Part shown: one piece after another, positions 1 to 64,000 of the stretch
Position numbering within the stretch: the first letter of the stretch is position 1
How the letters are laid out: every line of letters begins with the position of its first letter
Notes under the pieces: model-generated
What the model was told of the DNA's origin: nothing
What the model saw: the letters and a program-made list of their open reading frames with translations, nothing else
Database searches by the model: none
Assembly (NCBI RefSeq): GCF_016026235.1
Contig: NZ_CP065613.1
DNA: 64,000 bases
Direction: 5' to 3' (one strand)
From: Escherichia coli
Lineage (GTDB): Bacteria > Pseudomonadota > Gammaproteobacteria > Enterobacterales > Enterobacteriaceae
Position numbers and translations under genes: made by a program

Positions 1-11027: not shown

Positions 11028-11549
11028 CAGGAGATGCTCCTGCATGGCTTTCAGATATGCATTTTCTGCGCGAAGATAACGCAGCTCATTCTTCATCTCT
11101 TCCGGCGTCATGTTTCCCTCGTTTTCATGGGTATCATCAGAACGGGTCATGCTTTTCTCCTTCCTGCGCCTGATAAAGGCCTCATTACCAGATTTGCGGT
11201 AGCCTTTTATCCAGTTTTTAACCATGTTGTGGCTGGGAATGTTAAACCGGGCAGCTACCCGGGGTAGAGACTCAGAATGCCCGAGAGCATAAAGAACCAC
11301 GCAAAGTTTATCTTCAGGAGAATAGCTACGCTTGTGTCTGCAATCCAGTGCCTGAGGACCGTGAAGAAGAAAAAGATTAATCCAGTGTGAGAGGCTGGTG
11401 TGAGAAAGTTGAAAGAGTTTTGCCGTAGAAATGATGCCTGCATGACCGGCCAGGTAATGATTTACAGCGGCAAGTTTTACTTCAAATGAATGTTTCATAA
11501 ACTGCACCTTCAGATGTCAGATTATGTCCAACATTTGGGGTGCAGTTCA

Positions 11550-11645
11550 GAACGCCTTATCCGGCCTACAAAGTCGTATAAATTCAATCTATTGCAGTTT
11601 ATTGGTAGGCCTGATAAGCGCAGCGCATCAGGCAATCTTACGCTT
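11550..11645. repeat. REP/BIME elements (right half of interrupted REP plus a second REP)
   Basis: gaacgccttatccggcctac ... taggcctgataagcgcagcgcatcaggc. Confidence 0.7.
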
Positions 11646-11797
11646 GTCATCAGTCTCATGCCCATAACCTTATTGATGTGGTGGTGGGTAAATTGGCGGC
11701 ATAGCTTGAGGTGGTAACGCGGAATACGAGAGATGGTGTCGTCACACCCTATGAGCTGTAATCCGGGCGACCAGCGCCACCCGGAAAACGTCAGAGA

Positions 11798-12727
11798 TTA
11801 CTCCCCTTCACCCGGAAACAGGAACGGGTTAATGGAACTGCGGGCATAGCCTTCTTGCTCCATTCGCGCGTCCAGTACCAGAGAAGCGAGGTCATCTGCC
11901 ACGGCTTCAACTTTCGGTTCTTTTTCCTGATAAAGAATCTTCAGGTAAGTGCCGCAGTCATCGCAGCTTTCGGCTTTAATCGCGGCCTGTTCGTCATCCA
12001 GCGACCAGTAATGCAGTTTGCCGCTCTGCTCGCAGTTGCTGCATTTTACGCGCACTACGTGCCATTCGGTTTCACACAGGTTGCAGTGCAGGTAACGCAG
12101 ACCCTGAGTGGTGCCAATTTGCACCATGCTGGACACCGGCATAGAACCACAAACCGGGCAATATTGACGTTGCTCGCCGTATTCAGCGCGGGCTTTGCCG
12201 GGGATCAGATTGGCCATCTGCGCCCAGTAGAGCGACAGTGCAGCCCAGATAAACGGCGCTTTATCGCTGCTGACGGATGAGAAATCAGAGGCAAACAGTG
12301 CGCTGGCCATATCTTCCAGCTCCTGAGTCGATGCCTTCTCCAGATTCTCAATCACTGCCAGCGCCGGGCCGCTCATTTCAGGTTTCAGCTCAGCAATCAG
12401 CGCCATCAGCAGCTTTTGCCAGTGCTTATCACGCGGCAGAACGTGAATATCCAGCGGGGGCTTGCCCTGTGCGCTGGCTTCTTTAATGCGCGCGGTCAGA
12501 TCCATCTCCAGCGGATGGTCGTACAGCACCACTTCCTGGGCGTGGGCGATAAGCGCAGCAAAGCGCAGGTAATCACCCAGCGGATTATTTTCTGCCAGCT
12601 CGCGCAGACGCTCGGCGCGGCGGTTGTATAAATTCTTGAGCCGAGGGAACAATAACGGCGGAATCATATCCGCCGTACGTTTCTCGCTCGAACCCAGCTC
12701 ATCTTGCGGGATTATGCGAATACTCAT
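11798..12727 (-). CDS. fdhE: formate dehydrogenase formation protein
   Basis: 309-aa ORF with CxxC pairs (CPVCG, CNLCE, CSNCE, CDDCG); next to fdoI. Confidence 0.9.
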
Positions 12728-13359
12728 TCAGCTTTCTTTTCCGTTGTCTTGCGGACCTCACGGTACCAGCGCGGGTGATGTTTCTTCGCCCAGGCGCTGG
12801 TAACCCATCCTTCCACCATGGCGGTAATCGTGCCTTTCACCCAAAGGGCGGCGTAGATATGCACCATGATAACCACAATTAACGCCACTGCGGCAAATGA
12901 ATGCAGCATTAACGCGAATCGGATCACCGGGATTGAGAAAGCAGGCGCAAAATAAGGACGCCAGATAATCACGCCGCTCACCAGCAGCAGAACCAGGAAA
13001 ATAATCGCCGCCCAGAAAACGCATTTCTGACCGAAGTTATAACGCCCGGTGTCACCTACTTCCTCGTTGACGACGATCTTACGAATATTCTTCGCCCAAA
13101 AGATATCATCCCGATTGATTAGGTTGTGATGCCAGTAACGGAAAAACATGATGATGAACGAGGCAAACATAACCACGCCGACAAACGGGTGCAGAATTCG
13201 CGCCAGCTGCGGTGTGCCCATGATTTGCATCAACCAGTTGAAGGACGGGAACAAAAAGCCCAGCCCGCTCACCGCCGCCAGGATGAAGCAGAAGGCGGTG
13301 ATCCAGTGGTTGATACGTTCCGGCGCGGTGTAGCGCACGATGGTGTCACGTCGTTTCAT
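12724..13359 (-). CDS. fdoI: formate dehydrogenase-O cytochrome b556 subunit
   Basis: 211-aa multi-TM ORF; 4-nt overlap with fdhE and fdoH. Confidence 0.9.
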
Positions 13360-14258
13360 TTGCGCTCCTCGTCTTTCTCTTCGTGCAGATTATTCTCTTC
13401 CTCATCCGCACGGTTCGGACCGACACCCACGTAGTGGAAGATACTGGCTGCGAAGGTAGCCGCAAAGCCAACAGCTGCGAGCGGTTTCCAGATGCCTTTC
13501 CAGAATTTCACGGTTTCGCTGATTTCCGGGTTCTCCGGCAAGCCATGATACAGATTTGGCTTGTCAGCATGGTGCAGCACGTACATAACGTGTGTACCAC
13601 CGACGCCTGCCGGATCGTACAGGCCCGCATTGTCGTAACCGCGGGTTTTCAGCTCCGCCACGCGCTCGCTCGCCAGCGTTTTCATCGACTCTTTCGTACC
13701 GAAGTGAATCGCGCCCGTTGGGCAGGTCTTCACGCAGGCTGGTTCTTGCCCAACCACCACGCGGTCAACGCACAGCGTACATTTGTAGACGCGGTTGTCT
13801 TCCGGGTTGAGGCGCGGAATGTCGAACGGACAGCCCGCAATGCAGTAACCGCAGCCAATGCACTGCTCGGACTGGAAGTCGACGATACCGTTGGCATACT
13901 GAATAATTGCCCCTTCCGCCGGGCACGCTTTCAGGCAGCCTGGATCGGAACAGTGCATACAGCCGTCTTTGCGGATCAGCCATTCCAGTTTGTCGTTCTG
14001 CTCCACTTCCGAGAAGCGCATCACCGTCCACGATTTGGCGCTTAAATCATTGGGGTTGTCGTACACCCCAATGTTATTGCCGACGGTATCGCGAATGTCG
14101 TTCCACTCTGAACACGCCACCTGACAGGCTTTACAGCCGATACAGGTGGTGACGTCGATGAGTTTCGCCACTTCTTCCTGGAAGTCCCGCGCCTGAGGCG
14201 CGGGGGTCAGACCGTTAGTCGCGGAACGACGAATGATATCTTGCGATTGATAAGCCAT
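13356..14258 (-). CDS. fdoH: formate dehydrogenase-O iron-sulfur subunit
   Basis: 300-aa ORF with several CxxCxxCxxxCP ferredoxin motifs and C-terminal TM anchor. Confidence 0.9.
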
Positions 14259-14270
14259 ATGTCGTCTCCG

Positions 14271-17200
14271 TTACACCTTTTCCACATTCACAAGGAAGGA
14301 CTTAAACTCCGGCGTCTGCGTGTTCGCATCACCAACGAATGGCGTTAACGTATTGGCAATAAAGCCTTTTTTAGCTACGCCTTCATAACCCCAGTGAATC
14401 GGAATACCGATGGTATCGATATCTTTGCCGTTCGCTTTCAGCGTGCGAATACGTTTGGTCACCACCGCTTTGGCCTTGATATAGCCACGGTTGGAGGAGA
14501 CTTTCACGGTATCGCCCTGGGCAATGCCAAGTTTATTCGCCAGCGACTCCCCGATTTCCACAAACTGCTCTGGCTGCAAAATCGCGTTCAACAGCGCGTG
14601 TTTGGTCCAGTAGTGGAAGTGCTCGGTCAGACGATAGGTGGTTCCGACATACGGGAACTTATCGGCTTTACCCAATGCTTCGGCGTCGTCTTTAAAGATA
14701 CGTGCAGCCGGGTTCGAGATAACGTTTGGATGCAGCGGGTTAGTTCCCAGCGGCGTTTCAAACGGCTCGTAGTGTTCCGGGAACGGACCTTCCGCCATCT
14801 TATCGAGGGCAAACAGACGCCCCATGCCTTCCTGCTGCATGATAAACGGCCCGACGCCGCTGCCCGGAGGCGCTGCGCTGTAGTCCGGAATATCCCAGCC
14901 GGTCCACTTAGTGCCGTCCCATTTCAGCAACTGACGCTTCGGATCCCACGGGTTACCCTGCGGATCTGCGGAGGCGCGGTTATACAGAATGCGGCGGTTA
15001 AGCGGCCATGCCCATGCCCAGCCCAGCGTGTTACCGAGGCCAGACGGATCGGCGTTATCACGACGCGCCATCTGGTTGCCTTCCGGCGTCCAGCTACCGG
15101 CGAAAATCCAGCAACCACAGGAAGTTGTACCGTCATCGCGCAGTTGGGCGAACGAGCTAAGTTGTTGGCCTTTCTTGACGATAACCGCACCGGTTGCCGG
15201 ATCGGTAATATCGGCCAGCGCCTTACCGTTACTCTCCATCGCCACTTCTTCTGAAGATGGCTCATGCGGAATGGCGTAGTTCCAGGTCATGTTCAGCACC
15301 TGGTCCGGGTTCGCGCCACCCTGTTCGGCATACATCTTGCGCAAGCGCAGGAAGATACCGGAGAGGATCTCGCCGTCAGTCAGCGCAATCCCCGGGGCGT
15401 CCGCACCTTTCCAGTGCCACTGTAACCAGCGACCTGAGTTAACGATAGAACCGTTCTCTTCCGCGAAGCAGGTCGATGGCAGACGGAACACTTCGGTCTG
15501 GATCTTCGACGAGTCAACTTCGTTCAGCTCACCGTGGTTCTGCCAGAAGTTAGAGGTTTCAGTGTTCAGCGGGTCGATGGTGACGAGGAACTTCAGTTTC
15601 GACAGACAACCGATCACTTTGTTTTTGTTCGGGAATGAGGCAACAGGGTTAAAGCCCTGGCAGATATAGCCATTGACCTTGCCCTCTTTCATCATCTCGA
15701 AGTATTGCAGGACGTCGTAGCCTTTATCCCACTTCGGCAACCAGTCAAAGCCCCAGCTATTTTCCGCCGTCGCTTTATCACCAAAGAAGGCCTTCATCAT
15801 AGAGACGAAGAATTTCGGGTAGTTGCCCCAGTAGTTTACCTGGCCTTCCAGCAGCGGTTTTGGCGTGTTGGCGGTAAGGTAGGTTTGCAGATCGGTCTGC
15901 TTCTCGCTTGGCAGCGTCATGTAACCTGGCAGGCTCTGCGACAGCAGCCCCAGGTCCGTCAGCCCCTGAATATTGGAGTGACCGCGCAGGGCGTTAACGC
16001 CGCCGCCAGCCATCCCCATGTTACCGAGCAGCAGCTGGATCATCGCCATCGTACGAATGTTTTGCGCACCAACGGAGTGTTGCGTCCAGCCGAGGGCATA
16101 CAGGAACGAGGCAGTTTTATCGTGAGCACTGGTTTCTGCGATGTATTCGCAGACTTTCAGGAACGCGTCTTTTGGCGTACCACAGATGTTTTCAACCACA
16201 TCTGGCGTGTAGCGGGAAACGTGCTGTTTCAGCAAGTTCCACACGCAGCGCGGATGTTGCAGCGTGGTATCGCGTTTGGCGAAGCCGTTTTCGTCCAGTT
16301 CATAAGTCCAGGAGGATTTATCGTACTTGCGTTTTTCCGCGTCGTAGCCGGTGAACAGGCCATCTTCAAAGCCGTAATCCTCACGCACGATCAGGCTGGC
16401 GTTGGTATAGGCTTCGGTGTATTCGCGGTTGAATTTTTCATTGTTCAGCAGGTACAGCAATACGCCTGACAGGAAAGCAATGTCAGTACCGGAACGAATA
16501 GGGGCATAGTAGTCAGCCACCGCCGCCGTACGCGTAAAGCGAGGATCGATCACAATCAGCTTCGCGCCATTGTGAATTTTGGCTTCCATCGCCCAGCGGA
16601 ACCCGACCGGGTGAGCTTCAGCGGCGTTACCGCCCATCACCACGACGAGGTTGGCGTTCTTGATGTCGACCCAGTGGTTGGTCATCGCACCGCGACCAAA
16701 TGTTGGAGCAAGACTTGCTACCGTTGGTCCGTGTCAGACACGCGCCTGGTTGTCGACCGCGAGCATACCCAGCGCGCGGGAGAATTTTTGCGTTAAATAG
16801 CCGGTTTCGTTACTCGACGCGGAAGCACACAGCATCCCGGTGGAGAGCCAGCGGTTAACAGTCACGCCTTCGGCGTTTTGCGCAATGTAGTTAGCATCGC
16901 GGTCTTCTTTCATCAGTTTGGCGATGCGATCAAACGCCTCTTCCCAACTGATTTGCTGCCATTTATCAGAACCTGGCGCACGGTATTCCGGAAACTTCAG
17001 ACGGCTTTCGGAGTGGATGAAATCCACCAGGCCAGCGCCTTTCGGACAAAGTGCACCGCGGTTGACCGGGTGATCCGGATCGCCTTCGATATGGAAGATA
17101 GATGCTTTGGCGTTTTTTGCTCCGTCACCGAGGCTGTACATCAACAGCCCACAGCCTACGGAACAATAGGTGCAGGTATTACGGGTTTCGCGGGTGCGCA

Positions 17201-17321
17201 GCAGTTTATACTGCCGGGTTTCCGCGAGTGCTACGCTGGGTGCAAAACCCAGTGCCGCTGCCGTGGTGCCTGCCATACCGCCAGCGCAGATCTTAAAGAA
17301 CTGCCTTCTGCTGACCTGCAT
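14271..17321 (-). CDS. fdoG: formate dehydrogenase-O major subunit (selenocysteine-containing molybdoenzyme, Tat signal)
   Basis: ORFs 16734..17321 and 14271..16685 are in the same frame, separated only by an in-frame TGA at 16734-16736 (reverse strand); N-terminal twin-arginine motif (SRRQFFK); combined length 1016 codons. Confidence 0.9.
16688..16733 (-). other. SECIS-like stem-loop directing selenocysteine insertion at the fdoG UGA
   Basis: mRNA just 3' of the UGA reads CAC GGA CCA ACG GUA GCA AGU CUU GCU CC..., a hairpin resembling the fdhF SECIS (recalled). Confidence 0.6.
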
Positions 17322-17514
17322 GGATTGCTCCTTGTTTCGACATTGTCACGTCCCATTTACATTCGCTTGCTGCGTGTGCAGGGAGTGGGAGTTATTTTTC
17401 TTTGCGGAAGGGGCCGCAAAGGTCCAGAATTGGCTCAATTTCCCTCCATCCAGGAAGGGTTTGTAACAGAATACCATAATGTTGGTGTGTGTGTTCTTAT
17501 CTGGTTAAGAGAAA

Positions 17515-18348
17515 GTGAAAAAAACACAGCAAAAAGAAATCGAAAATGTGACAAATATCACAGGTGTTCGTCAAATTGAGTTATGGCGGCGTGATGATTT
17601 ACAACACCCACGGTTAGATGAGGTCGCGGAAGAAGTTCCCGTTGCGCTGGTCTACAACGGCATTTCGCATGTGGTGATGATGGCGTCGCCCAAAGACCTT
17701 GAGTACTTTGCGCTCGGTTTTTCGCTTTCCGAGGGGATAATAGAAAGTCCGCGCGATATCTTCGGCATGGATGTCGTTCCTTCCTGTAATGGTCTTGAAG
17801 TACAAATTGAGCTTTCCAGCCGCCGCTTTATGGGGTTGAAGGAGCGCCGCCGGGCGCTGGCGGGACGTACGGGCTGTGGCGTATGCGGCGTGGAGCAACT
17901 TAATGACATCGGAAAACCGGTGCAGCCGCTACCGTTCACCCAGACGTTTGATCTCAACAAACTGGATGATGCATTACGTCATCTCAACGATTTTCAGCCA
18001 GTGGGGCAACTGACTGGTTGTACTCACGCCGCTGCCTGGATGTTGCCATCTGGCGAACTGGTCGGCGGGCATGAAGACGTGGGTCGCCATGTGGCGCTGG
18101 ACAAACTGTTAGGCCGCCGGTCACAAGAAGGGGAAAGCTGGCAGCAAGGTGCGGTACTGGTTTCCAGTCGTGCCAGTTATGAAATGGTGCAAAAGTCGGC
18201 GATGTGCGGCGTAGAGATTTTGTTTGCGGTGTCTGCCGCGACCACGCTTGCTGTAGAAGTGGCTGAGCGCTGTAATTTGACACTGGTAGGTTTTTGTAAA
18301 CCGGGTCGGGCAACGGTTTATACCCATCCGCAGCGTTTGAGCAATTAA
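17515..18348 (+). CDS. fdhD: sulfurtransferase FdhD (formate dehydrogenase maturation)
   Basis: 277-aa ORF; divergent from fdoG. Confidence 0.9.
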
Positions 18349-18355
18349 TTAAAAT

Positions 18356-18395
18356 AAGTCCTGCGATATATATTAAATTGCAGGACTTATTCATT
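18356..18395 (+). terminator. hairpin after fdhD (possible terminator)
   Basis: Inverted repeat aagtcctgc / gcaggactt followed by a T-rich segment. Confidence 0.35.
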
Positions 18396-18500
18396 TCGTG
18401 AATTTTATTATTTTATTTATAAACAAAATGCGTGTAGTGGCGTTTTCTTTTTTCATTTATTATGTTCACTCTCTTATCTATATATTTATAAGGCAATTAA

Positions 18501-19556
18501 ATGAAAAGGAATTTATTATCTTCCGCTATTATAGTCGCCATCATGGCCCTCGGTCTGACGGGTTGTGATGATAAAAAAGCCGAAACAGAAACGCTCCCGC
18601 CTGCCAATAGTCAACCTGCCGCACCAGCTCCTGAAGCGAAACCTACTGAAGCTCCCGTTGCAAAAGCAGAAGCTAAACCTGAAACACCTGCGCAACCGGT
18701 GGTCGATGAACAAGCGGTTTTCGACGAAAAAATGGATGTCTATATCAAGTGCTACAACAAGTTACAGATCCCGGTACAGAGCAGTCTGGCGCGTTATGCT
18801 GACTGGCTGAAAGATTTTAAACAGGGGCCTACCGGTGAAGAGCGTACTGTTTATGGCATCTACGGCATTAGTGAATCCAGCCTCGCTGAGTGTGAAAAAG
18901 GCGTAAAAAGTGCTGTGGCGTTAACGCCTGCGCTGCAACCAATTGATGGCGTGGCGGTGAGTTATATCGATGCTGCCGTGGCGTTGGGTAATACCATTAA
19001 CGAAATGGATAAATATTACACCCAGGAAAATTATAAAGACGATGCGTTTGCGAAAGGGAAAACGCTGCACCAGACATTCTTAAAAAATCTGGAAGCCTTT
19101 GAACCTGTAGCAGAATCTTATCATGCGGCGATTCAGGAAATTAACGATAAGCGCCAGCTTGCGGAACTGAAAAATATTGAAGAAAGAGAAGGGAAAACAT
19201 TCCACTACTACTCTCTGGCAGTCATGATTTCAGCGAAACAAATTAATAACCTGATTTCGCAAGAGAAGTTTGATGTTGATGCGGCAATGAAGAAAGTCTC
19301 TGAACTGGAAACGCTGGTGGCGCAGGCCAAAGAAGCGGATAAAGGCGGTATGAATTTCTCGTTCATTAATTCGGCAGACCAGTATCAACTCGAGACTAAA
19401 AAATATGTTCGCCGCGTCAGAGATACAGTCCCGTACTCTGACTGGGATAAAGAGCATCTTCAGGATGCAAACACAAGCTGGATGGTCGAAGACTCATTTC
19501 CACGAGCGTTACGCGAGTACAACGAAATGGTTGATGACTATAATAGCCTGCGTTAA
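18501..19556 (+). CDS. yiiG: lipoprotein of unknown function
   Basis: 351-aa ORF; signal peptide with lipobox LTGC; Pro/Ala-rich linker. Confidence 0.85.
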   Translation: MKRNLLSSAIIVAIMALGLTGCDDKKAETETLPPANSQPAAPAPEAKPTEAPVAKAEAKPETPAQPVVDEQAVFDEKMDVYIKCYNKLQIPVQSSLARYADWLKDFKQGPTGEERTVYGIYGISESSLAECEKGVKSAVALTPALQPIDGVAVSYIDAAVALGNTINEMDKYYTQENYKDDAFAKGKTLHQTFLKNLEAFEPVAESYHAAIQEINDKRQLAELKNIEEREGKTFHYYSLAVMISAKQINNLISQEKFDVDAAMKKVSELETLVAQAKEADKGGMNFSFINSADQYQLETKKYVRRVRDTVPYSDWDKEHLQDANTSWMVEDSFPRALREYNEMVDDYNSLR

Positions 19557-19605
19557 ACGTTTTTGATGATAAATGCAGTGTCGGATGCGGCGCATCCGAC
19601 ACAGT

Positions 19606-21354
19606 TCACCCCTTGTGAAGTAACTCCATAAATGCCTCATATCCTGTTAACCCGGCAATAACCTCTGCCGGATGCTGACACAATATGCTTGCCAGATAGC
19701 TAAATATTTTTAGCTCATGACGCGCATCGGCGGCGGCGCAGGCGATCAAGACATGGTTAATGACTTCGTTATTCACCTCAACTGATTGGGCGAGGGTAAT
19801 AAAAAATCCACGAAAACGTCGCTCCTGTTCGCTCCAGCAATGTGGGATGGCGAGGCGATTAACAATCAGGTTTTCACCTTCTCCTTCGCGGGCGATGATC
19901 CGTTGCGCTTCATCGGCGGTAATATGGTGTTGTGCGACTAATTGCGCACAAATTTGCCGGGTAATATGTTGCCAGCTTTCACCGCGTACATTCGAATAAT
20001 GAAAACTTCCGGGGGCAGAGAAAAAACGCTCCGGTTGCTGGCGAATAAATGCCGTCGCCAGAAAATGTTTTATTTGTTCGATACCGGCAGCCGTAATGAT
20101 ATTTTTTACGGTGATGCAATTATTTACCGCGTCATCCAGTAAATAATGGCTGTTGTTAATGATCAATAACGGCTCAATCTCTTCGCGAATGGCAACAAGC
20201 TCGCTTAAGCTACGGGCAATAATCACCCGACAATGTAAAACATCGCGCTCAATGGCGAGCTGATTAATGGTGGCAATCGCGTTCTGGTCCGAGAGCAAAA
20301 TGATCGGCTGGCGTTCGTTTTGATGCCGTTCCAGCGCACAGGCAAAATACAAACCGATCAGATCGCTATCGAAAAGGGGAATATCGAGCTGTTCACGCAG
20401 TAGCGTAATAAAGTGCAGACTCATATCAAAGGCCGCAGGCCAGGCGGCTTTCAGGTTATTCATGCTGCTTTGGCGGTGCTCAGCAATCCACACTGGTGCG
20501 GCAAGGCAACGTAATAAATGCCCGGTAATATTCTCAACCAGCTGCGTATCAATAATATTCAATGACGCGATGCCCGGCACCCTTTGCAGCAACCCCTGCA
20601 CATTATCGGCAGAAATTACCTGTGCTTGCTGATGCTGTTTCTCTATCAAACCCGTCAGGGTTCTTACAGCATTATCACCAAGAAACAGGCCGCTCTGTTC
20701 AACGATTTGTTTTATCTCGTTACCGGGATATTGCGGCCATGTGTCAGTAAGCTGATTACGCAGGGCGTAAATCGCCAGAATCAGGCTGGAGAGATAATCA
20801 CCCTGCATCAGCGGCCAGCGGTGTTGGTTGTCGCAGACCGTGGATAATTGCTGAAGGTTGTCTCGTGTTACGCCCGCCAGCGGTATTAAAAACGGATCTT
20901 TGCGTAGCAAGTTCGCCAGCAAGATAACGCGCTTCTCTTCTGTCTCATCAATGAAATGGCCCAAACCGGGGCGACTGGCCAGGCAGCAAGTACGTTCATA
21001 ACGCTGTTTCAGGCGGGGCAGACGCTCTGCTACCCACGTTTCTGGCAAATTAAGCGCCGAGGCGAGTTGCGCACGGGGAGTGAAAGTATTCAGTAATAAC
21101 AGCGCCAGCAGCCGATCGTCGTTATCGTGCTTTTGCAGCAACTGAAAAAAACTGCGGCGCTCGAAGATTTCCAGCTGATAGCCCGCACTGCCACTGGCAG
21201 AGATACGAGCTTTGCCGTTAAGGGTAAAGTTGAGATAGTCAATATCACGCAGGATGGTCCTGCCTGAAACGCCAGTCTGTTGCGCCAGCTCGCCAGGCGT
21301 GCGCGGCTGTTGCTCCAGCAGATCGACAATCTTTAACTGGCGTTCGTTTAGCAT
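19606..21354 (-). CDS. frvR: frv operon transcriptional regulator
   Basis: 582-aa ORF with N-terminal HTH; order frvR-frvX-frvB-frvA. Confidence 0.85.
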   Translation of the reverse strand: MLNERQLKIVDLLEQQPRTPGELAQQTGVSGRTILRDIDYLNFTLNGKARISASGSAGYQLEIFERRSFFQLLQKHDNDDRLLALLLLNTFTPRAQLASALNLPETWVAERLPRLKQRYERTCCLASRPGLGHFIDETEEKRVILLANLLRKDPFLIPLAGVTRDNLQQLSTVCDNQHRWPLMQGDYLSSLILAIYALRNQLTDTWPQYPGNEIKQIVEQSGLFLGDNAVRTLTGLIEKQHQQAQVISADNVQGLLQRVPGIASLNIIDTQLVENITGHLLRCLAAPVWIAEHRQSSMNNLKAAWPAAFDMSLHFITLLREQLDIPLFDSDLIGLYFACALERHQNERQPIILLSDQNAIATINQLAIERDVLHCRVIIARSLSELVAIREEIEPLLIINNSHYLLDDAVNNCITVKNIITAAGIEQIKHFLATAFIRQQPERFFSAPGSFHYSNVRGESWQHITRQICAQLVAQHHITADEAQRIIAREGEGENLIVNRLAIPHCWSEQERRFRGFFITLAQSVEVNNEVINHVLIACAAADARHELKIFSYLASILCQHPAEVIAGLTGYEAFMELLHKG

Positions 21355-22424
21355 TAATCCACCTGACGGAACTGGCTAAACGCGTTGACTTTCTCCGCAG
21401 TTAAGGTCGTCAGAAAATCCCGTATCAGCGTGAGCAGAGCATCATAATCGGCTTTTGAAATCATGCCGCTGTTGGCGTGCAGATAACGAGTTGGCAGACA
21501 CAGCGCGACAACCGGACGCCCGCCGCCCATCACGTTGTAGCGCCCGCCATCCGTCGCACCGGTTTTCATGGTGGAAAATTGCAGCGGTAAATCGTTATGT
21601 GCGGCACAGCTTTTTAACGCCGCCACCAGTTTCTGGTTGGGGAAGTAGCGCTTGTCAAACAGCATCAGCCCCGGCCCGTTGCCCAGTTTCAGCGGGTATT
21701 TAATGTTATCAATGCCCGGAACATCGCCCGCTACGGCGGTATCCAACACGATCACGACGTCCGGTTTAATGTGTTCCGCCGAGGTTTGCGCCCCGCGTAG
21801 CCCAACTTCTTCTTCCACGCTGCCGACGCCGTACAGCGTAATTTTTGGGTTATTTACTGTCTGTAGTAGCTCCGCCATCATCGCGCAGCCGATGCGGTTA
21901 TCCAACGCCTTGCCGACTACTTTATCTTCGCCCCAGCAGGCAAAATTGGCTTCCGGGCTAATAAAATTACCAATTTCCACGCCGCGTTTTTCCGCTTCTT
22001 CGCGACTTTTCGCGCCAATATCAATGAACATCTCATCAAATGACAGCGGTTGTTGCTTTTGCTTTTCCGTTAACGCATGAGGCGCGACGGAACCAATCAC
22101 ACCAGGGATTTTATATCCCTTGTGTGTGCGTATGGTTACCCGGTGGTTGAGCATCGACTGATTCCACCAGCCGCCAATGGTGGTAAAGCGCAGAAAACCG
22201 CTCTCGTCGATGTGGGTGACCATAAAGCCGACTTCATCCATATGCCCGACAACGGCAACTTTTGGACCTTTATTTCCCTTACGGGCAACAAAGCTGCCCA
22301 GACCATCAAAGGTGATCTCATTAACGCAAGGTTCCAGCGTGTTTATCAGAATGTCGCGAACTTCCTGTTCATCGCCGCTGACGGCGCTGGCTTCGCACAA
22401 CTGTTGCAGTAACTCAATGTTCAT
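21354..22424 (-). CDS. frvX: M42-family aminopeptidase/endoglucanase-like protein
   Basis: ORF 21354..22430; metal-binding HxD-type motifs (GHMDEVGF); start could be either of two ATGs 6 nt apart. Confidence 0.85.
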   Translation of the reverse strand: MNIELLQQLCEASAVSGDEQEVRDILINTLEPCVNEITFDGLGSFVARKGNKGPKVAVVGHMDEVGFMVTHIDESGFLRFTTIGGWWNQSMLNHRVTIRTHKGYKIPGVIGSVAPHALTEKQKQQPLSFDEMFIDIGAKSREEAEKRGVEIGNFISPEANFACWGEDKVVGKALDNRIGCAMMAELLQTVNNPKITLYGVGSVEEEVGLRGAQTSAEHIKPDVVIVLDTAVAGDVPGIDNIKYPLKLGNGPGLMLFDKRYFPNQKLVAALKSCAAHNDLPLQFSTMKTGATDGGRYNVMGGGRPVVALCLPTRYLHANSGMISKADYDALLTLIRDFLTTLTAEKVNAFSQFRQVD

Positions 22425-23865
22425 GGACAAGCTCCTGTTGCGCGGCTTTCGCTTTGCGGCGTAACCACAATCCTTTCAGGACGATAATGAATGAAATGTT
22501 CAGCGCGAGGCCAATCGCCAGCACCAGATAAAACGAACCCACCGGCGACATCAGGCCGATCAGCGGGTCAAAGATACCCAAACCAGGTGCCAGACGTTTG
22601 ATTCCGAAAGCGATCACCAGCACGCCGGTAATACCGCCCGCCAGCGTATTGGCGGTAATCATCGGCAACGGAGCTGCCAGAGCGTAAGGAATAGCCGGTT
22701 CGGTTGCGACTGTGGCACCGACCACAATGGAACTACTGGCAGCCTCTTTTTCCTGTCGGGTAAACAGTTTGGGCGCAATGAACGTCGCAAGACCCGCCGC
22801 GACGGGCGGCATCAGCGCGACAACGCCGACGATGGCGTACCAGTCATAAATGTGTTTTTCCAGCAGTGAGAAGCAGAAGAACCAGGCGGTTTTATTGATG
22901 GGGCCGCCCATATCGAACGCCAGCATCGCACCGACCAGAAACGCTGCCGCAAACTTCATTGATGGAGGAATGGTATTCAGGAAGTGGAGCAGCCCGCCCA
23001 TGAGGTCGGACATCACCGGCCCGATAACGTAGTAAGTGAGCACGCCGAAAACCAGCAGAGTAACGAACGGGATCAGCATTGAACCGAGCAGCGGTTGTAA
23101 TGCTTTGCCAAGGCGCACTTTGCGGAACCAGAAGACGAAATAGCCAATCGCCAGCCCCAGCACCACCGCGCCGAGGAATCCCGCACCCGACTGGGTGCCG
23201 AGCAGCGCTTTGTCGTTCGCCAGATAGCAAACCAGAAACGCCGGAGCGAAAGCCGGTTTATCGGCAATCGACGAGGCAATATAAGCGCCCATGATGGGGA
23301 TCATAAAGGTGAAGCCAAGGTAACCGATGGATTCAACTACCCAGGTAAACGACGGCGCGCCTTTCGACATATCGGTATACGGCAAACCGAACTGCACCAG
23401 CATGTTGGCAAGCGCCACCAGGATACCACCGCCGATGACAAACGGCAGCGCCGCAGAGACGCCCGCCATCAGGTGGCTCATCACGCTGCCGCTTTGCACT
23501 TCCTGTTTGCCAAGCTTCACGCCGCTATCTGCGGCAAAAAGCTGCGAGTTTGTCGGTAATTCGCTGAAAATCTGGTCGATATTTTTCAACGCCTGGGAGA
23601 TGGCAATCTCATAAACTTTCTTCCCGGCAAACCGCGCGCGATCATCACCGCTCAGGCCACGCCCGGTAGCGAGAATGACGTAATCGGCAGCGGCAATCTC
23701 TTCGCTGGATAAGCGGTTTTCAACGCCACTGGACCCTTGAGTTTCCACTTTTATGGTATGACCGAGAGAACGGGCTTTCTGTTCCAGGGCTTCCGCCACC
23801 ATGTAGGTGTGAGCGATCCCGGCGGGGCAGTTGGTGATCGCGACAATACGTAAGGATGACTCCAT
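22414..23865 (-). CDS. frvB: PTS fructose-like EIIBC component
   Basis: ORF 22414..23871; N-terminal IIB with NCPAGIAHT cysteine, C-terminal multi-TM IIC. Confidence 0.85.
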   Translation of the reverse strand: MESSLRIVAITNCPAGIAHTYMVAEALEQKARSLGHTIKVETQGSSGVENRLSSEEIAAADYVILATGRGLSGDDRARFAGKKVYEIAISQALKNIDQIFSELPTNSQLFAADSGVKLGKQEVQSGSVMSHLMAGVSAALPFVIGGGILVALANMLVQFGLPYTDMSKGAPSFTWVVESIGYLGFTFMIPIMGAYIASSIADKPAFAPAFLVCYLANDKALLGTQSGAGFLGAVVLGLAIGYFVFWFRKVRLGKALQPLLGSMLIPFVTLLVFGVLTYYVIGPVMSDLMGGLLHFLNTIPPSMKFAAAFLVGAMLAFDMGGPINKTAWFFCFSLLEKHIYDWYAIVGVVALMPPVAAGLATFIAPKLFTRQEKEAASSSIVVGATVATEPAIPYALAAPLPMITANTLAGGITGVLVIAFGIKRLAPGLGIFDPLIGLMSPVGSFYLVLAIGLALNISFIIVLKGLWLRRKAKAAQQELVHEH

Positions 23866-23875
23866 CGCCACTTCC

Positions 23876-24322
23876 TTATGAGCTGAGGGTTTGATTTAAC
23901 AAGGCAAGCACCTGGTCGGTATCGCCCTGTTGCAGTTGATGAATAAATTCCTTGTGAATAATTTTGCGACACAGTGTGCCGATGATTTTGACCTGATCCT
24001 CTTCGCCGCTTTGCGGCACGCCGAGGCAGATCCAGCAATTGACGTCTTCGCCATCGCTGGCTTTCCAGTCAATAGCCTGCGCTTTGCGGGCGAATAATAC
24101 GAACGGTTGTTTAACGCAGGCGCTTTTACCGTGCGGCACGGCGACACCGGAACCAAATCCAGTAGAGTGCATTTTTTCGCGCAGCAGCAGGGTTTGCAGG
24201 AACTGGTGTGAGTCGGTGATAAAACCGTTTTGTAACGCTATTGTCGCCAACTGCTTCAGAACGGAATAAGCGCCATTGCCCTGAATATTCAGGTCAATAC
24301 AGCTTGCAGTAAGTGCTGCCAT
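23876..24322 (-). CDS. frvA: PTS fructose-like EIIA component
   Basis: ORF track extends to 24451; start placed at MAALTAS (ATG 24322) for a ~148-aa IIA domain. Confidence 0.8.
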   Translation of the reverse strand: MAALTASCIDLNIQGNGAYSVLKQLATIALQNGFITDSHQFLQTLLLREKMHSTGFGSGVAVPHGKSACVKQPFVLFARKAQAIDWKASDGEDVNCWICLGVPQSGEEDQVKIIGTLCRKIIHKEFIHQLQQGDTDQVLALLNQTLSS

Positions 24323-24798
24323 TATTGGACTCCATGAAAAAATATTATTGTTAATTGTAACGGCGGGGCGGTTTTGTGATGAGCGCGGATATGTCGTGAA
24401 GTCGTGACAATATAAGGCAGAGTGAAGGATAAATTTTGCGGTGTAAGGCACATATTGATGGGTTAAATAAATGTTGTGAATAAAAAATCATTATTTAATG
24501 ATTTTGTGAATGTTTAACTGTTGCGGATATTTTTCTGCCACGTTATTTATATTTGTGGCTTATGAGTCAGTTTGAATCATATCTAATATTTTTTACGATA
24601 TTTAGTTAAAAACGGCACTATTGTTATATTCCTCACGTTCCAGGAAATCAGCGGATTTACTCATATTATACGGCGGGATACTATCCATCGGCCTGCTGAA
24701 GTTGGATTAAAAATTCGAAAGTGCACACTTTATATTTCTCTATATACGTATTCCTTTTGGAAAGCGTAGGGCCTCCTTTATTTCAGGGAACGTAAATA

Positions 24799-26193
24799 AT
24801 GAAAAAATCGACATTATCTTTAGCCATCGGTTTATTATTGGCATGTAGTACCGGTATGGCAAAAACACAGCATTTAACGCTGGAACAACGCATGGCATTG
24901 CTGGAAGAACGCCTGGAAGCGGCAGAAATGCGGGCGGCAAAAGCAGAGAGCCAGGTTAAACAGCTGCAGACACAACAAGCCGCTGAGATCCGCGAAATTA
25001 AGGCCGCTCAGGGCAATACGCCGGTAAATGGACAGGCAACGGCGGAATCTGCAAAGAAAAATGCCACCTCACCTAATCTTTTGCTTTCAGGTTATGGCGA
25101 TTTAAAAATCTACGGCGACGTAGAATTTAATATGGATGCGGAAAGTAATCATGGCCTGCTGGCAATGACCAACGCTGATGTGAATAGTGATCCCACTAAT
25201 GAACAGTGGAATCTCAATGGTCGTATTCTGTTAGGTTTTGACGGTATGCGAAAGATGGACAACGGTTATTTCGCCGGGTTCTCCGCACAACCGCTGGGTG
25301 ATATGCACGGTTCAGTAAATATCGATGATGCGGTATTCTTCTTTGGCAAAGAAAACGACTGGAAGGTCAAAGTAGGCCGTTTTGAAGCCTACGATATGTT
25401 CCCGCTGAATCAGGATACCTTTGTTGAACATTCCGGTAATACTGCGAACGATCTTTATGACGATGGCAGCGGTTATATCTATATGATGAAAGAGGGCCGC
25501 GGGCGCTCTAACGCTGGCGGTAATTTCCTCGTCAGCAAACAACTTGATAACTGGTATTTTGAATTAAACACGTTACTTGAAGACGGAACATCTTTATATA
25601 ATGACGGTAATTATCATGGACGCGATATGGAGCAGCAGAAAAATGTTGCTTATCTGCGTCCGGTAATTGCCTGGTCGCCGACGGAAGAATTCACCGTTTC
25701 CGCAGCGATGGAAGCGAACGTGGTAAATAATGCTTATGGTTATACCGATAGCAAGGGTAATTTTGTCGATCAGTCCGATCGTACCGGCTATGGTATGAGC
25801 ATGACCTGGAACGGCCTGAAAACGGATCCGGACAATGGCATTGTGGTTAATCTTAATACCGCCTATTTAGATGCTAATAATGAGAAAGATTTCACTGCCG
25901 GGATTAACGCGCTGTGGAAACGTTTCGAGCTCGGTTATATCTACGCGCACAATAAGATTGATGAATTCAGCGGTGTAGTTTGTGATAACGACTGCTGGAT
26001 TGATGATGAAGGGACGTACACCATTCACACCATTCATGCGTCTTATCAGTTCGCTAATGTGATGGATATGGAGAACTTTAATATTTACCTCGGGACGTAT
26101 TACTCCATTCTGGATAGCGACGGTGATAAAAAACACGGTGATGATACTGATGACCGTTACGGCGCACGCGTTCGCTTTAAATACTTCTTCTGA
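24799..26193 (+). CDS. putative outer-membrane glycoporin (signal peptide, N-terminal coiled coil, beta-barrel ending in Phe)
   Basis: 464-aa ORF; signal MKKSTLSLAIGLLLACSTGMA; heptad-like LEQRMALLEERLEAAEMRAAKAESQVKQLQ; alternating amphipathic strands; C-terminal RFKYFF; no K-12 gene recalled between frvA and rhaM. Confidence 0.6.
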   Translation: MKKSTLSLAIGLLLACSTGMAKTQHLTLEQRMALLEERLEAAEMRAAKAESQVKQLQTQQAAEIREIKAAQGNTPVNGQATAESAKKNATSPNLLLSGYGDLKIYGDVEFNMDAESNHGLLAMTNADVNSDPTNEQWNLNGRILLGFDGMRKMDNGYFAGFSAQPLGDMHGSVNIDDAVFFFGKENDWKVKVGRFEAYDMFPLNQDTFVEHSGNTANDLYDDGSGYIYMMKEGRGRSNAGGNFLVSKQLDNWYFELNTLLEDGTSLYNDGNYHGRDMEQQKNVAYLRPVIAWSPTEEFTVSAAMEANVVNNAYGYTDSKGNFVDQSDRTGYGMSMTWNGLKTDPDNGIVVNLNTAYLDANNEKDFTAGINALWKRFELGYIYAHNKIDEFSGVVCDNDCWIDDEGTYTIHTIHASYQFANVMDMENFNIYLGTYYSILDSDGDKKHGDDTDDRYGARVRFKYFF

Positions 26194-26233
26194 TGAAGGC
26201 GCGGTGCTGGATATTTTCCGGCACCGCAACTCA

Positions 26234-26548
26234 TTAAGGCAGGTAAAACACTTCTTGCAGCTCGCTACTCACCGGGCTGTTATCCGAGTTAGCGGGCATA
26301 ACATCGGTCATATATTTCCACCAACGTTGGCAAACATCAGTACTGGCAACCGCATTCCAGCGTTCTTCAGATTCAATCTCTACCATGGCAAACAGCAGAT
26401 TACGCGCTTTGTCGAGATAGATGGCGTAGTTATGCGCACCGTGAGATTTCAGCACTGCTTCCAGTTCCGGCCAGATGGGATTATGCCGACGCTGATACTC
26501 TTCGTGGGCGTCGGGGTTTACCTGCATGACAAAGGCTTTGCGGATCAT
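26234..26548 (-). CDS. rhaM: L-rhamnose mutarotase
   Basis: 104-aa [25 protein letters not shown]... Confidence 0.9.
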
Positions 26549-26557
26549 GTTTGCTCC

Positions 26558-27382
26558 TTACAGCGCCAGCGCACTGGCGAGTGGTGTAACGCCGAAACGC
26601 TGGCCGAGCGCTATCAACTCTTCACGGCTGATAGTCTGTTTCATGCCGCCCATCGAATAAACCTTCACTAATACTTGTGCTGATTTTTCTGCGGTGTCGA
26701 TTAAACCGAAGGTTTCATCCAGCGTCGGTCCGGAACCGAACACACCGTGGAAGGGCCACAACACCAGCGAATGTTTTTGCATCTCTTGGGCAGTTGCCTG
26801 GCCGATTTCGTCCGTGCCGGGTACCATCCACGGCAGAATGCCAACGCCATCCGGGAATACCACCAGACACTCGGTGCTGCCTTCCCACAGTTGGCGAGTA
26901 AAGACCGCGGTGTCGTTTTCCAGCACATAGGTGAGGGCGATCAGGTTGGTGGCATGGCAGTGCATGATCACCCGATCTTTACCGTTGGTGGCTTTAATGC
27001 GCTCGCAGTGGGAGAGAAAGTGCGCCGGAAGTTCAGAAGTTGGAACGGCCTCGTTGGTTAACCCCCAGAGAATATGGTAGCCCGCGCCGTCGCTGTCGAC
27101 TTTTACGACGCCTAAGTTAGCCGCAGGATCAAGTTGGACGTTACGGAAGAATTTGCCCGAGCCGGTGACGATAAACGGTGTATTTGCCAGTAAAGGCATG
27201 GGCTGGCTGAGCGGGATATAGCGCGGTTGTGGGTGGAAGTTGTCGTGATAAAGCGCGATATCGGCGTCATCCAGGCGCAGCGTCAGGTTGCCGCCGTTGC
27301 GCTCGTCCCAGCCTTTCAGCCAGGCGTCGGTGGTGGCTTTGATCATTCCCTGGACAAACCAGGACTGGGTAATGTTTTGCAT
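26558..27382 (-). CDS. rhaD: rhamnulose-1-phosphate aldolase
   Basis: ORF track extends to 27553 through REP sequence; start placed at MQNITQSW (ATG 27382) for ~274 aa. Confidence 0.9.
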
Positions 27383-27423
27383 GTTCTGTGTTCCTGTAAA
27401 TTCGGTGTTGTCAGATGCACGAC

Positions 27424-27644
27424 CCGTAGGCCGGATAAGGCGCTCGCGCCGCATCCGGCAATCAATGCCTGATGCGACGCTGTCGCGTCTTATCAGGCCT
27501 ACAACTATTGCCGACCTGTAGGCCGGATAAGGCACTTGTGCCGCATCCGGCAATCAATGCCTGATGCGACGCTGTCGCGTCTTATCAGGCCTACAACTGT
27601 TGCCGACCTGTAGGCCGGATAAGGCGCTCGCGCCGCATCCGGCA
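27424..27644. repeat. BIME cluster (tandem REP pairs) between rhaD and rhaA
   Basis: About 100-bp unit (gtaggccggataaggcgctcgcgccgcatccggca atcaatgcctgatgcgacgctgtcgcgtcttatcaggcctac) repeated twice plus a partial third copy. Confidence 0.85.
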
Positions 27645-27648
27645 GTGT

Positions 27649-30661
<3,013 letters not shown>

Positions 30662-31498
30662 ATGACCGTATTACATAGTGTGGATTTTTTTCCGTCTGGT
30701 AACGCGTCCGTGGCGATAGAACCCCGGCTCCCGCAGGCGGATTTTCCTGAACATCATCATGATTTTCATGAAATTGTGATTGTCGAACATGGCACGGGTA
30801 TTCATGTGTTTAATGGGCAGCCCTATACCATCACCGGTGGCACGGTCTGTTTTGTGCGCGACCATGATCGGCATCTGTATGAACATACCGATAATCTGTG
30901 TCTGACCAATGTGCTGTATCGATCGCCGGATCGATTTCAGTTTCTCGCCGGGCTGAATCAGTTGCTGCCACAAGAGCTGGATGGGCAGTATCCGTCTCAC
31001 TGGCGCGTTAACCACAGCGTATTGCAGCAGGTGCGACAGCTGGTTGCACAGATGGAACAGCAGGAAGGGGAAAATGATTTACCCTCGACCGCCAGTCGCG
31101 AGATCTTGTTTATGCAATTATTGCTCTTGCTGCGTAAAAGCAGTTTGCAGGAGAACCTGGAAAACAGCGCATCAAGTTTCAACTTGCTTCTGGCCTGGCT
31201 GGAGGACCATTTTGCCGATGAGGTGAATTGGGATGCCGTGGCGGATCAATTTTCTCTTTCGCTGCGTACGCTACATCGGCAGCTTAAGCAGCAAACGGGA
31301 CTGACGCCTCAGCGATACCTGAACCGCCTGCGACTGATGAAAGCCCGACATCTGCTACGCCACAGCGAGGCCAGCGTTACTGACATCGCCTATCGCTGTG
31401 GATTCAGCGACAGTAACCACTTTTCGACGCTTTTTCGCCGAGAGTTTAACTGGTCACCGCGTGATATTCGTCAGGGACGGGATGGTTTTCTGCAATAA
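30662..31498 (+). CDS. rhaS: AraC-family activator of rhaBAD and rhaT
   Basis: 278-aa ORF with cupin-like N-domain and C-terminal AraC HTH. Confidence 0.9.
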
Positions 31499-31571
31499 CG
31501 CGAATCTTCTCAACGTATTTGTACGCCATATTGCGAATAATCAACTTCGTTCTCTGGCCGAGGTAGCCACG

Positions 31572-32420
31572 GTGGCGCATCAGTTAAAACTTCTCAAAGA
31601 TGATTTTTTTGCCAGCGACCAGCAGGCAGTCGCTGTGGCTGACCGTTATCCGCAAGATGTCTTTGCTGAACATACACATGATTTTTGTGAGCTGGTGATT
31701 GTCTGGCGCGGTAATGGTCTGCATGTACTCAACGATCGCCCTTATCGCATTACCCGTGGCGATCTCTTTTACATTCATGCTGACGATAAACACTCCTACG
31801 CTTCCGTTAACGATCTGGTTTTGCAGAATATTATTTATTGCCCGGAGCGGCTGAAGCTGAATCTTGACTGGCAGGGGGCGATTCCGGGATTTAGCGCCAG
31901 CGCAGGGCAACCACACTGGCGCTTAGGTAGCATGGGGATGGCACAGGCGCGGCAGGTTATCGGTCAGCTTGAGCATGAAAGTAGTCAGCATGTGCCGTTT
32001 GCTAACGAAATGGCAGAGTTGCTGTTCGGGCAGTTGGTGATGTTGCTGAATCGCCATCGTTACACCAGTGATTCGTTGCCGCCAACATCCAGCGAAACGT
32101 TGCTGGATAAGCTGATTACCCGGTTGGCGGCTAGCCTGAAAAGTCCCTTTGCGCTGGATAAATTTTGTGATGAGGCATCGTGCAGTGAGCGCGTTTTGCG
32201 TCAGCAATTTCGCCAGCAGACTGGAATGACCATCAATCAATATCTGCGGCAGGTCAGAGTGTGTCATGCGCAATATCTTCTCCAGCATAGCCGCCTGTTA
32301 ATCAGTGATATTTCGACCGAATGTGGCTTTGAAGATAGTAACTATTTTTCGGTGGTGTTTACCCGGGAAACCGGGATGACGCCCAGCCAGTGGCGCCATC
32401 TCAATTCGCAGAAAGATTAA
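31572..32420 (+). CDS. rhaR: AraC-family activator of rhaSR
   Basis: ORF track opens at 31398; start placed at GTG 31572 (MAHQLKLL, 282 aa); alternative ATG 31482 gives 312 aa. Confidence 0.8.
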
Positions 32421-33451
32421 TTCGCCATGCCGATGCCGACGATGTTAGCGGCGACAATAATCACCACACAACCGAGGCTCAACACCGTTACCGGACGGCG
32501 TCCTGCATTGTTCCACTCTTTCAGCACCAGCCCGACGATACCGCCGCACAATACATAGAAACTCATATGCAGCATCCAACTGATGTAGTCATACTGCGCC
32601 GGAATGCGGGCGTGGCCCCAGGCATAGAAAAAGAATTGCAGATACCACATCAACCCGCCCAGTGCCGAGAGTAACACATTGTGAATGATCAGCGGTTTTG
32701 CCAGCGAGAAGTCGGCTTTTAGCGACAAATCCTTCACTTTTGCCAGACGAATAAAACAGAAACCGAGGTTAATGATCGCGCCGCCGCCCATGATGACAAC
32801 ATAGCTTGGCAGAGCGACATACAGTGGATCGACGCCTGGTGCGGCAGCGGCTTCATGCATCGGTTTTGCGGCGTTCATCGCAAAGGACATCCCGGCAGAG
32901 AAAATGCCGCACATCACCGCCAGCACCAGTCCTTTTTTCAGATTGAACTCTTCGGCTTTAATGCCCATCTTGCGCTCTTTCAACTGCCCGGCTCGAGTTA
33001 CAATCCCTACGCCAATCAGCGCCACCAGAACGCCGAGCAACGTCATGCGTCCGCCTTCGGTGCTAATCAACACATCGAAATTGCCGTTGATAATTGGCGT
33101 CATCAGCGTACCGACAATCAACGTAATGCCAATGGCGATGCCAATTCCCATCGACATGCCGAGATAACGCATGGTCAGGCCGTAGTTGATATTACCGATC
33201 CCCCACATAGCGCCGAACAGAAAAACAGGCAGCAGCGTAGAGAGACTAAACGAGCTGTAATACGCCCAGAAATTCGGTAGTAACAGGGCGCTGATGGCCC
33301 ACGGCAGAATAATCCACGAAACAATCCCACCGACTGACCACATGGTTTCCCATGACCATTTTTTTACTTTTTTGAACGGAGCGTAAAAACAGGCTGCACT
33401 GGCCGCGCCGATCAAATGCCAAAATATCCCCATCGTAATCGCGTTACTCAT
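32417..33451 (-). CDS. rhaT: L-rhamnose:proton symporter
   Basis: 344-aa multi-TM ORF; convergent with rhaR, overlapping by 4 nt. Confidence 0.9.
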
Positions 33452-33641
33452 CTTCTTATCCTCATCATTTTTCGTCGCGTCACATCTCCGACGAGATGAG
33501 TGTAAAAATCGTGCTGTCGATTAACCTTTCGCCTGTTGCCGCCGTTGTCGATTTACTGGCAATCACGGCATTAAGTGGGTGATTTGCTTCACATCTCGGG
33601 CATTTTCCTGCAAAACCATACCCTTACGAAAAGTACGGCAT

Positions 33642-33663
33642 TGATAATCATTTTCAATATCAT
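33642..33663 (+). promoter_or_regulatory. Fur-box-like operator in the sodA promoter
   Basis: tgataatcattttcaatatcat resembles GATAATGATAATCATTATC; a TATAAT hexamer lies just downstream at 33673-33678. Confidence 0.5.
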
Positions 33664-33735
33664 TTAATTAACTATAATGAACCAACTGCTTACGCGGCAT
33701 TAACAATCGGCCGCCCGACAATACTGGAGATGAAT

Positions 33736-34356
33736 ATGAGCTATACCCTGCCATCCCTGCCGTATGCTTACGATGCCCTGGAACCGCACTTCGATAAGCA
33801 GACCATGGAAATCCACCACACCAAACACCATCAGACCTACGTCAACAACGCCAACGCGGCGTTGGAAAGCCTGCCAGAATTTGCCAACCTGCCGGTTGAA
33901 GAGCTGATCACCAAACTGGACCAGCTGCCAGCAGACAAGAAAACCGTACTGCGCAACAACGCTGGCGGTCACGCTAACCACAGCCTGTTCTGGAAAGGTC
34001 TGAAAAAAGGCACCACCCTGCAGGGTGACCTGAAAGCGGCTATCGAACGTGATTTCGGTTCCGTAGATAACTTCAAAGCAGAATTTGAGAAAGCGGCAGC
34101 TTCCCGCTTTGGTTCCGGCTGGGCATGGCTGGTGCTGAAAGGCGATAAACTGGCGGTGGTTTCTACTGCTAACCAGGACTCCCCGCTGATGGGTGAAGCT
34201 ATTTCTGGCGCATCCGGCTTCCCGATTCTGGGCCTGGATGTGTGGGAACATGCTTACTACCTGAAATTCCAGAACCGCCGCCCGGACTACATCAAAGAGT
34301 TCTGGAACGTGGTGAACTGGGACGAAGCAGCGGCACGTTTCGCGGCGAAAAAATAA
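33736..34356 (+). CDS. sodA: manganese superoxide dismutase
   Basis: ORF 33730..34356; start at [18 protein letters not shown]; conserved SOD motifs. Confidence 0.95.
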
Positions 34357-34413
34357 TCATTTGCCGTCTGCTGCAATGAGGCGTTTACGCCGCATATCAG
34401 CTTAAAAAATGAA

Positions 34414-34440
34414 CCATCGCCAATGGCGGTGGTTTTTTTT
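34414..34440 (+). terminator. rho-independent terminator of sodA
   Basis: Hairpin ccatcgcc aatg gcggtgg followed by T8. Confidence 0.8.
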
Positions 34441-34616
34441 GTGATCAATTTCAAAATAAAAACAATGATCCGATAAAAATAAAACAGCGTTTCAATTGAT
34501 GTGGTTTTGATCACTTTTATTGATTAAATGAATGTCTATCTTCGTTTCCATCAACACTGATGCTCCATTGAGGAATTACGCATCAGCCCTTAAAAATATG
34601 CCGACAGGTGATGGAA

Positions 34617-35600
34617 ATGCAGATAAAACGCTCGATTGAGAAAATCCCGGGGGGGATGATGCTCGTCCCGCTATTCCTTGGCGCACTGTGCCACACCTTC
34701 TCGCCGAGGGCGGGGAAATATTTTGGATCATTCACCAACGGGATGATTACCGGTACGGTGCCCATTCTGGCGGTGTGGTTTTTTTGCATGGGGGCGTCAA
34801 TAAAATTAAGCGCGACGGGAACGGTACTGCGTAAATCCGGTACGCTGGTGGTAACTAAAATTGCCGTCGCGTGGGTGGTTGCGGCAATTGCCTCGCGTAT
34901 TATTCCGGAACATGGTGTTGAAGTTGGATTCTTTGCCGGACTTTCAACGCTGGCGCTGGTGGCGGCGATGGATATGACCAACGGCGGACTTTACGCTTCC
35001 ATCATGCAGCAGTACGGCACAAAAGAAGAAGCTGGGGCATTTGTGTTGATGTCGTTGGAGTCCGGGCCGCTCATGACGATGATTATTCTGGGCACTGCAG
35101 GGATTGCCTCGTTTGAACCGCATGTTTTCGTCGGCGCAGTATTACCGTTCCTGGTGGGCTTTGCCCTTGGGAACCTTGACCCTGAATTACGAGAATTTTT
35201 CAGCAAAGCGGTGCAGACGCTGATTCCATTCTTTGCCTTCGCGCTGGGCAATACCATTGATTTGACTGTGATTGCCCAGACTGGTTTGCTGGGGATCCTG
35301 TTGGGTGTGGCAGTAATTATCGTGACCGGTATTCCGTTGATTATCGCCGATAAATTGATTGGCGGTGGCGATGGCACTGCCGGAATTGCCGCTTCCAGTT
35401 CCGCAGGGGCCGCGGTAGCGACACCTGTGCTGATTGCAGAAATGGTGCCTGCGTTTAAACCGATGGCTCCGGCAGCAACTTCGCTGGTAGCGACGGCAGT
35501 CATTGTGACTTCGATTCTGGTGCCAATTCTTACCTCTATCTGGTCACGTAAAGTCAAAGCCAGAGCGGCGAAAATCGAAATTTTAGGTACGGTGAAATAA
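34617..35600 (+). CDS. kdgT: 2-keto-3-deoxygluconate permease
   Basis: ORF 34608..35600; multi-TM; start at [13 protein letters not shown]. Confidence 0.85.
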
Positions 35601-35748
35601 ACCTGCTTCCTTAATCCCCACCGCCGGATGAACTAACGTTCGTCCGGTTTGCTATTGAGTTCCTGCCTGGATACTTACCGCGAAAACAGCACGCCTGACA
35701 TAAAATAAATATGGTCTAATGGGGAAATTTCTCGTGGAGAGGGAACAG

Positions 35749-36423
35749 ATGCGATATCCGGTTGATGTATACACAGGCAAGATTCAGGCTTATCCCGAAG
35801 GCAAACCCAGCGCAATTGCCAAAATCCAGGTTGATGGTGAGTTGATGCTGACGGAGCTGGGGCTGGAAGGTGACGAGCAGGCGGAGAAAAAGGTTCACGG
35901 CGGACCAGACAGAGCGCTGTGTCATTATCCTCGTGAGCATTATCTCTACTGGGCGCGGGAATTTCCGGAACAGGCGGAGTTGTTTGTGGCGCCTGCGTTT
36001 GGCGAAAATCTCTCAACCGACGGTCTGACGGAAAGTAATGTTTATATGGGCGATATTTTCCGCTGGGGAGAGGCATTAATTCAGGTCAGCCAGCCGCGCT
36101 CGCCTTGCTATAAACTCAATTACCATTTTGATATCAGCGATATAGCGCAGTTGATGCAAAACACGGGTAAAGTGGGATGGTTGTATAGCGTGATAGCGCC
36201 AGGGAAAGTGTCTGCGGACGCGCCGCTGGAGTTGGTTTCCCGTGTCAGCGATGTGACCGTGCAGGAGGCTGCCGCCATCGCATGGCATATGCCGTTTGAT
36301 GACGATCAGTATCACCGTTTACTCTCCGCCGCCGGGTTATCGAAAAGCTGGACGCGGACGATGCAAAAGCGCCGACTGAGCGGCAAGATCGAAGATTTTT
36401 CCCGCCGGTTGTGGGGAAAATAA
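35749..36423 (+). CDS. yiiM: MOSC-domain protein
   Basis: ORF 35719..36423; start at MRYPVDVYTGK. Confidence 0.8.
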   Translation: MRYPVDVYTGKIQAYPEGKPSAIAKIQVDGELMLTELGLEGDEQAEKKVHGGPDRALCHYPREHYLYWAREFPEQAELFVAPAFGENLSTDGLTESNVYMGDIFRWGEALIQVSQPRSPCYKLNYHFDISDIAQLMQNTGKVGWLYSVIAPGKVSADAPLELVSRVSDVTVQEAAAIAWHMPFDDDQYHRLLSAAGLSKSWTRTMQKRRLSGKIEDFSRRLWGK

Positions 36424-36424
36424 C

Positions 36425-36525
36425 CCTCGGAGTGTAGGCCTGATAAGACGCTATCAGCGTCGCATCAGGCATCCTGCTCAAATGCCGGATGCGGCGTAAA
36501 CGCCTTATCCTGCCTACAAATGCGG
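36425..36525. repeat. REP/BIME elements
   Basis: taggcctgataagacgctatcagcgtcgcatcaggc ... gccggatgcggcgtaaacgccttatcctgcctac. Confidence 0.8.
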
Positions 36526-36528
36526 AGT

Positions 36529-37902
36529 TTAACTCCGCTTATACAGCGGCAACCAAATCACCAGCCGTAAACCGCCCAGCGGGCTGTCTTCTGCTTTAAC
36601 CCAGCCACGATGCTGCTGAATGGCGGTTTCAACAATCGCCAGCCCCAATCCTGTACCGCCAGATTCACGATCGCGTGCTTCATCGGTCCGATAGAACGGA
36701 CGGAAAATCTGTTCGCGATCTTCCGGGCTAACGCCAGGACCATCGTCGTCCACCGTAATGGTGATACCGTCTTTATCTACCGCAAAGCCCACTTCAATCT
36801 TCGTATGGGAATAACGCAGAGCATTACGAACAATGTTTTCCAGCGCACTTTCCAGGGCGTTCGGATTGCCGTACAGCGGCCACGGCCCAGGCGGGAAGTT
36901 AACTGTCAACGACTTGCCCATTTGCTCGGCTTCGAACGCCGCGTTATCCAGCACTTCACTCCACAACTGGTTGGCTTTGATGGTTTCGCTAACCAGCGCG
37001 TTTTTTTGCTGATTACGTGACATCACCAACAGATCGTTGATCATGCTGTCCAGACGTTGCGCTTCGGTTTCAATACGCTCCAGTTCCTTGCTTTCACCGC
37101 TACGACGGCGCAGTAACGCCGTACCCAGTTGCAGACGCGTCAGCGGGGTGCGCAGCTCGTGAGAGATATCAGAAAGCAGACGCTGCTGAGAGGTCATCAT
37201 GCGCTCCAGCGCGGTGACCATCTGGTTAAAACTGGCACCTGCGGCAAGGAATTCCTGTGGCCCCGCTTCCAGTTCCGGGTGCTGGCGTAAGTTTCCCTGG
37301 GCAACTTCATCGGCAGCGTTTTTCAGCTTACGCGCCGGTTTTGCCAGACTCCAGGCCAACCACAACAGCAGCGGCGTACTGACCAACATGGTGACAATCA
37401 GCAGTAATAGCGGGCGGTCAAACAGTAAGTTAATGAAATCGGATTGAGAACTGCTGGCCGGACGAATCAGATAAAGTTGGTAATTATCTTCGCCATCACG
37501 CACGGAGAACGGACCGACCAGTTCCACGCGGCCATACTTTTTCTTCTGCGGATGATCGGCGTTATCGGCCTGACCAATAAAGTTACGAATGATCTGCATT
37601 TCGCTGCGTTCAGCGCCGATCACGCGGCCTTCGGTGGTCACCAATAACAAACGCTGTCCTGGCGGTGCCCACTTATCAATCGCCCGGAACAGACGCCGCC
37701 ACCACATTAAATCGTTGGGCGGATCGTTCGCCAGCTCCGCTTCAACATGCTGCTCAATCATCAGCCCCTGACGCTGTTCGCTATCCAGAAGCTCGGTCAT
37801 CTGGCGTGAATCGAGCTTGGGTAACATCAAAACCAACATCAACACCAGCGCCAGCGTCAGCCAGAAGATGGCGAAGATGCGCGCGGTTAAGCTGCCTATC
37901 AT
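36529..37902 (-). CDS. cpxA: envelope-stress sensor histidine kinase
   Basis: 457-aa ORF; two TM segments; H-box HELRTPLTRL. Confidence 0.95.
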   Translation of the reverse strand: MIGSLTARIFAIFWLTLALVLMLVLMLPKLDSRQMTELLDSEQRQGLMIEQHVEAELANDPPNDLMWWRRLFRAIDKWAPPGQRLLLVTTEGRVIGAERSEMQIIRNFIGQADNADHPQKKKYGRVELVGPFSVRDGEDNYQLYLIRPASSSQSDFINLLFDRPLLLLIVTMLVSTPLLLWLAWSLAKPARKLKNAADEVAQGNLRQHPELEAGPQEFLAAGASFNQMVTALERMMTSQQRLLSDISHELRTPLTRLQLGTALLRRRSGESKELERIETEAQRLDSMINDLLVMSRNQQKNALVSETIKANQLWSEVLDNAAFEAEQMGKSLTVNFPPGPWPLYGNPNALESALENIVRNALRYSHTKIEVGFAVDKDGITITVDDDGPGVSPEDREQIFRPFYRTDEARDRESGGTGLGLAIVETAIQQHRGWVKAEDSPLGGLRLVIWLPLYKRS

Positions 37903-38597
37903 GAAGCAGAAACCATCAGGTAGCCGCGACCACGCAAGGTTTTAAACCACGGGTGACCATCTTTACGATCCGGCAGTTTACGACGCAGGTTGGAAATGTG
38001 CATATCGATAGCGCGGTCGAAAGGCGTCAGGCGTTTGCCCAGCACTTCCTGGCTTAAATGTTCACGGGAAACCACCTGACCCAGATGCTGTGCCAGCAAA
38101 TAGAGCAGGGTAAACTCAGTACCGGTTAACTCCAGCGTTTGCCCGTCGAAGCTGGCTTCCTGACGGCCTGGATTCAGCACTAAGGCATCAACTTCCAGTG
38201 TCGGTGAACCGTTGTCGTTGTTTTGCTGTTGCTCGCTCCAGTGCGAACGGCGCAGGATCGCGCGAATACGTGCCACCAGCTCACGATCATTAAACGGTTT
38301 CGGGAGATAGTCATCTGCGCCCAGCTCAAGGCCGAGAACGCGATCAAGTTCACTGCCGCGCGCCGTCAACATAATGACAGGCGTCTGGTGTGTCTGGCGA
38401 AGTGCTTTTAATGTGTCGATACCATTTTTCTTCGGCATCATTACGTCAAGCAAAAGTAAATCAATGCTGTCGTCCAGAAGATCAAGCGCCTGTTCCCCAT
38501 CGTGGGCAACAATCACGTTGAAGCCTTCCATCTCGAGCAGCTCCTTTAATAGGGAAGTCAGCTCTCGGTCATCATCAACTAACAGGATTTTATTCAT
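37899..38597 (-). CDS. cpxR: envelope-stress response regulator (OmpR family)
   Basis: 232-aa ORF; receiver domain plus winged-helix; overlaps cpxA start. Confidence 0.95.
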   Translation of the reverse strand: MNKILLVDDDRELTSLLKELLEMEGFNVIVAHDGEQALDLLDDSIDLLLLDVMMPKKNGIDTLKALRQTHQTPVIMLTARGSELDRVLGLELGADDYLPKPFNDRELVARIRAILRRSHWSEQQQNNDNGSPTLEVDALVLNPGRQEASFDGQTLELTGTEFTLLYLLAQHLGQVVSREHLSQEVLGKRLTPFDRAIDMHISNLRRKLPDRKDGHPWFKTLRGRGYLMVSAS

Positions 38598-38652
38598 TGT
38601 TTAAATACCTCCGAGGCAGAAATTACGTCATCAGACGTCGCTAATCCATGAC

Positions 38653-38667
38653 TTTACGTTGTTTTAC
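38653..38667. promoter_or_regulatory. CpxR box (GTAAA-N5-GTAAA) in the cpxP / cpxRA divergent region
   Basis: Reverse complement of tttacgttgttttac is GTAAAacaacGTAAA; a further gtaaa half-site lies near 38694-38698. Confidence 0.7.
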
Positions 38668-38746
38668 ACCCCCTGACGCATGTTTGCAGCCTGAATCGTA
38701 AACTCTCTATCGTTGAATCGCGACAGAAAGATTTTGGGAGCAAATG

Positions 38747-39247
38747 ATGCGCATAGTTACCGCTGCCGTCATGGCCTCAACGCTGGCAGTCAGTTCATTA
38801 AGCCACGCTGCTGAAGTCGGTTCAGGCGATAACTGGCATCCGGGTGAAGAACTTACGCAGCGCAGTACGCAGAGCCATATGTTCGACGGCATAAGTTTAA
38901 CCGAACATCAGCGTCAGCAGATGCGAGATCTTATGCAACAGGCCCGGCACGAACAGCCTCCTGTTAATGTTAGCGAACTGGAGACAATGCATCGCCTTGT
39001 CACCGCAGAAAATTTTGATGAAAACGCTGTGCGCGCACAGGCAGAAAAAATGGCGAATGAGCAAATTGCTCGTCAGGTTGAGATGGCAAAAGTCCGCAAC
39101 CAAATGTATCGCCTGTTAACGCCGGAGCAGCAAGCGGTTTTAAACGAGAAACATCAACAACGAATGGAGCAGTTGCGCGACGTGACGCAATGGCAAAAAA
39201 GTTCATCGTTGAAGCTATTGAGTAGTAGCAACTCACGTTCCCAGTAG
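38747..39247 (+). CDS. cpxP: periplasmic CpxA inhibitor/adaptor
   Basis: ORF 38744..39247; signal peptide; [15 protein letters not shown] motifs. Confidence 0.9.
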
Positions 39248-39254
39248 TAAACCC

Positions 39255-39314
39255 TGTTTTCCTTGCCATAGACACCATCCCTGTCTTCCCCCACATGATG
39301 TGGGGGTTTTTTTT
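39255..39314 (+). ncRNA. cpxQ: CpxQ-like sRNA derived from the cpxP 3' UTR
   Basis: About 60 nt between cpxP stop and terminator T-run, ending in hairpin cccccacatgatgtggggg plus U-run; identity from recalled literature. Confidence 0.55.
39288..39314 (+). terminator. rho-independent terminator of cpxP
   Basis: Perfect hairpin cccccacatgatgtggggg followed by T8. Confidence 0.85.
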
Positions 39315-39395
39315 ATCCTCAATTTGCCTGCTGCTTAATGCATTGCGGATGATTTGCTTCCGTTATACTAGCGTCAGTTGATAGCGGGAGTATTT

Positions 39396-40298
39396 ATGAA
39401 TCAATCTTATGGACGGCTGGTCAGTCGGGCGGCGATTGCTGCGACGGCGATGGCTTCGCTGCTATTGCTGATTAAAATTTTTGCATGGTGGTATACCGGG
39501 TCGGTGAGTATTCTCGCCGCGCTGGTGGATTCGCTGGTGGATATCGGCGCGTCGTTGACGAATTTATTGGTAGTGCGATATTCCCTGCAACCTGCCGACG
39601 ATAATCACTCGTTTGGTCACGGTAAAGCTGAGTCCCTCGCGGCGCTGGCGCAAAGTATGTTTATCTCCGGTTCGGCACTATTCCTGTTTTTGACAGGCAT
39701 TCAACATCTGATATCTCCAACACCGATGACAGATCCAGGCGTCGGGGTTATCGTGACAATTGTGGCGCTAATTTGTACGATTATCCTTGTCTCGTTTCAG
39801 CGTTGGGTGGTGCGCCGGACGCAAAGCCAGGCGGTGCGGGCTGATATGCTACATTACCAGTCTGATGTTATGATGAACGGCGCAATTCTGCTGGCGCTGG
39901 GGTTGTCCTGGTACGGCTGGCATCGCGCCGATGCTCTGTTTGCATTGGGAATCGGCATCTATATTTTATATAGCGCGTTACGCATGGGATATGAGGCGGT
40001 ACAGTCATTACTGGATCGCGCATTACCTGATGAGGAACGGCAAGAAATTATTGATATCGTGACTTCCTGGCCGGGTGTTAGCGGCGCTCACGATCTTCGC
40101 ACGCGGCAGTCAGGGCCGACCCGCTTTATTCAGATTCATTTGGAAATGGAAGACTCTCTGCCTTTGGTTCAGGCACATATGGTGGCGGATCAGGTAGAGC
40201 AGGCTATTTTACGGCGTTTTCCGGGATCGGATGTGATTATCCATCAGGACCCCTGTTCCGTCGTACCCAGGGAGGGTAAACGGTCTATGCTTTCATAA
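39396..40298 (+). CDS. fieF: cation diffusion facilitator (ferrous iron / zinc efflux)
   Basis: ORF 39378..40298; start at MNQSYGRLV; six TM segments plus cytoplasmic domain. Confidence 0.9.
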
Positions 40299-40478
40299 TC
40301 AGTATAAAAGAGAGCCAGACCCGCATTTTGTGTATAAAATACCGCCATTTGGCCTGACCTGAATCAATTCAGCAGGAAGTGATTGTTATACTATTTGCAC
40401 ATTCGTTGGATCACTTCGATGTGCAAGAAGACTTCCGGCAACAGATTTCATTTTGCATTCCAAAGTTCAGAGGTAGTC

Positions 40479-41441
40479 ATGATTAAGAAAATCGGTGTGT
40501 TGACAAGCGGCGGTGATGCGCCAGGCATGAACGCCGCAATTCGCGGGGTTGTTCGTTCTGCGCTGACAGAAGGTCTGGAAGTAATGGGCATTTATGACGG
40601 CTATCTGGGTCTGTATGAAGACCGTATGGTACAGCTAGACCGTTACAGCGTTTCTGACATGATCAACCGTGGCGGTACGTTCCTCGGTTCTGCGCGTTTC
40701 CCGGAATTCCGCGACGAGAACATCCGCGCCGTGGCTATCGAAAACCTGAAAAAACGTGGGATCGATGCGCTGGTGGTTATCGGCGGTGACGGTTCCTACA
40801 TGGGTGCAATGCGTCTGACCGAAATGGGCTTCCCGTGCATCGGCCTGCCGGGCACTATCGACAACGACATCAAAGGCACTGACTACACTATCGGTTTCTT
40901 CACTGCGCTGAGCACCGTTGTAGAAGCGATCGACCGTCTGCGTGACACCTCTTCTTCTCACCAGCGTATTTCCGTGGTGGAAGTGATGGGCCGTTATTGT
41001 GGCGATCTGACGTTGGCTGCGGCCATTGCTGGTGGCTGTGAATTCGTTGTGGTTCCGGAAGTTGAATTCAGCCGTGAAGACCTGGTAAACGAAATCAAAG
41101 CGGGTATCGCGAAAGGTAAAAAACACGCGATCGTGGCGATTACCGAACATATGTGTGATGTTGACGAACTGGCGCATTTCATCGAGAAAGAAACCGGTCG
41201 TGAAACCCGCGCAACTGTGCTGGGCCATATCCAGCGCGGTGGTTCTCCGGTGCCTTACGACCGTATTCTGGCTTCCCGTATGGGCGCTTACGCTATCGAT
41301 CTGCTGCTGGCAGGTTACGGCGGTCGTTGCGTAGGTATTCAGAACGAACAGCTGGTTCACCACGACATCATCGACGCTATCGAAAACATGAAGCGTCCGT
41401 TCAAAGGCGACTGGCTGGACTGCGCGAAAAAACTGTATTAA
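40479..41441 (+). CDS. pfkA: 6-phosphofructokinase I
   Basis: ORF track opens at 40383; start at [23 protein letters not shown] (320 aa). Confidence 0.95.
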
Positions 41442-41493
41442 TGATTTCGGAAAAAGGCAGATTCCTTTAGCCTGAAACCGATGACAGAAGCAA

Positions 41494-41600
41494 AAATGCC
41501 TGATGCGCTTCGCTTATCAGGCCTACGTGAATTCTGCAATTTATTGAATTTACAAACTTTTGTAGGCCGGATAAGGCGTTCGCGCCTCATCCGGCATCGA
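41494..41600. repeat. REP/BIME elements
   Basis: gcctgatgcgcttcgcttatcaggcctac ... taggccggataaggcgttcgcgcctcatccggc. Confidence 0.8.
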
Positions 41601-41760
41601 TAAAGCGCACTTTGTCAGCAATATGAGGCGGATTTCTTCCGCCTTTTTAACCCCTCAACATATACCCGCAAGTTATAGCCAATCTTTTTTTATTCTTTAA
41701 TGTTTGGTTAACCTTCTGGCACGCTTTGCTCATCACAACACAACATAAGAGAGTCGGGCG

Positions 41761-42750
41761 ATGAACAAGTGGGGCGTAGGGTTAACATTTTTGCTGGCGG
41801 CAACCAGCGTTATGGCAAAGGATATTCAGCTTCTTAACGTTTCATATGATCCAACGCGCGAATTGTACGAACAGTACAACAAGGCATTCAGCGCCCACTG
41901 GAAACAGCAAACTGGCGATAACGTGGTGATTCGTCAGTCACACGGTGGTTCAGGCAAACAAGCGACGTCGGTAATCAACGGTATTGAAGCTGATGTTGTC
42001 ACGCTGGCTCTGGCCTATGACGTGGACGCGATTGCGGAACGCGGGCGGATTGATAAAGAGTGGATCAAACGTCTGCCGGATAACTCCGCACCGTACACTT
42101 CCACCATTGTTTTCCTGGTGCGTAAGGGCAATCCGAAGCAGATCCATGACTGGAACGATCTGATTAAACCGGGTGTTTCAGTGATCACGCCTAATCCGAA
42201 AAGCTCTGGTGGCGCGCGCTGGAATTACCTGGCTGCCTGGGGCTACGCGCTGCATCACAACAACAACGATCAGGCAAAAGCACAGGATTTTGTTCGGGCA
42301 CTGTATAAAAACGTCGAAGTTCTGGATTCTGGCGCGCGCGGCTCCACTAATACCTTTGTCGAGCGCGGGATTGGCGATGTACTGATCGCCTGGGAAAACG
42401 AAGCTCTGCTGGCAGCGAATGAACTGGGGAAAGATAAATTCGAAATCGTCACGCCGAGTGAGTCTATCCTCGCAGAGCCAACCGTGTCGGTGGTCGATAA
42501 AGTGGTCGAGAAAAAAGGCACCAAAGAGGTGGCGGAAGCCTACCTGAAATATCTCTACTCGCCAGAAGGTCAGGAAATTGCCGCGAAAAACTACTACCGT
42601 CCGCGCGACGCTGAAGTAGCGAAAAAGTACGAAAATGCGTTTCCAAAGCTGAAGTTATTCACCATTGATGAAGAGTTCGGCGGCTGGACGAAAGCGCAAA
42701 AAGAGCATTTTGCTAACGGCGGTACGTTCGATCAGATCAGCAAACGCTGA
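41761..42750 (+). CDS. sbp: periplasmic sulfate-binding protein
   Basis: 329-aa ORF with signal peptide. Confidence 0.9.
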
Positions 42751-42773
42751 TTTCCCCTGGATAATTATCAAAC

Positions 42774-42805
42774 CCGGTGGTTTCTCGCGACCGGGTTTTT
42801 TATTT
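42774..42805 (+). terminator. rho-independent terminator of sbp
   Basis: Hairpin cccggtggtttctcgcgaccggg followed by a T-run. Confidence 0.8.
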
Positions 42806-42856
42806 GTCACGATTTTGCGTTACCCTTGCATCTCTTTGAGGTACAGGGAAAAAAAG

Positions 42857-43612
42857 ATGAAAAAAGCGGGTCTTCTTTTTTTGGTGATGATAGTTATCGC
42901 CGTTGTGGCTGCCGGTATTGGTTACTGGAAATTAACCGGTGAAGAGTCGGATACATTACGTAAGATTGTCCTTGAGGAATGTTTGCCCAATCAGCAGCAA
43001 AATCAAAATCCTTCGCCATGTGCGGAAGTCAAACCCAATGCCGGATACGTGGTTTTAAAAGATCTTAATGGTCCACTGCAATATCTGTTGATGCCAACGT
43101 ATCGTATTAACGGTACTGAAAGTCCTTTGTTGACCGATCCTTCAACGCCGAACTTCTTTTGGTTGGCCTGGCAGGCGCGTGATTTTATGGGCAAAAAATA
43201 CGGCCAGCCGGTTCCCGATCGCGCGGTTTCTTTGGCGATCAACTCCCGCACCGGGCGTACGCAAAACCATTTTCATATTCATATCTCTTGTATTCGTCCT
43301 GATGTGCGCGAACAACTGGATAAAAATCTGGCGAACATCAGCAGCCGCTGGTTGCCACTGCCAGGTGGTTTGCGCGGGCATGAATACCTGGCGCGTCGGG
43401 TAACGGAAAGCGAACTGGTACAACGCAGCCCATTTATGATGCTTGCAGAAGAAGTGCCTGAAGCGCGGGAACATATGGGAAGCTACGGGCTGGCGATGGT
43501 ACGGCAGAGTGATAATTCGTTTGTGTTGCTGGCGACACAACGAAATCTACTGACGCTGAACCGTGCTTCAGCCGAGGAAATTCAGGATCATCAGTGTGAG
43601 ATTTTGCGTTAA
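42857..43612 (+). CDS. cdh: CDP-diacylglycerol pyrophosphatase
   Basis: ORF track opens at 42665 inside sbp; start placed at [10 protein letters not shown] (ATG 42857, ~251 aa); HIT-like HFHIH motif. Confidence 0.85.
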
Positions 43613-43634
43613 GGCGAAGAGTTAAGGAAAGTAA

Positions 43635-43657
43635 GTGCCGGATATGAAATCCGGCAC
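43635..43657 (-). terminator. hairpin between convergent cdh and tpiA
   Basis: gtgccggat atgaa atccggcac palindrome. Confidence 0.4.
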
Positions 43658-43666
43658 CTGTCAGAC

Positions 43667-44434
43667 TTAAGCCTGTTTAGCCGCTTCTGCAGCTTTAACG
43701 ATTACTGCGAAGGCGTCAGCTTTCAGAGAAGCACCACCAACCAGCGCGCCGTCGATATCCGGCTGAGCGAACAGTTCTGCAGCATTAGAAGCATTTACAG
43801 AACCGCCGTACTGAATGATCACTTGTTCAGCGATGTTAGCGTCAACTTTAGCGATGTGGTCACGAATGAATTTGTGAACAGCCTGTGCCTGAGCCGGAGT
43901 TGCAGATTTGCCAGTACCGATTGCCCATACAGGTTCGTAAGCGATAACCGCACCTTCGAATGCCGCAGCACCCTGAGTTTTCAGTACCGCGTCGATCTGA
44001 CGTGCGCAAACTTCTTCAGTTTTGCCCGCTTCGTTTTCAGCTTCGGTTTCACCGATGCACAGAACCGGAGTCAGGCCCTGCTCTTTCAGCACCGCGAATT
44101 TTTTCGCGATCAGTTCGTCAGATTCTTTGTGGTAAGTACGACGTTCAGAGTGACCGATGATGATGTACTGTGCGCCGATGTCTTTCAGCATAGCAGCAGA
44201 GGTTTCACCGGTGAATGCGCCGGACAGGTTCAGGTCCACGTTTTGCGCACCCAGCATGATGTGGCTGCCTTCAGCTTCACGCTTCGCCATATCGATGTAC
44301 ATTTCCGGTGGTGCGATTGCAACCGCACAGCCAGCAACACCTGCCAGCTCTTTACGCAGGTTAGAAACCAGCTCGTGAACCATGTGGCGGCTGCCGTTCA
44401 GTTTCCAGTTACCCATCACTAAAGGATGTCGCAT
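43667..44434 (-). CDS. tpiA: triosephosphate isomerase
   Basis: 255-aa [17 protein letters not shown]... Confidence 0.95.
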
Positions 44435-44541
44435 TTTAATTCTCCACGCTTATAAGCGAATAAAGGAAGATGGCCGCCCCGCAGGGCAGCAGGTCTGTGA
44501 AACAGTATAGAGATTCATCGGCACAAAGGCTTTGCTTTTTG

Positions 44542-45141
44542 TCATTTATTCAAACCTTCAAGCGATTCAGATAGCGCCAGCTTAATCGGTTCAACAGCGA
44601 AGGTCAGCCCCTTTTCGCCGTTGTCCGCGACAACATAACGCAGTGCACCTTCTGTCTCGGTGTAATAACGTTTGTTTTTCCCCGCCGTTAGCAGCGACTG
44701 CAGTTTTTTCTGGCTTTGTGTTTTGGTCATTAATGGGGTGAGTGTGCGGATCACTGCTGCCATGTATTCCTGAGCTTTCGCTTTCGCTGCTTTTTGCTCT
44801 GGCCCCTGGATGGGTAGCCAGGTCATTTGAATGCTTTTGATTTTTAAGGTACCGCGCTCCAGCGCTGTAGAAGCATACAAGTTCTCGTTAATTTTACTTG
44901 CAGCACGAGTGAGATTGGCTTTGTCGGGACTGCTGTCGATGGCACGAAATTCGTTCAGTGGCAGGCTAGGATTCTGGCTGTTAAAGTCTTCTCGAAACTG
45001 GCTGATGGAGAGATCGAAAGTAGGGGCTCCAGCCAGCAGATAAGGCGCGGTCGTTGCCGTATCTGGTGTTTGTGCATGCGCCGTTGTTGTAACGGTTAAT
45101 GCAGAACATAAGAGAAAAAACAGCGTACACCCTGGCTTCAT
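44542..45141 (-). CDS. yiiQ: secreted protein of unknown function
   Basis: 199-aa ORF with signal peptide. Confidence 0.8.
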   Translation of the reverse strand: MKPGCTLFFLLCSALTVTTTAHAQTPDTATTAPYLLAGAPTFDLSISQFREDFNSQNPSLPLNEFRAIDSSPDKANLTRAASKINENLYASTALERGTLKIKSIQMTWLPIQGPEQKAAKAKAQEYMAAVIRTLTPLMTKTQSQKKLQSLLTAGKNKRYYTETEGALRYVVADNGEKGLTFAVEPIKLALSESLEGLNK

Positions 45142-45241
45142 TGACAGTACCTTTTGTTATGACTGGCTCCGATTAAAACGATATCTGTCGCCCTTGTCAA
45201 AAGGGTAGAATCCTGGAAAAGACAACCATCAAGGAACTTAC

Positions 45242-45682
45242 ATGACCATACAGCAATGGTTATTCTCATTTAAAGGGCGTATTGGACGCCGTGATTTCTG
45301 GATTTGGATAGGCCTGTGGTTAGCAGGCATGCTGGTGCTTTTCTCACTGGCGGGTAAAAATTTACTCGATATTCAGACCGCGGCGTTTTGCCTGGTGTGC
45401 TTGCTTTGGCCAACAGCGGCAGTAACCGTTAAGCGCTTGCATGATCGCGGGCGTTCCGGCGCATGGGCATTTTTGATGATTGTGGCGTGGATGCTGCTGG
45501 CGGGTAACTGGGCGATTTTACCGGGTGTCTGGCAATGGGCGGTGGGGCGTTTTGTCCCGACGTTGATTTTGGTGATGATGCTTATCGATCTTGGTGCGTT
45601 TGTTGGCACACAAGGCGAAAATAAATATGGTAAAGATACCCAGGATGTGAAGTATAAAGCCGACAATAAATCAAGTAATTAA
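45242..45682 (+). CDS. yiiR: inner membrane protein of unknown function
   Basis: 146-aa ORF with several TM helices. Confidence 0.8.
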   Translation: MTIQQWLFSFKGRIGRRDFWIWIGLWLAGMLVLFSLAGKNLLDIQTAAFCLVCLLWPTAAVTVKRLHDRGRSGAWAFLMIVAWMLLAGNWAILPGVWQWAVGRFVPTLILVMMLIDLGAFVGTQGENKYGKDTQDVKYKADNKSSN

Positions 45683-45893
45683 CCTTTAATATATCTCTTA
45701 CTGCTATTTTTTTCCGGGATTGTTATTTCCACGATGCAAATGACAATACCCGGAAAATCCTTCTGAACTCTTCACCTTAAGCAATATCAAAAAAAATGGT
45801 AATCCATAAGATCATTACTTGTTTGTTCTTCCCTTAACGGCGCATTATTCTTAAGTCGTAATCGACAGAGAGGCGAATATACAGAGGTGCCCT

Positions 45894-46193
45894 ATGAAAG
45901 ATGTCGTAGATAAATGCAGTACTAAAGGATGTGCGATTGATATCGGTACGGTGATTGATAACGACAACTGTACCAGTAAGTTTTCGCGCTTTTTTGCCAC
46001 CCGCGAAGAAGCAGAGTCTTTTATGACCAAACTGAAAGAGCTTGCCGCCGCTGCATCCTCTGCAGATGAAGGGGCCAGCGTGGCCTATAAGATTAAGGAT
46101 CTGGAGGGGCAAGTTGAGCTTGATGCGGCCTTCACTTTCTCATGCCAGGCCGAGATGATTATTTTTGAGTTATCACTGCGTTCGTTAGCTTGA
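45894..46193 (+). CDS. yiiS: small protein of unknown function
   Basis: 99-aa ORF upstream of uspD. Confidence 0.75.
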
Positions 46194-46219
46194 TGGAGTT
46201 GCTTTAGAAGGAGTTAAAC

Positions 46220-46648
46220 ATGGCTTATAAACACATTGGCGTGGCAATTTCCGGGAATGAAGAAGATGCCTTACTGGTGAATAAAGCCCTGGAGCTCGCC
46301 AGACATAATGACGCTCACCTGACGTTAATTCATATTGATGATGGCTTAAGCGAGTTGTATCCGGGTATCTACTTCCCTGCAACAGAAGATATTCTTCAAT
46401 TGTTGAAGAATAAGTCGGATAACAAGCTGTATAAACTGACGAAAAATATTCAATGGCCGAAGACAAAACTGCGTATTGAACGCGGAGAAATGCCGGAAAC
46501 ACTGCTGGAAATTATGCAAAAAGAGCAGTGCGACCTCCTTGTCTGTGGTCATCACCACTCATTTATCAACCGTTTGATGCCGGCATATCGCGGGATGATC
46601 AATAAGATGAGTGCGGATTTGCTCATCGTACCGTTTATCGATAAGTAA
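46220..46648 (+). CDS. uspD: universal stress protein D
   Basis: 142-aa [23 protein letters not shown]... Confidence 0.9.
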
Positions 46649-46652
46649 CCGC

Positions 46653-47399
46653 TTACCAGTAATGCTCCGCTGTCATATAGCCCGGTCGGCGACGTAAATG
46701 TTTCGTCATCTGCCGGGTCTCTTTTAGCAACTGTTGTGTATCGCGCACCATCTGTGGATTGCCGCACAGCATCACATGGCTGGTTTCTTTATTCATCGGC
46801 AGGCCAACCGCGCTTTCCAGTTCACCACTTTCAATTAACGCTGGTATCCGCCCGGTGAGTGACCCCGCCGCCGTTTCCCGACTGACCACCGTCTGAATGC
46901 GCAGTTTCCCTTCGTAGCGTTTTTCCAGTTCTTGCATCAGTGGCAAATAGCTTAAGTCGGCGGCATAACGTGCGGCGTGAACCAGGACCAGATTTTTGAA
47001 GCGATCTAAATCTTTGCCTAGTTGTAGAATCGATAAATAAGGGCCAATCGCTGTACCGGTTGCCAGCATCCATAGCGTTTCGCAATCTGGTACTTCATCC
47101 AGAACAAAGAAGCCAGCTGCTTCGCTAACCACCTGCACTTCATCGCCCGGTTTCAGTGCCGCCAATCGTGGGCTTAATTTGCCATCGGGGACGGTGACCA
47201 GGTAAAACTCCAGATCAGGATTATCGGGCGAGTTAACATAGGAGTAGGCGCGCTGGACGCGTTCGCCGTCAATTTCAAGGCCAAGTTTAGTAAATTGCCC
47301 GGCGGTAAACGGATGCACAGGGGCGTGAACGGTGAGACTAAACAGGGCGTCGGTCCAGTTCTGCACTTTAGTGACTTTGCCTGTTACCCAATCAGCCAT
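46653..47399 (-). CDS. fpr: ferredoxin/flavodoxin-NADP+ reductase
   Basis: 248-aa ORF. Confidence 0.9.
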   Translation of the reverse strand: MADWVTGKVTKVQNWTDALFSLTVHAPVHPFTAGQFTKLGLEIDGERVQRAYSYVNSPDNPDLEFYLVTVPDGKLSPRLAALKPGDEVQVVSEAAGFFVLDEVPDCETLWMLATGTAIGPYLSILQLGKDLDRFKNLVLVHAARYAADLSYLPLMQELEKRYEGKLRIQTVVSRETAAGSLTGRIPALIESGELESAVGLPMNKETSHVMLCGNPQMVRDTQQLLKETRQMTKHLRRRPGYMTAEHYW

Positions 47400-47442
47400 G
47401 TTTTTCTCCTGTTTTGATTGACTTGCCTTATCTTCGTTCTCC

Positions 47443-47473
47443 GAACAAAAAAATTCCAGTCCCGAAGGACTGG
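47443..47473 (-). terminator. rho-independent terminator after glpX
   Basis: Hairpin ccagtcc cgaa ggactgg with a T-run on the reverse strand (A-run 47443-47455 on +). Confidence 0.65.
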
Positions 47474-47495
47474 AAGGCTCAATCGATCAAATCAA

Positions 47496-48506
47496 TCAGA
47501 GGATGTGCACCTGCATTTCCGGGTCTTTGCGATCCAGGTAGTGGATGGACTGAATGCGGCGAATGGTGCGTGACTTGCCGCGGATCAGCAGCGTTTCGGT
47601 AGTCGCGATATTGCCTTTGCGGCTAATGCCTTCCAGCAGATCGCCTTTGGTAATACCGGTGGCAGAGAAGATGACGTTATCGCTGCGCGCCATATCGCCC
47701 AGACGCAATACTTTACCGGCTTCGATGCCCATCGCTTTGCAGCGTGCCAGCTCCTGCTCGCCAATGCGACGATTCTCTTCGTTGTCGCCTTTGACGTCAT
47801 GACGCGCCAGCAGACGACCGTTCATGTCGCCATCTAATGCGCGGATCACCGCCGCAGAAACCACGCCTTCCGGCGCGCCACCAATACCGTACAGCACGTC
47901 AACTTCGCTGTCTGGCATACAGGTGAGAATTGAGGCCGCAACGTCGCCATCCGGAATAGCAAATACGCGTACGCCGAGTTGCTGCATTTCAGCGATAACG
48001 GCATCGTGGCGTGGTTTAGCCAGAATCGTTACCGTCAGTTCGCTCAACGGTTTGCCGAGCGCCGCCGCGACATTGCGCAGGTTATCCGCCAGCGGCAGGT
48101 TCAGATCAATGGTGCCTTTGGCTCCCGGTCCGACGATCAGCTTCTCCATATACATATCTGGCGCGTTGAGGAAACAGCCTTTATCGCCTACTGCCAGCAC
48201 CGCCAGCGCGTTAGCCTGACCCATCGCCGTCATGCGCGTGCCTTCAATCGGATCAACAGCAATATCTACTGCGTCGCCGCGACCGGTACCGACTTTTTCA
48301 CCAATGTAGAGCATCGGTGCTTCGTCGATTTCACCTTCACCAATGACGATGGTGCCGTCAATGTTGACCTGGTTGAGCATAATACGCATGGCGTTTACCG
48401 CCGCGCCGTCCGCGGTGTTTTTATCGCCGCGTCCTAACCATTTGTAGCCAGCCAGCGCCGCTGATTCGGTGACGCGGGAAAATTCGATGGCAAGTTCTCG
48501 TCTCAT
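47496..48506 (-). CDS. glpX: class II fructose-1,6-bisphosphatase
   Basis: 336-aa ORF. Confidence 0.95.
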   Translation of the reverse strand: MRRELAIEFSRVTESAALAGYKWLGRGDKNTADGAAVNAMRIMLNQVNIDGTIVIGEGEIDEAPMLYIGEKVGTGRGDAVDIAVDPIEGTRMTAMGQANALAVLAVGDKGCFLNAPDMYMEKLIVGPGAKGTIDLNLPLADNLRNVAAALGKPLSELTVTILAKPRHDAVIAEMQQLGVRVFAIPDGDVAASILTCMPDSEVDVLYGIGGAPEGVVSAAVIRALDGDMNGRLLARHDVKGDNEENRRIGEQELARCKAMGIEAGKVLRLGDMARSDNVIFSATGITKGDLLEGISRKGNIATTETLLIRGKSRTIRRIQSIHYLDRKDPEMQVHIL

Positions 48507-48603
48507 AGCAAACTCTAAGCAGTAAGGAATGGCGCGAAGTGTAGCACAGGGGAAGGGAGGGATTATTGATGTGTGCGGGGTTGCCCCCGCACGGTTTCAG
48601 AGT

Positions 48604-48710
48604 CTGCGTGATGCCGGATGCGGCGTGAACGCCTTATCCCGCCTACACAAAATGGCATTGGCTCGTAGGCCTGATAAGACGCGTAAGCGTCGCATCAGGC
48701 GAGCAGCATC
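48604..48710. repeat. REP/BIME elements between glpK and glpX
   Basis: gccggatgcggcgtgaacgccttatcccgcctac ... taggcctgataagacgcgtaagcgtcgcatcaggc. Confidence 0.8.
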
Positions 48711-48735
48711 AGGCAATCGATTCAGGTGCCTGACA

Positions 48736-51112
<2,377 letters not shown>

Positions 51113-51400
51113 AATCGGATCCTGAAGAGTTAATGTTTGTTGTATGCGTGAAAGTCACGGACCTCCACGATGCTTGTAGGCATGCTGTAAACTTATCGTT
51201 AACGAGCAAAAACGAGAAATATCGAACTTAAAATGTGTGTGCTTCGTCATAAAATGAGCGTTATCGCGCCATTTATTCCATCTGATTGTACATGATGCAT
51301 GTTTGTTAGATCATTCGCGCAACAAATTTATTAACATTTTCGATTGATGTGGATTATGTCACCAGGAGAAGGATGAAAAGTGTGGCAAACCGTAATCTGC
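51113..51400 (-). promoter_or_regulatory. glpFKX promoter/operator region (GlpR and CRP control expected)
   Basis: AT-rich leader upstream of glpF containing cgaacttaaaatgtgtgtgcttcg-type operator-like repeats; assignment from known regulation, sites not individually resolved. Confidence 0.45.
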
Positions 51401-51474
51401 AAGGCGTGCCGCTGGACAGCGATGGCGCGGCTTCATACAATCGGAGCTAACTAAAGTGCGCTCGTATTTATTAA

Positions 51475-51783
<309 letters not shown>

Positions 51784-51797
51784 TCTCTTCCATGCAG

Positions 51798-51823
51798 AGG
51801 CGCCGCAAGGCGCCTTATTTTTT
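51798..51823 (+). terminator. rho-independent terminator of zapB
   Basis: Hairpin aggcgccgcaaggcgcct followed by a T-run. Confidence 0.8.
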
Positions 51824-52538
51824 ACTTCACTGTATTTTTAGCAGACAACATAATCTCCATCGCCTGTTGGCGATATTTATCTGCCGTATCTGGCTCCATT
51901 AATGCAATGATCCCCACAGCCCTGGGGGTGTCTTCAAGATAAACACTGATGGTTCTTTTCTGCTGACCATCAAAATTTATCAACACATCCTGATACTTAC
52001 AGGTGAAATGTTTGGCATTACAATCATGAAACTGGAAGGTTTCTTCATTGTATTGATCCTTGAGATTGTCTCGCTGCATCTTCTTTAACTCTTCCAGCGA
52101 GTCATCGGCGCTACGTCCTGCGGGCAGGCGGAAAGCAGAAATAAAGACGCTATTATCTTCACTTCTTATATCAATGGTTTTATCAGTACTAATAGAAACC
52201 GTATTCCAGTGTCGGTTTGGGACAGTCACGGAAATAGCTGCCTTCTCAAACGTATAGTGCCACGGGGTGAACAGACGAAACGTATTGCCGACGTTGGATA
52301 AAAGCAGGACTCCCAATACCCAACAGCACCCGCGAGTAAAACTGGCGAAGTTACGCGTTTTTTTAGTGAATGTGCACAGAATACCTGACACAAGCACGGG
52401 AAGTAATAACGGCCCAAGAAGTACTGAACCGATATACTCGCCAACCATCCCAGGATCTCCAGTAAGCAAGTTACTGTGCTGAAGATGACTAAGAAAAATG
52501 GTTATTATCCATAGTATTAATAAGATAACGTATCTCAT
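51822..52538 (-). CDS. hypothetical membrane-anchored protein (paralog 1 of tandem pair)
   Basis: 238-aa ORF starting ATG; N-terminal hydrophobic helices then soluble domain; paralogous to 52571..53257; lower GC than flanks; no K-12 gene recalled here. Confidence 0.65.
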   Translation of the reverse strand: MRYVILLILWIITIFLSHLQHSNLLTGDPGMVGEYIGSVLLGPLLLPVLVSGILCTFTKKTRNFASFTRGCCWVLGVLLLSNVGNTFRLFTPWHYTFEKAAISVTVPNRHWNTVSISTDKTIDIRSEDNSVFISAFRLPAGRSADDSLEELKKMQRDNLKDQYNEETFQFHDCNAKHFTCKYQDVLINFDGQQKRTISVYLEDTPRAVGIIALMEPDTADKYRQQAMEIMLSAKNTVK

Positions 52539-52570
52539 ATCAATCCATTATTATTAACATGCACATCAGA

Positions 52571-53257
52571 TCATTGACGAGCAGAAAGCATCATTTTCAT
52601 TACTTCTTCTTGATATTCGTCCAAATAATCTGGGTCGATAGCTGCGACCAGTTGTATCAAATTAGTGTTATCCAGTAGAGTCATGAAAATAGCATGTCTT
52701 ACTTTGCCATCACTCATTGTTTGCACTCCTTCCTGATAAGCGCAGGCAAATCCCTGAACATCACAAACATGCATTTCTGCAGTTCCGTTTTGAGTCGCGG
52801 TAAGTTCCTCGATTGAATGCACACCGAGTTCATTTTGTGAGAAGGCAACAATAGCTAAAATAGCATGGGCATCCCGGGTCACCAGGGTTGGTCCTTGTTT
52901 TACTATATTGGCAACCCACTGTTTGCTCGGAACCGTGACGGTGATACCTGGCTCCGGGAAAGTATAATCCCATATGCTGTGTCGTTCCCACACCGTATAG
53001 CTGCTATAGATAAGAAATAATCCCATTAACCAACAAGTGCCGCGAATAAAGCTGCGGCTGCTTCTTTTTTTTATCGTTATACAGATTATTGTGGCGATAA
53101 TAAATGATAAGGCAAGTGGGTTAAAAAATACGTTAGCAAAATATAAAATCATTTCACCCGCGTTGCCAGATAAAAGAAATTTGTAGCGGAAATGGTTAAC
53201 GGCTATAAGTAATAAATATATAAATAAAAGAATAATATTCTGCATGAATACGTCCAT
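52571..53257 (-). CDS. hypothetical membrane-anchored protein (paralog 2 of tandem pair)
   Basis: 228-aa ORF; shared motifs with paralog 1 (TVTVP, (R/K)xW, C-terminal (M/I)MLSA). Confidence 0.65.
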   Translation of the reverse strand: MDVFMQNIILLFIYLLLIAVNHFRYKFLLSGNAGEMILYFANVFFNPLALSFIIATIICITIKKRSSRSFIRGTCWLMGLFLIYSSYTVWERHSIWDYTFPEPGITVTVPSKQWVANIVKQGPTLVTRDAHAILAIVAFSQNELGVHSIEELTATQNGTAEMHVCDVQGFACAYQEGVQTMSDGKVRHAIFMTLLDNTNLIQLVAAIDPDYLDEYQEEVMKMMLSARQ

Positions 53258-53258
53258 G

Positions 53259-53292
53259 TATAAAAAAGGGGAATTTAATTCCCCTTTTAACG
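53259..53292 (-). terminator. rho-independent terminator of rraA
   Basis: Palindrome aaaaggggaatt/aattcccctttt followed on the reverse strand by a T-run; abuts the start codon of the inserted paralog. Confidence 0.7.
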
Positions 53293-53304
53293 CATGGCAG
53301 ATAC

Positions 53305-53790
53305 TTATTCAATATCCAGCGGATCTTCTGAAAGAATAATCCCGGTATTGTCGGCATAAAGATGGTCGCCGGAGAAGAAGGTAACACCGCCAAAATTGAC
53401 GCGGACATCGCTTTCGCCAATGCCTTCGCCAGCGGCACCAACCGGAATTGCCGCCATCGCCTGGATGCCGATATCCAACTCTTCCAGGTCATCTACCTGA
53501 CGCACCGCGCCGTAAATGACCAGACCTTCCCATTCATTTTGTACTGCCAGACGCGCCAGTTCAGCATCGACCAGTGCGCGACGAACAGAACCACCGCCAT
53601 CGACGACAAGAACACGACCACGGCCATTCTGTTCGAGCAGATCGTACAGCAACCCGTTGTCCTCGAAACATTTTACCGTGATTATTTGTCCGCCAAACGA
53701 CGCCCGTCCGCCAAAGTTGGAGAACAGCGGTTCCACGACGTTAACATCTTCTTGATAGATGTCACAAAGCTCGGAAGTATCGTATTTCAT
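53305..53790 (-). CDS. rraA: regulator of RNase E activity A
   Basis: 161-aa [16 protein letters not shown]... Confidence 0.95.
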
Positions 53791-53882
53791 AGGCTTAACA
53801 TTCAGTTGCTGCGAGAATTTTCAGTATATCGCGCTATGTGGTCTGTTGGCAAAATCATCAATTGTTAATTGATATTTGTCAG

Positions 53883-54809
53883 TTATGCTGCCCACTGGCT
53901 TAGGAATATCCCTACAACAAACAGCAGGTTAGTCAGTAACGCTCCCTTGACAGTGCGTTCCAGCATCGGTCGCATCGCCACCGGGTCCATTTCCCGCATC
54001 ACATAACGGGCTTGCTTCACCAGCAACGGTGCCGCCAGCAGGAACAGCCAGCCCCACAGGCTATGCAGCGAAAAGAGATTAAACAGCGCCAGACATACCA
54101 GAGAGCCCATCAGCAGGCAGGCATGATAACGACGCGCGTTCACTTCACCTAAGCGCACCACCAGCGTGTTTTTGCCGTTTTCGCGGTCGCTATTGATATC
54201 ACGCAGGTTATTAATGTTCAGTACTGCCGTTGCCAGCAGGCCGCATGCGGTCGCCGGAAGGATCAGTGCCGGAATCAATGTATGAGCCTGTAAATACCAG
54301 CTCCCCATGACGCTTAACCAGCCAAAGAAAACCAGTACGGAAATATCACCCAGACCGATATAACCATAAGGACGATTGCCCACGGTGTAGGTGATAGCGG
54401 CAATGATCGACAACCCGCCAAGAATCAGGAAACCGACAAAATCAGCCAGCGTATGGCATGCCACTGCAACCAGTGCCAGCCCGGAGAGACAGATGAGCAC
54501 GACGGTAATAATGAGCGCCCGTTTCATCTCTTGCTGGGTAATGACCCCTTTTTGCATGCCGCGTAGCGGCCCAATGCGGTCAGGTTTATCGCTGCCTTTT
54601 ACTGCATCGCCGTAATCATTGGCGAGGTTAGAAAGGATCTGTAATAGCCCGGCGGTAATCAGTGCCAGCAGGGCGACCAGCGGATCGAAGTGACCTTGCC
54701 ACCATGCCAGCGCTGTCCCGACGATAATTGCAGCAAAGGCGAGGGGGAGGGTTTTAGGTCGTAAACTTTCCAGCCACGCCTGAGTTCGGCTAATTTGTTG
54801 TTCAGTCAT
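53883..54809 (-). CDS. menA: 1,4-dihydroxy-2-naphthoate octaprenyltransferase
   Basis: ORF 53883..54821; start at MTEQQISRTQ; UbiA-type multi-TM. Confidence 0.9.
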   Translation of the reverse strand: MTEQQISRTQAWLESLRPKTLPLAFAAIIVGTALAWWQGHFDPLVALLALITAGLLQILSNLANDYGDAVKGSDKPDRIGPLRGMQKGVITQQEMKRALIITVVLICLSGLALVAVACHTLADFVGFLILGGLSIIAAITYTVGNRPYGYIGLGDISVLVFFGWLSVMGSWYLQAHTLIPALILPATACGLLATAVLNINNLRDINSDRENGKNTLVVRLGEVNARRYHACLLMGSLVCLALFNLFSLHSLWGWLFLLAAPLLVKQARYVMREMDPVAMRPMLERTVKGALLTNLLFVVGIFLSQWAA

Positions 54810-54820
54810 AATACGCGCCA

Positions 54821-54845
54821 ATAAAAATGGGGCCTTTCAGCCCCA
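54821..54845 (-). terminator. rho-independent terminator of hslVU
   Basis: Hairpin ggggc tgaaag gcccc then T-run on the reverse strand. Confidence 0.6.
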
Positions 54846-54875
54846 TCAAACAATGATGAAAATGATTGAACGCGA

Positions 54876-56207
54876 TTATAGGATAAAACGGCTCAGATCT
54901 TCATCTGCCACCAACGCATCCAGATGTTTGCTCACATAATCTGCGTCAATAGTGATATTTTGACCGCTTAAATCGCTGGCGTCGTAGGAAATCTCTTCCA
55001 TTAAACGCTCCAGAACAGTGTGTAAACGACGAGCACCGATGTTTTCGGTAGATTCGTTCACCTGCCATGCCGCTTCCGCGATGCGTTTAATACCGGAGTC
55101 GGTAAACTCGATATTTACGCCTTCAGTCGCCATCAGTGCTTTGTACTGCACGGTGATAGAGGCATTCGGCTCGGTCAGAATACGCTCGAAGTCGCTGGTG
55201 GTCAGCGCCTGCAGTTCAACGCGGATTGGCAGACGACCTTGCAGTTCCGGGATCAGGTCAGACGGTTTCGCAATCTGGAACGCGCCAGAAGCGATAAACA
55301 GAATGTGGTCAGTTTTGACCATCCCGTGTTTGGTGGAAACGGTGCAACCTTCTACCAGCGGCAGCAGGTCACGCTGAACACCTTCACGAGAAACATCCGG
55401 ACCGGAAGACTCGCCGCGCTTACAGATTTTGTCGATTTCGTCGATAAACACGATCCCGTGCTGCTCAACAGCGTCGATAGCGTCTTGCTTCAGCTCTTCC
55501 GGGTTCACCAGTTTCGCCGCTTCTTCTTCAATCAGCAGCTTCATGGCGTCTTTGATTTTCAGCTTACGCGCTTTTTGCTTCTGACCGCCCAGGTTCTGGA
55601 ACATGGACTGCAGCTGGCTGGTCATCTCTTCCATGCCCGGAGGAGCCATAATTTCAACGCCCATCGGTGCTGCGGCAAGATCGATCTCGATTTCTTTGTC
55701 ATCAAGCTGGCCTTCACGCAGTTTTTTGCGGAATGCCTGACGAGCAGCGGACGGTTCCTGCTGCTGTTCGGTCTGTCCCCAGTTGTTTTTAGCCGGTGGG
55801 ATCAGCACGTCGAGAATACGTTCTTCTGCCAGTTCTTCAGCGCGATAACGGTTTTTCTCGATAGCCTGGACGCGTACCATTTTTACGGCGGCATCGGTCA
55901 GATCGCGAATAATAGAATCCACTTCCTTACCGACGTAGCCCACTTCGGTGAATTTGGTCGCTTCAACTTTGATGAACGGCGCATTCGCCAGCTTAGCCAG
56001 ACGACGGGCGATTTCAGTTTTACCGACACCGGTCGGGCCGATCATCAGGATATTTTTCGGGGTCACTTCATGGCGCAGCTCTTCGTTGAGCTGCATGCGA
56101 CGCCAGCGGTTACGCAGAGCAATCGCCACAGAACGCTTGGCGTTGTCCTGGCCGATGATGTGCTTATCCAGTTCGCTGACGATTTCGCGTGGGGTCATTT
56201 CAGACAT
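54876..56207 (-). CDS. hslU: ATP-dependent protease ATPase subunit HslU
   Basis: 443-aa ORF; Walker A GPTGVGKT. Confidence 0.95.
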
Positions 56208-56216
56208 GGGAGATCC

Positions 56217-56747
56217 TTACGCTTTGTAGCTTAATTCTTCGATGGTGTGGAAATGGTTGGTATAGATGCAAATGTCGCCTGCAATATCCAACGCCTTTTC
56301 AGCAATTTCACGGGCGCTAAGTTCAGTGTTTTCTAACAGCGCGCGCGCCGCAGCCTGGGCGTAAGGGCCGCCGGAGCCGATAGCAATAAGATCGTTTTCT
56401 GGCTGCACCACGTCACCGTTACCGGTGATGATAAGCGATGCAGTTTCATCCGCGACTGCCAGCAGTGCTTCAAGTTTGCGCAGCATGCGATCGGTACGCC
56501 AGTCTTTTGCCAGCTCAACGGCGGCTTTAACCAGATGGCCCTGATGCATTTCCAGTTTACGTTCAAACAGTTCGAACAGCGTAAAAGCATCCGCAGTACC
56601 GCCCGCAAAGCCCGCGATGACTTTGTCGTTGTACAGACGGCGGACCTTTTTCACGTTGCCTTTCATTACGGTATTGCCCAACGTGGCCTGACCATCACCA
56701 GCGATGACCACATGGCCGTTACGGCGTACGCTTACTATAGTTGTCAC
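56217..56747 (-). CDS. hslV: ATP-dependent protease subunit HslV
   Basis: 176-aa [14 protein letters not shown]; Thr at position 2. Confidence 0.95.
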
Positions 56748-56814
56748 GAGCTGACCCCTTGGTTACGAATACAGAGTACAAACCCCGTACAAAAGTACGG
56801 GGCATAATGCAATT

Positions 56815-56846
56815 ATAGATGGGGGGGATTTTGAGGGTTTCAACCC
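56815..56846 (-). promoter_or_regulatory. sigma-32 heat-shock promoter of hslVU
   Basis: Reverse strand reads gTTGAAAccctcaaaatcccCCCCATCTat, matching -35 TTGAAA and -10 CCCCATNT; overlaps the ftsN 3' end. Confidence 0.6.
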
Positions 56847-57799
56847 CCGGCGGCGAGCCGAATGCAGTTTGTATGACCCGCCATCTTCAACCGATTGAGG
56901 GTGCTGTCTGCGTTCTCTTTGCCTTTCACCGGGCCAATGACCACACGATTCCAGCCATTGTTGGTGGTAATTTTTGAGTCAAAGCCTTCGAACGCCAGCT
57001 GAGCACGTACCGTCTCTGCCTGTTCCGCGCCTCTGAACGAACCGCACTGCACCATCCAGCGGCGTTCGTCTTTTTTCTCCGCCGTCGGTTTTGGCGCGTC
57101 AGCGGCACGAGTAACCGGCGCAGCTTGCTGCGGCTTCGACTGCGCGGTCGTGTGCGCAGGGGTTTGCAGCAGATCCTGGTACGGCTGCTGAGTAGAAGCC
57201 GGTTTAGACTGGCGCGGTTGCGCTTGTACCGGCGCGGCTTGCGACGTACGCGTCTGCTGCTGCCAGCTTTGTTCAGTCGTACGCGACTGCTGAGCCAGGC
57301 GTTGCTGTTCCGCTAATTGCTGCGCCTGACGTTGGCGCTGTAGCGTTTGCTGACGCTGTTCCGGCGTCTGTTCATTCCACGGAACCTCAACCAGCTGCGT
57401 TGGCTGCTGGCGCATATCAGCCTGCATTTGTTCAAGAAGCTGACGTTGTTCTGGTGTCAGTTGCTCCGGCGTTTTCACTTCACCACCAGCAGAAGGTTCT
57501 GTGGGCGCACGCACACCCGGCTGGCGACTTTCCAGCTCTTTGATGTAGCGCCAGCGTTCTTCTGGTTTTGGTGGTAGTCCGTTTCCGGTCACTTTCTGGC
57601 TTTGCAGCGTCTCGGACTCTTCTTTCTTGTGATGCGTAATGAAGTACAGACCACCGATAAAGGTCACAAGAACGGCGGCAGCAATAGCGACCATAGCGGG
57701 AGAAACCGCAGGCAGATTTCGTTGCTTTTTCCGTGAGGTGCTCTTTTTTCGCCGCGAAGGTGCCGGTTGGCTGCGGCGTACATAATCTCGTTGTGCCAC
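56840..57799 (-). CDS. ftsN: cell-division protein FtsN
   Basis: 319-aa ORF; N-terminal TM, Gln/Pro-rich linker, C-terminal SPOR domain. Confidence 0.95.
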   Translation of the reverse strand: MAQRDYVRRSQPAPSRRKKSTSRKKQRNLPAVSPAMVAIAAAVLVTFIGGLYFITHHKKEESETLQSQKVTGNGLPPKPEERWRYIKELESRQPGVRAPTEPSAGGEVKTPEQLTPEQRQLLEQMQADMRQQPTQLVEVPWNEQTPEQRQQTLQRQRQAQQLAEQQRLAQQSRTTEQSWQQQTRTSQAAPVQAQPRQSKPASTQQPYQDLLQTPAHTTAQSKPQQAAPVTRAADAPKPTAEKKDERRWMVQCGSFRGAEQAETVRAQLAFEGFDSKITTNNGWNRVVIGPVKGKENADSTLNRLKMAGHTNCIRLAAGG

Positions 57800-57890
57800 T
57801 ATCGTTTCGCTGTATTTATTCGTTCGTCAGCCCGCCATGTTACTTAAGCGGCGGGCCTTTGACCAGTCACGGCAGTCTTAAAGGTTTACT

Positions 57891-58916
57891 TTAAGGTAAC
57901 GCGCGTGTTGATCCCCGGATGATAAGTTCGCAGTCCATTAAACGAGAGCCACTGCCAACGTGTTGCCCCTGCATTTGATCAAGCAATAACAGCATAGCTT
58001 CCCGACCGATTTCGTAACGCGGCTGCGCGATGGTTGTCAGCGGCGGATCACAAAATTGCGTCAGGTCGATGTTATCAAAACCGATTATGGAAAGGTCTTC
58101 CGGGACTTTCAGCCCCTGGCGTTTTGCCTGAGAAAGTGCGCCGAGCGCCATCACATCGCTATGGCAGAAGACAGCAGTAGGCGGTTGTGGAAGATCAAGC
58201 AGCTGCTGCATCGCTTTGCTTCCGGCTTCGAAGGTGAAGTCGCCACGGGCGATGTATTGCGGATCAACCATAATGCCGCAGCGACGCAGCGCCTGAACGT
58301 AACCTTGCAGGCGGTAGTGACACAGCGGCATCTCTTCGGGACCGGCTATACAGCCAATCCGTTTATGCCCTTGCTCATATAAATAATTTACTGCATCAAA
58401 TGCGGCGGTCAGATTGTCGATATGAACGGTAGGCAGCTCCAGTTCCGGTGCAAATTCGTTCGCCATCACCATCGGCGGCAGATTACGCTGTTCCTCAATG
58501 CTGGCATCAAACGGCAGCCTTGAACCCAGCAGCAACATGCCATCAATTTGCTTGGTGATGATCAAATCGATAAAGGTTTTTTCCTGCTGATTTTGATGCG
58601 CACAGTCGCCTATCAGCACCAGATATCCGTGATTTGCCGCCGTAACTTCGATACCGCGAATAATTTCGCTAAAGAAGGGATCGCAGATATCCGGGACAAT
58701 CACCAGAATGGTGCGGGATTCATTACGCTTGACGTTGCGCCCCATAGGCTGCGGTAAATAACCCACTTCCCGGGCCGCTTTTTCAACCCGATTACGGGTG
58801 GCATGGGAGACTTTATCGGGATTCATTAATGCTCGGGAGACAGTCGCTGTAGAGACTTTTGCCTTGAGGGCAACGTCTTTCATGGTCGCGGCAGTTTCCT
58901 GCTTCTTCGCTTTCAC
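57891..58916 (-). CDS. cytR: LacI-family repressor CytR
   Basis: ORF 57891..58922; start placed at GTG 58916 (MKAKKQETAATMKDVA, 341 aa). Confidence 0.9.
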   Translation of the reverse strand: MKAKKQETAATMKDVALKAKVSTATVSRALMNPDKVSHATRNRVEKAAREVGYLPQPMGRNVKRNESRTILVIVPDICDPFFSEIIRGIEVTAANHGYLVLIGDCAHQNQQEKTFIDLIITKQIDGMLLLGSRLPFDASIEEQRNLPPMVMANEFAPELELPTVHIDNLTAAFDAVNYLYEQGHKRIGCIAGPEEMPLCHYRLQGYVQALRRCGIMVDPQYIARGDFTFEAGSKAMQQLLDLPQPPTAVFCHSDVMALGALSQAKRQGLKVPEDLSIIGFDNIDLTQFCDPPLTTIAQPRYEIGREAMLLLLDQMQGQHVGSGSRLMDCELIIRGSTRALP

Positions 58917-59071
58917 ACTCACTCCTCGCCTGGCACGTCAGGCGTACTACATCCATGTTTACTTCACATCGGCAACATTTTTAGCAGATAGCGCGTGAAA
59001 ACGGTTACAGAATTTTCATGAAAAGTGTGATGAATATTGAATTTTTCGATCCGCCTCGCATCGTGAGCGGT

Positions 59072-61429
<2,358 letters not shown>

Positions 61430-61433
61430 TTAG

Positions 61434-61685
<252 letters not shown>

Positions 61686-61699
61686 GACCGGATTTCCGA

Positions 61700-61726
61700 A
61701 AAAAGCGCCGCACGGCGCTTTTTTTG
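61700..61726. terminator. bidirectional rho-independent terminator between rpmE and yiiX
   Basis: aaaaa gcgccg cacg gcgc ttttttt: hairpin flanked by an A-run and a T-run. Confidence 0.8.
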
Positions 61727-61745
61727 TGCCTGAATTTTGGTCGTA

Positions 61746-62354
61746 TCACCACGAAAACAGCGGCCATTCTTTGGCGACAGTGGTGAGTTGTGGCGCATCG
61801 AAAACGGCTTGTGGTGAGACCACCGTTTCCTCAAGCGGGATATTTTTGCCGTAGCGTTCTTTGAGCTTTGCCTGAACCAGCGGGTTGCTGAGATCGAACT
61901 CTTTCAACTTCTGCTGCTCGCCCACGCGCATTCCCAGCGCGTTCTGGTAAACCTTCCACACCACTTCCGAACAGTACTGGCGATCGTCGCTCCATGAGAA
62001 GCTGAAATCATACGGTTTACCGAGATAACGTTTTGTCGTTTGCGCCAGTTTTTGCTGTTGTTCAACACTCAGTCCGCCTTCAACGCGGCGAACGACGTAT
62101 TTGCCCTTTTCACCATGGGCGATCCACTGCTTGAGCGGGGTGTATTTCACCGGGCCGACCGCTTCAAAAACGTAGGGCTTTTTGTTGCGTATCACCAGCA
62201 TACCGGTGTGGCTGTAATCGGAATGGGTCGCCAGTTGGATCGCTTTACTTTGCGATGAGCGAGAGATTTGAAAGATGATGTCGCCGGTTTGCGGCTGCCA
62301 GGCAAAGGCAGGTACAGAAACCAGCAGGCTGAGGATCAGCAGCCTGTTTTTCAT
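61746..62354 (-). CDS. yiiX: secreted protein of unknown function
   Basis: 202-aa ORF with signal peptide. Confidence 0.8.
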   Translation of the reverse strand: MKNRLLILSLLVSVPAFAWQPQTGDIIFQISRSSQSKAIQLATHSDYSHTGMLVIRNKKPYVFEAVGPVKYTPLKQWIAHGEKGKYVVRRVEGGLSVEQQQKLAQTTKRYLGKPYDFSFSWSDDRQYCSEVVWKVYQNALGMRVGEQQKLKEFDLSNPLVQAKLKERYGKNIPLEETVVSPQAVFDAPQLTTVAKEWPLFSW

Positions 62355-62409
62355 AGTTAAACGTCCATGTATAAAAAGCGGTGGGTCGCAGACAACGTGC
62401 TCGTTGTTT

Positions 62410-62510
62410 ATGCCGGATGCGGCGTGAACGCCTTATCCGGCCTACAAGTTCGTGCAAATTCAATAAATTGCAATATGACGTAGGCCTGATAAGCGTAGCG
62501 CATCAGGCGA
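62410..62510. repeat. REP/BIME elements
   Basis: gccggatgcggcgtgaacgccttatccggcctac ... taggcctgataagcgtagcgcatcaggc. Confidence 0.8.
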
Positions 62511-62537
62511 TTCCACTCCGCGCCGCTCATTTCCGCT

Positions 62538-62855
62538 TTAGTATTCCCACGTCTCCGGGTTAATCCCCATCTCACGCATGATCTCTTTTGCCGCTTCCGG
62601 GATTTCGTCGCTGCGCTCTTTACGCAGATCGGCATCATCCGGCAAAGGTTGCCCGGTAAAGGCATGCAGAAACGCTTCGCACAGCAGCTCGCTGTTGGTA
62701 GCGTGACGCAGGTTGTTCACCTGACGACGCGTGCGTTCATCGGTGAGGATTTTTAACACCTTAAGAGGAATGGAAACCGTAATCTTTTTGACTTGTTCAC
62801 TCTTCTTGCCGTGCTCAGCGTATGGGCTGATATATTCGCCGCTCCATTCAGCCAT
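62538..62855 (-). CDS. metJ: methionine repressor (ribbon-helix-helix)
   Basis: ORF track opens at 62993; start at [18 protein letters not shown] (105 aa). Confidence 0.95.
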
Positions 62856-63043
62856 GAGATACTTAATCCTCTTCGTCAATAAATTGAGATCAGACCACAC
62901 AATTAATGTAGGTACTGACCGTAAACCCGCATAGTTTACCGTACAGGCGTTACCGTGACATCGTGTAATGCACCTGTCGGCGTGATAATGCATATAATTT
63001 TAACGGCTATTTGGGATTTGCTCAATCTATACGCAAAGAAGTT

Positions 63044-63070
63044 TAGATGTCCAGATGTATTGACGTCCAT
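63044..63070. promoter_or_regulatory. tandem MetJ boxes in the metB promoter
   Basis: tAGATGTCCAGATGTATTGACGTCcat: tandem 8-bp units related to AGACGTCT. Confidence 0.7.
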
Positions 63071-63131
63071 TAACACAATGTTTACTCTGGTGCCTGACAT
63101 TTCACCGACAAAGCCCAGGGAACTTCATCAC

Positions 63132-64000
63132 ATGACGCGTAAACAGGCCACCATCGCAGTGCGTAGCGGGTTAAATGACGACGAACAGTATGGTTGCGTT
63201 GTCCCACCGATCCATCTTTCCAGCACCTATAACTTTACCGGATTTAATGAACCGCGCGCGCATGATTACTCGCGTCGCGGCAACCCAACGCGCGATGTGG
63301 TTCAGCGTGCGCTGGCAGAACTGGAAGGCGGTGCTGGTGCAGTACTTACTAATACCGGCATGTCCGCGATTCACCTGGTAACGACCGTCTTTTTGAAACC
63401 TGGCGATCTGCTGGTTGCGCCGCACGACTGCTACGGCGGTAGCTATCGCCTGTTCGACAGTCTGGCGAAACGCGGTTGCTATCGCGTGTTGTTTGTTGAT
63501 CAAGGCGATGAACAGGCATTACGGGCAGCGCTGGCAGAAAAACCCAAACTGGTATTGGTAGAAAGCCCAAGTAATCCATTGTTACGCGTCGTGGATATTG
63601 CGAAAATCTGCCATCTGGCAAGGGAAGTCGGGGCGGTGAGCGTGGTGGATAACACCTTCTTAAGCCCGGCATTACAAAATCCGCTGGCATTAGGTGCCGA
63701 TCTGGTGTTGCATTCATGCACGAAATATCTGAACGGTCACTCTGACGTGGTGGCTGGCGTGGTGATTGCTAAAGAACCGGACGTTGTCACTGAACTTGCC
63801 TGGTGGGCAAACAATATTGGCGTGACGGGCGGCGCGTTTGACAGCTATCTGCTGCTACGCGGGTTGCGAACGCTGGTGCCGCGTATGGAGCTGGCGCAGC
63901 GCAACGCGCAGGCGATTGTGAAATATCTGCAAACCCAGCCGTTGGTGAAAAAACTGTATCACCCGTCGCTGCCGGAAAATCAGGGGCATGAAATTGCCGC
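63132..64000 (+). CDS. metB: cystathionine gamma-synthase, 3' end cut by window edge
   Basis: Open frame from ATG 63132 (MTRKQATIAVRSGLNDDEQYG) to the window end; absent from ORF track because no stop is reached. Confidence 0.9.
   Translation, partial: MTRKQATIAVRSGLNDDEQYGCVVPPIHLSSTYNFTGFNEPRAHDYSRRGNPTRDVVQRALAELEGGAGAVLTNTGMSAIHLVTTVFLKPGDLLVAPHDCYGGSYRLFDSLAKRGCYRVLFVDQGDEQALRAALAEKPKLVLVESPSNPLLRVVDIAKICHLAREVGAVSVVDNTFLSPALQNPLALGADLVLHSCTKYLNGHSDVVAGVVIAKEPDVVTELAWWANNIGVTGGAFDSYLLLRGLRTLVPRMELAQRNAQAIVKYLQTQPLVKKLYHPSLPENQGHEIA

Follow-up and report, generated by a model that had tools for sequence, protein, structure and literature searches.

Selenocysteine codon 196 and the SECIS element of fdoG in an Escherichia coli genome

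Does the TGA that splits a large reverse-strand reading frame in this 64-kb stretch of Escherichia coli DNA (hereafter the window) mark a broken gene, or does it encode selenocysteine (Sec)? A mechanical ORF list cuts the region into 16734..17321 (-), of 195 aa, and 14271..16685 (-), of 804 aa. The second of these begins at ATG 16685, the first ATG after the TGA, which lies 16 sense codons downstream. A preliminary description, made from the sequence without database searches, had taken both ORFs as a single frame for the catalytic subunit of formate dehydrogenase-O (FDH-O), parted only by the TGA at 16734..16736, and had proposed that this codon is read as selenocysteine rather than being a pseudogene break.

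A single frame for FdoG and its setting

Translation bears out the continuous frame. The 1017 codons of 14271..17321 (-) hold two stops, namely the TGA at codon 196 (16734..16736) and the terminal TAA, and the 820 codons past the TGA are free of any further internal stop. Over this stretch the two other frames of the same strand contain 41 and 59 stops and those of the opposite strand from 7 to 37, so chance does not explain the open frame. Its length is 195 + 1 (Sec) + 820 = 1016 aa. The total of 1016 given in the preliminary description was therefore correct, although the listed ORFs from which it was said to be summed add up to 999 (195 + 804).

The gene is almost certainly E. coli fdoG, encoding one 1016-aa selenoprotein with Sec at position 196. 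The protein is 100% identical in amino acid sequence to b3894 of E. coli K-12 MG1655 and 77% identical to FdnG. The NCBIfam profile TIGR01553, for the formate dehydrogenase-N/O alpha subunit, matches it over the full length at 1574.6 bits (cut-off 814.2), and the protein contains the Pfam domains Molybdop_Fe4S4, Molybdopterin and Molydop_binding. In a search of the Protein Data Bank (PDB), for which Cys served as a placeholder at position 196, FdoG matched chain A of 1KQF over its full length (1902 bits; 1015 aligned residues in one chain). Relative to MG1655 we found 18 nucleotide differences in 3051 nt, all synonymous and all downstream of the TGA. If the part beyond the TGA were unconstrained, 18 synonymous and 0 non-synonymous changes would have a probability of approximately 3e-12 to 7e-11; purifying selection thus acts on fdoG downstream of the UGA.

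The gene lies in the K-12 arrangement, with divergent fdhD followed by fdoG-fdoH-fdoI-fdhE (bit scores are given versus the cut-off of each profile):

14271..17321, reverse strand: fdoG, catalytic (alpha) subunit of formate dehydrogenase-O, 1016 aa including Sec196, plus TAA stop
13356..14258, reverse strand: fdoH, iron-sulfur (beta) subunit, 300 aa (TIGR01582, 478.7 bits versus 334.7; fdoH in RefSeq)
12724..13359, reverse strand: fdoI, cytochrome b556 (gamma) subunit, 211 aa (NF007924, 453.3 bits versus 341)
11798..12727, reverse strand: fdhE, formate dehydrogenase accessory protein, 309 aa (NF002925, 604.1 bits versus 426)
17515..18348, forward strand: fdhD, divergent sulfurtransferase, 277 aa (TIGR00129, 340 bits versus 140.9; annotated fdhD)
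17328..17333, reverse strand: Shine-Dalgarno sequence AAGGAG, read directly, 6 nt ahead of the ATG start codon (17319..17321)
17223..17321, reverse strand: N-terminal signal region of FdoG, approximately residues 1-33, ending ...VALA before ETR at a predicted cleavage site

This synteny of fdhD with fdoGHI-fdhE, together with the identity to b3894, confirms the assignment to FDH-O. The region aligns collinearly with 4.07-4.13 Mb of MG1655, and K-12 fdoG has the same protein, UGA codon, SECIS sequence and flanking genes, leaving the feature without any difference between the two strains. The fdhD product is needed for formate dehydrogenase maturation (PMC6239281). The RefSeq pipeline labels the catalytic gene of this locus 'fdnG', because a single NCBIfam model (TIGR01553) names both proteins. 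That the locus is fdo and not fdn follows from the gamma subunit, which passes NF007924 and fails the FdnI-specific NF007558 (243.6, below the cut-off of 339). The paralogue fdnG, which encodes 1015 aa, lies elsewhere, in fdnGHI adjoining yddG/yddM, and is nitrate-induced (PMC6239281). A consensus scan of 11500..17700 for promoters and terminators returned one promoter-like match (4.6 expected) and five terminator-like matches (6.2 expected). Three accessory ORFs had no match in PADLOC, Pfam or NCBIfam scans. An IS3-family element is located approximately 250 bp downstream of fdhE in this strain and is absent from K-12.

The twin-arginine motif SRRQFFK noted earlier is read directly at FdoG residues 4-10 (17292..17312, -) and is followed by ICAGGMAGTTAAALGFAPSVALA. 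Tat-signal profiles, run on whole FdoG and on its first 45 residues, scored below their cut-offs, at 8.2 bits versus 22.7 (Pfam TAT_signal) and 10.6 versus 16.7 (TIGR01409). FdnG shares the motif, and the N-termini of the two proteins are nearly identical. FdoG is a periplasmic protein (PMC3160892; PMC6239281).

Codon 196 and the hairpin that follows it

The features around the internal stop are as follows:

16734..16736, reverse strand: UGA codon 196, decoded as selenocysteine; the sole internal stop, aligned with X196 (Sec) of FdnG in 1KQF
16681..16739, reverse strand: SECIS element of the Rfam SECIS_3 type, 59 nt, overlapping codons 195-214
16705..16722, reverse strand: upper stem-loop GGUAGCAAGUCUUGCUCC, the probable SelB-binding part; minimum-energy fold, coordinates checked

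Alignment to FdnG, a check that the preliminary description had proposed, places the fdoG TGA exactly at the selenocysteine X196 of the solved structure (1KQF). In E. coli fdnG (b1474; PDB 1KQF/1KQG) Sec is likewise residue 196, and K-12 fdoG and fdnG both have TGA at the same codon. TGA also occupies the equivalent codon in 118 homologous loci of other species, which were retrieved with a search pattern that itself contained TGA. According to published work, each of the three formate dehydrogenases of E. coli is a selenoprotein, Fdh-O among them (PMC3160892; PMC6239281), and mutation of selC abolishes the Fdh-N/O activity (PMC3160892). Of 5426 complete E. coli genomes, 5424 carry the tRNA-Sec gene selC, from which we infer that this strain has it as well; no sel genes or tRNAs were detected within the 64-kb window. 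Sec196 is, we assume, the molybdenum ligand at the FdoG active site, coordinated with the bis-MGD cofactor. In that role it would make the active form of this respiratory formate dehydrogenase dependent, in this strain, on selenium and the sel genes.

The RNA quoted in the preliminary description (CACGGACCAACGGUAGCAAGUCUUGCUCC...) exactly matches the sequence 3' of the UGA. The 59-nt element is a member of Rfam SECIS_3 (RF01989), a curated family of bacterial SECIS elements, whose model it matches over all 59 positions at 84.3 bits (gathering threshold 63, E = 8e-20). This match and the alignment with Sec196 of 1KQF together uphold the reading of the UGA as a selenocysteine codon. Comparison with fdnG was equally clear, as all 59 nt are identical in K-12 fdnG. 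The two genes have 74.9% nucleotide identity; the longest stretch without a mismatch spans 71 nt, begins at codon 195 and takes in the whole SECIS, and the next longest is 36 nt.

The hairpin had been likened to the fdhF SECIS, a resemblance that holds for its architecture and not for its sequence family. With SECIS_2 (RF01988), the model of the experimentally dissected fdhF prototype, the fdoG element stays at 28.1 bits, below the threshold of 70, and falls outside the family. Both elements have UGA followed by CACGG and an 11-nt spacing, with G15 and G16, a bulged U17 and apical-loop G23 and U24 at equal distances from the UGA. In contrast, the upper stem of fdoG has one pair more, giving an 18-nt rather than a 17-nt stem-loop, its loop is GUC closed by A-U where fdhF has GGUC, and the stem sequences, the lower stem and the 3' side differ. 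The upper stem-loop of fdoG, GGUAGCAAGUCUUGCUCC, begins after the UGA plus 11 nt (CACGGACCAAC), with the bulged U17 at 16720 and loop G23 and U24 at 16714 and 16713. Published work lists this spacing of 11 nt, a bulged U17 and G23 U24 in the loop as the defining features of SelB binding (PMC8659212). The fdoG hairpin is of the fdnG/fdoG SECIS type and, by analogy, probably works like the fdhF element. Its binding by SelB is likewise expected from established knowledge of such hairpins. In 1996 Huttenhofer et al. reportedly carried out SelB footprinting on the fdnG hairpin, which is identical in sequence to that of fdoG.

RNA folding, the other check proposed, gave a mixed answer. A hairpin does form (-13.8 kcal/mol), but its energy is indecisive by itself, with z = -1.4 relative to shuffled sequences, 21 of 200 of which fold as well. 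The z score varied with the length folded (-1.4 for 48 nt, -0.2 for 61 nt, -1.9 for 40 nt). Folding energy alone is not beyond chance; the covariance-model match and the cross-species pairing described below are.

Conservation of the element and other readings of the stop

Homologous loci were retrieved solely by a pattern of the codons V-U-H-G-P-T-V-A. The pattern gave 120 matches. One, in Streptomyces, lay outside every FDH frame and was excluded as fortuitous; the 118 loci used contain 66 distinct 59-mers. Across these 66 sequences the upper helix is 99.4% paired. Two of its pairs fall at third-codon positions and vary without ever being unpaired: pair 21-33 is GC in 52 sequences, AU in 8 and GU in 6, and pair 24-30 is AU in 46, CG in 18 and GC in 2. 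Together they account for 28 cells with changes on both sides. None of 500 shuffles matched the observed covariation, and in a control with slid partners pairing fell from 92% to 26-58%. Pairing in the fdoG SECIS is thus kept through compensatory changes. Model positions U20, G26 and U27, which correspond to U17, G23 and U24 counted from the UGA, are invariant, and U27 stands third in a Ser/Gly codon. The lower helix is less regular, with 86% of cells paired, and in E. coli it pairs one position out of register with the Rfam consensus. This register is ambiguous, because the consensus and the E. coli minimum-energy fold are each 86% paired.

Among 5426 complete E. coli genomes, 5425 contain the 59-mer, with 10,830 copies in total. 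It is also 100% identical in 25 loci of other Enterobacterales (including Enterobacter, Citrobacter, Providencia, Photorhabdus, Yersinia and Klebsiella), in whose flanks codon identity at conserved residues averages 0.57. Flanking synonymous sites are approximately 43% diverged, as opposed to the frozen 59 nt, in at least six named genera besides Escherichia. An apical stem-loop of 17-18 nt suffices for SelB binding, and the stretch frozen in Enterobacterales exceeds this apical part.

These data bear on three other readings of the stop. Were the TGA a nonsense mutation, fdoG would be a pseudogene in 195-aa and 804-aa remnants, much as a mechanical ORF call presents it. We regard this as highly improbable, given that the TGA and its surrounding 59 nt are present in nearly every complete E. 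coli genome (5425 of 5426) and again in fdnG. TGA also stands at this position in the 118 loci of other species, though there the pattern required it, the 820 codons beyond it are stop-free with only synonymous differences from K-12 (18 against 0), and the equivalent residue of the solved FdnG structure is selenocysteine. The pseudogene reading was rejected as already refuted by conservation; neither relaxed constraint nor an unconserved stop was found. Splitting of the frame into two ORFs, or its flagging as a pseudogene, is what gene callers unaware of Sec produce, and it matters for annotation only. It is just as improbable that the two ORFs are two proteins, with termination at the UGA and re-initiation at ATG 16685 yielding a split catalytic subunit. 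An in-frame ATG does lie 16 codons past the TGA, but it encodes the conserved internal Met213, and the 16 intervening codons (HGPTVASLAPTFGRGA) specify a peptide that is identical in FdnG, nearly invariant in the 118 loci and, in 1KQF, part of a single chain.

The remaining reading accepts one polypeptide and dispenses with SelB: the UGA would be read through by near-cognate insertion of Trp or Cys or by a suppressor tRNA, and conservation downstream would reflect protein constraint only. The unremarkable folding energy would fit such a view, as would the high conservation of the peptide that the SECIS region itself encodes. Protein constraint alone does not account for constrained synonymous third-codon positions, for pairs 21-33 and 24-30 maintained by changes on both sides, or for a U27 that is invariant in all 66 sequences as the last base of a Ser/Gly codon. 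Within the element, synonymous codon identity reaches 100%, versus approximately 57% outside it, and Fdh-N/O activity is absent from a selC mutant (PMC3160892). We accordingly give this possibility almost no weight and retain the reading of UGA 196 as a selenocysteine codon, which nothing of substance contradicts. The residue, the gene and the hairpin family are already known from RefSeq, the PDB (via the paralogue), Rfam and the literature, and nothing in them is new.

A model for recoding, and a possible further role

In the model we favor, UGA 196 of the fdoG mRNA is recoded to selenocysteine since the 40-46 nt directly downstream form a SECIS hairpin. By the established bacterial mechanism, the C-terminal domain of SelB would bind the apical stem-loop through the bulged U17 and loop G23/U24. 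This would tether SelB-GTP-Sec-tRNA(Sec), whose tRNA is the selC product with anticodon UCA, at the A site as the UGA arrives, where the complex would presumably outcompete release factor 2 (RF2). The ribosome would then melt the hairpin and read it as codons 197-212. Translation would yield a chain of 1016 aa whose Sec196 is predicted to coordinate molybdenum in the bis-MGD cofactor. Through its twin-arginine signal peptide, FdoG would probably be exported along with FdoH to the periplasmic side of the membrane, and formate oxidation by FdoGHI is expected to take place there.

The freezing of the whole stretch of approximately 59 nt at synonymous sites might mean that the lower stem and internal loop have a further function tied to their sequence, beyond the 'minimal SECIS' model, and translation of E. 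coli fdoG may respond to temperature; we consider this combined proposal speculative and rather unlikely. If true, the extra role of the SECIS could be ribosome pacing, RF2 exclusion or SelB titration. Recurrent gene conversion between fdoG and fdnG is an alternative explanation for the frozen 59 nt. The match of the fdoG 5' UTR to the FdoG-1 RNA thermometer family is below threshold.

The in-frame UGA of fdoG

The features on which this analysis centers are:
14271..17321 (-), fdoG, encoding the catalytic subunit of formate dehydrogenase-O
16734..16736 (-), in-frame TGA, codon 196 of fdoG
16681..16739 (-), SECIS hairpin 3' of the UGA, as matched by Rfam model SECIS_3

Translation of 14271..17321 on the minus strand yields a single frame of 1017 codons, interrupted only by the TGA at codon 196 and closed by a TAA. 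The other two frames of this strand contain 41 and 59 stops and those of the opposite strand 7 to 37, indicating that the open frame is real. In a mechanical ORF list the gene appears as two pieces, 16734..17321 (195 aa) and 14271..16685 (804 aa), the second starting at the first ATG, 16 sense codons past the TGA. The preliminary description rightly placed both in one frame split by the TGA alone; the sum it gave, 1016, is that of the whole frame (195 + Sec + 820) and not of 195 and 804, since the latter is counted from the ATG.

A Protein Data Bank (PDB) search, run with Cys as a placeholder at codon 196, returned the formate dehydrogenase-N paralogue FdnG (1KQF) as the top match (1902 bits, residues 1-1015). 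The selenocysteine of 1KQF, entered as X, stands exactly opposite codon 196 (NQARV-U-HGPTVASLAPTFGRGAMTNHW), and the next-best matches are Desulfovibrio enzymes that their depositors call "selenocysteine-containing". A TGA occupies codon 196 in both K-12 fdoG and K-12 fdnG, and codon 140 in fdhF.

All but one of 5426 complete E. coli genomes contain the 3051-nt fdoG. It differs from its MG1655 orthologue (b3894) at 18 nucleotides and no amino acids, and all 18 differences fall 3' of the TGA, where about 23-27% of possible substitutions are synonymous. Without protein-level selection, 18 synonymous changes out of 18 would arise with P of about 3e-12 to 7e-11, so the segment past the TGA is translated and evolves under purifying selection.

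Sawers et al. reportedly labelled the third isoenzyme with 75Se in 1991. The sequence and expression of fdoGHI are reported to have been described by Plunkett et al. (1993) and by Abaibou et al. (1995). SelB reportedly leaves footprints on the hairpins of both fdhF and fdnG (Huttenhofer et al., 1996), and the FdnGHI structure is attributed to Jormakka et al. (2002). Selenocysteine is a constituent of each of the three E. coli formate dehydrogenases; FdoG, FdoH and FdoI have been identified by mass spectrometry, and the Fdh-N/O activity band is lost in a selC mutant (PMC3160892). In FdhF, FdnGHI and FdoGHI, bis-MGD is coordinated in the catalytic subunit by a selenocysteine ligand, and the last two enzymes are oriented toward the periplasm (PMC6239281).

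Three other explanations can be envisaged for an internal TGA: a pseudogene broken at this codon, a split gene with re-initiation at Met213, or read-through of the UGA independent of SelB. Each is contradicted by conservation of the TGA, the 18:0 ratio of synonymous to non-synonymous differences, the occurrence of the protein as one chain in 1KQF, the constrained synonymous sites and dependence on selC. The Sec alignment, the SECIS_3 match, the 18:0 pattern and the conserved TGA instead identify the UGA as a selenocysteine codon and not a pseudogene break. The preliminary observation and its interpretation are thus both correct, and the fdoG Sec codon and SECIS are already known in every respect.

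Type and conservation of the SECIS

The RNA quoted earlier as lying downstream of the UGA matches the window exactly. The 48 nt that begin with the UGA form a hairpin of -13.8 kcal/mol with the apical part GG-U-AGCAA-GUC-UUGCU-CC. The folding test that had been proposed is not decisive alone, because this energy is unremarkable against shuffles (z = -1.4 for 48 nt, -1.9 for a 40-nt version). Decisive was a covariance-model search, in which SECIS_3 (RF01989; gathering score 63) aligned to 16681..16739 (-) over all 59 model positions with 84.3 bits (E = 8e-20), the best-scoring hit across the whole 64-kb window. The fdhF-type model SECIS_2 (RF01988) remained below threshold (28.1 bits vs 70), so the element belongs to the fdnG/fdoG type. 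The reported resemblance to the fdhF SECIS therefore fails at the level of the model but holds for local features: in both genes the upper stem-loop begins 11 nt past the UGA, and G15 G16 U17 and G23 U24 occupy identical positions, counted from the U of UGA. By these features a review (PMC8659212) defines the E. coli SECIS and its contacts with SelB.

Conservation was assessed by scanning one genome per species with a pattern that fixed only the codons V-U-H-G-P-T-V-A, third positions free, which kept the 3' half of the apical part, like the lower stem, clear of preselection. The scan yielded at least 120 stretches, from which one chance match was removed; at least 118 are in-frame FdnG-type loci, with 66 distinct 59-mers among the matches listed (ungapped alignment). 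Among these 66, pairing in the upper helix reaches 99.4%. Pair 21-33 (GC 52, AU 8, GU 6) and pair 24-30 (AU 46, CG 18, GC 2) are never unpaired, and both link third-codon positions (Val201-Ala205 and Ala202-Leu204, respectively). None of 500 shuffles reached the observed covariation or pairing, and with the partners slid by 1-3 columns pairing falls to 26-58%, against 92% in register. No variation occurs at the bulged U or at the G and U of the loop, the latter U being the third base of a codon for Ser or Gly. Pairing is less regular in the lower helix (86%), where the E. coli register lies one position off the Rfam consensus.

In E. coli, fdoG agrees with fdnG at 74.9% of nucleotides and, where the residue is conserved, at 58% of codons. 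The longest stretch without a difference covers 71 nt from codon 195 on, and the next longest 36. In 25 loci of other Enterobacterales, picked for an identical 59-mer and hence 100% identical there, the 180-nt flanks have a mean codon identity of 0.57 where residues are conserved. The 59-mer occurs 10,830 times in 5425 E. coli genomes. Judged from these comparisons, synonymous sites are frozen over the whole 59-nt element, beyond the minimal SelB-binding stem-loop, both among Enterobacterales and from one paralogue to the other.

Decoding machinery and gene identity

The present analysis shows that the frame is continuous, that the gene is orthologous to b3894, that the UGA aligns with Sec, that the hairpin belongs to a SECIS family with conserved pairing, and that selection acts past the UGA. 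According to established knowledge, SelB-GTP-Sec-tRNA(Sec) would bind the apical stem-loop via U17 and G23/U24 and, with the UGA in the A site, the tethered complex would outcompete RF2; the hairpin would then be unwound and translated as codons 197-212. Sec196 would ligate Mo, and folded FdoG would be exported with FdoH by the Tat pathway. This last step rests on the literature because Tat-signal profile models scored below threshold on FdoG; the twin-arginine motif noted at its N terminus (SRRQFFK) was read directly at residues 4-10. The window contains neither tRNA nor sel genes; in K-12 the sel genes are located at other chromosomal positions. As all but two of 5426 complete E. coli genomes (5424) carry selC, the tRNA-Sec gene, we infer its presence in this strain.

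Downstream of fdoG lie fdoH, fdoI and fdhE, with fdhD divergent upstream, each above its NCBIfam cut-off; for the gamma subunit, the FdoI model passed and the FdnI model failed. The window is collinear with MG1655 4,071,967-4,129,540. The name fdoG used in the preliminary description is the right one for this locus. In most E. coli genomes, thousands in all, the RefSeq pipeline calls the fdo-locus gene 'fdnG: formate dehydrogenase-N subunit alpha' (6001..9051 in L001, the fdo-locus stretch of strain FDAARGOS_943), beside genes named fdoH and fdoI. This label is a naming artefact, as one model, TIGR01553, names both paralogues. The E. coli genome search also revealed seven plasmid-borne fdoG/fdnG-like genes with a SECIS and a few genomes with three copies; such a gene is absent altogether from one of 5426 complete genomes.

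The fdoG 5' UTR and first codons (17292..17490, -) gave a sub-threshold match to RF02778, 'FdoG-1 5' UTR thermometer' (E = 2e-5; 32 bits, with the gathering score at 50), good in the 3' half (Shine-Dalgarno, AUG, first 10 codons) and poor in the 5' half. When 17285..17375 is folded at minimum energy, some of the Shine-Dalgarno is base-paired (GGA...UCC), with z only -1.3. No paper centered on a thermometer of E. coli fdoG turned up in a literature search.

Other features of the window

Relative to MG1655, the window carries four additional segments:
6948..8993, 2-kb insertion between fabY and yiiE
6853..8697 (+), 614-aa ORF carried by this insertion
10118..11549, IS3-family insertion sequence between yiiF and fdhE
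10977..11507 (-), orfA of its split transposase
10150..10872 (-), orfB of the same transposase
24472..26232, 1.8-kb insertion between frvA and rhaM
24799..26193 (+), ORF for a 464-aa RafY-like glycoporin (Pfam Porin_8, 511 bits)
51780..53306, 1.5-kb islet between zapB and rraA
51822..52538 and 52571..53257 (both -), adjacent islet ORFs of 238 and 228 aa

The 614-, 238- and 228-aa ORFs had no match in Pfam, NCBIfam or PADLOC. The 6948..8993 segment is full-length in 1061 of 5426 E. coli genomes, annotated 'transposase / hypothetical protein', and the islet in 657 of 5426, both ORFs being annotated as hypothetical proteins. The IS3-family element, which lies downstream of fdhE at ~250 bp from its stop and thus just beyond the 3' end of the fdo operon, is also annotated in FDAARGOS_943, which alone has an fdoG 100% identical to this one. 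That strain has an IS1A between yiiG and fdhD (L001 4134..4831), whereas in the window yiiG (18501..19556) comes immediately after fdhD (17515..18348), so the window does not represent exactly that state of the assembly. Ordinary Rfam matches above threshold lie at 27429..27591, 36437..36514, 41519..41560, 56745..56802, 61414..61466 and 62446..62487; these comprise three REP-derived naRNA4, two ES036, a ClpQY (hslVU) promoter element and an L31 (rpmE) ribosomal-protein leader.

Follow-up and report, generated by a model that had tools for sequence, protein, structure and literature searches.

Between the frv operon and the rhamnose cluster of an Escherichia coli genome (GCF_016026235.1, NZ_CP065613.1) lies a long open reading frame with the appearance of an outer-membrane porin gene. 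Its presence raises the question of what kind of channel is specified, how the gene came to occupy this position and what the channel might carry. The original prediction, made on a stretch of 64,000 nucleotides (hereafter the window), was of a sugar-specific glycoporin inserted at this site in particular strains, serving the uptake of a rhamnose-related glycoside or a cryptic frv substrate. We propose instead a chromosomal porin of the RafY family which forms a wide channel, has its own CRP-dependent promoter, is ancestral at the locus and has been lost by about half of E. coli; we regard this account as probably correct.

The gene and its locus

The reading frame occupies positions 24799 to 26193 of the plus strand, begins with ATG, encodes 464 amino acids followed by a stop codon and ends in ...RFKYFF, exactly as first read. 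RefSeq lists the product as "carbohydrate porin" (WP_000749940.1). Public data contain the identical protein on at least 1000 contigs, and the 90% cluster to which it belongs comprises 3990 members. This is a real gene, already annotated and of a known kind, which is functionally uncharacterised; a search of the literature found no report on expression, transport or conductance of the chromosomal porin.

The gene order is fdhD, yiiG, frvRXBA, the porin, rhaM-D-A-B, rhaSR and rhaT. The gene frvA (23876 to 24322, minus strand; placed by the RefSeq annotation of a 100% identical region and by tblastn) is divergent from the porin gene and shares with it an intergenic region of 476 bp, while rhaM (26234 to 26548, minus strand) is convergent with it. 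These two are its neighbours in the window, where no raf genes adjoin it. The intergenic DNA 5' of the porin is AT-rich, as had been noted, with a GC content of 0.30-0.37 between 24300 and 24900 as against 0.50-0.58 in the flanking genes.

Predicted structure and family assignment

A hydrophobic, signal-like segment was indeed seen at the N-terminus (MKKSTLSLAIGLLLACSTGMA, followed by KT). Reading from the sequence, we predict a signal peptide of residues 1-21 (24799 to 24861, plus strand) with cleavage after GMA; the pattern (G/S)(M/F/L)A preceding KT is conserved in the orthologs, which read ...VANTGFA before KT in this region. A lipoprotein reading (LLLAC before S) was ruled out, as the Cys of the window protein is absent from the orthologs, and cleavage by SPase I is therefore likelier than use of a lipobox.

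An AlphaFold2 model built with a 43-sequence alignment attained a pLDDT of 81.9 and a pTM of 0.72, compared with a pLDDT of 34 for a single-sequence model. In this model the signal peptide forms a hydrophobic helix at the N-terminus; a second, long helix follows at residues 28-71, then a linker of low confidence and a barrel of 16 strands. The second helix (24880 to 25011, plus strand; pLDDT about 72-90) is predicted to be a periplasmic, coiled-coil-like extension, in agreement with the roughly 40-residue N-terminal extension postulated beforehand. The allele of strain Nissle 1917 lacks exactly seven residues of it, RMALLEE; this is one heptad and thus fits a coiled coil that needs its register kept. 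Pfam Sugarporin_N gave a weak match to residues 27-54 (E=0.06), short of significance.

The barrel, delimited by Pfam and AlphaFold2, spans residues 104-464 (25108 to 26190, plus strand). After strand 5 the model has a long conserved loop (residues 195-240), and it is in this region that the invariant residues of the 43-sequence alignment cluster (G193, D206, Y228, R236); E196, R234, G235 and G241 are nearly invariant. The 16-strand topology is predicted, and TCDB, as cited in PMC4827864, also predicts 16 strands for the RafY family.

Over the same residues the protein matches the whole of Pfam PF16966 (Porin_8, "porin-like glycoporin RafY"; model positions 1-372 of 372, score 510.9, E=2.7e-153), an E-value that places the porin observation far beyond chance. 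BLASTP revealed 354 identities in 450 positions (79%) with the porin whose gene follows rafD in two raf operons; that porin is likewise 464 amino acids long. A paralog with about 86% DNA identity ends the rafR-rafA-rafB-rafD clusters found in E. coli genomes on plasmids and on a tRNA-Phe island, and is the genuine rafY. The RafY family is small: at E≤1e-3, a set of 1.84 billion cluster representatives yielded 235, of which many were fragments.

The Pfam search returned no LamB-family domain even at E≤10, no NCBIfam model matched, and searches of PDB chains with the porin sequence and with the 43-sequence profile gave no sequence relative. When structures were compared, the predicted barrel resembled general porins more closely than it did ScrY or LamB; ScrY and maltoporin, both 18-stranded, came later (18.2 and 17.9). 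The title of Andersen et al., cited in PMC4827864, is in keeping with this. The protein thus combines the signal peptide, the outer-membrane beta-barrel of about 16 (predicted) strands and the C-terminal aromatic residue of the RafY family, and its model has 16 strands where LamB, ScrY and BglH have 18. Since the Pfam profile, the 16-strand model and the TCDB prediction agree, we conclude that it is a member of the RafY family and not a LamB/ScrY/BglH-type channel. The architecture first suggested, that of ScrY, RafY and BglH together, therefore holds in part: the protein is a porin and groups with RafY by Pfam and by its 79% identity, but the missing LamB domain and the 16 strands separate it from the other two.

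The K-12 state and distribution in E. coli

K-12 MG1655 was expected to have no gene at this place, and this was borne out by a blastn comparison of the K-12 locus with the window, by the K-12 sequence and by its annotation, in which the frvA-rhaM gap is 300 bp. The missing segment is 24472 to 26232. Homology with K-12 ends at about 24471 and restarts at 26233, so that the interval originally delineated (24452-26233) coincides with the indel to within 20 bp; where the window has the intervening 1761 bp, K-12 has an unrelated AT-rich spacer of about 150 bp. Local alignment of this spacer with the porin segment scored 15 against a null of 14.6 +/- 2.1, which is not significant, and gap-tolerant global alignment gave scattered short matches only. 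The idea that the 150-bp spacer is a decayed porin remnant was rejected as unproven, its local score being no better than that of shuffled sequence. That K-12 lacks the gene is the reason why the porin has escaped study.

Of the 5426 complete E. coli genomes examined, 2544 have the porin segment (at least 80% of 24452-26233 present), nearly always annotated as "carbohydrate porin", and so the gene cannot be called strain-specific, as had been supposed. Carriers include O157:H7 and the probiotic strain Nissle 1917. The K-12-type empty spacer is present in 2826 of the genomes, in two alleles (2137 genomes at ≥99% identity and 690 at about 88%), and the two states together account for 99% of the set. 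Other arrangements also occur: IS1 lies inside the locus in H4, and IS1-bounded deletions have removed frv genes, HS30-1 retaining only the last 25 porin codons. Loss in about 52% of genomes, together with these IS1 events, indicates that the porin is dispensable in many niches.

The gene has been met before under another name. A 2016 paper describes a "rafY homolog annotated as rafY2" in O157:H7 genomes without rafRABD (PMC4809568), and in a study of 2026 only 23 of the 45 isolates with rafY had rafABD (PMC12987596).

Origin and selection

Scanning one genome per species, we found full-length relatives with 70-85% identity in four species of Kluyvera, three of Citrobacter and two of Enterobacter, as well as in Pseudocitrobacter and Trabulsiella. 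With few exceptions in these five other genera, the porin is convergent with rhaM as it is in the window. On its other side, frvRXBA follows directly in Trabulsiella, Enterobacter kpr-6 and Escherichia; in two Kluyvera species it lies upstream with about 2.5 kb between (azlC-like genes and an XRE regulator). In Citrobacter and Kluyvera georgiana the porin adjoins rhaM and frv is not beside it. The flanking genes have diverged to a degree similar to the porin (rhaM 77-89%, frvB 88-92%).

These observations do not bear out an insertion between frv and rha. Given the synteny with rhaM across genera and the similar divergence of the flanks, the porin has long resided here and K-12 shows the derived condition; judged by these comparisons, it is ancestral at the locus in the Escherichia-Citrobacter-Kluyvera-Enterobacter group and was deleted in K-12. 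About half of the E. coli lineages, K-12 among them, have lost it.

Compared with the alleles of O157:H7, Nissle and E. coli E69, the porin gave dN/dS values of 0.074, 0.044 and 0.019, respectively, dS reaching 0.38; against Kluyvera and Trabulsiella dN/dS was 0.04-0.06. The reading frame was intact in all alleles and all genera sampled. The porin is under strong purifying selection.

Leader, candidate promoter and gene ends

For 12 genera or species, the 400 bp preceding the gene were aligned, and a motif scan was made over 15 syntenic (rhaM-adjacent) orthologs. Alignable leader sequence was scant beyond the ribosome-binding region and one block, which reads TGTTA-N6-TCACG, 18 nt, TTTAC(T/G/A), about 17 nt and TAnnnT. 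TGTTA-N6-TCACG occurs with identical internal spacing in 15/15 syntenic orthologs, at 177 to 238 nt from the ATG; both pentamers are invariant and four of the six spacer positions vary. This promoter geometry has been conserved although dS in the coding region is saturated. In the motif scan, neither the Klebsiella homologs nor plasmid rafY proved to be preceded by this block.

In the window the candidate CRP-like site is TGTTA-TATTCC-TCACG (24622 to 24637, plus strand). It agrees with TGTGA-N6-TCACA at 8/10 core positions, one of the two mismatches being the second G of TGTGA, and with 31 CRP-core matches (two mismatches at most) in the window against 26 expected it is not significant on sequence alone. 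A putative -35 element, TTTACT (24656 to 24661, plus strand), always lies 18 nt past the TCACG half-site; in the syntenic orthologs it is TTTAC in 12/15, TTTTC in two Trabulsiella, and shows no clear hexamer in Enterobacter JUb54. Across a 17-nt spacer follows a predicted -10 element, TACTAT (24679 to 24684, plus strand), whose TAnnnT is conserved in the orthologs. A consensus promoter scan of the leader did not list this -35/-10 pair, and its proposal rests on conservation. The transcription start implied, taken to be about 7 nt past the -10 element, is near 24691, with a predicted 5'UTR of about 108 nt. As such a start would put the centre of the CRP-like site at about -61.5, we propose that the porin is driven by a class-I CRP-type promoter of its own. 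In lac P1 the CRP site is centred at about -61.5. The statement that the 350-bp leader has no assigned sites can thus be replaced by a conserved CRP-like site and a candidate -35/-10 pair.

Folding of the predicted 5'UTR was no better than that of shuffled sequence (z -0.59), and we therefore make no claim for a riboswitch or thermosensor. A Shine-Dalgarno sequence, AGGGA (24785 to 24789, plus strand), lies 9 nt before the ATG within a block, CTTTATTTCA(A/G)GGAA, conserved across genera. At the other end, between the convergent stop codons of porin and rhaM, a GC-rich hairpin was located by fold energy (26201 to 26227; -28.6 kcal/mol, z -4.9, on the plus strand and -21.9, z -4.4, on the minus strand). 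No T-run follows it, and it is probably a two-way terminator or a stabiliser of mRNA ends. An Rfam match over this hairpin was set aside as a sub-threshold artefact.

Perhaps the gene is instead mostly silent (H-NS-repressed, for example), an accessory gene in the process of being lost, with relevance as a phage or bacteriocin receptor or as a route of antibiotic entry, not in nutrition. The AT-rich leader (30-37% GC), the absence of the porin from about half of genomes and the independent IS1-mediated deletions and insertions would all suit a gene of this kind, as would the finding that upregulation of the Klebsiella porin GlyP is beneficial only conditionally and is counter-selected on other sugars (bioRxiv 10.64898/2026.03.29.715108). 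The dN/dS of 0.02-0.07 across deeply diverged E. coli alleles, the intact reading frames in all genera sampled, the conserved promoter architecture and the Nissle deletion, which removes a whole heptad and so keeps the coiled-coil register, speak against it, and we consider a silent gene distinctly unlikely. The gain and cost of GlyP may offer a rationale for the presence/absence polymorphism, although for E. coli this is speculation by analogy.

No link found to rhamnose or frv

The position beside rhaM-rhaDAB had suggested uptake of a rhamnoside or of an frv substrate, and RhaS sites were to be sought in the leader. When the leader was set against the control regions of rhaBAD-rhaSR and rhaT, the best 17-mer reached 13/17, where about 13 was expected by the null, and so no similarity above chance. 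The porin is convergent with rhaM and has an apparent promoter of its own. Nissle 1917, moreover, has lost frvRXBA and part of yiiG and has kept the porin and its leader almost unchanged, and some orthologs have rafR-rafA-rafB beside them. These features argue against the suggested substrates, and in the sequences compared we found no link of the porin to rha or frv.

They also bear on the wider proposal of a substrate-specific LamB/ScrY/BglH-type glycoporin, recently inserted, which would serve a rhamnose glycoside or an frv PTS substrate under RhaS/RhaR or FrvR. Such a gene might well be placed between frvA and rhaM and share a 476-bp divergent control region with frvA; the weak Sugarporin_N match and the recurrence of the frvRXBA-porin layout in Trabulsiella, Kluyvera and Enterobacter kpr-6 can be counted in its favour. 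It is, however, already largely refuted on family and origin, by the lack of a Pfam LamB-family domain, by a predicted 16-strand barrel nearer to general porins and by a cross-genus synteny that speaks against recent insertion. With Citrobacter and Kluyvera georgiana holding the porin at rhaM without adjacent frv, Nissle 1917 retaining it intact after the loss of frvRXBA, and a leader no more similar to rha control regions than by chance, we judge this proposal very improbable.

Relationship to raffinose utilization

Where members of the RafY family are linked to catabolic genes, these are genes for oligosaccharides or glycosides. The genes rafR-rafA-rafB adjoin only the Enterobacter orthologs, directly upstream in Enterobacter JUb54 and directly downstream in Enterobacter kpr-6; linkage to raffinose genes is a trait of RafY itself but no requirement for the family. 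The porin could accordingly be regarded as dedicated to raffinose-family oligosaccharides, working in trans with plasmid- or island-borne raf genes or with LacY/MelA as the chromosomal half of a raffinose pathway. Its 79% identity to RafY would agree with such a role, and the O157:H7 study names rafY2 and lacY as raffinose genes (PMC4809568). On the other hand, rafA is present in only 680/5426 complete E. coli genomes as compared with 2544/5426 for the porin, from which it follows that no raf operon accompanies the porin in at least 73% of its carriers; the raf operon already brings its own rafY; and the leader has no recognisable sugar-specific operator, only the CRP-like site. RafY itself has been reported as a general diffusion pore, going by a title cited in PMC4827864. 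A dedicated raffinose porin is possible, but we rather doubt it.

Plasmid rafY and the E. coli chromosomal porin gene are 57-67% identical at the nucleotide level in the 5' third and 86-94% in the 3' two-thirds, which suggests that sequence has been exchanged between them; this, too, can be taken as favouring the raffinose role. A more far-reaching conjecture is that the RafY lineage had its original chromosomal seat beside rhaM, and that the mobile raf operon took its porin from this lineage and still exchanges sequence with it. The approximately 50/50 polymorphism of E. coli would then be old, maintained because a CRP-gated wide channel helps nutrition in some niches of the gut and is harmful in others (entry of phages, bacteriocins or antibiotics). 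We think this unlikely as a whole; were it true, the fact that K-12 fell on the "absent" side would explain why the porin was never studied.

Proposed function

Returning to the reading that we prefer, a wide RafY-type channel ancestral at this locus, we envisage the following. The gene would form a single-gene transcription unit with its own class-I CRP-activated promoter, and activation by CRP would turn the porin on when preferred carbon sources run out (catabolite de-repression). Transcription would end at the hairpin held in common with the convergent rhaM. Once its signal peptide of about 21 residues had been cleaved off, the protein would comprise a coiled-coil stalk in the periplasm (residues ~28-71), a flexible linker and a 16-stranded barrel, which probably forms trimers. 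By analogy with RafY, the wide channel would admit oligosaccharides too large for OmpF and OmpC, and raffinose-family sugars and maltodextrins are candidate substrates. Of these points, the present analysis established the family, the predicted fold, the distribution, the synteny, the selection and the conserved motifs of the leader; control by CRP, the position of the transcription start, trimerization and the substrates are inferred.

The impact of these results is modest, and no current concept is changed. RafY-type porins admit larger solutes than pass through OmpF and OmpC, and the E. coli porin could by analogy matter for the scavenging of oligosaccharides, for antibiotic permeability in porin-deficient strains, or as a target for phages or vaccines. 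With its conserved CRP-like promoter, the gene also offers a regulatory hypothesis that can be tested directly.

Comparison with known systems

The 16-stranded trimeric porins DcaP (Acinetobacter baumannii) and OprP (Pseudomonas) have only 10-12% sequence identity to the present protein and different substrates (dicarboxylates and phosphate, respectively); they resemble it in fold, as analogues or as very remote relatives, and do not belong to the family. ScrY, LamB and BglH (PF02264; TCDB 1.B.3) are also outer-membrane carbohydrate channels. ScrY in addition has an N-terminal periplasmic coiled coil, and the predicted helical stalk of the porin may reflect the same idea, with the weak Sugarporin_N match (E=0.06) described above.

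Closer to it is GlyP of Klebsiella pneumoniae, a RafY-family protein which is likewise a large-channel alternative porin encoded on an enterobacterial chromosome (bioRxiv 10.64898/2026.03.29.715108). Raised expression of GlyP alone shifts carbohydrate-dependent fitness and is costly on other sugars. In recent work on Klebsiella, a member of the family was able to make up for missing major porins and to alter competitive fitness within communities of the gut. By its description, GlyP is set apart in belonging to an operon which also encodes a permease and a hydrolase and is controlled by a LacI-type repressor, whereas the E. coli porin stands alone with a CRP-like site. Homologs in the Klebsiella oxytoca complex are 58-63% identical and are flanked by a GPH symporter and a GH3 glycosidase.

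The nearest known system is RafY of the raf operon (rafR-A-B-D-Y, pRSD2 type; TCDB 1.B.15; PF16966), which belongs to the same full-length Pfam family and has the same length of 464 amino acids, 79% amino acid identity, and the same layout of signal peptide, coiled coil, barrel and C-terminal RFKYFF. RafY complements lamB and scrY mutants, and work by Ulmke and colleagues in 1997 is said to have found that raffinose, stachyose and maltodextrins pass through it. The transport of several oligosaccharides is also mentioned in PMC4827864, which cites a 1998 paper (Andersen et al.) whose title calls RafY a general diffusion pore. The chromosomal gene differs from plasmid rafY in being an orphan without raf genes and in having another leader and signal peptide, with a CRP-like promoter motif that is missing upstream of rafY. 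Unlike the rafY of plasmids and islands, it resides at a fixed position conserved across genera.

Divergence and deletion on the frv side of the porin gene

When this strain is compared with K-12 (L003), the frvA side of the indel that carries the chromosomal porin gene shows an unusual degree of divergence, with 94.2% identity over 673 bp (window 23800-24471) as compared with 98.4% on the rhaM side. In Escherichia sp. MOD1-EC7003 (L012) the porin is 100% identical and FrvA only 90.5% identical. Recombination appears to have made the frv region a mosaic.

Larger losses were also found. Nissle 1917, which has a B2-type haplotype (L027, 925-3206), has lost all of frvRXBA together with a portion of yiiG (DUF3829), while the porin gene and its leader are kept; 38 bp of this leader are deleted at approximately window 24445-24482, and the coiled coil of the porin is shorter by exactly one heptad. 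Independent, IS1-bounded deletions were observed in strains HS30-1 (L002, 3288-4077) and TW14425 (L026, 2248-3065). The former has removed yiiG, frvRXBA and all of the porin gene except its last 25 codons. In TW14425 frv is lost, yiiG is truncated and IS1 adjoins a remnant of the K-12-type spacer, the unrelated sequence of about 150 bp which replaces the porin segment (window 24472-26232) in MG1655. Strain H4 carries an IS1 insertion inside the porin locus.

A palindrome upstream of frvA

The region at window 24471-24511 contains a perfect palindrome with 10-bp arms, AAAATCATTA-TT-TAATGATTTT (24484-24505), which lies approximately 160-180 bp upstream of frvA and has direct repeats, A(T/G)TTGTGAAT, on either side. 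It could be an operator on the frv side. The palindrome has degenerated in the alleles of O157:H7 and Nissle and is therefore unlikely to be essential.

Other features of the window

A tandem REP/BIME array is located between rhaD and rhaA (window 27383-27648). The array spans 266 bp in this strain, whereas its length in K-12 is 450 bp, in HS30-1 358 bp and in TW14425 82 bp; its copy number thus varies from strain to strain. Close to the start of fdhD there is a perfect CRP core palindrome, TGTGACAAATATCACA (window 17547-17562), the sole zero-mismatch match to the CRP core in the 64-kb window; this site is separate from the porin finding.

Gene content around porin orthologs in related genera

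Additional genes are present between rhaM and rhaD in Citrobacter and Kluyvera (L009, 7746-12464, together with L006, L008 and L011), among them one for a lactaldehyde reductase (TIGR02638, E=3e-180). In Citrobacter amalonaticus this interval also has ORFs which by appearance resemble a putative ABC sugar transporter. Two Kluyvera species harbor three ORFs between frvA and the porin gene: an azlC-like gene, an adjacent ORF for a small membrane protein, and one for an XRE regulator. The same three ORFs lie upstream of the porin gene in C. amalonaticus, at which locus frvA was not found.

Relationship to the mobile raffinose operon

In two Enterobacter species (L013, 1077-7386; L015, 6001-12146) raf genes occur on opposite flanks of the same porin ortholog, the gene order being rafR-rafA-rafB-porin-rhaM in Enterobacter sp. 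JUb54 and frvRXBA-porin-rafR-rafA-rafB in Enterobacter sp. kpr-6. Both clusters are missing rafD.

The nucleotide identity of plasmid rafY (L004, 8925-10319) to the chromosomal porin gene (window 24799-26193) was followed along the coding sequence, using Citrobacter as a yardstick. Across nucleotides ~630-1320 rafY is 86-94% identical to the E. coli chromosomal allele and Citrobacter lower, at 74-85%, whereas across nucleotides ~180-420 rafY is only 57-65% identical to it and Citrobacter higher, at 73-83%. Plasmid rafY therefore looks like a mosaic relative to the chromosomal gene, and this unevenness suggests that the mobile and chromosomal porin copies have recombined.

Follow-up and report, generated by a model that had tools for sequence, protein, structure and literature searches.

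The stretch of DNA analysed here (the window) comprises 64,000 nucleotides of Escherichia coli sequence and includes the rhaBAD operon, whose genes lie on the minus strand. Gene boundaries were taken from the RefSeq annotation of NZ_CP065615.1 (E. coli FDAARGOS_943), which is 100% identical to the window over positions 27000-28050; the segment 28000-29000 is 99.9% identical to the same strain. With the rhaA stop codon at 27649 and the rhaD ATG at 27382, the rhaA-rhaD spacer spans 27383-27648 (266 bp), and most of it is occupied by a tandem array of REP palindromes of two types, termed Y and Z2. From rhaB towards rhaD, the features are as follows:

28905-30374, minus strand: rhaB (ORF list)
27649-28908, minus strand: rhaA (L-rhamnose isomerase) coding sequence, stop codon TAA at 27651-27649 (RefSeq annotation and ORF list)
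27645-27648, minus strand: 4-nt gap between the rhaA stop codon and the first REP, ACAC on the mRNA
27610-27644, minus strand: REP Y-a, a 35-nt imperfect palindrome, mRNA UGCCGGAUGCGGCGCGAGCGCCUUAUCCGGCCUAC, -21.3 kcal/mol
27595-27609, no strand assigned: tail-to-tail linker, 15 nt, AACTGTTGCCGACCT on the plus strand
27558-27594, minus strand: REP Z2-a, 37 nt, mRNA GUAGGCCUGAUAAGACGCGACAGCGUCGCAUCAGGCA, -21.9 kcal/mol
27553-27557, no strand assigned: head-to-head linker ATCAA, 5 nt
27518-27552, minus strand: REP Y-b, in which the apical stem GGCA..UGCC replaces GGCG..CGCC
27503-27517, no strand assigned: tail-to-tail linker, 15 nt, AACTATTGCCGACCT on the plus strand
27466-27502, minus strand: REP Z2-b, same sequence as Z2-a
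27461-27465, no strand assigned: head-to-head linker ATCAA, 5 nt
27426-27460, minus strand: REP Y-c, of all the REPs the closest to rhaD
27383-27425, minus strand: unique rhaD leader outside the repeats, 43 nt, with a Shine-Dalgarno sequence AGGAA at 27395-27391, 8 nt 5' of the ATG
27383-27553, minus strand: artefactual 57-codon 5' extension of the rhaD ORF, with a TTG start within REP Y-b
26558-27382, minus strand: rhaD (rhamnulose-1-phosphate aldolase) coding sequence, 274 aa, start codon ATG at 27382-27380 (RefSeq and PDB)

Anatomy of the array

The repeat forms a single tandem array, which Tandem Repeats Finder places at 27420-27644 with a period of 92, 2.4 copies, 93% matches and a score of 415, and which an ungapped repeat search divides into two full 92-bp copies (27420-27511 and 27512-27603, 95% identical to each other) and a partial third copy starting at 27604. 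Chance cannot account for 92-bp copies that agree at 95% of their positions. An earlier reading of this DNA, made from its letters alone (termed here the sequence-only reading), had proposed two and a half copies of a unit of about 100 bp at 27424-27644. Both the location and the copy number are borne out, and the periodicity on which that proposal depended is clear; the period as measured, however, is 92 bp rather than about 100.

Each 92-bp unit contains two imperfect palindromes, and the array as a whole contains five predicted hairpins in the order Y-Z2-Y-Z2-Y. Folded singly, the REP hairpins, which are 35-37 nt in length, have predicted energies of about -20 to -22 kcal/mol apiece on either strand; when the entire spacer is folded as mRNA the energy is -142 kcal/mol, corresponding to z = -8.45 relative to dinucleotide shuffles. 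A GTAG/CTAC tetranucleotide occurs at the foot of the stem in every REP within the window, as well as in all of the 18 E. coli loci described below, and an internal unpaired position (i.e., a stem mismatch) is present in all of the predicted hairpins. Paired cells make up 96.8% of the REP stems, as against 42% or less in slid controls. Covariation within the Y hairpin is weak and falls short of significance: there is one covarying pair, 81 of 500 shuffles reach an equally high score, and the copies are not independent of one another; an apical stem pair alternates between A-U and G-C among the Y REPs.

One consequence for annotation concerns the rhaD start. A mechanical ORF finder reports a 331-aa ORF with a TTG start at 26558-27553 on the minus strand, which, if real, would endow RhaD with a repeat-encoded N-terminal extension of 57 residues. 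This frame is indeed open from 27553 into rhaD. Nevertheless, the RhaD chains in the PDB, i.e., the crystallised protein of 274 aa, align solely to residues 58-331 of the ORF; RefSeq starts the gene at 27382; the Shine-Dalgarno sequence lies 8 nt ahead of that ATG; and, depending on the strain, the open frame upstream of rhaD has 57, 24-31 or 0 usable codons. The extension is rejected, based on the strain-variable frame and on the PDB alignment, and has next to no chance of being real--just as the sequence-only reading, which called the ORF up to 27553 an artefact, had maintained. ORF callers should not lengthen rhaD into the repeat.

Class of the repeat and its size variation in E. coli

The architecture of the array is Y(Z2-Y)2, with a 92-bp unit, and its position is intercistronic between rhaA and rhaD. 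REPs are defined as imperfect palindromes having a GTAG/CTAC foot and a stem mismatch (Ton-Hoang et al. 2012, PMC3333891); BIME-2 elements are defined as tandem z2 and y REPs separated by short linkers and varying in copy number by strain (PMC3333891). Within the array, Y and Z2 REPs alternate in inverse orientation and in tandem, with a short head-to-head linker, as is characteristic of BIME-2. The repeat is, moreover, both extragenic and dispersed: per genome, the median number of matching places is 4 for the 92-nt unit and 9 for a 1051-bp query across the array, and the palindromes match Y and Z2 REPs at other sites in the genome. The K-12 element between rhaA and rhaD (401 bp) has been classed as BIME-2 (Sutormin et al. 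2019, Table DS3, PMC6379681), and EcoCyc annotates REP299a-i inside the rhaBAD operon, at most 15 nt from the upstream gene (bioRxiv 10.1101/2024.07.17.603846). The array is almost certainly a BIME-2 and an allele of REP299.

With REP299a-i of K-12 it shares the orthologous locus, the Y and Z2 REPs, the 92-bp unit, the linkers and the placement of the first REP 4 nt past the rhaA stop codon; it differs in having five REPs within a 266-bp spacer, as opposed to nine within 450 bp (i.e., two units fewer), and in a few point differences. A second relative, REP325 (between yjdM and yjdN of K-12), is likewise a tandem Y and Z2 array between genes of one operon, and its REP cores are nearly identical to those found here. 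However, REP325 has 12 REPs, a 100-bp unit and the opposite orientation relative to transcription; its linkers of 11 and 19 nt, in place of the 5 and 15 nt of the rha array, account for the period of 100 rather than 92 bp. The parsed architecture, the REP325 cores and the K-12 listing together confirm what the sequence-only reading had recognised at this site, namely a BIME of paired REP palindromes within the rhaA-rhaD spacer.

This kinship bears on the interpretation of two matches to the Rfam model RF02564 (naRNA4) on the plus strand of the spacer, at 27429-27499 and 27521-27591, which score 77 and 76.6 bits relative to a gathering score of 59.5. naRNA4 is an RNA product of REP325, for which a nucleoid role was proposed by Qian 2015, and such matches could be taken to mean that the array encodes naRNA4-like nucleoid-associated small RNAs, which would condense the chromosome together with HU. 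Yet the above-threshold matches lie on the strand opposite to that of the operon, and a search of the rhaA-rhaD spacer revealed no promoter; on the mRNA strand the scores are 56.5 and 53.2 bits, both under 59.5; and a 2026 preprint failed to reproduce the nucleoid role of REP325/naRNA4. The model is named for the REP325 transcript and hence recognises any Y-Z2 pair, and the antisense strand scores higher because the rha array is inverted, relative to transcription, with respect to REP325. That naRNA4-like RNAs are encoded here is exceedingly unlikely: the matches reflect the repeat family, the candidate gene is rejected, and naRNA4 annotations within this spacer ought not to be taken for small-RNA genes.

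Elsewhere in the window a further Y-Z2 REP pair, at 36437-36514 on the minus strand, scores 78.6 bits against the naRNA4 model, showing that the model detects BIME-2 units generally. The other Rfam matches at gathering level lie at 16681-16739 (minus), 56745-56802 (minus), 61414-61466 (plus), 41519-41560 (minus) and 62446-62487 (plus); these five comprise SECIS_3, the ClpQY promoter element, the L31 ribosomal-protein leader and two ES036 (CssrF) matches, all of which are expected in this region of E. coli.

In order to compare spacers among strains, a flank-only query (rhaD/rhaA) was searched against 5,426 complete E. coli genomes. Of these, 5,362 match, and sampling evenly down the ranking yielded 59 usable spacer lengths; in the remaining 64 neither the rhaD/rhaA flanks nor rhaA-rhaB find a match, and their rha locus has probably been deleted. 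Eighteen E. coli loci were parsed for REP architecture. They fit the formula Y(Z2Y)n, where n is 0, 1, 2, 3, 4 or 7, except for one (L007), which was parsed as YZZY because the search pattern missed one divergent Y. In all 18 the first Y REP lies 4 nt past the rhaA stop codon. A long-leader haplotype, in which the rhaD leader is 10 bp longer, gives rise to a parallel series of spacers of 184, 276 and 460 bp. The architectures correspond to the following spacer lengths:

n = 0, 1 REP: 82 bp (short leader)
n = 1, 3 REPs: 174 bp (short leader), 176 bp (L004, with a chimeric REP) or 184 bp (long leader)
n = 2, 5 REPs (the window): 266 bp (short leader) or 276 bp (long leader)
n = 3, 7 REPs: 358 bp (short leader)
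n = 4, 9 REPs (K-12 MG1655): 450 bp (short leader), i.e., 266 + 2 x 92, or 460 bp (long leader)
n = 7, 15 REPs: 726 bp (short leader; one locus, fetched separately)

Among the 59 sampled genomes the spacer lengths are distributed as follows:

82 bp: 14 of 59
174-184 bp: 8 of 59
241 bp: 10 of 59
266/276 bp (the class of the window): 9 of 59
358 bp: 2 of 59
450/460 bp: 15 of 59
542 bp (11 REPs): 1 of 59

Comparison with K-12 and other strains thus reveals from 1 to 15 REPs, in keeping with the strain-variable copy number that the sequence-only reading had anticipated. Its description of the array as expanded, on the other hand, does not hold, given that the K-12 spacer is two units longer (450 versus 266 bp) and that the window falls in the middle of the range of the 59 genomes. 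No spacer shorter than 82 bp was found among these 59, and the spacer of the O55:H7 strain DEC5A is 542 bp long. Flanks having the same alignment score enclose 82, 266, 358 or 450 bp, while among O157:H7 strains the spacer is either 174 or 82 bp, which implies fast turnover. The two REP types differ in their uniformity: the Z2 REP is nearly invariant (43 of 44 copies are identical), whereas the Y REP occurs in 14 variants, among them one with a switch from G-C to A-T in the apical stem.

The length of the array changes by whole Z2+Y units, probably when the 92-bp direct repeats undergo unequal recombination or slippage. The REP-associated transposase TnpA-REP, which recombines BIMEs in vitro (PMC3333891), may possibly assist in such resizing.

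Several other kinds of variation were observed at or near the locus. The chimeric REP of L004:1584-1759 (E. coli RUT3575) is 38 nt long and combines a Y outer stem with a Z2 inner stem, which suggests recombination or gene conversion between adjacent REP types. In the 241-bp class, a GC-rich palindromic dispersed element of about 160 nt replaces the Z2-Y units (L009:1584-1824 and L010:1584-1824; strains AHS8C65RI and 13TMH22). This element has a median of 3 matching places per genome and is absent from the window, and an Rfam scan gave no identification for it; in about 14.5% of the genomes (787 of 5,426), a query spanning it in the rhaA-rhaD spacer is matched to 80% or more. The flanks of the array in the window (27083-27419 and 27645-27980) represent a rare haplotype, which is found at 99% identity or more in 1 of the 5,426 genomes (the next best is 97.8%), whereas in 3,911 genomes window positions 45000-46000 reach 99% or more. 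Between frvA and rhaM, the window and many strains have a 464-aa ORF (24799-26193, plus strand) annotated as 'carbohydrate porin'; it is a presence/absence polymorphism, the ORF being missing in L004, L009, L010, L013 and L014, where frvA adjoins rhaM.

The rhaA-rhaD junction outside E. coli

Outgroup loci were obtained by scanning the genomes of GTDB species for the RhaD motif GWDERNGGN, written as a degenerate pattern, and by locating RhaA and RhaD with tblastn; the matches listed include no Salmonella and no other Escherichia species. Among the matches listed, the gap between rhaA and rhaD is 4-17 nt in Enterobacterales of greater distance from E. coli (Yersinia, Serratia, Pectobacterium, Brenneria, Erwinia, Budvicia, Acerihabitans, Mangrovibacter and Cricetibacter), and 35-466 nt in ten Enterobacteriaceae species whose RhaD is at least 89% identical to that of E. 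coli. In eight of these ten the junction contains palindromic repeats, which are of differing kinds (loci within L026-L139; e.g., L036:3256-3721, L046, L060, L079, L110 and L125):

Citrobacter sp. FP75 and Enterobacter sp. Bisph1: a single Y-like REP
E. cloacae and Pseudocitrobacter faecalis: CCCTCTCCC...GGGAGAGGG hairpins
Kluyvera, strain RIT691: a Y-like REP together with a CCCTCTCCC...GGGAGAGGG hairpin
a metagenome-assembled genome: two REPs and a long AT-rich linker
Superficieibacter electus: an eight-unit array of about 51-nt units, one REP each

Two Enterobacter loci (L051 and L139) are free of repeats and have leaders (35 and 43 nt) similar to the unique rhaD leader of E. coli.

The presence of palindromic repeats in eight of ten species marks the junction as a recurrent landing site for such elements. 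This recurrent occupation is compatible with selection for a hairpin at this place as well as with a simply permissive gap. A further reading would regard the junction as a convergently occupied 'expression dial', at which repeat families have settled independently and at which the count of Z2-Y units (from 0 to 7 within E. coli) sets the ratio of RhaB and RhaA to RhaD under lineage-specific selection rather than drift; this we consider decidedly improbable.

Proposed roles of the array

Upon transcription of rhaBAD, the five stable hairpins would block 3'-to-5' exonucleases and thereby protect the upstream rhaBA mRNA. The same hairpins might partly attenuate transcription into rhaD, and the hairpin located 4 nt past the rhaA stop codon may hinder terminating ribosomes. 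The intercistronic REPs of malE-malF, reportedly described by Newbury et al. in 1987, are said to be the classic example of a REP mRNA stabiliser. That system resembles the rha array in placing hairpins between the genes of an operon, where they would shield upstream mRNA from 3' exonucleases and so bring about differential expression; it differs in its locus and in having fewer REPs. A closer parallel in architecture is REP325 in yjdMN, which has been shown by experiment to lend stability to the mRNA upstream of it and to attenuate, in part Rho-dependently, the gene that follows (bioRxiv 10.64898/2026.03.23.713779). REPs at most 15 nt from a stop codon are described as stalling ribosomes (Liang 2015, as cited in PMC12306157). 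By analogy, a role as mRNA stabiliser or partial terminator at the rhaA-rhaD junction is plausible.

Other observations speak against such a role, and above all against a strong or precise one. No intrinsic terminator (i.e., a GC-rich hairpin followed by a U run) was found in 26400-28000 on either strand. The spacer is almost wholly structured and would leave little unstructured RNA for Rho loading. Attenuating rhaD relative to rhaB could, by our own reckoning, let sugar phosphate accumulate, with no obvious benefit. Moreover, because the number of REPs ranges from 1 to 15 within one species, there can be no tight constraint on how many hairpins the array forms; the published context-dependence of REP effects and the weak covariation of the hairpin point the same way. 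Whether a stabiliser or attenuator role at the RNA level would be the main effect of the array is, in our judgment, evenly balanced.

The same variability in REP number invites the view that what lies here is a selfish REP/REPIN cluster, neutral in essence, within a permissive gap, its size drifting through slippage or RAYT activity, without any selected role in rhaBAD. Spacers of anywhere between 82 and 726 bp in a single species, different sizes on flanks of identical alignment score, the replacement of Z2-Y units by another dispersed element in about 14.5% of genomes, two related Enterobacter loci lacking any repeat and the heterogeneity of REP effects--which, genome-wide, have been published as context-dependent rather than uniform--all agree with this. 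Less easily accommodated are the retention of the Y REP 4 nt past the rhaA stop codon in 18 of 18 parsed loci, the lower limit of 82 bp among the sampled genomes and the occurrence of unrelated palindromes at this junction in 8 of the 10 Enterobacteriaceae species sampled. On balance we regard essential neutrality as rather unlikely.

Alternatively, the main role may be at the level of DNA, the array providing the divergent rhaSR/rhaBAD region with a strong gyrase site or a topological buffer, with any effects on RNA being incidental. BIME-2 elements generally have been published as transcription-independent gyrase sites, their Y REPs being cut preferentially, and the K-12 orthologue is itself cleaved by gyrase in vivo: over four conditions the rhaA-rhaD BIME-2 has 4, 2, 1 and 0 cleavage sites (PMC6379681), namely 4 with ciprofloxacin, 2 with rifampicin plus ciprofloxacin--that is, also under rifampicin--and 1 with microcin B17 (PMC6379681, Table DS3). 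By extension from the K-12 orthologue and from other BIME-2 elements, the DNA of the array in the window would be a transcription-independent site of gyrase binding and cleavage. However, 4 ciprofloxacin sites are few relative to the 35 of the tldD-yhdP BIME-2; many BIME-2 elements have no cleavage sites; and strains having a single REP are common. That the principal role lies at the DNA level is unlikely.

Of the two proteins that the sequence-only reading had named as ligands, gyrase alone is retained, based on published Topo-Seq data for the K-12 orthologue; IHF is not, the array being of the BIME-2 type. IHF sites are found in the long L linker of BIME-1 elements, which consist of a single-copy Z1+Y pair (PMC3333891). 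Like BIME-1 elements (RIP/RIB elements), the rha array has paired REPs in inverse orientation, including a Y REP; unlike them, it has Z2 rather than Z1, and neither a Z1 REP nor a long L linker was found in the spacer, nor is it single-copy. The exact IHF consensus WATCAANNNNTTR is absent from the rhaA-rhaD spacer, and its one-mismatch matches, of which two fall within the spacer (at 27460 and 27552), are about as frequent as chance would predict (64 found in the window versus 56 +/- 8 expected); an IHF site is rejected accordingly.

Taken as a whole, the locus is probably best explained as a BIME-2 allele of REP299 that would act as an RNA stabiliser or attenuator and, in addition, as a gyrase site. 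Such an element is already known: it is a catalogued BIME-2 (REP299) and an ordinary one, and variation in BIME-2 copy number from strain to strain is textbook knowledge, carrying little weight as a discovery. What is mildly new is the population spectrum of spacer sizes and the repeated occupation of the same junction in related genera. The locus could be used as a natural allelic series--from 1 to 15 hairpins within an inducible operon--with which the number of REPs might be related to mRNA stability, to read-through and to gyrase binding.

Follow-up and report, generated by a model that had tools for sequence, protein, structure and literature searches.

Cpx control region and the cpxP-derived small RNA CpxQ at the cpxA-cpxR/cpxP-fieF locus of Escherichia coli

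The divergent genes cpxR and cpxP and the short 3' UTR following cpxP raise the question whether this region combines a promoter controlled by CpxR with a regulatory RNA released from the resulting transcript, or whether the same sequences are better explained by plainer functions. The window (the whole stretch of 64,000 nucleotides that was analysed) is recognizable by its sequence as the well-studied cpxA-cpxR/cpxP-fieF envelope-stress locus of E. coli. On the minus strand, it contains the open reading frames of cpxA (36529-37902) and of the response regulator gene cpxR (37899..38597; 232 amino acids, collinear with K-12 b3912), which heads the divergent cpxRA operon. A control region of 149 bp separates cpxR from cpxP on the plus strand (38747..39247; K-12 b4484), whose open reading frame of 166 codons is closed by a TAG stop codon at 39245-39247 and matches cpxP-annotated sequence in E. 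coli genomes at 100%. The 3' UTR of cpxP starts at 39248, and fieF and pfkA are the genes located downstream of this short segment. Gene order is collinear with that of K-12 MG1655, from which the window differs by 34 substitutions in 5 kb; only three SNPs fall within the 799 bp between 38598 and 39396 when compared to the K-12 cpxA-cpxR/cpxP-cpxQ-fieF region. At least 80% of an 803-bp query was recovered in 5425 of 5426 complete E. coli genomes, nearly all of them at an identity of at least 99%.

The locus almost certainly represents the canonical Cpx envelope-stress output module of E. coli, which comprises a CpxR-activated cpxP promoter and the cpxP-derived RNA CpxQ, and we found no contradicting evidence among our results. 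This explanation builds on the observed identity and position of CpxQ, its covarying terminator and its conservation, together with the identity of the CpxR boxes and their geometry with respect to the start site. The binding of CpxR, the cleavage by RNase E, the dependence on Hfq and the repression of targets are taken from the literature or inferred. Since promoter and CpxQ have both already been described in E. coli K-12, the analysis does not reveal new biology and its value mainly lies in calibration, as a textbook module of CpxR boxes and a 3'-UTR sRNA was correctly recognized from the letters of the DNA.

The control region between cpxR and cpxP

The control region contains two CpxR boxes, both located on the minus strand. 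Box 1, GTAAAACAACGTAAA, published as 'cpxR/cpxP1', is found at 38653..38667, precisely where an earlier note on this DNA had placed a GTAAA-N5-GTAAA element in reverse orientation, and it is assigned by its exact match to this pattern, its rank in a matrix scan and its identity to the listed site. It is the sole exact match in the 64 kb, compared to an expectation of 0.11 and to 11 out of 100 shuffled sequences that contain at least one match. The exact pattern alone is thus only modestly improbable, and we have therefore built a position matrix from 39 known CpxR sites contained in Table S1 of PMC9600279, from which both entries of the cpxR/cpxP locus were left out. In this motif scan, which had been suggested as a check together with the claim, box 1 is the top-scoring 15-mer of the window, with 19.2 bits and rank 1 among about 128,000 positions, followed by a runner-up with 14.7 bits. 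Box 2, GCAAACATGCGTCAG, published as 'cpxR/cpxP2' and located at 38673..38687, had been missed in the same note, whose inventory of CpxR sites thus holds for box 1 and is incomplete with respect to the second published site. Its assignment is based on its identity to the listed sequence and on a matrix score of 8.7 bits, which is within the top 0.05% of positions in the window. Together, both boxes make up four pentamers in a 10-bp phase, which start at 38653, 38663, 38673 and 38683, and each of the three overlapping 15-mer registers of this block ranks among the best 0.05% of positions in the window. In a comparison of 80 enterobacterial sequences, in which the window was joined by 79 orthologous loci out of 80 that had been retrieved from enterobacterial species, box 1 is invariant in all sequences and box 2 nearly so, with the entire segment between 38648 and 38691 being invariant or close to it.

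Both 15-mers agree in sequence and orientation, without any difference, with the entries 'cpxR/cpxP1' and 'cpxR/cpxP2' in Table S1 of PMC9600279, where they are listed as known CpxR-P sites and attributed to De Wulf et al. 2002. Footprinting, EMSA and shuffling mutagenesis have validated a GTAAA-N5-GTAAA element of Yersinia pseudotuberculosis that precedes cpxR by about 55 nt; in the window, box 1 starts 56 nt 5' of the ATG of cpxR, and the sequence protected in Yersinia, GTCAG-N5-GTAAA, resembles positions 38663-38677. On the basis of these listed sites and the validated equivalent in Yersinia, boxes 1 and 2 are predicted to be bound by CpxR-P. The phosphorylated regulator would occupy the four phased pentamers of the control region, and the location of the same boxes upstream of the divergent cpxRA operon would at the same time confer autoregulation. 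A strongly conserved block 5' of the cpxR start codon (38604-38636, AATACCTCCGAGGCAGAAATTACGTCATCAGACG) holds the Shine-Dalgarno sequence of cpxR on the minus strand and presumably also the core promoter and leader of cpxRA.

The transcription start site of cpxP is assigned to the G at position 38712 on the plus strand, as defined by the PcpxP part contained in the supplement of PMC9753035, which ends with ...CTCTATC, and by its PcpxP(+5) version, which adds GTTGA. This position is consistent with PMC4817254, according to which the 44 bp of native 5' sequence contain the TSS. Counted from this start, box 1 extends from -59 to -45 and box 2 from -39 to -25, which places both of them within about 100 bp 5' of the start site and causes box 2 to overlap with the -35 region of PcpxP. 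The sequence TAAACT at 38699-38704 (-13 to -8) is the probable -10 hexamer of the promoter. Our search for a -35 element with a spacing of 16-18 bp from TAAACT did not yield a good candidate, and a scan of positions 38400-39500 did not return a sigma-70-like site, which fits the properties of an activator-dependent promoter where box 2 covers the -35 region. CpxR would accordingly activate a promoter that combines a weak -35 element with the TAAACT hexamer, and the transcript, extending from 38712 to the terminator at 39314, would constitute a cpxP mRNA of 603 nt.

With three copies compared to an expectation of 0.37, GTAAA pentamers are enriched in the 149-bp intergenic region. The third of these pentamers, at 38698..38702 on the plus strand, is the further half-site mentioned in the earlier note, whose presence is borne out by the sequence, whereas its role as part of a dimeric site is not supported since a partner pentamer is absent at standard spacing (matrix scores of -1.2 and -6.1). 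Because of this missing partner and because the invariant bases T38699, A38700 and T38704 coincide with positions 1, 2 and 6 of the overlapping hexamer, whose pattern in the 80 sequences is TA[A/G]ACT, we read the segment as -10 element. It could in addition act as a genuine third contact for CpxR, a possibility which we regard as doubtful even though it draws some strength from the literature, with PMC9753035 stating, in a passage that cites Yamamoto and Ishihama 2006, that PcpxP harbors three CpxR-P sites, one of which extends to +5. Such a contact would also account for the near invariance of G38698 and of the bases GTTGA at +1 to +5, the first five to be transcribed. It is in contrast difficult to reconcile with the lack of a properly spaced partner, with the fourth base of the pentamer (38701), where 33 of the 80 sequences have an A and the other 47 a G, and with the match between the invariant T, A and T and the bases that count in a -10 hexamer located 7 nt upstream of the start.

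Identity of CpxQ and its release from the cpxP mRNA

The proposal that the 3' UTR of cpxP encodes a CpxQ-like sRNA is confirmed by its alignment to the annotated and published E. coli RNA, a comparison that had been named as a suitable check. CpxQ is located on the same strand as cpxP at 39257..39314, within the cpxP 3' UTR, and it ends at the cpxP terminator. Its 58 nt comprise a single-stranded 5' seed, a small hairpin at 39270-39286, which in our fold displays the loop CCAUCCC, and a terminator hairpin followed by eight uridines. In 57 of 58 positions, this sequence is identical to the cpxQ gene of K-12 (b4716) and to a 58-mer termed 'cpxQ' that is printed in the supplement of PMC9753035. 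The K-12 record describes cpxQ as a 58-nt ncRNA that begins 10 nt past the end of the cpxP stop codon, and mapping of this annotation defines the mature start at 39257, compared to the approximate span of 39255..39314 proposed earlier, of which the 3' end is accurate. The K-12 RNA shares its locus, strand, distance from the cpxP stop codon, length, seeds and terminator stem with the window. The sole difference concerns position 39298, the last of the three bases in the terminator loop, which is an A in the window and a C in K-12. The A allele is the consensus across genera and it is also commoner in E. coli, where 4192 records match at an identity of at least 99% compared to 1223 records at 95-99%. 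The membership in CpxQ is thus supported by each feature that can be judged at the level of sequence, including position, seeds and terminator.

The junction between cpxP and CpxQ has the sequence CCCUG|UUUU (39252..39260), where the bar marks the boundary between 39256 and the annotated 5' end of cpxQ at 39257, and the CCCTG preceding it is found in 78 of the 80 sequences. RNase E would cut between G39256 and U39257, nine nucleotides past the stop codon, to release a 58-nt, 5'-monophosphorylated CpxQ that is bound to Hfq. This mode of release follows studies demonstrating that RNase E cleaves near the cpxP stop codon, with Hfq conferring precision and protection (PMC9438474), and that CpxQ binds to and is stabilized by Hfq (PMC4817254, PMC9438474). 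The absence of a sigma-70-like promoter inside cpxP in the scan of 38400-39500 fits a generation of the RNA by processing. Although certain 3'-UTR sRNAs are expressed from internal promoters, it is extremely improbable that CpxQ is instead a primary transcript initiated from its own promoter in the 3' end of cpxP, in light of this negative scan, of the sequence immediately preceding 39257, which is coding and varies between species, and of the reported loss of CpxQ upon mutation of the RNase E site and its 5' monophosphate (PMC9438474, PMC6755755, PMC10250213).

As processed RNA, CpxQ would base-pair through its invariant single-stranded 5' end and its small hairpin loop with transcripts encoding envelope proteins, such as nhaB, skp, cfa and others, leading to their repression. 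The reported targets include nhaB, skp, cfa, agp, ydjN and fimA (PMC4817254, PMC9438474, PMC6755755, PMC10250213), with the 5' end serving as seed for nhaB and cfa (PMC6755755). A GGGAUGG located upstream of the Shine-Dalgarno sequence of skp is a perfect complement of the hairpin loop CCAUCCC. Our own duplex calculations were dropped as evidence for targeting since, in RNAduplex predictions of the single-stranded part of CpxQ with the leaders of K-12 nhaB and skp, shuffled versions of CpxQ performed as well in 68 of 500 and 164 of 500 cases, respectively. The published pairings should nevertheless carry over because the seeds in the window are identical to those of K-12. The primary paper on the biogenesis of CpxQ is that of Chao and Vogel from 2016, and seed-mutation experiments in E. 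coli and Salmonella on the repression of nhaB, skp and cfa by CpxQ have reportedly been described before.

Conservation of CpxQ and its overlap with a phage attachment core

The perfect GC-rich hairpin and U-run that the earlier note had recognized at the end of the 3' UTR are real. The Rho-independent terminator shared by cpxP and CpxQ (39288..39314), which also constitutes the 3' Hfq-binding module, contains a perfect 8-bp stem at 39288-39306 (CCCCCACA/TGTGGGGG) with six G-C pairs and the 3-nt loop UGA, followed by eight T at 39307-39314. This hairpin varies in a compensatory manner, as illustrated by the pair 39293/39301, which in 58 distinct sequences is found 32 times as A-U, 22 times as U-A and four times as C-G. 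In total, we counted 29 compensatory (double-sided) cells compared to 10.3 ± 1.9 in shuffled controls, none of 500 shuffles reaching the same value, and pairing collapses to 42-61% when the register is slid. The small hairpin at 39270-39286 does not show any variation in the 80 sequences and consequently no covariation signal. It is part of the first 31 nt of CpxQ, which are invariant in all 80 sequences. The mean identity to the window thus amounts to 1.00 for this segment and 0.98 for the entire CpxQ, compared to 0.815 for the coding sequence of cpxP, 0.69 for its third codon positions and 0.43 for the region downstream of the terminator, with the identity of the CpxP protein decreasing to 71-75% in the same set. 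As judged from this alignment, a stem that covaries while the single-stranded part beside it does not change would be the pattern expected for a base-pairing sRNA and the opposite of the one expected for a mere terminator.

The segment 39271-39317 on the plus strand, comprising nucleotides 15-58 of CpxQ and the following ATC, is over its 47 bp identical to a sequence that phage Wphi carries between its ogr and int genes and corresponds to an unoccupied attB core of Wphi-type P2-like phages. A query with CpxQ matched 62 phage records, many of them only over its 3' 44 nt. The window itself does not contain a Wphi-type integrase and its site is empty. It could thus be argued that the 3' UTR is a plain cpxP terminator, conserved for termination or as phage attachment site, and devoid of any function as regulatory RNA. 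We consider this to be hardly credible. The terminator is certainly there and the core does act in phage attachment, but the constraint is distributed in the wrong way, with the 31 nt before the hairpin being invariant in 80 of 80 sequences and the hairpin tolerating compensatory change, where a terminator would need the reverse. Moreover, the first 14 nt of CpxQ are located outside of the phage core and are equally invariant, a Wphi-type integrase directly follows CpxQ in only 6 of the 80 fetched loci, and a function as sRNA has been demonstrated by published genetics (PMC4817254, PMC9438474, PMC6755755).

The E. coli genomes contain about 670 extra copies of the CpxQ sequence, and roughly one in eight of the complete genomes appear to carry a prophage or a remnant at this site. 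In strain EM22-18-53, cpxP and full CpxQ are followed by int, a P2-family prophage and ogr, and then by the 47-bp core and fieF, with attL and attR copies bordering the prophage, and we thus conclude that integration preserves CpxQ, as the full sequence is retained in lysogens at attL and only the copy at attR is truncated. In the literature, the prophage Wphi1 of E. coli W is listed at 'cpxP-fieF' (PMC3032704), a designation that refers to the site, which is empty in the window, by its flanking genes and not by cpxQ. In our sequence comparison, this 'cpxP-fieF' integration site of Wphi-type P2-like phages is found to fall within cpxQ. Where papers in the searchable literature mention CpxQ together with attB, they refer to lambda attB used for building strains or to unrelated matters. 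Through the overlap with the integration site, CpxQ joins other sRNA genes in which phages attach, such as cyaR and ssrA.

The part of CpxQ contained in the phage core (nucleotides 15-58), which makes up the 3' three-quarters of the RNA and is present in every Wphi-type P2-like phage, includes the loop seed CCAUCCC and the Hfq-binding terminator. If read through from ogr or late genes, the phage or attR copy might yield a 5'-truncated, Hfq-binding RNA that mimics or competes with CpxQ, which we regard as a long shot. If true, it would tie lysogeny to the envelope-stress response, with relevance for lysogens rather than for the window with its empty site. The idea of a phage ogr transcript that ends in the CpxQ-derived terminator was weakened by the finding that ogr of Wphi is followed by its own terminator-like hairpin right after the stop codon. 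As a separate observation, full-length CpxQ with 100% identity is present in a few plasmid-labelled records, such as NZ_CP039131.1 (Pseudomonas sp. A2, 51 kb), which are probably mis-assigned chromosomal or prophage-junction fragments.

The Rfam family Hrs1 and other structured elements of the window

Rfam 15 does not contain a CpxQ family, and searches at gathering and at permissive thresholds did not return one on the plus strand. The best match is RF02628 (Hrs1, Hfq-regulated sRNA 1 of Erwinia amylovora), which aligns over the full length of its model to 39242-39314 on the minus strand with 44.5 bits (E = 3.7e-7). As this score is below the gathering value of 56.4 bits, CpxQ is by the Rfam criterion not a member of the family, although it is homologous. 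Whereas CpxQ is encoded on the strand of cpxP, the model matches the opposite strand, and it opens with an A-run and a hairpin, which corresponds to a terminator read backwards. When read as reverse complement, it shares CCUUGCCA and UCCCUGUCU with CpxQ. In its source paper, hrs1 of Erwinia occupies the interval between cpxP and fieF and shares the strand of these two genes, it is equipped with a terminator and detected by Northern blot, and its level falls to 14-21% in an hfq mutant. Its genomic position, Hfq dependence and terminator thus resemble those of CpxQ. Because of this position and strand between cpxP and fieF and because of the A-run at the start of the model, Hrs1 appears to be the Erwinia orthologue of CpxQ modelled on the wrong, antisense strand, an equivalence that rests on the alignment to the model and on the table of the source paper. 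A search for homologues of the CpxP protein towards Erwinia returned, among the 120 matches listed, near-identical E. coli proteins only, and Hrs1 and CpxQ are not named together in any paper of the searchable literature. PGAP does not annotate anything under the name CpxQ in E. coli genomes. Pipelines that rely on Rfam cannot annotate this RNA. The only related family is Hrs1, which is seemingly modelled on the wrong strand.

The same search has identified additional elements in other parts of the window. REP/BIME-type repeats, assigned to the Rfam families naRNA4 (CssrE) and ES036 (CssrF), are found at 36437-36514 and 41519-41560 on the minus strand and at 27429-27499, 27521-27591 and 62446-62487 on the plus strand, one of them between yiiM and cpxA and another just past pfkA. 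Further matches above the gathering threshold comprise a SECIS_3 selenocysteine insertion element at 16681-16739 on the minus strand (84 bits), which is possibly part of a formate dehydrogenase gene of the fdoG/fdhF type, the ClpQY (hslVU) promoter element at 56745-56802 on the minus strand and the leader of ribosomal protein L31 at 61414-61466 on the plus strand.

Follow-up and report, generated by a model that had tools for sequence, protein, structure and literature searches.

The window analyzed here is a 64,000-nt stretch of Escherichia coli DNA (contig NZ_CP065613.1), in which the region of interest is the junction between ftsN and hslV. Between 54 and 61 kb, the ORF list places menA, hslU, hslV, ftsN, cytR and priA on the minus strand. 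The reading frame of ftsN ends in ...GCC GCC GGG GGT TGA and is separated from hslV by a gap of 92 nt, which holds most of the elements listed in Table 1. When a 401-nt query across the junction was compared with complete E. coli genomes, 5425 of 5426 contained a match, with the flanking genes annotated as ftsN and hslV. In MG1655 (NC_000913.3) the corresponding coordinates are 4122287 for the start of hslV and 4122380 for the end of ftsN, so that subtracting 4065540 from a K-12 position gives the window position. Over the 141 nt around the promoter and hairpin, identity to MG1655 was 100%. Both elements are already described and curated, and biologically nothing in the window differs from the published E. 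coli hslVU (clpQY) locus. The promoter has been in the literature since 1993 (Chuang et al. 1993) and the leader hairpin was characterized in 2009 (Lien et al. 2009, PMC2681174), the latter report being the sole return of a literature search with the promoter and hairpin sequence strings. A paper on the Klebsiella RNA-RNA interactome mentions hslV and ftsN only in passing.

Table 1. Features of the ftsN-hslVU region, in window coordinates.
Feature	Position	Strand	Description and source
ftsN CDS	56840..57799	-	Stop TGA at 56842-56840; ORF list, RefSeq annotation of identical E. coli sequence
Sigma-32 -35 element TTGAAA	56838..56843	-	Spans the third base of the last ftsN Gly codon plus the stop (T-TGA-AA)
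C7 homopolymer	56821..56827	-	End of spacer and start of -10 element; sets the 13-nt spacing
Sigma-32 -10 element CCCCATCT	56817..56824	-	-15 to -8 counted from the measured start, dnaK P1 numbering; 3' of the ftsN stop
TATAAT	56812..56817	-	Overlaps the 3' end of the -10 element; sigma-70/sigma-S-like
hslVU +1	56809	-	62-nt leader; differential RNA-seq site RVS_(II)-4120372 on U00096.2 (Romero et al. 2014)
5' leader stem-loop	56782..56803	-	9 bp, UUUU loop, from mRNA +7; folding, covariation, published mutants
Rfam RF02401 'ClpQY promoter' match	56745..56802	-	Hairpin through start codon; 63.6 bits (gathering score 42; E = 1.6e-13) over positions 1-57 of the 57-position model
hslV Shine-Dalgarno AAGGGG	56755..56760	-	Sequence; GGGG nearly invariant in the alignment
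hslV (clpQ) CDS	56217..56747	-	GTG start at 56747-56745; ORF list, RefSeq annotation
hslU (clpY) CDS	54876..56207	-	Second gene of the operon; ORF list, RefSeq annotation

Upstream of hslV, TTGAAA is followed by CCCCATCT after a spacer of 13 nt. This arrangement (TTGAAA-N13-CCCCATCT, 56843-56817) conforms to the sigma-32 consensus, in which a -35 element TTGAA(A) and a -10 element CCCCATNT lie 13-14 nt apart. It was the single match to TTGAAA-N12-15-CCCCATNT in the 64-kb window, where 0.05 would be expected; CCCCATNT by itself is not rare (5 occurrences, 7.6 expected). A lone CCCCATTT was seen at 54825-54832 on the minus strand, between hslU and menA and a short way ahead of the menA start, with no TTGAAA at sigma-32 spacing. 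The hslVU promoter resembles dnaK P1 and groE (TTGAA-N13-14-CCCCATNT) in its hexamers, the 13-nt spacer and the distance from the -10 element to +1. It differs from them in that the -35 element is embedded in the stop codon of an upstream essential gene, ftsN, and in that the spacer ends in a slippage-prone C7 homopolymer. Published genetics point in the same direction. In lacZ fusions and northern blots with rpoH, rpoS and double mutants, both basal and 42°C-induced clpQ::lacZ expression and clpQY mRNA were dependent on RpoH and independent of rpoS (PMC2681174). In the same study, a C-to-T change in the -10 element (CCTCATCT) lowered expression 1.7-fold and abolished heat induction. We found that the primers of that study match the window sequence base for base and that its primer F3 confirms the mutated -10 base. 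The hslVU promoter is thus very probably an RpoH (sigma-32) heat-shock promoter, which is followed by a 5' leader stem-loop. A first-pass annotation of the window had proposed sigma-32-type TTGAAA and -10 elements on the reverse strand, and this proposal is borne out by the dnaK P1-like hexamers and spacing, the measured start and the published RpoH dependence. It had also described the promoter as overlapping the 3' end of ftsN, which is true of the -35 element, located in the stop codon, but not of the -10 element, which lies past the stop.

The position of the transcription start agrees with these elements. In the dnaK P1 scaffold (-39 to +15) of a paper on the sigma-32 open complex, TTGAAG begins at -34 and is followed by a 13-nt spacer and CCCCATTT at -15 to -8, with +1 located 8 nt past the last T. 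Applied to the hslVU hexamers, this geometry puts the final T of CCCCATCT at -8 and predicts +1 at 56809, the same position as the start measured by differential RNA-seq. A mapped start incompatible with the hexamers had been named at the outset as the result that would overturn the promoter assignment; the two proved compatible, and the refutation fails. For this comparison, position 4120372 on U00096.2 was converted to 4122349 on NC_000913.3 by adding 1977 bp and then to window 56809 by subtracting 4065540, a conversion whose step from U00096.2 to U00096.3 rests on the difference in total length (4639675 for U00096.2, 4641652 for the later version) plus the coordinates of oriC, which shift likewise by 1977, from 3923767 to 3925744. 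A different start, 71 nt upstream of the GTG, was quoted by Lien et al. 2009 (PMC2681174). This start corresponds to window 56818, inside the -10 element, and because such a position is geometrically incompatible with CCCCATCT as a -10, we regard the 71-nt figure as imprecise. Besides, primer F5 for the "71-nt" construct of that study actually begins 73-74 nt upstream. The measured start fits the hexamers, and its 62-nt leader corrects the literature value of 71 nt. No rows for the hslVU locus appear in the supplementary tables of Cappable-seq, ROSE, Cho 2014 and Kim 2012.

Another RNA end was noted close to this start. The Term-seq table of Adams et al. 2021 includes a 3' end of RNA at 56807 on the plus strand (NC_000913.3 4122347), classed as antisense to ftsN, which is 5 nt past the palindromic hairpin when the latter is read on the plus strand and 2 nt from the sense start site. 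It could come from a genuine antisense RNA, shortened as far as the hairpin, or be an artefact of the library at the 5' end of hslV mRNA; no plus-strand start site near 56807 was present in the Romero 2014 list.

The C7 homopolymer that sets the spacing of the promoter is a deletion hotspot, and deletions in it arose independently in two heat-adaptation studies. BM28 strains carried a 2-bp deletion in the run (PMC10044804), and two rescued REL1206 populations carried a 1-bp deletion at -74/+19, that is, window 56821 (PMC7750951). The run may act as a slippage-prone switch of expression. Details of the promoter and leader such as the start site, the covariation described below, the embedded -35 element and the C7 target are useful for engineering hslVU expression or interpreting it.

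With regard to the leader, the stem CCCCGUAC-UUUU-GUACGGGG (56802-56783) consists of eight perfect Watson-Crick pairs, and a closing G-U pair extends it to 56803-56782. The 8-bp hairpin starts 37 nt past the ftsN stop, and 35 nt separate it from the hslV GTG. A transcript that begins at 56809 has six unpaired nucleotides (CAUUAU) ahead of the stem; folding suggested that, if two extra upstream nucleotides were present, the 5' end could be paired in a longer, imperfect helix. The fold of the whole leader had a modest z-score (-1.75 to -1.95). Perfect GC-rich 8-bp hairpins with loops of 3-8 nt were found 13 times in the window, compared with 2.8 +/- 2.1 in dinucleotide shuffles. Twelve of the 13 hits, roughly four times what shuffling would lead one to expect, fell at ten other sites (12655, 14186, 17400, 19580, 39288, 43635, 47455, 48573, 59556 and 61702), which are probably terminators or REP-like elements. 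The ftsN-hslV hairpin and the sequence down to the start codon matched Rfam family RF02401 over the full length of the model (Table 1), and the same family scored above threshold in 10 of 20 diverse relatives. The family is based on Lien et al. 2009.

We further compared 80 hslV loci, chosen by protein only, which came from Enterobacterales and a few Vibrionaceae and Alteromonadales. A search with TTGA[A/T]N and CCCCANNN, allowing a 13- or 14-nt spacer, detected a sigma-32-like motif upstream of hslV in 78 of them. In most Enterobacterales loci the ftsN stop was inside the -35 element as in E. coli (stop at -95, -35 at -96). The segment GGGGGTTGAAA (56838-56848), which encodes the FtsN Gly-Gly-stop and contains the -35 element, was almost invariant across Enterobacterales (loci L002-L073), third positions of the Gly codons included. 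This invariance of synonymous positions suggests a DNA-level constraint from the embedded promoter. Among the 70 loci with a simple hairpin, 49 had it 12-14 nt past the -10 8-mer, and it typically ended 27-36 nt before the start codon. The stem sequences varied widely (CCCCGUAC, GCCCUGAGC, CCCCACAC, ACUCCGCGC and GCCUUACAA), and stems of 14-17 bp were found in Serratia, Yersinia and Photorhabdus.

Across Enterobacterales, the stem shows strong covariation. RNAalifold, run on a plain MAFFT alignment of 48 leaders, recovered the stem with compensatory changes at all eight predicted pairs. In addition, 62 leaders were aligned with a covariance model containing a 9-pair stem, and 60 distinct sequences entered the covariation analysis. 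In this model-based alignment, which is fitted to the structure and hence leans towards the stem (the RNAalifold/MAFFT result is free of that bias), double (compensatory) changes occurred in 9 of 9 pairs, amounting to 88 double-change cells where shuffles gave 18.2 +/- 4.3. Paired cells made up 90.9% in the same alignment, compared with 33-57% when the partner was slid by 1-3 columns, and none of 500 shuffles reached the observed covariation score. This covariation agrees with selection on the structure of the stem and rules out a chance hairpin. A compensatory change was also seen in a close Escherichia relative: in E. coli SCPM-O-B-8794 (L002:780-851), whose HslV and FtsN are 99% identical, a U-A pair of the stem is replaced by C-G (CCCCGCAC/GUGCGGGG) and the loop is AAUU. 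A megablast search with this variant leader returned no match among complete E. coli genomes.

As to what the hairpin does, the published mutants bear on mRNA stability. Deletion of 40 bp of the leader, or of the inverted repeat, lowered both mRNA and ClpQ protein, and in a rifampicin chase the message without the hairpin decayed faster (PMC2681174). In the same study, a mutant in which the 3' arm was changed to T's (S-IR) mimicked the deletion, and one in which both arms were exchanged for their complements (R-IR) regained mRNA and function; no effect of Hfq was found. The constructs used for stability were driven by pBAD, with 5' sequence from the vector in place of the native start (PMC2681174). 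The first-pass annotation had reported a perfect hairpin at 56783..56802 in the hslV 5' leader, with correct coordinates and sequence, and had suggested that it could modulate translation or stability; of these two roles, stability stands on the basis of the published mutants, and translation is unsupported since the Shine-Dalgarno sequence is free of the stem.

The most likely sequence of events is as follows. Sigma-32 polymerase recognizes TTGAAA (-34 to -29) and CCCCATCT (-15 to -8) and initiates at 56809, giving a transcript with CAUUAU at its 5' end, after which the 9-bp GC-rich hairpin folds. The hairpin then protects hslVU mRNA from decay, and the published mutants show that it does so through its structure rather than its sequence. 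We infer that the stem may stabilize the message by hindering 5'-end-dependent decay, that is, RppH action and RNase E access, as in ompA and papA. The stabilizers of these two genes are similar in that a leader hairpin near the 5' end raises mRNA half-life and structure matters more than sequence. However, six unpaired nucleotides precede the hslVU stem, and classical 5'-terminal stabilizers are said to tolerate only a few. These six nucleotides exceed that tolerance, and the exact mechanism proposed for the protection is thus tentative.

Several other explanations were considered for the promoter and the hairpin. The hexamer overlapping the 3' end of the sigma-32 -10 element is a perfect TATAAT and might be used by sigma-70 or sigma-S as a -10 element to express hslVU, at the basal level if not more generally. 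Many relatives have a sigma-S-like CTATACT, rpoH mutants keep residual expression (PMC2681174), and sigma-70 activity ~55 bp ahead of the start codon was among the predictions of a promoter calculator (PMC10044804). However, TATAAT has no -35 element at 16-18 nt, and the scan called no sigma-70 promoter in the region; neither an rpoS mutation nor a mutation of the putative sigma-S -10 had an effect, the latter with data not shown (PMC2681174). Also, the hexamer ends 2 nt before the measured start at 56809, too short a distance, so that it was rejected as the -10 of that start. We consider a contribution of such a promoter very unlikely and retain sigma-32 as the factor behind the measured start. 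A controlling role of the hairpin in hslV translation, such as that of an RNA thermometer melting at high temperature, comes to mind since hslV is a heat-shock gene. RNA thermometers are known in the leaders of other heat-shock genes such as ibpA. In the hslV leader, however, 22 nt separate the end of the stem from the downstream Shine-Dalgarno sequence, which together with the start codon took part only in weak alternative pairings on folding. The Shine-Dalgarno sequence lies outside the stable helix and is not sequestered, and a translational or thermometer role was therefore rejected. In addition, a GC-rich stem of 9 bp would stay folded at 42°C, and no thermosensitive segment was found in the published work, where transcriptional and translational fusions behaved alike (PMC2681174). 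Thermometer control of hslV is extremely improbable.

The hairpin may also, or mainly, belong to the upstream gene, as an intrinsic terminator or 3'-end protector of the ftsN transcript, with the hslVU promoter nested between the stop codon and the terminator. It is the sole strong structure in the ftsN-hslV gap, and it shares with Rho-independent terminators a GC-rich stem of 8-9 bp, a short loop, a location directly past a gene end, and homologues with a full T-run in Erwiniaceae and Pectobacteriaceae. Homologous hairpins followed by 5-7 T's occur in Tatumella, Pantoea stewartii, Ca. Pantoea persica, Pectobacterium, Dickeya and Rosenbergiella, and that of Tatumella was called a terminator by the scan. 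The E. coli hairpin differs from Rho-independent terminators, as it lies downstream of a promoter and lacks both a sufficient U-tract and a mapped 3' end. Its tail past the 9-bp stem, TTGTACTC, falls short of the five T's in eight that characterize the U-tract of an intrinsic terminator, and the scan called no terminator with the tail UUGUACUC. Similarly, no minus-strand 3' end appears at K-12 41223(1-3)x in the Term-seq tables of Adams et al. 2021, absence from called peaks being weak evidence. In Photobacterium, where the end of the ftsN homologue is far upstream, a canonical terminator of its own precedes the promoter, a point in favor of the terminator reading; however, a small leader hairpin is kept there despite the separate terminator, which argues for a role specific to the leader. 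Besides, the stability phenotype was seen on hslV mRNA itself (PMC2681174). On balance, a function in ending or protecting ftsN RNA is a minor but credible possibility. The hairpin might even be put to dual use, ending or 3'-protecting ftsN RNA and capping the hslVU RNA that starts 6 nt upstream, with the copies bearing a U-tract (Erwiniaceae, Pectobacteriaceae and Tatumella) acting as an attenuator close to the promoter that keeps sigma-32-driven transcription of hslVU in check; we hold this scheme to be unlikely. For E. coli we favor the leader stem as a stabilizer of hslVU mRNA.

The T-run hairpins deserve a comment of their own. In nine loci, leader hairpins followed by 5-7 T's and located ~27-52 nt upstream of hslV look like canonical intrinsic terminators. 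They lie ~6-35 nt downstream of the sigma-32 start, and sigma-32 transcripts would have to get past them. Leader length varied as well. Longer leaders of ~80-180 nt were observed in some genera (L042, L046, L050, L052, L063 Photorhabdus; L029, L039, L048, L067, L068), and the Photorhabdus leader has a 17-bp stem. In Pectobacterium zantedeschiae, Siccibacter, Mangrovibacter and Xenorhabdus, sequence is inserted between the promoter and hslV. Finally, in Vibrio sp. Hep-1b-8 (L079, ~1070-1125) at least seven tandem CTCGCCT heptamers lie directly upstream of the hslV promoter region.

Follow-up and report, generated by a model that had tools for sequence, protein, structure and literature searches.

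Between the divergent genes metJ and metB, does this stretch of Escherichia coli DNA carry a genuine operator for the repressor MetJ and, if so, how far does it extend and which of the two genes does it serve? An earlier note had placed tandem MetJ boxes at 63044-63070 and ascribed to them the repression of metB. Throughout, coordinates refer to the window, the whole 64,000-nucleotide stretch of DNA that was analyzed. The answer reached here is that 63037-63068 is almost certainly a shared metJ/metBL operator, composed of four head-to-tail met boxes on which an array of MetJ would block promoters.

The metJ-metB spacer and its met boxes

The operator lies between two genes, one on either strand, that are readily recognized by their protein profiles:

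62538-62855, minus strand: metJ; NF003622 profile 222.7 bits, cut-off 110, full 105 aa
63132-64000, plus strand, ending at the window edge: metB (cystathionine gamma-synthase), first gene of metBL; TIGR02080

MetJ is encoded intact beside the operator, as the NF003622 match over all 105 aa attests, and its translation contains KKITVSIP, the DNA-reading ribbon (PMC3413123). For MetB, the first 289 aa score 527 bits with TIGR02080 against a cut-off of 504.55. RefSeq annotates metJ and metB at matching positions, in agreement with the profile matches, and the placement between divergent metJ and metB given in the earlier note stands. The divergent spacer is 276 bp long, and the array leaves gaps of 63 bp to the metB start and 181 bp to that of metJ. 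K-12 MG1655 shares this gene order, yiiX-metJ / metB-metL; relative to K-12, the spacer differs at four positions, 62890, 62902, 62905, and 62910, all proximal to metJ and far from the boxes. From 62911 up to the start of metB, boxes included, no difference from K-12 occurs. However, because the RefSeq K-12 annotation holds no binding-site feature at the metJ-metB spacer, annotation alone could not decide the identity of the operator.

The four departures from K-12 cluster in the metJ 5′ leader. By megablast, 5,425 of the 5,426 complete genomes of E. coli contain the surrounding 1.6-kb region, with metJ and metB annotated in it, and the spacer is at least 99% identical in only 14 of the 5,425, with strain 90-3040 reaching 100%. 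Between a yiiX-like ORF (61746-62354) and metJ, repetitive extragenic DNA occupies 62400-62537, reading gccggatgcggcg...cgccttatccggcctac, then gcctgataagcgtagcgcatcaggc. The 1.6-kb query, which includes this repeat, matched a median of at least 40 places per E. coli genome, and the metJ-metB spacer alone matched one. The repeat is presumably a REP/BIME element downstream of metJ.

The operator itself is built from four contiguous, in-phase units, each of which equals the met-box consensus AGACGTCT at 6 of 8 positions. They are given here without a strand, and conservation denotes identity across 47 Enterobacterales spacers:

63037-63044: met box 1, AGAAGTTT; 6.78 bits; 88% conserved; part of the published four-box K-12 site
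63045-63052: met box 2, AGATGTCC; 8.96 bits; 96% conserved
63053-63060: met box 3, AGATGTAT; 8.57 bits; 97% conserved
63061-63068: met box 4, TGACGTCC; 6.87 bits; 90% conserved

The consensus is read by the ribbon of the ribbon-helix-helix dimer (PMC3413123). In its context in the window, the operator runs ...aaAGAAGTTT AGATGTCC AGATGTAT TGACGTCC attaac..., and box 4 ends in T in most relatives (TGACGTCT). The three units quoted in the earlier note are boxes 2 to 4, and they are, as it described them, contiguous 8-bp units related to the consensus, spanning 63045-63068. Its interval had the right core, began one nucleotide too far to the left, and ended two too far to the right; its three boxes are real, and a fourth, AGAAGTTT, was missed.

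Scoring relied on the MetJ information weight matrix of Augustus & Spicer (2011), which derives from 832 half-boxes (PMC3228920, Table 3). In that scheme, a box scores at least a quarter of the consensus score (3.15 bits), and a site comprises at least two adjacent boxes whose total is at least the consensus score of 12.58 bits. Each of the four units exceeds the box threshold. A matrix scan and a comparison with the met boxes of K-12 had both been suggested as checks: the scan returned a four-box total of 31.18 bits, about 2.5 times the site threshold, and the 32-mer of the window is letter-for-letter equal to the published metB/metJ site. The metJ/BL boxes are themselves among the known E. 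coli metboxes on which the matrix was trained (PMC3228920). The gene whose promoter region contains the array belongs to the methionine regulon, and MetJ is encoded in this genome. Tandem Repeats Finder called nothing in 62950-63140 at a minimum score of 30, a result that does not speak against the boxes, since four imperfect 8-bp copies fall below the sensitivity of the tool.

Promoter-like elements and a proposed mechanism

Four promoter-like elements can be assigned to the spacer, one facing metB and three facing metJ:

63060-63088, plus strand: candidate metB (metBL) promoter, -35 TTGACG (63060-63065), 17-bp spacer, -10 TACTCT (63083-63088); by eye and conservation
63024-63053, minus strand: candidate metJ promoter, -35 TGGACA (63053-63048), 18-bp spacer, -10 TAGATT (63029-63024); consensus scan, 9/12
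62997-63025, minus strand: metJ promoter-like site TTGAGC-17-TAAAAT; consensus scan
62925-62944, minus strand: PmetJ3 -10 region, of the metJ promoter nearest the start codon; a CRISPRi protospacer maps here

Across the 47 Enterobacterales spacers, the -35 of the candidate metB promoter is about 100% conserved, its -10 89%, and the spacer between them 55%. The sigma-70 consensus scan did not call this promoter on the plus strand owing to its weak -10, TACTCT, which matches TATAAT at 3 of 6 positions. TTGACG lies in boxes 3/4, and on the other strand TGGACA lies inside boxes 2/3; TGGACA-18-TAGATT may represent one of two repressible metJ promoters. A published list of RpoD promoters gives the hexamer pair TTGAGC/TAAAAT for the metJ/metB spacer (Shimada et al. 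2014, PMC3946193). Closest to the gene, the PmetJ3 -10 element is described as overlapped by the CRISPRi protospacer (PMC5240198); about 95 bp separate this region from the boxes, and PmetJ3 would be the natural candidate for a non-repressible metJ promoter. Its distance from the boxes fits one constitutive metJ promoter among three (PMC3228920). A literature search for metBp and metJp found no promoter mapping data, and the promoters named above are predicted from consensus matches and conservation.

Two blocks of the spacer outside the boxes, 63018-63036 (TTGCTCAATCTATACGCAAA) and 62994-63011 (ATATAATTTTAACGGCTATTT), are about 99% conserved among the 47 Enterobacterales spacers, as highly as the boxes. 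Both coincide with predicted metJ promoter hexamers, and the conservation extends past the hexamers.

How might MetJ act on this arrangement? According to published work, MetJ binds as a homodimer, one per 8-bp box, and does not repress with fewer than two adjacent boxes (PMC3228920). At high S-adenosylmethionine, a MetJ dimer would occupy each of the four boxes via its beta-ribbon, with neighboring dimers binding cooperatively. The resulting array would cover the candidate metB -35 TTGACG and, on the opposite strand, the candidate upstream metJ -35 TGGACA. Because it sits on both -35 hexamers, RNA polymerase would be excluded from both promoters. The metBL genes would be strongly repressed and metJ only partly autoregulated, since the downstream metJ promoter, about 95 bp away, would escape the array. 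Two back-to-back promoters thus seem to have their -35 regions buried under the four-dimer array, with the third promoter left free. Both occlusion as the mechanism and the choice of the true promoter hexamers are our reading of how boxes and hexamers are arranged.

Published observations on this operator describe metJ as sharing the spacer and the boxes with metB, and trace its weak repression to one constitutive promoter of three; an ONPG reporter assay showed about two-fold repression of metJ, and gel shifts are reported for E. coli operators (PMC3228920). Since both genes share the spacer and the boxes, the operator would serve metJ autoregulation as well as metB repression (PMC3228920). 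The repression of metB by MetJ, put forward in the earlier note, gains support from the matrix and from identity to K-12, and is best amended to include the repressor gene itself.

A longer operator must also be weighed, in which a fifth degenerate box is bound cooperatively, as reported for metF (five boxes). A candidate is at hand in ATACGCAA (63029-63036), an octamer with about 99% conservation that shares 4 of 8 positions with the consensus, and Pantoea stewartii (L035) bears a five-box array, extended on the metB side. However, a fifth box was rejected on score on either side of the four: at -0.88 bits for ATACGCAA and -14.46 bits for ATTAACAC, neither reaches the 3.15 bits required of a box. 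In addition, the published analysis counts four boxes (PMC3228920), and the conservation of 63024-63036 is equally well explained by the predicted metJ -10 TAGATT. We therefore regard such an extension as unlikely. More doubtful still is the idea that the 63018-63036 block is more than a metJ promoter element, be it a fifth cooperative degenerate box or a site at which a second regulator tunes metJ autoregulation.

Conservation and background of the array

Within the species, the exact 32-mer of the four-box operator occurs in no fewer than 5,080 of the 5,426 complete genomes, and at least 32 more carry it with one mismatch; these counts are lower bounds, because the 28-base word of megablast misses variants with central changes. 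Among three E. coli spacers taken from the most divergent ones (about 94% identity), a single box substitution was seen, AGATGTAT to AGATGTGT in one strain, and changes pile up on both flanks of the boxes.

For the comparison across species, genome contigs were scanned with a degenerate DNA pattern for an 11-aa MetJ peptide, so that loci were collected independently of the boxes. The scan yielded 120 loci, 118 of which encode MetJ, and in 98 of them metB lies divergent within 1.5 kb. Every one of these divergent spacers (98/98) carries a passing met-box array, with at least three boxes in 93 and at least four in 82. Per kb, passing sites number 4.05 in the spacers versus 0.044 in the 895 kb of flanking sequence, and even those in the flanks are mostly genuine: every metF start contained in the loci (34 of 34) has one of them in the 300 bp ahead of it. 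The remaining flanking sites belong for the most part to Shewanella-type loci, leaving about six weak sites of 13-14 bits. Within the Enterobacterales, a MAFFT alignment of the 47 distinct spacers, in which identity was measured to the window, delineates a footprint. Identity is 0.93 in the boxes versus 0.44 in the metJ-proximal 135 bp and 0.43 in the metB leader; in the 14 bp after box 4 it is 0.55.

Several loci depart from the single shared array. Shewanella-type loci (L005, L077, L121, L032, L018, L081, and similar ones) have a second met-box array besides the best array of the spacer. By coordinates, the second array of L005, the one locus in which it was placed, lies about 180 bp away from the match to the metJ pattern. 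Two distinct operators thus seem to be present in the L005 spacer, where the Enterobacterales have one four-box operator shared by both genes. In Rodentibacter, Haemophilus, Pasteurella, and Aggregatibacter-like loci (L006, L024, L037, L040, L050, L054, L068, and others), metJ occurs without a divergent metB, and the 400 bp upstream of metJ has either no met-box array or a weak two-box one. These loci agree with published work in which the MetJ regulon is reduced in Pasteurellales. A MetJ fragment 98% identical to that of E. coli was found on a 263-bp contig of Methylobacterium organophilum NBRC 15689 (L023, NZ_BPQV01000048.1). Published comparative studies place MetJ only in gammaproteobacterial orders, and the fragment most likely reflects enterobacterial contamination of an alphaproteobacterial assembly.

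Conservation by itself admits another interpretation, namely that the block is retained only as the back-to-back -35 elements of metB and metJ, while MetJ acts elsewhere or indirectly. TTGACG and, on the minus strand, TGGACA both lie inside the block, the promoter-like blocks that adjoin the boxes show the same degree of conservation, and the conservation of the boxes could partly reflect the overlapping hexamers. However, two hexamers cannot account for 32 conserved bp with an 8-bp period, and box 1, which overlaps neither hexamer, is 88% conserved all the same. Vibrio, Shewanella, and Aeromonas spacers differ in length and sequence yet keep high-scoring met-box arrays of their own sequence and position, arrays of this kind stand at all 34 metF promoters among the scanned loci, and the literature counts the metJ/BL boxes as known E. 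coli metboxes that served to train the matrix (PMC3228920). A purely promoter-based origin of the conserved block is hence very improbable, and a MetJ operator overlapping the promoter hexamers remains the preferred reading.

Against the background of the window, the operator stands well apart. In 500 dinucleotide-preserving shuffles of the 64-kb window, the best site totaled 21.09 bits; none of the 500 reached 24.4 bits, the score of the three boxes of the earlier note alone, and hence none reached 31.18. For the simple pattern AGAYRTNNAGAYRT, 0.06 occurrences are expected in the window and one is present, at 63045. The sole other passing site in the 64 kb is AGATAGCTAAATATTT (19694-19709), which consists of two boxes and scores 12.8 bits against the threshold of 12.58. 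It falls inside a 582-aa ORF (19606-21354, minus strand), and passing sites arise by chance at a rate of 0.66 per shuffled window; it was accordingly set aside as a chance match and is probably without meaning. That the operator, too, might be a chance product of AT-rich promoter sequence, bound by no repressor, can be dismissed as next to impossible: lone boxes are indeed common (70 window octamers of at least 6.78 bits, versus about 77 in shuffles) and the unrelated site at 19694-19709 barely passes, but the four in-phase boxes far exceed the shuffle maximum (n=500), passing arrays recur in all 98 divergent metJ-metB spacers of several orders, and the array of the window equals the published K-12 site, which together exclude it.

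Comparison with known MetJ operators

The array of the window is the already known E. coli metJ/metBL operator. Its K-12 counterpart, listed for b3938/b3939 (PMC3228920, Table S1), is the identical 32-mer agaagtttagatgtccagatgtattgacgtcc, with four boxes and 31.2 bits. The table gives its distance to the metB start as 63 bp and, for the reverse complement, the distance to the metJ start as 181 bp, both as in the window, so that no difference separates the two operators. What the present analysis contributes is a correction of the coordinates and the addition of a fourth box, together with the observation that the published matrix cleanly separates the site from the background of the window. 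Its significance is limited to correct annotation, and no open question is moved forward. Through this operator, methionine and S-adenosylmethionine levels are coupled both to metBL transcription and to the amount of repressor, and it is a textbook case of a ribbon-helix-helix protein acting cooperatively on tandem sites.

Among E. coli operators, those of metF, metA, metE/metR, metC, metK, metNIQ, and mmuP likewise consist of tandem 8-bp AGACGTCT-like boxes near a promoter, with 2 to 4 boxes per site (PMC3228920, Table S1). At 31.2 bits, the metJ/metB site is the highest among the K-12 rows listed, above mmuP (27.89), metA (27.16), metF (24.95), and metK (14.97). What also sets it apart from the other E. 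coli MetJ sites is that it is shared by a divergent gene pair that includes the repressor gene. Beyond the MetJ regulon, the operators of Arc, Mnt, CopG, and ParG resemble those of MetJ in their short repeated subsites, which are read by beta-ribbon dimers with cooperative neighbors (PMC3413123). As described in the literature, MetJ differs from these proteins in its S-adenosylmethionine corepressor, in the head-to-tail arrangement of its 8-bp palindromic units, and in the variable length of its arrays.
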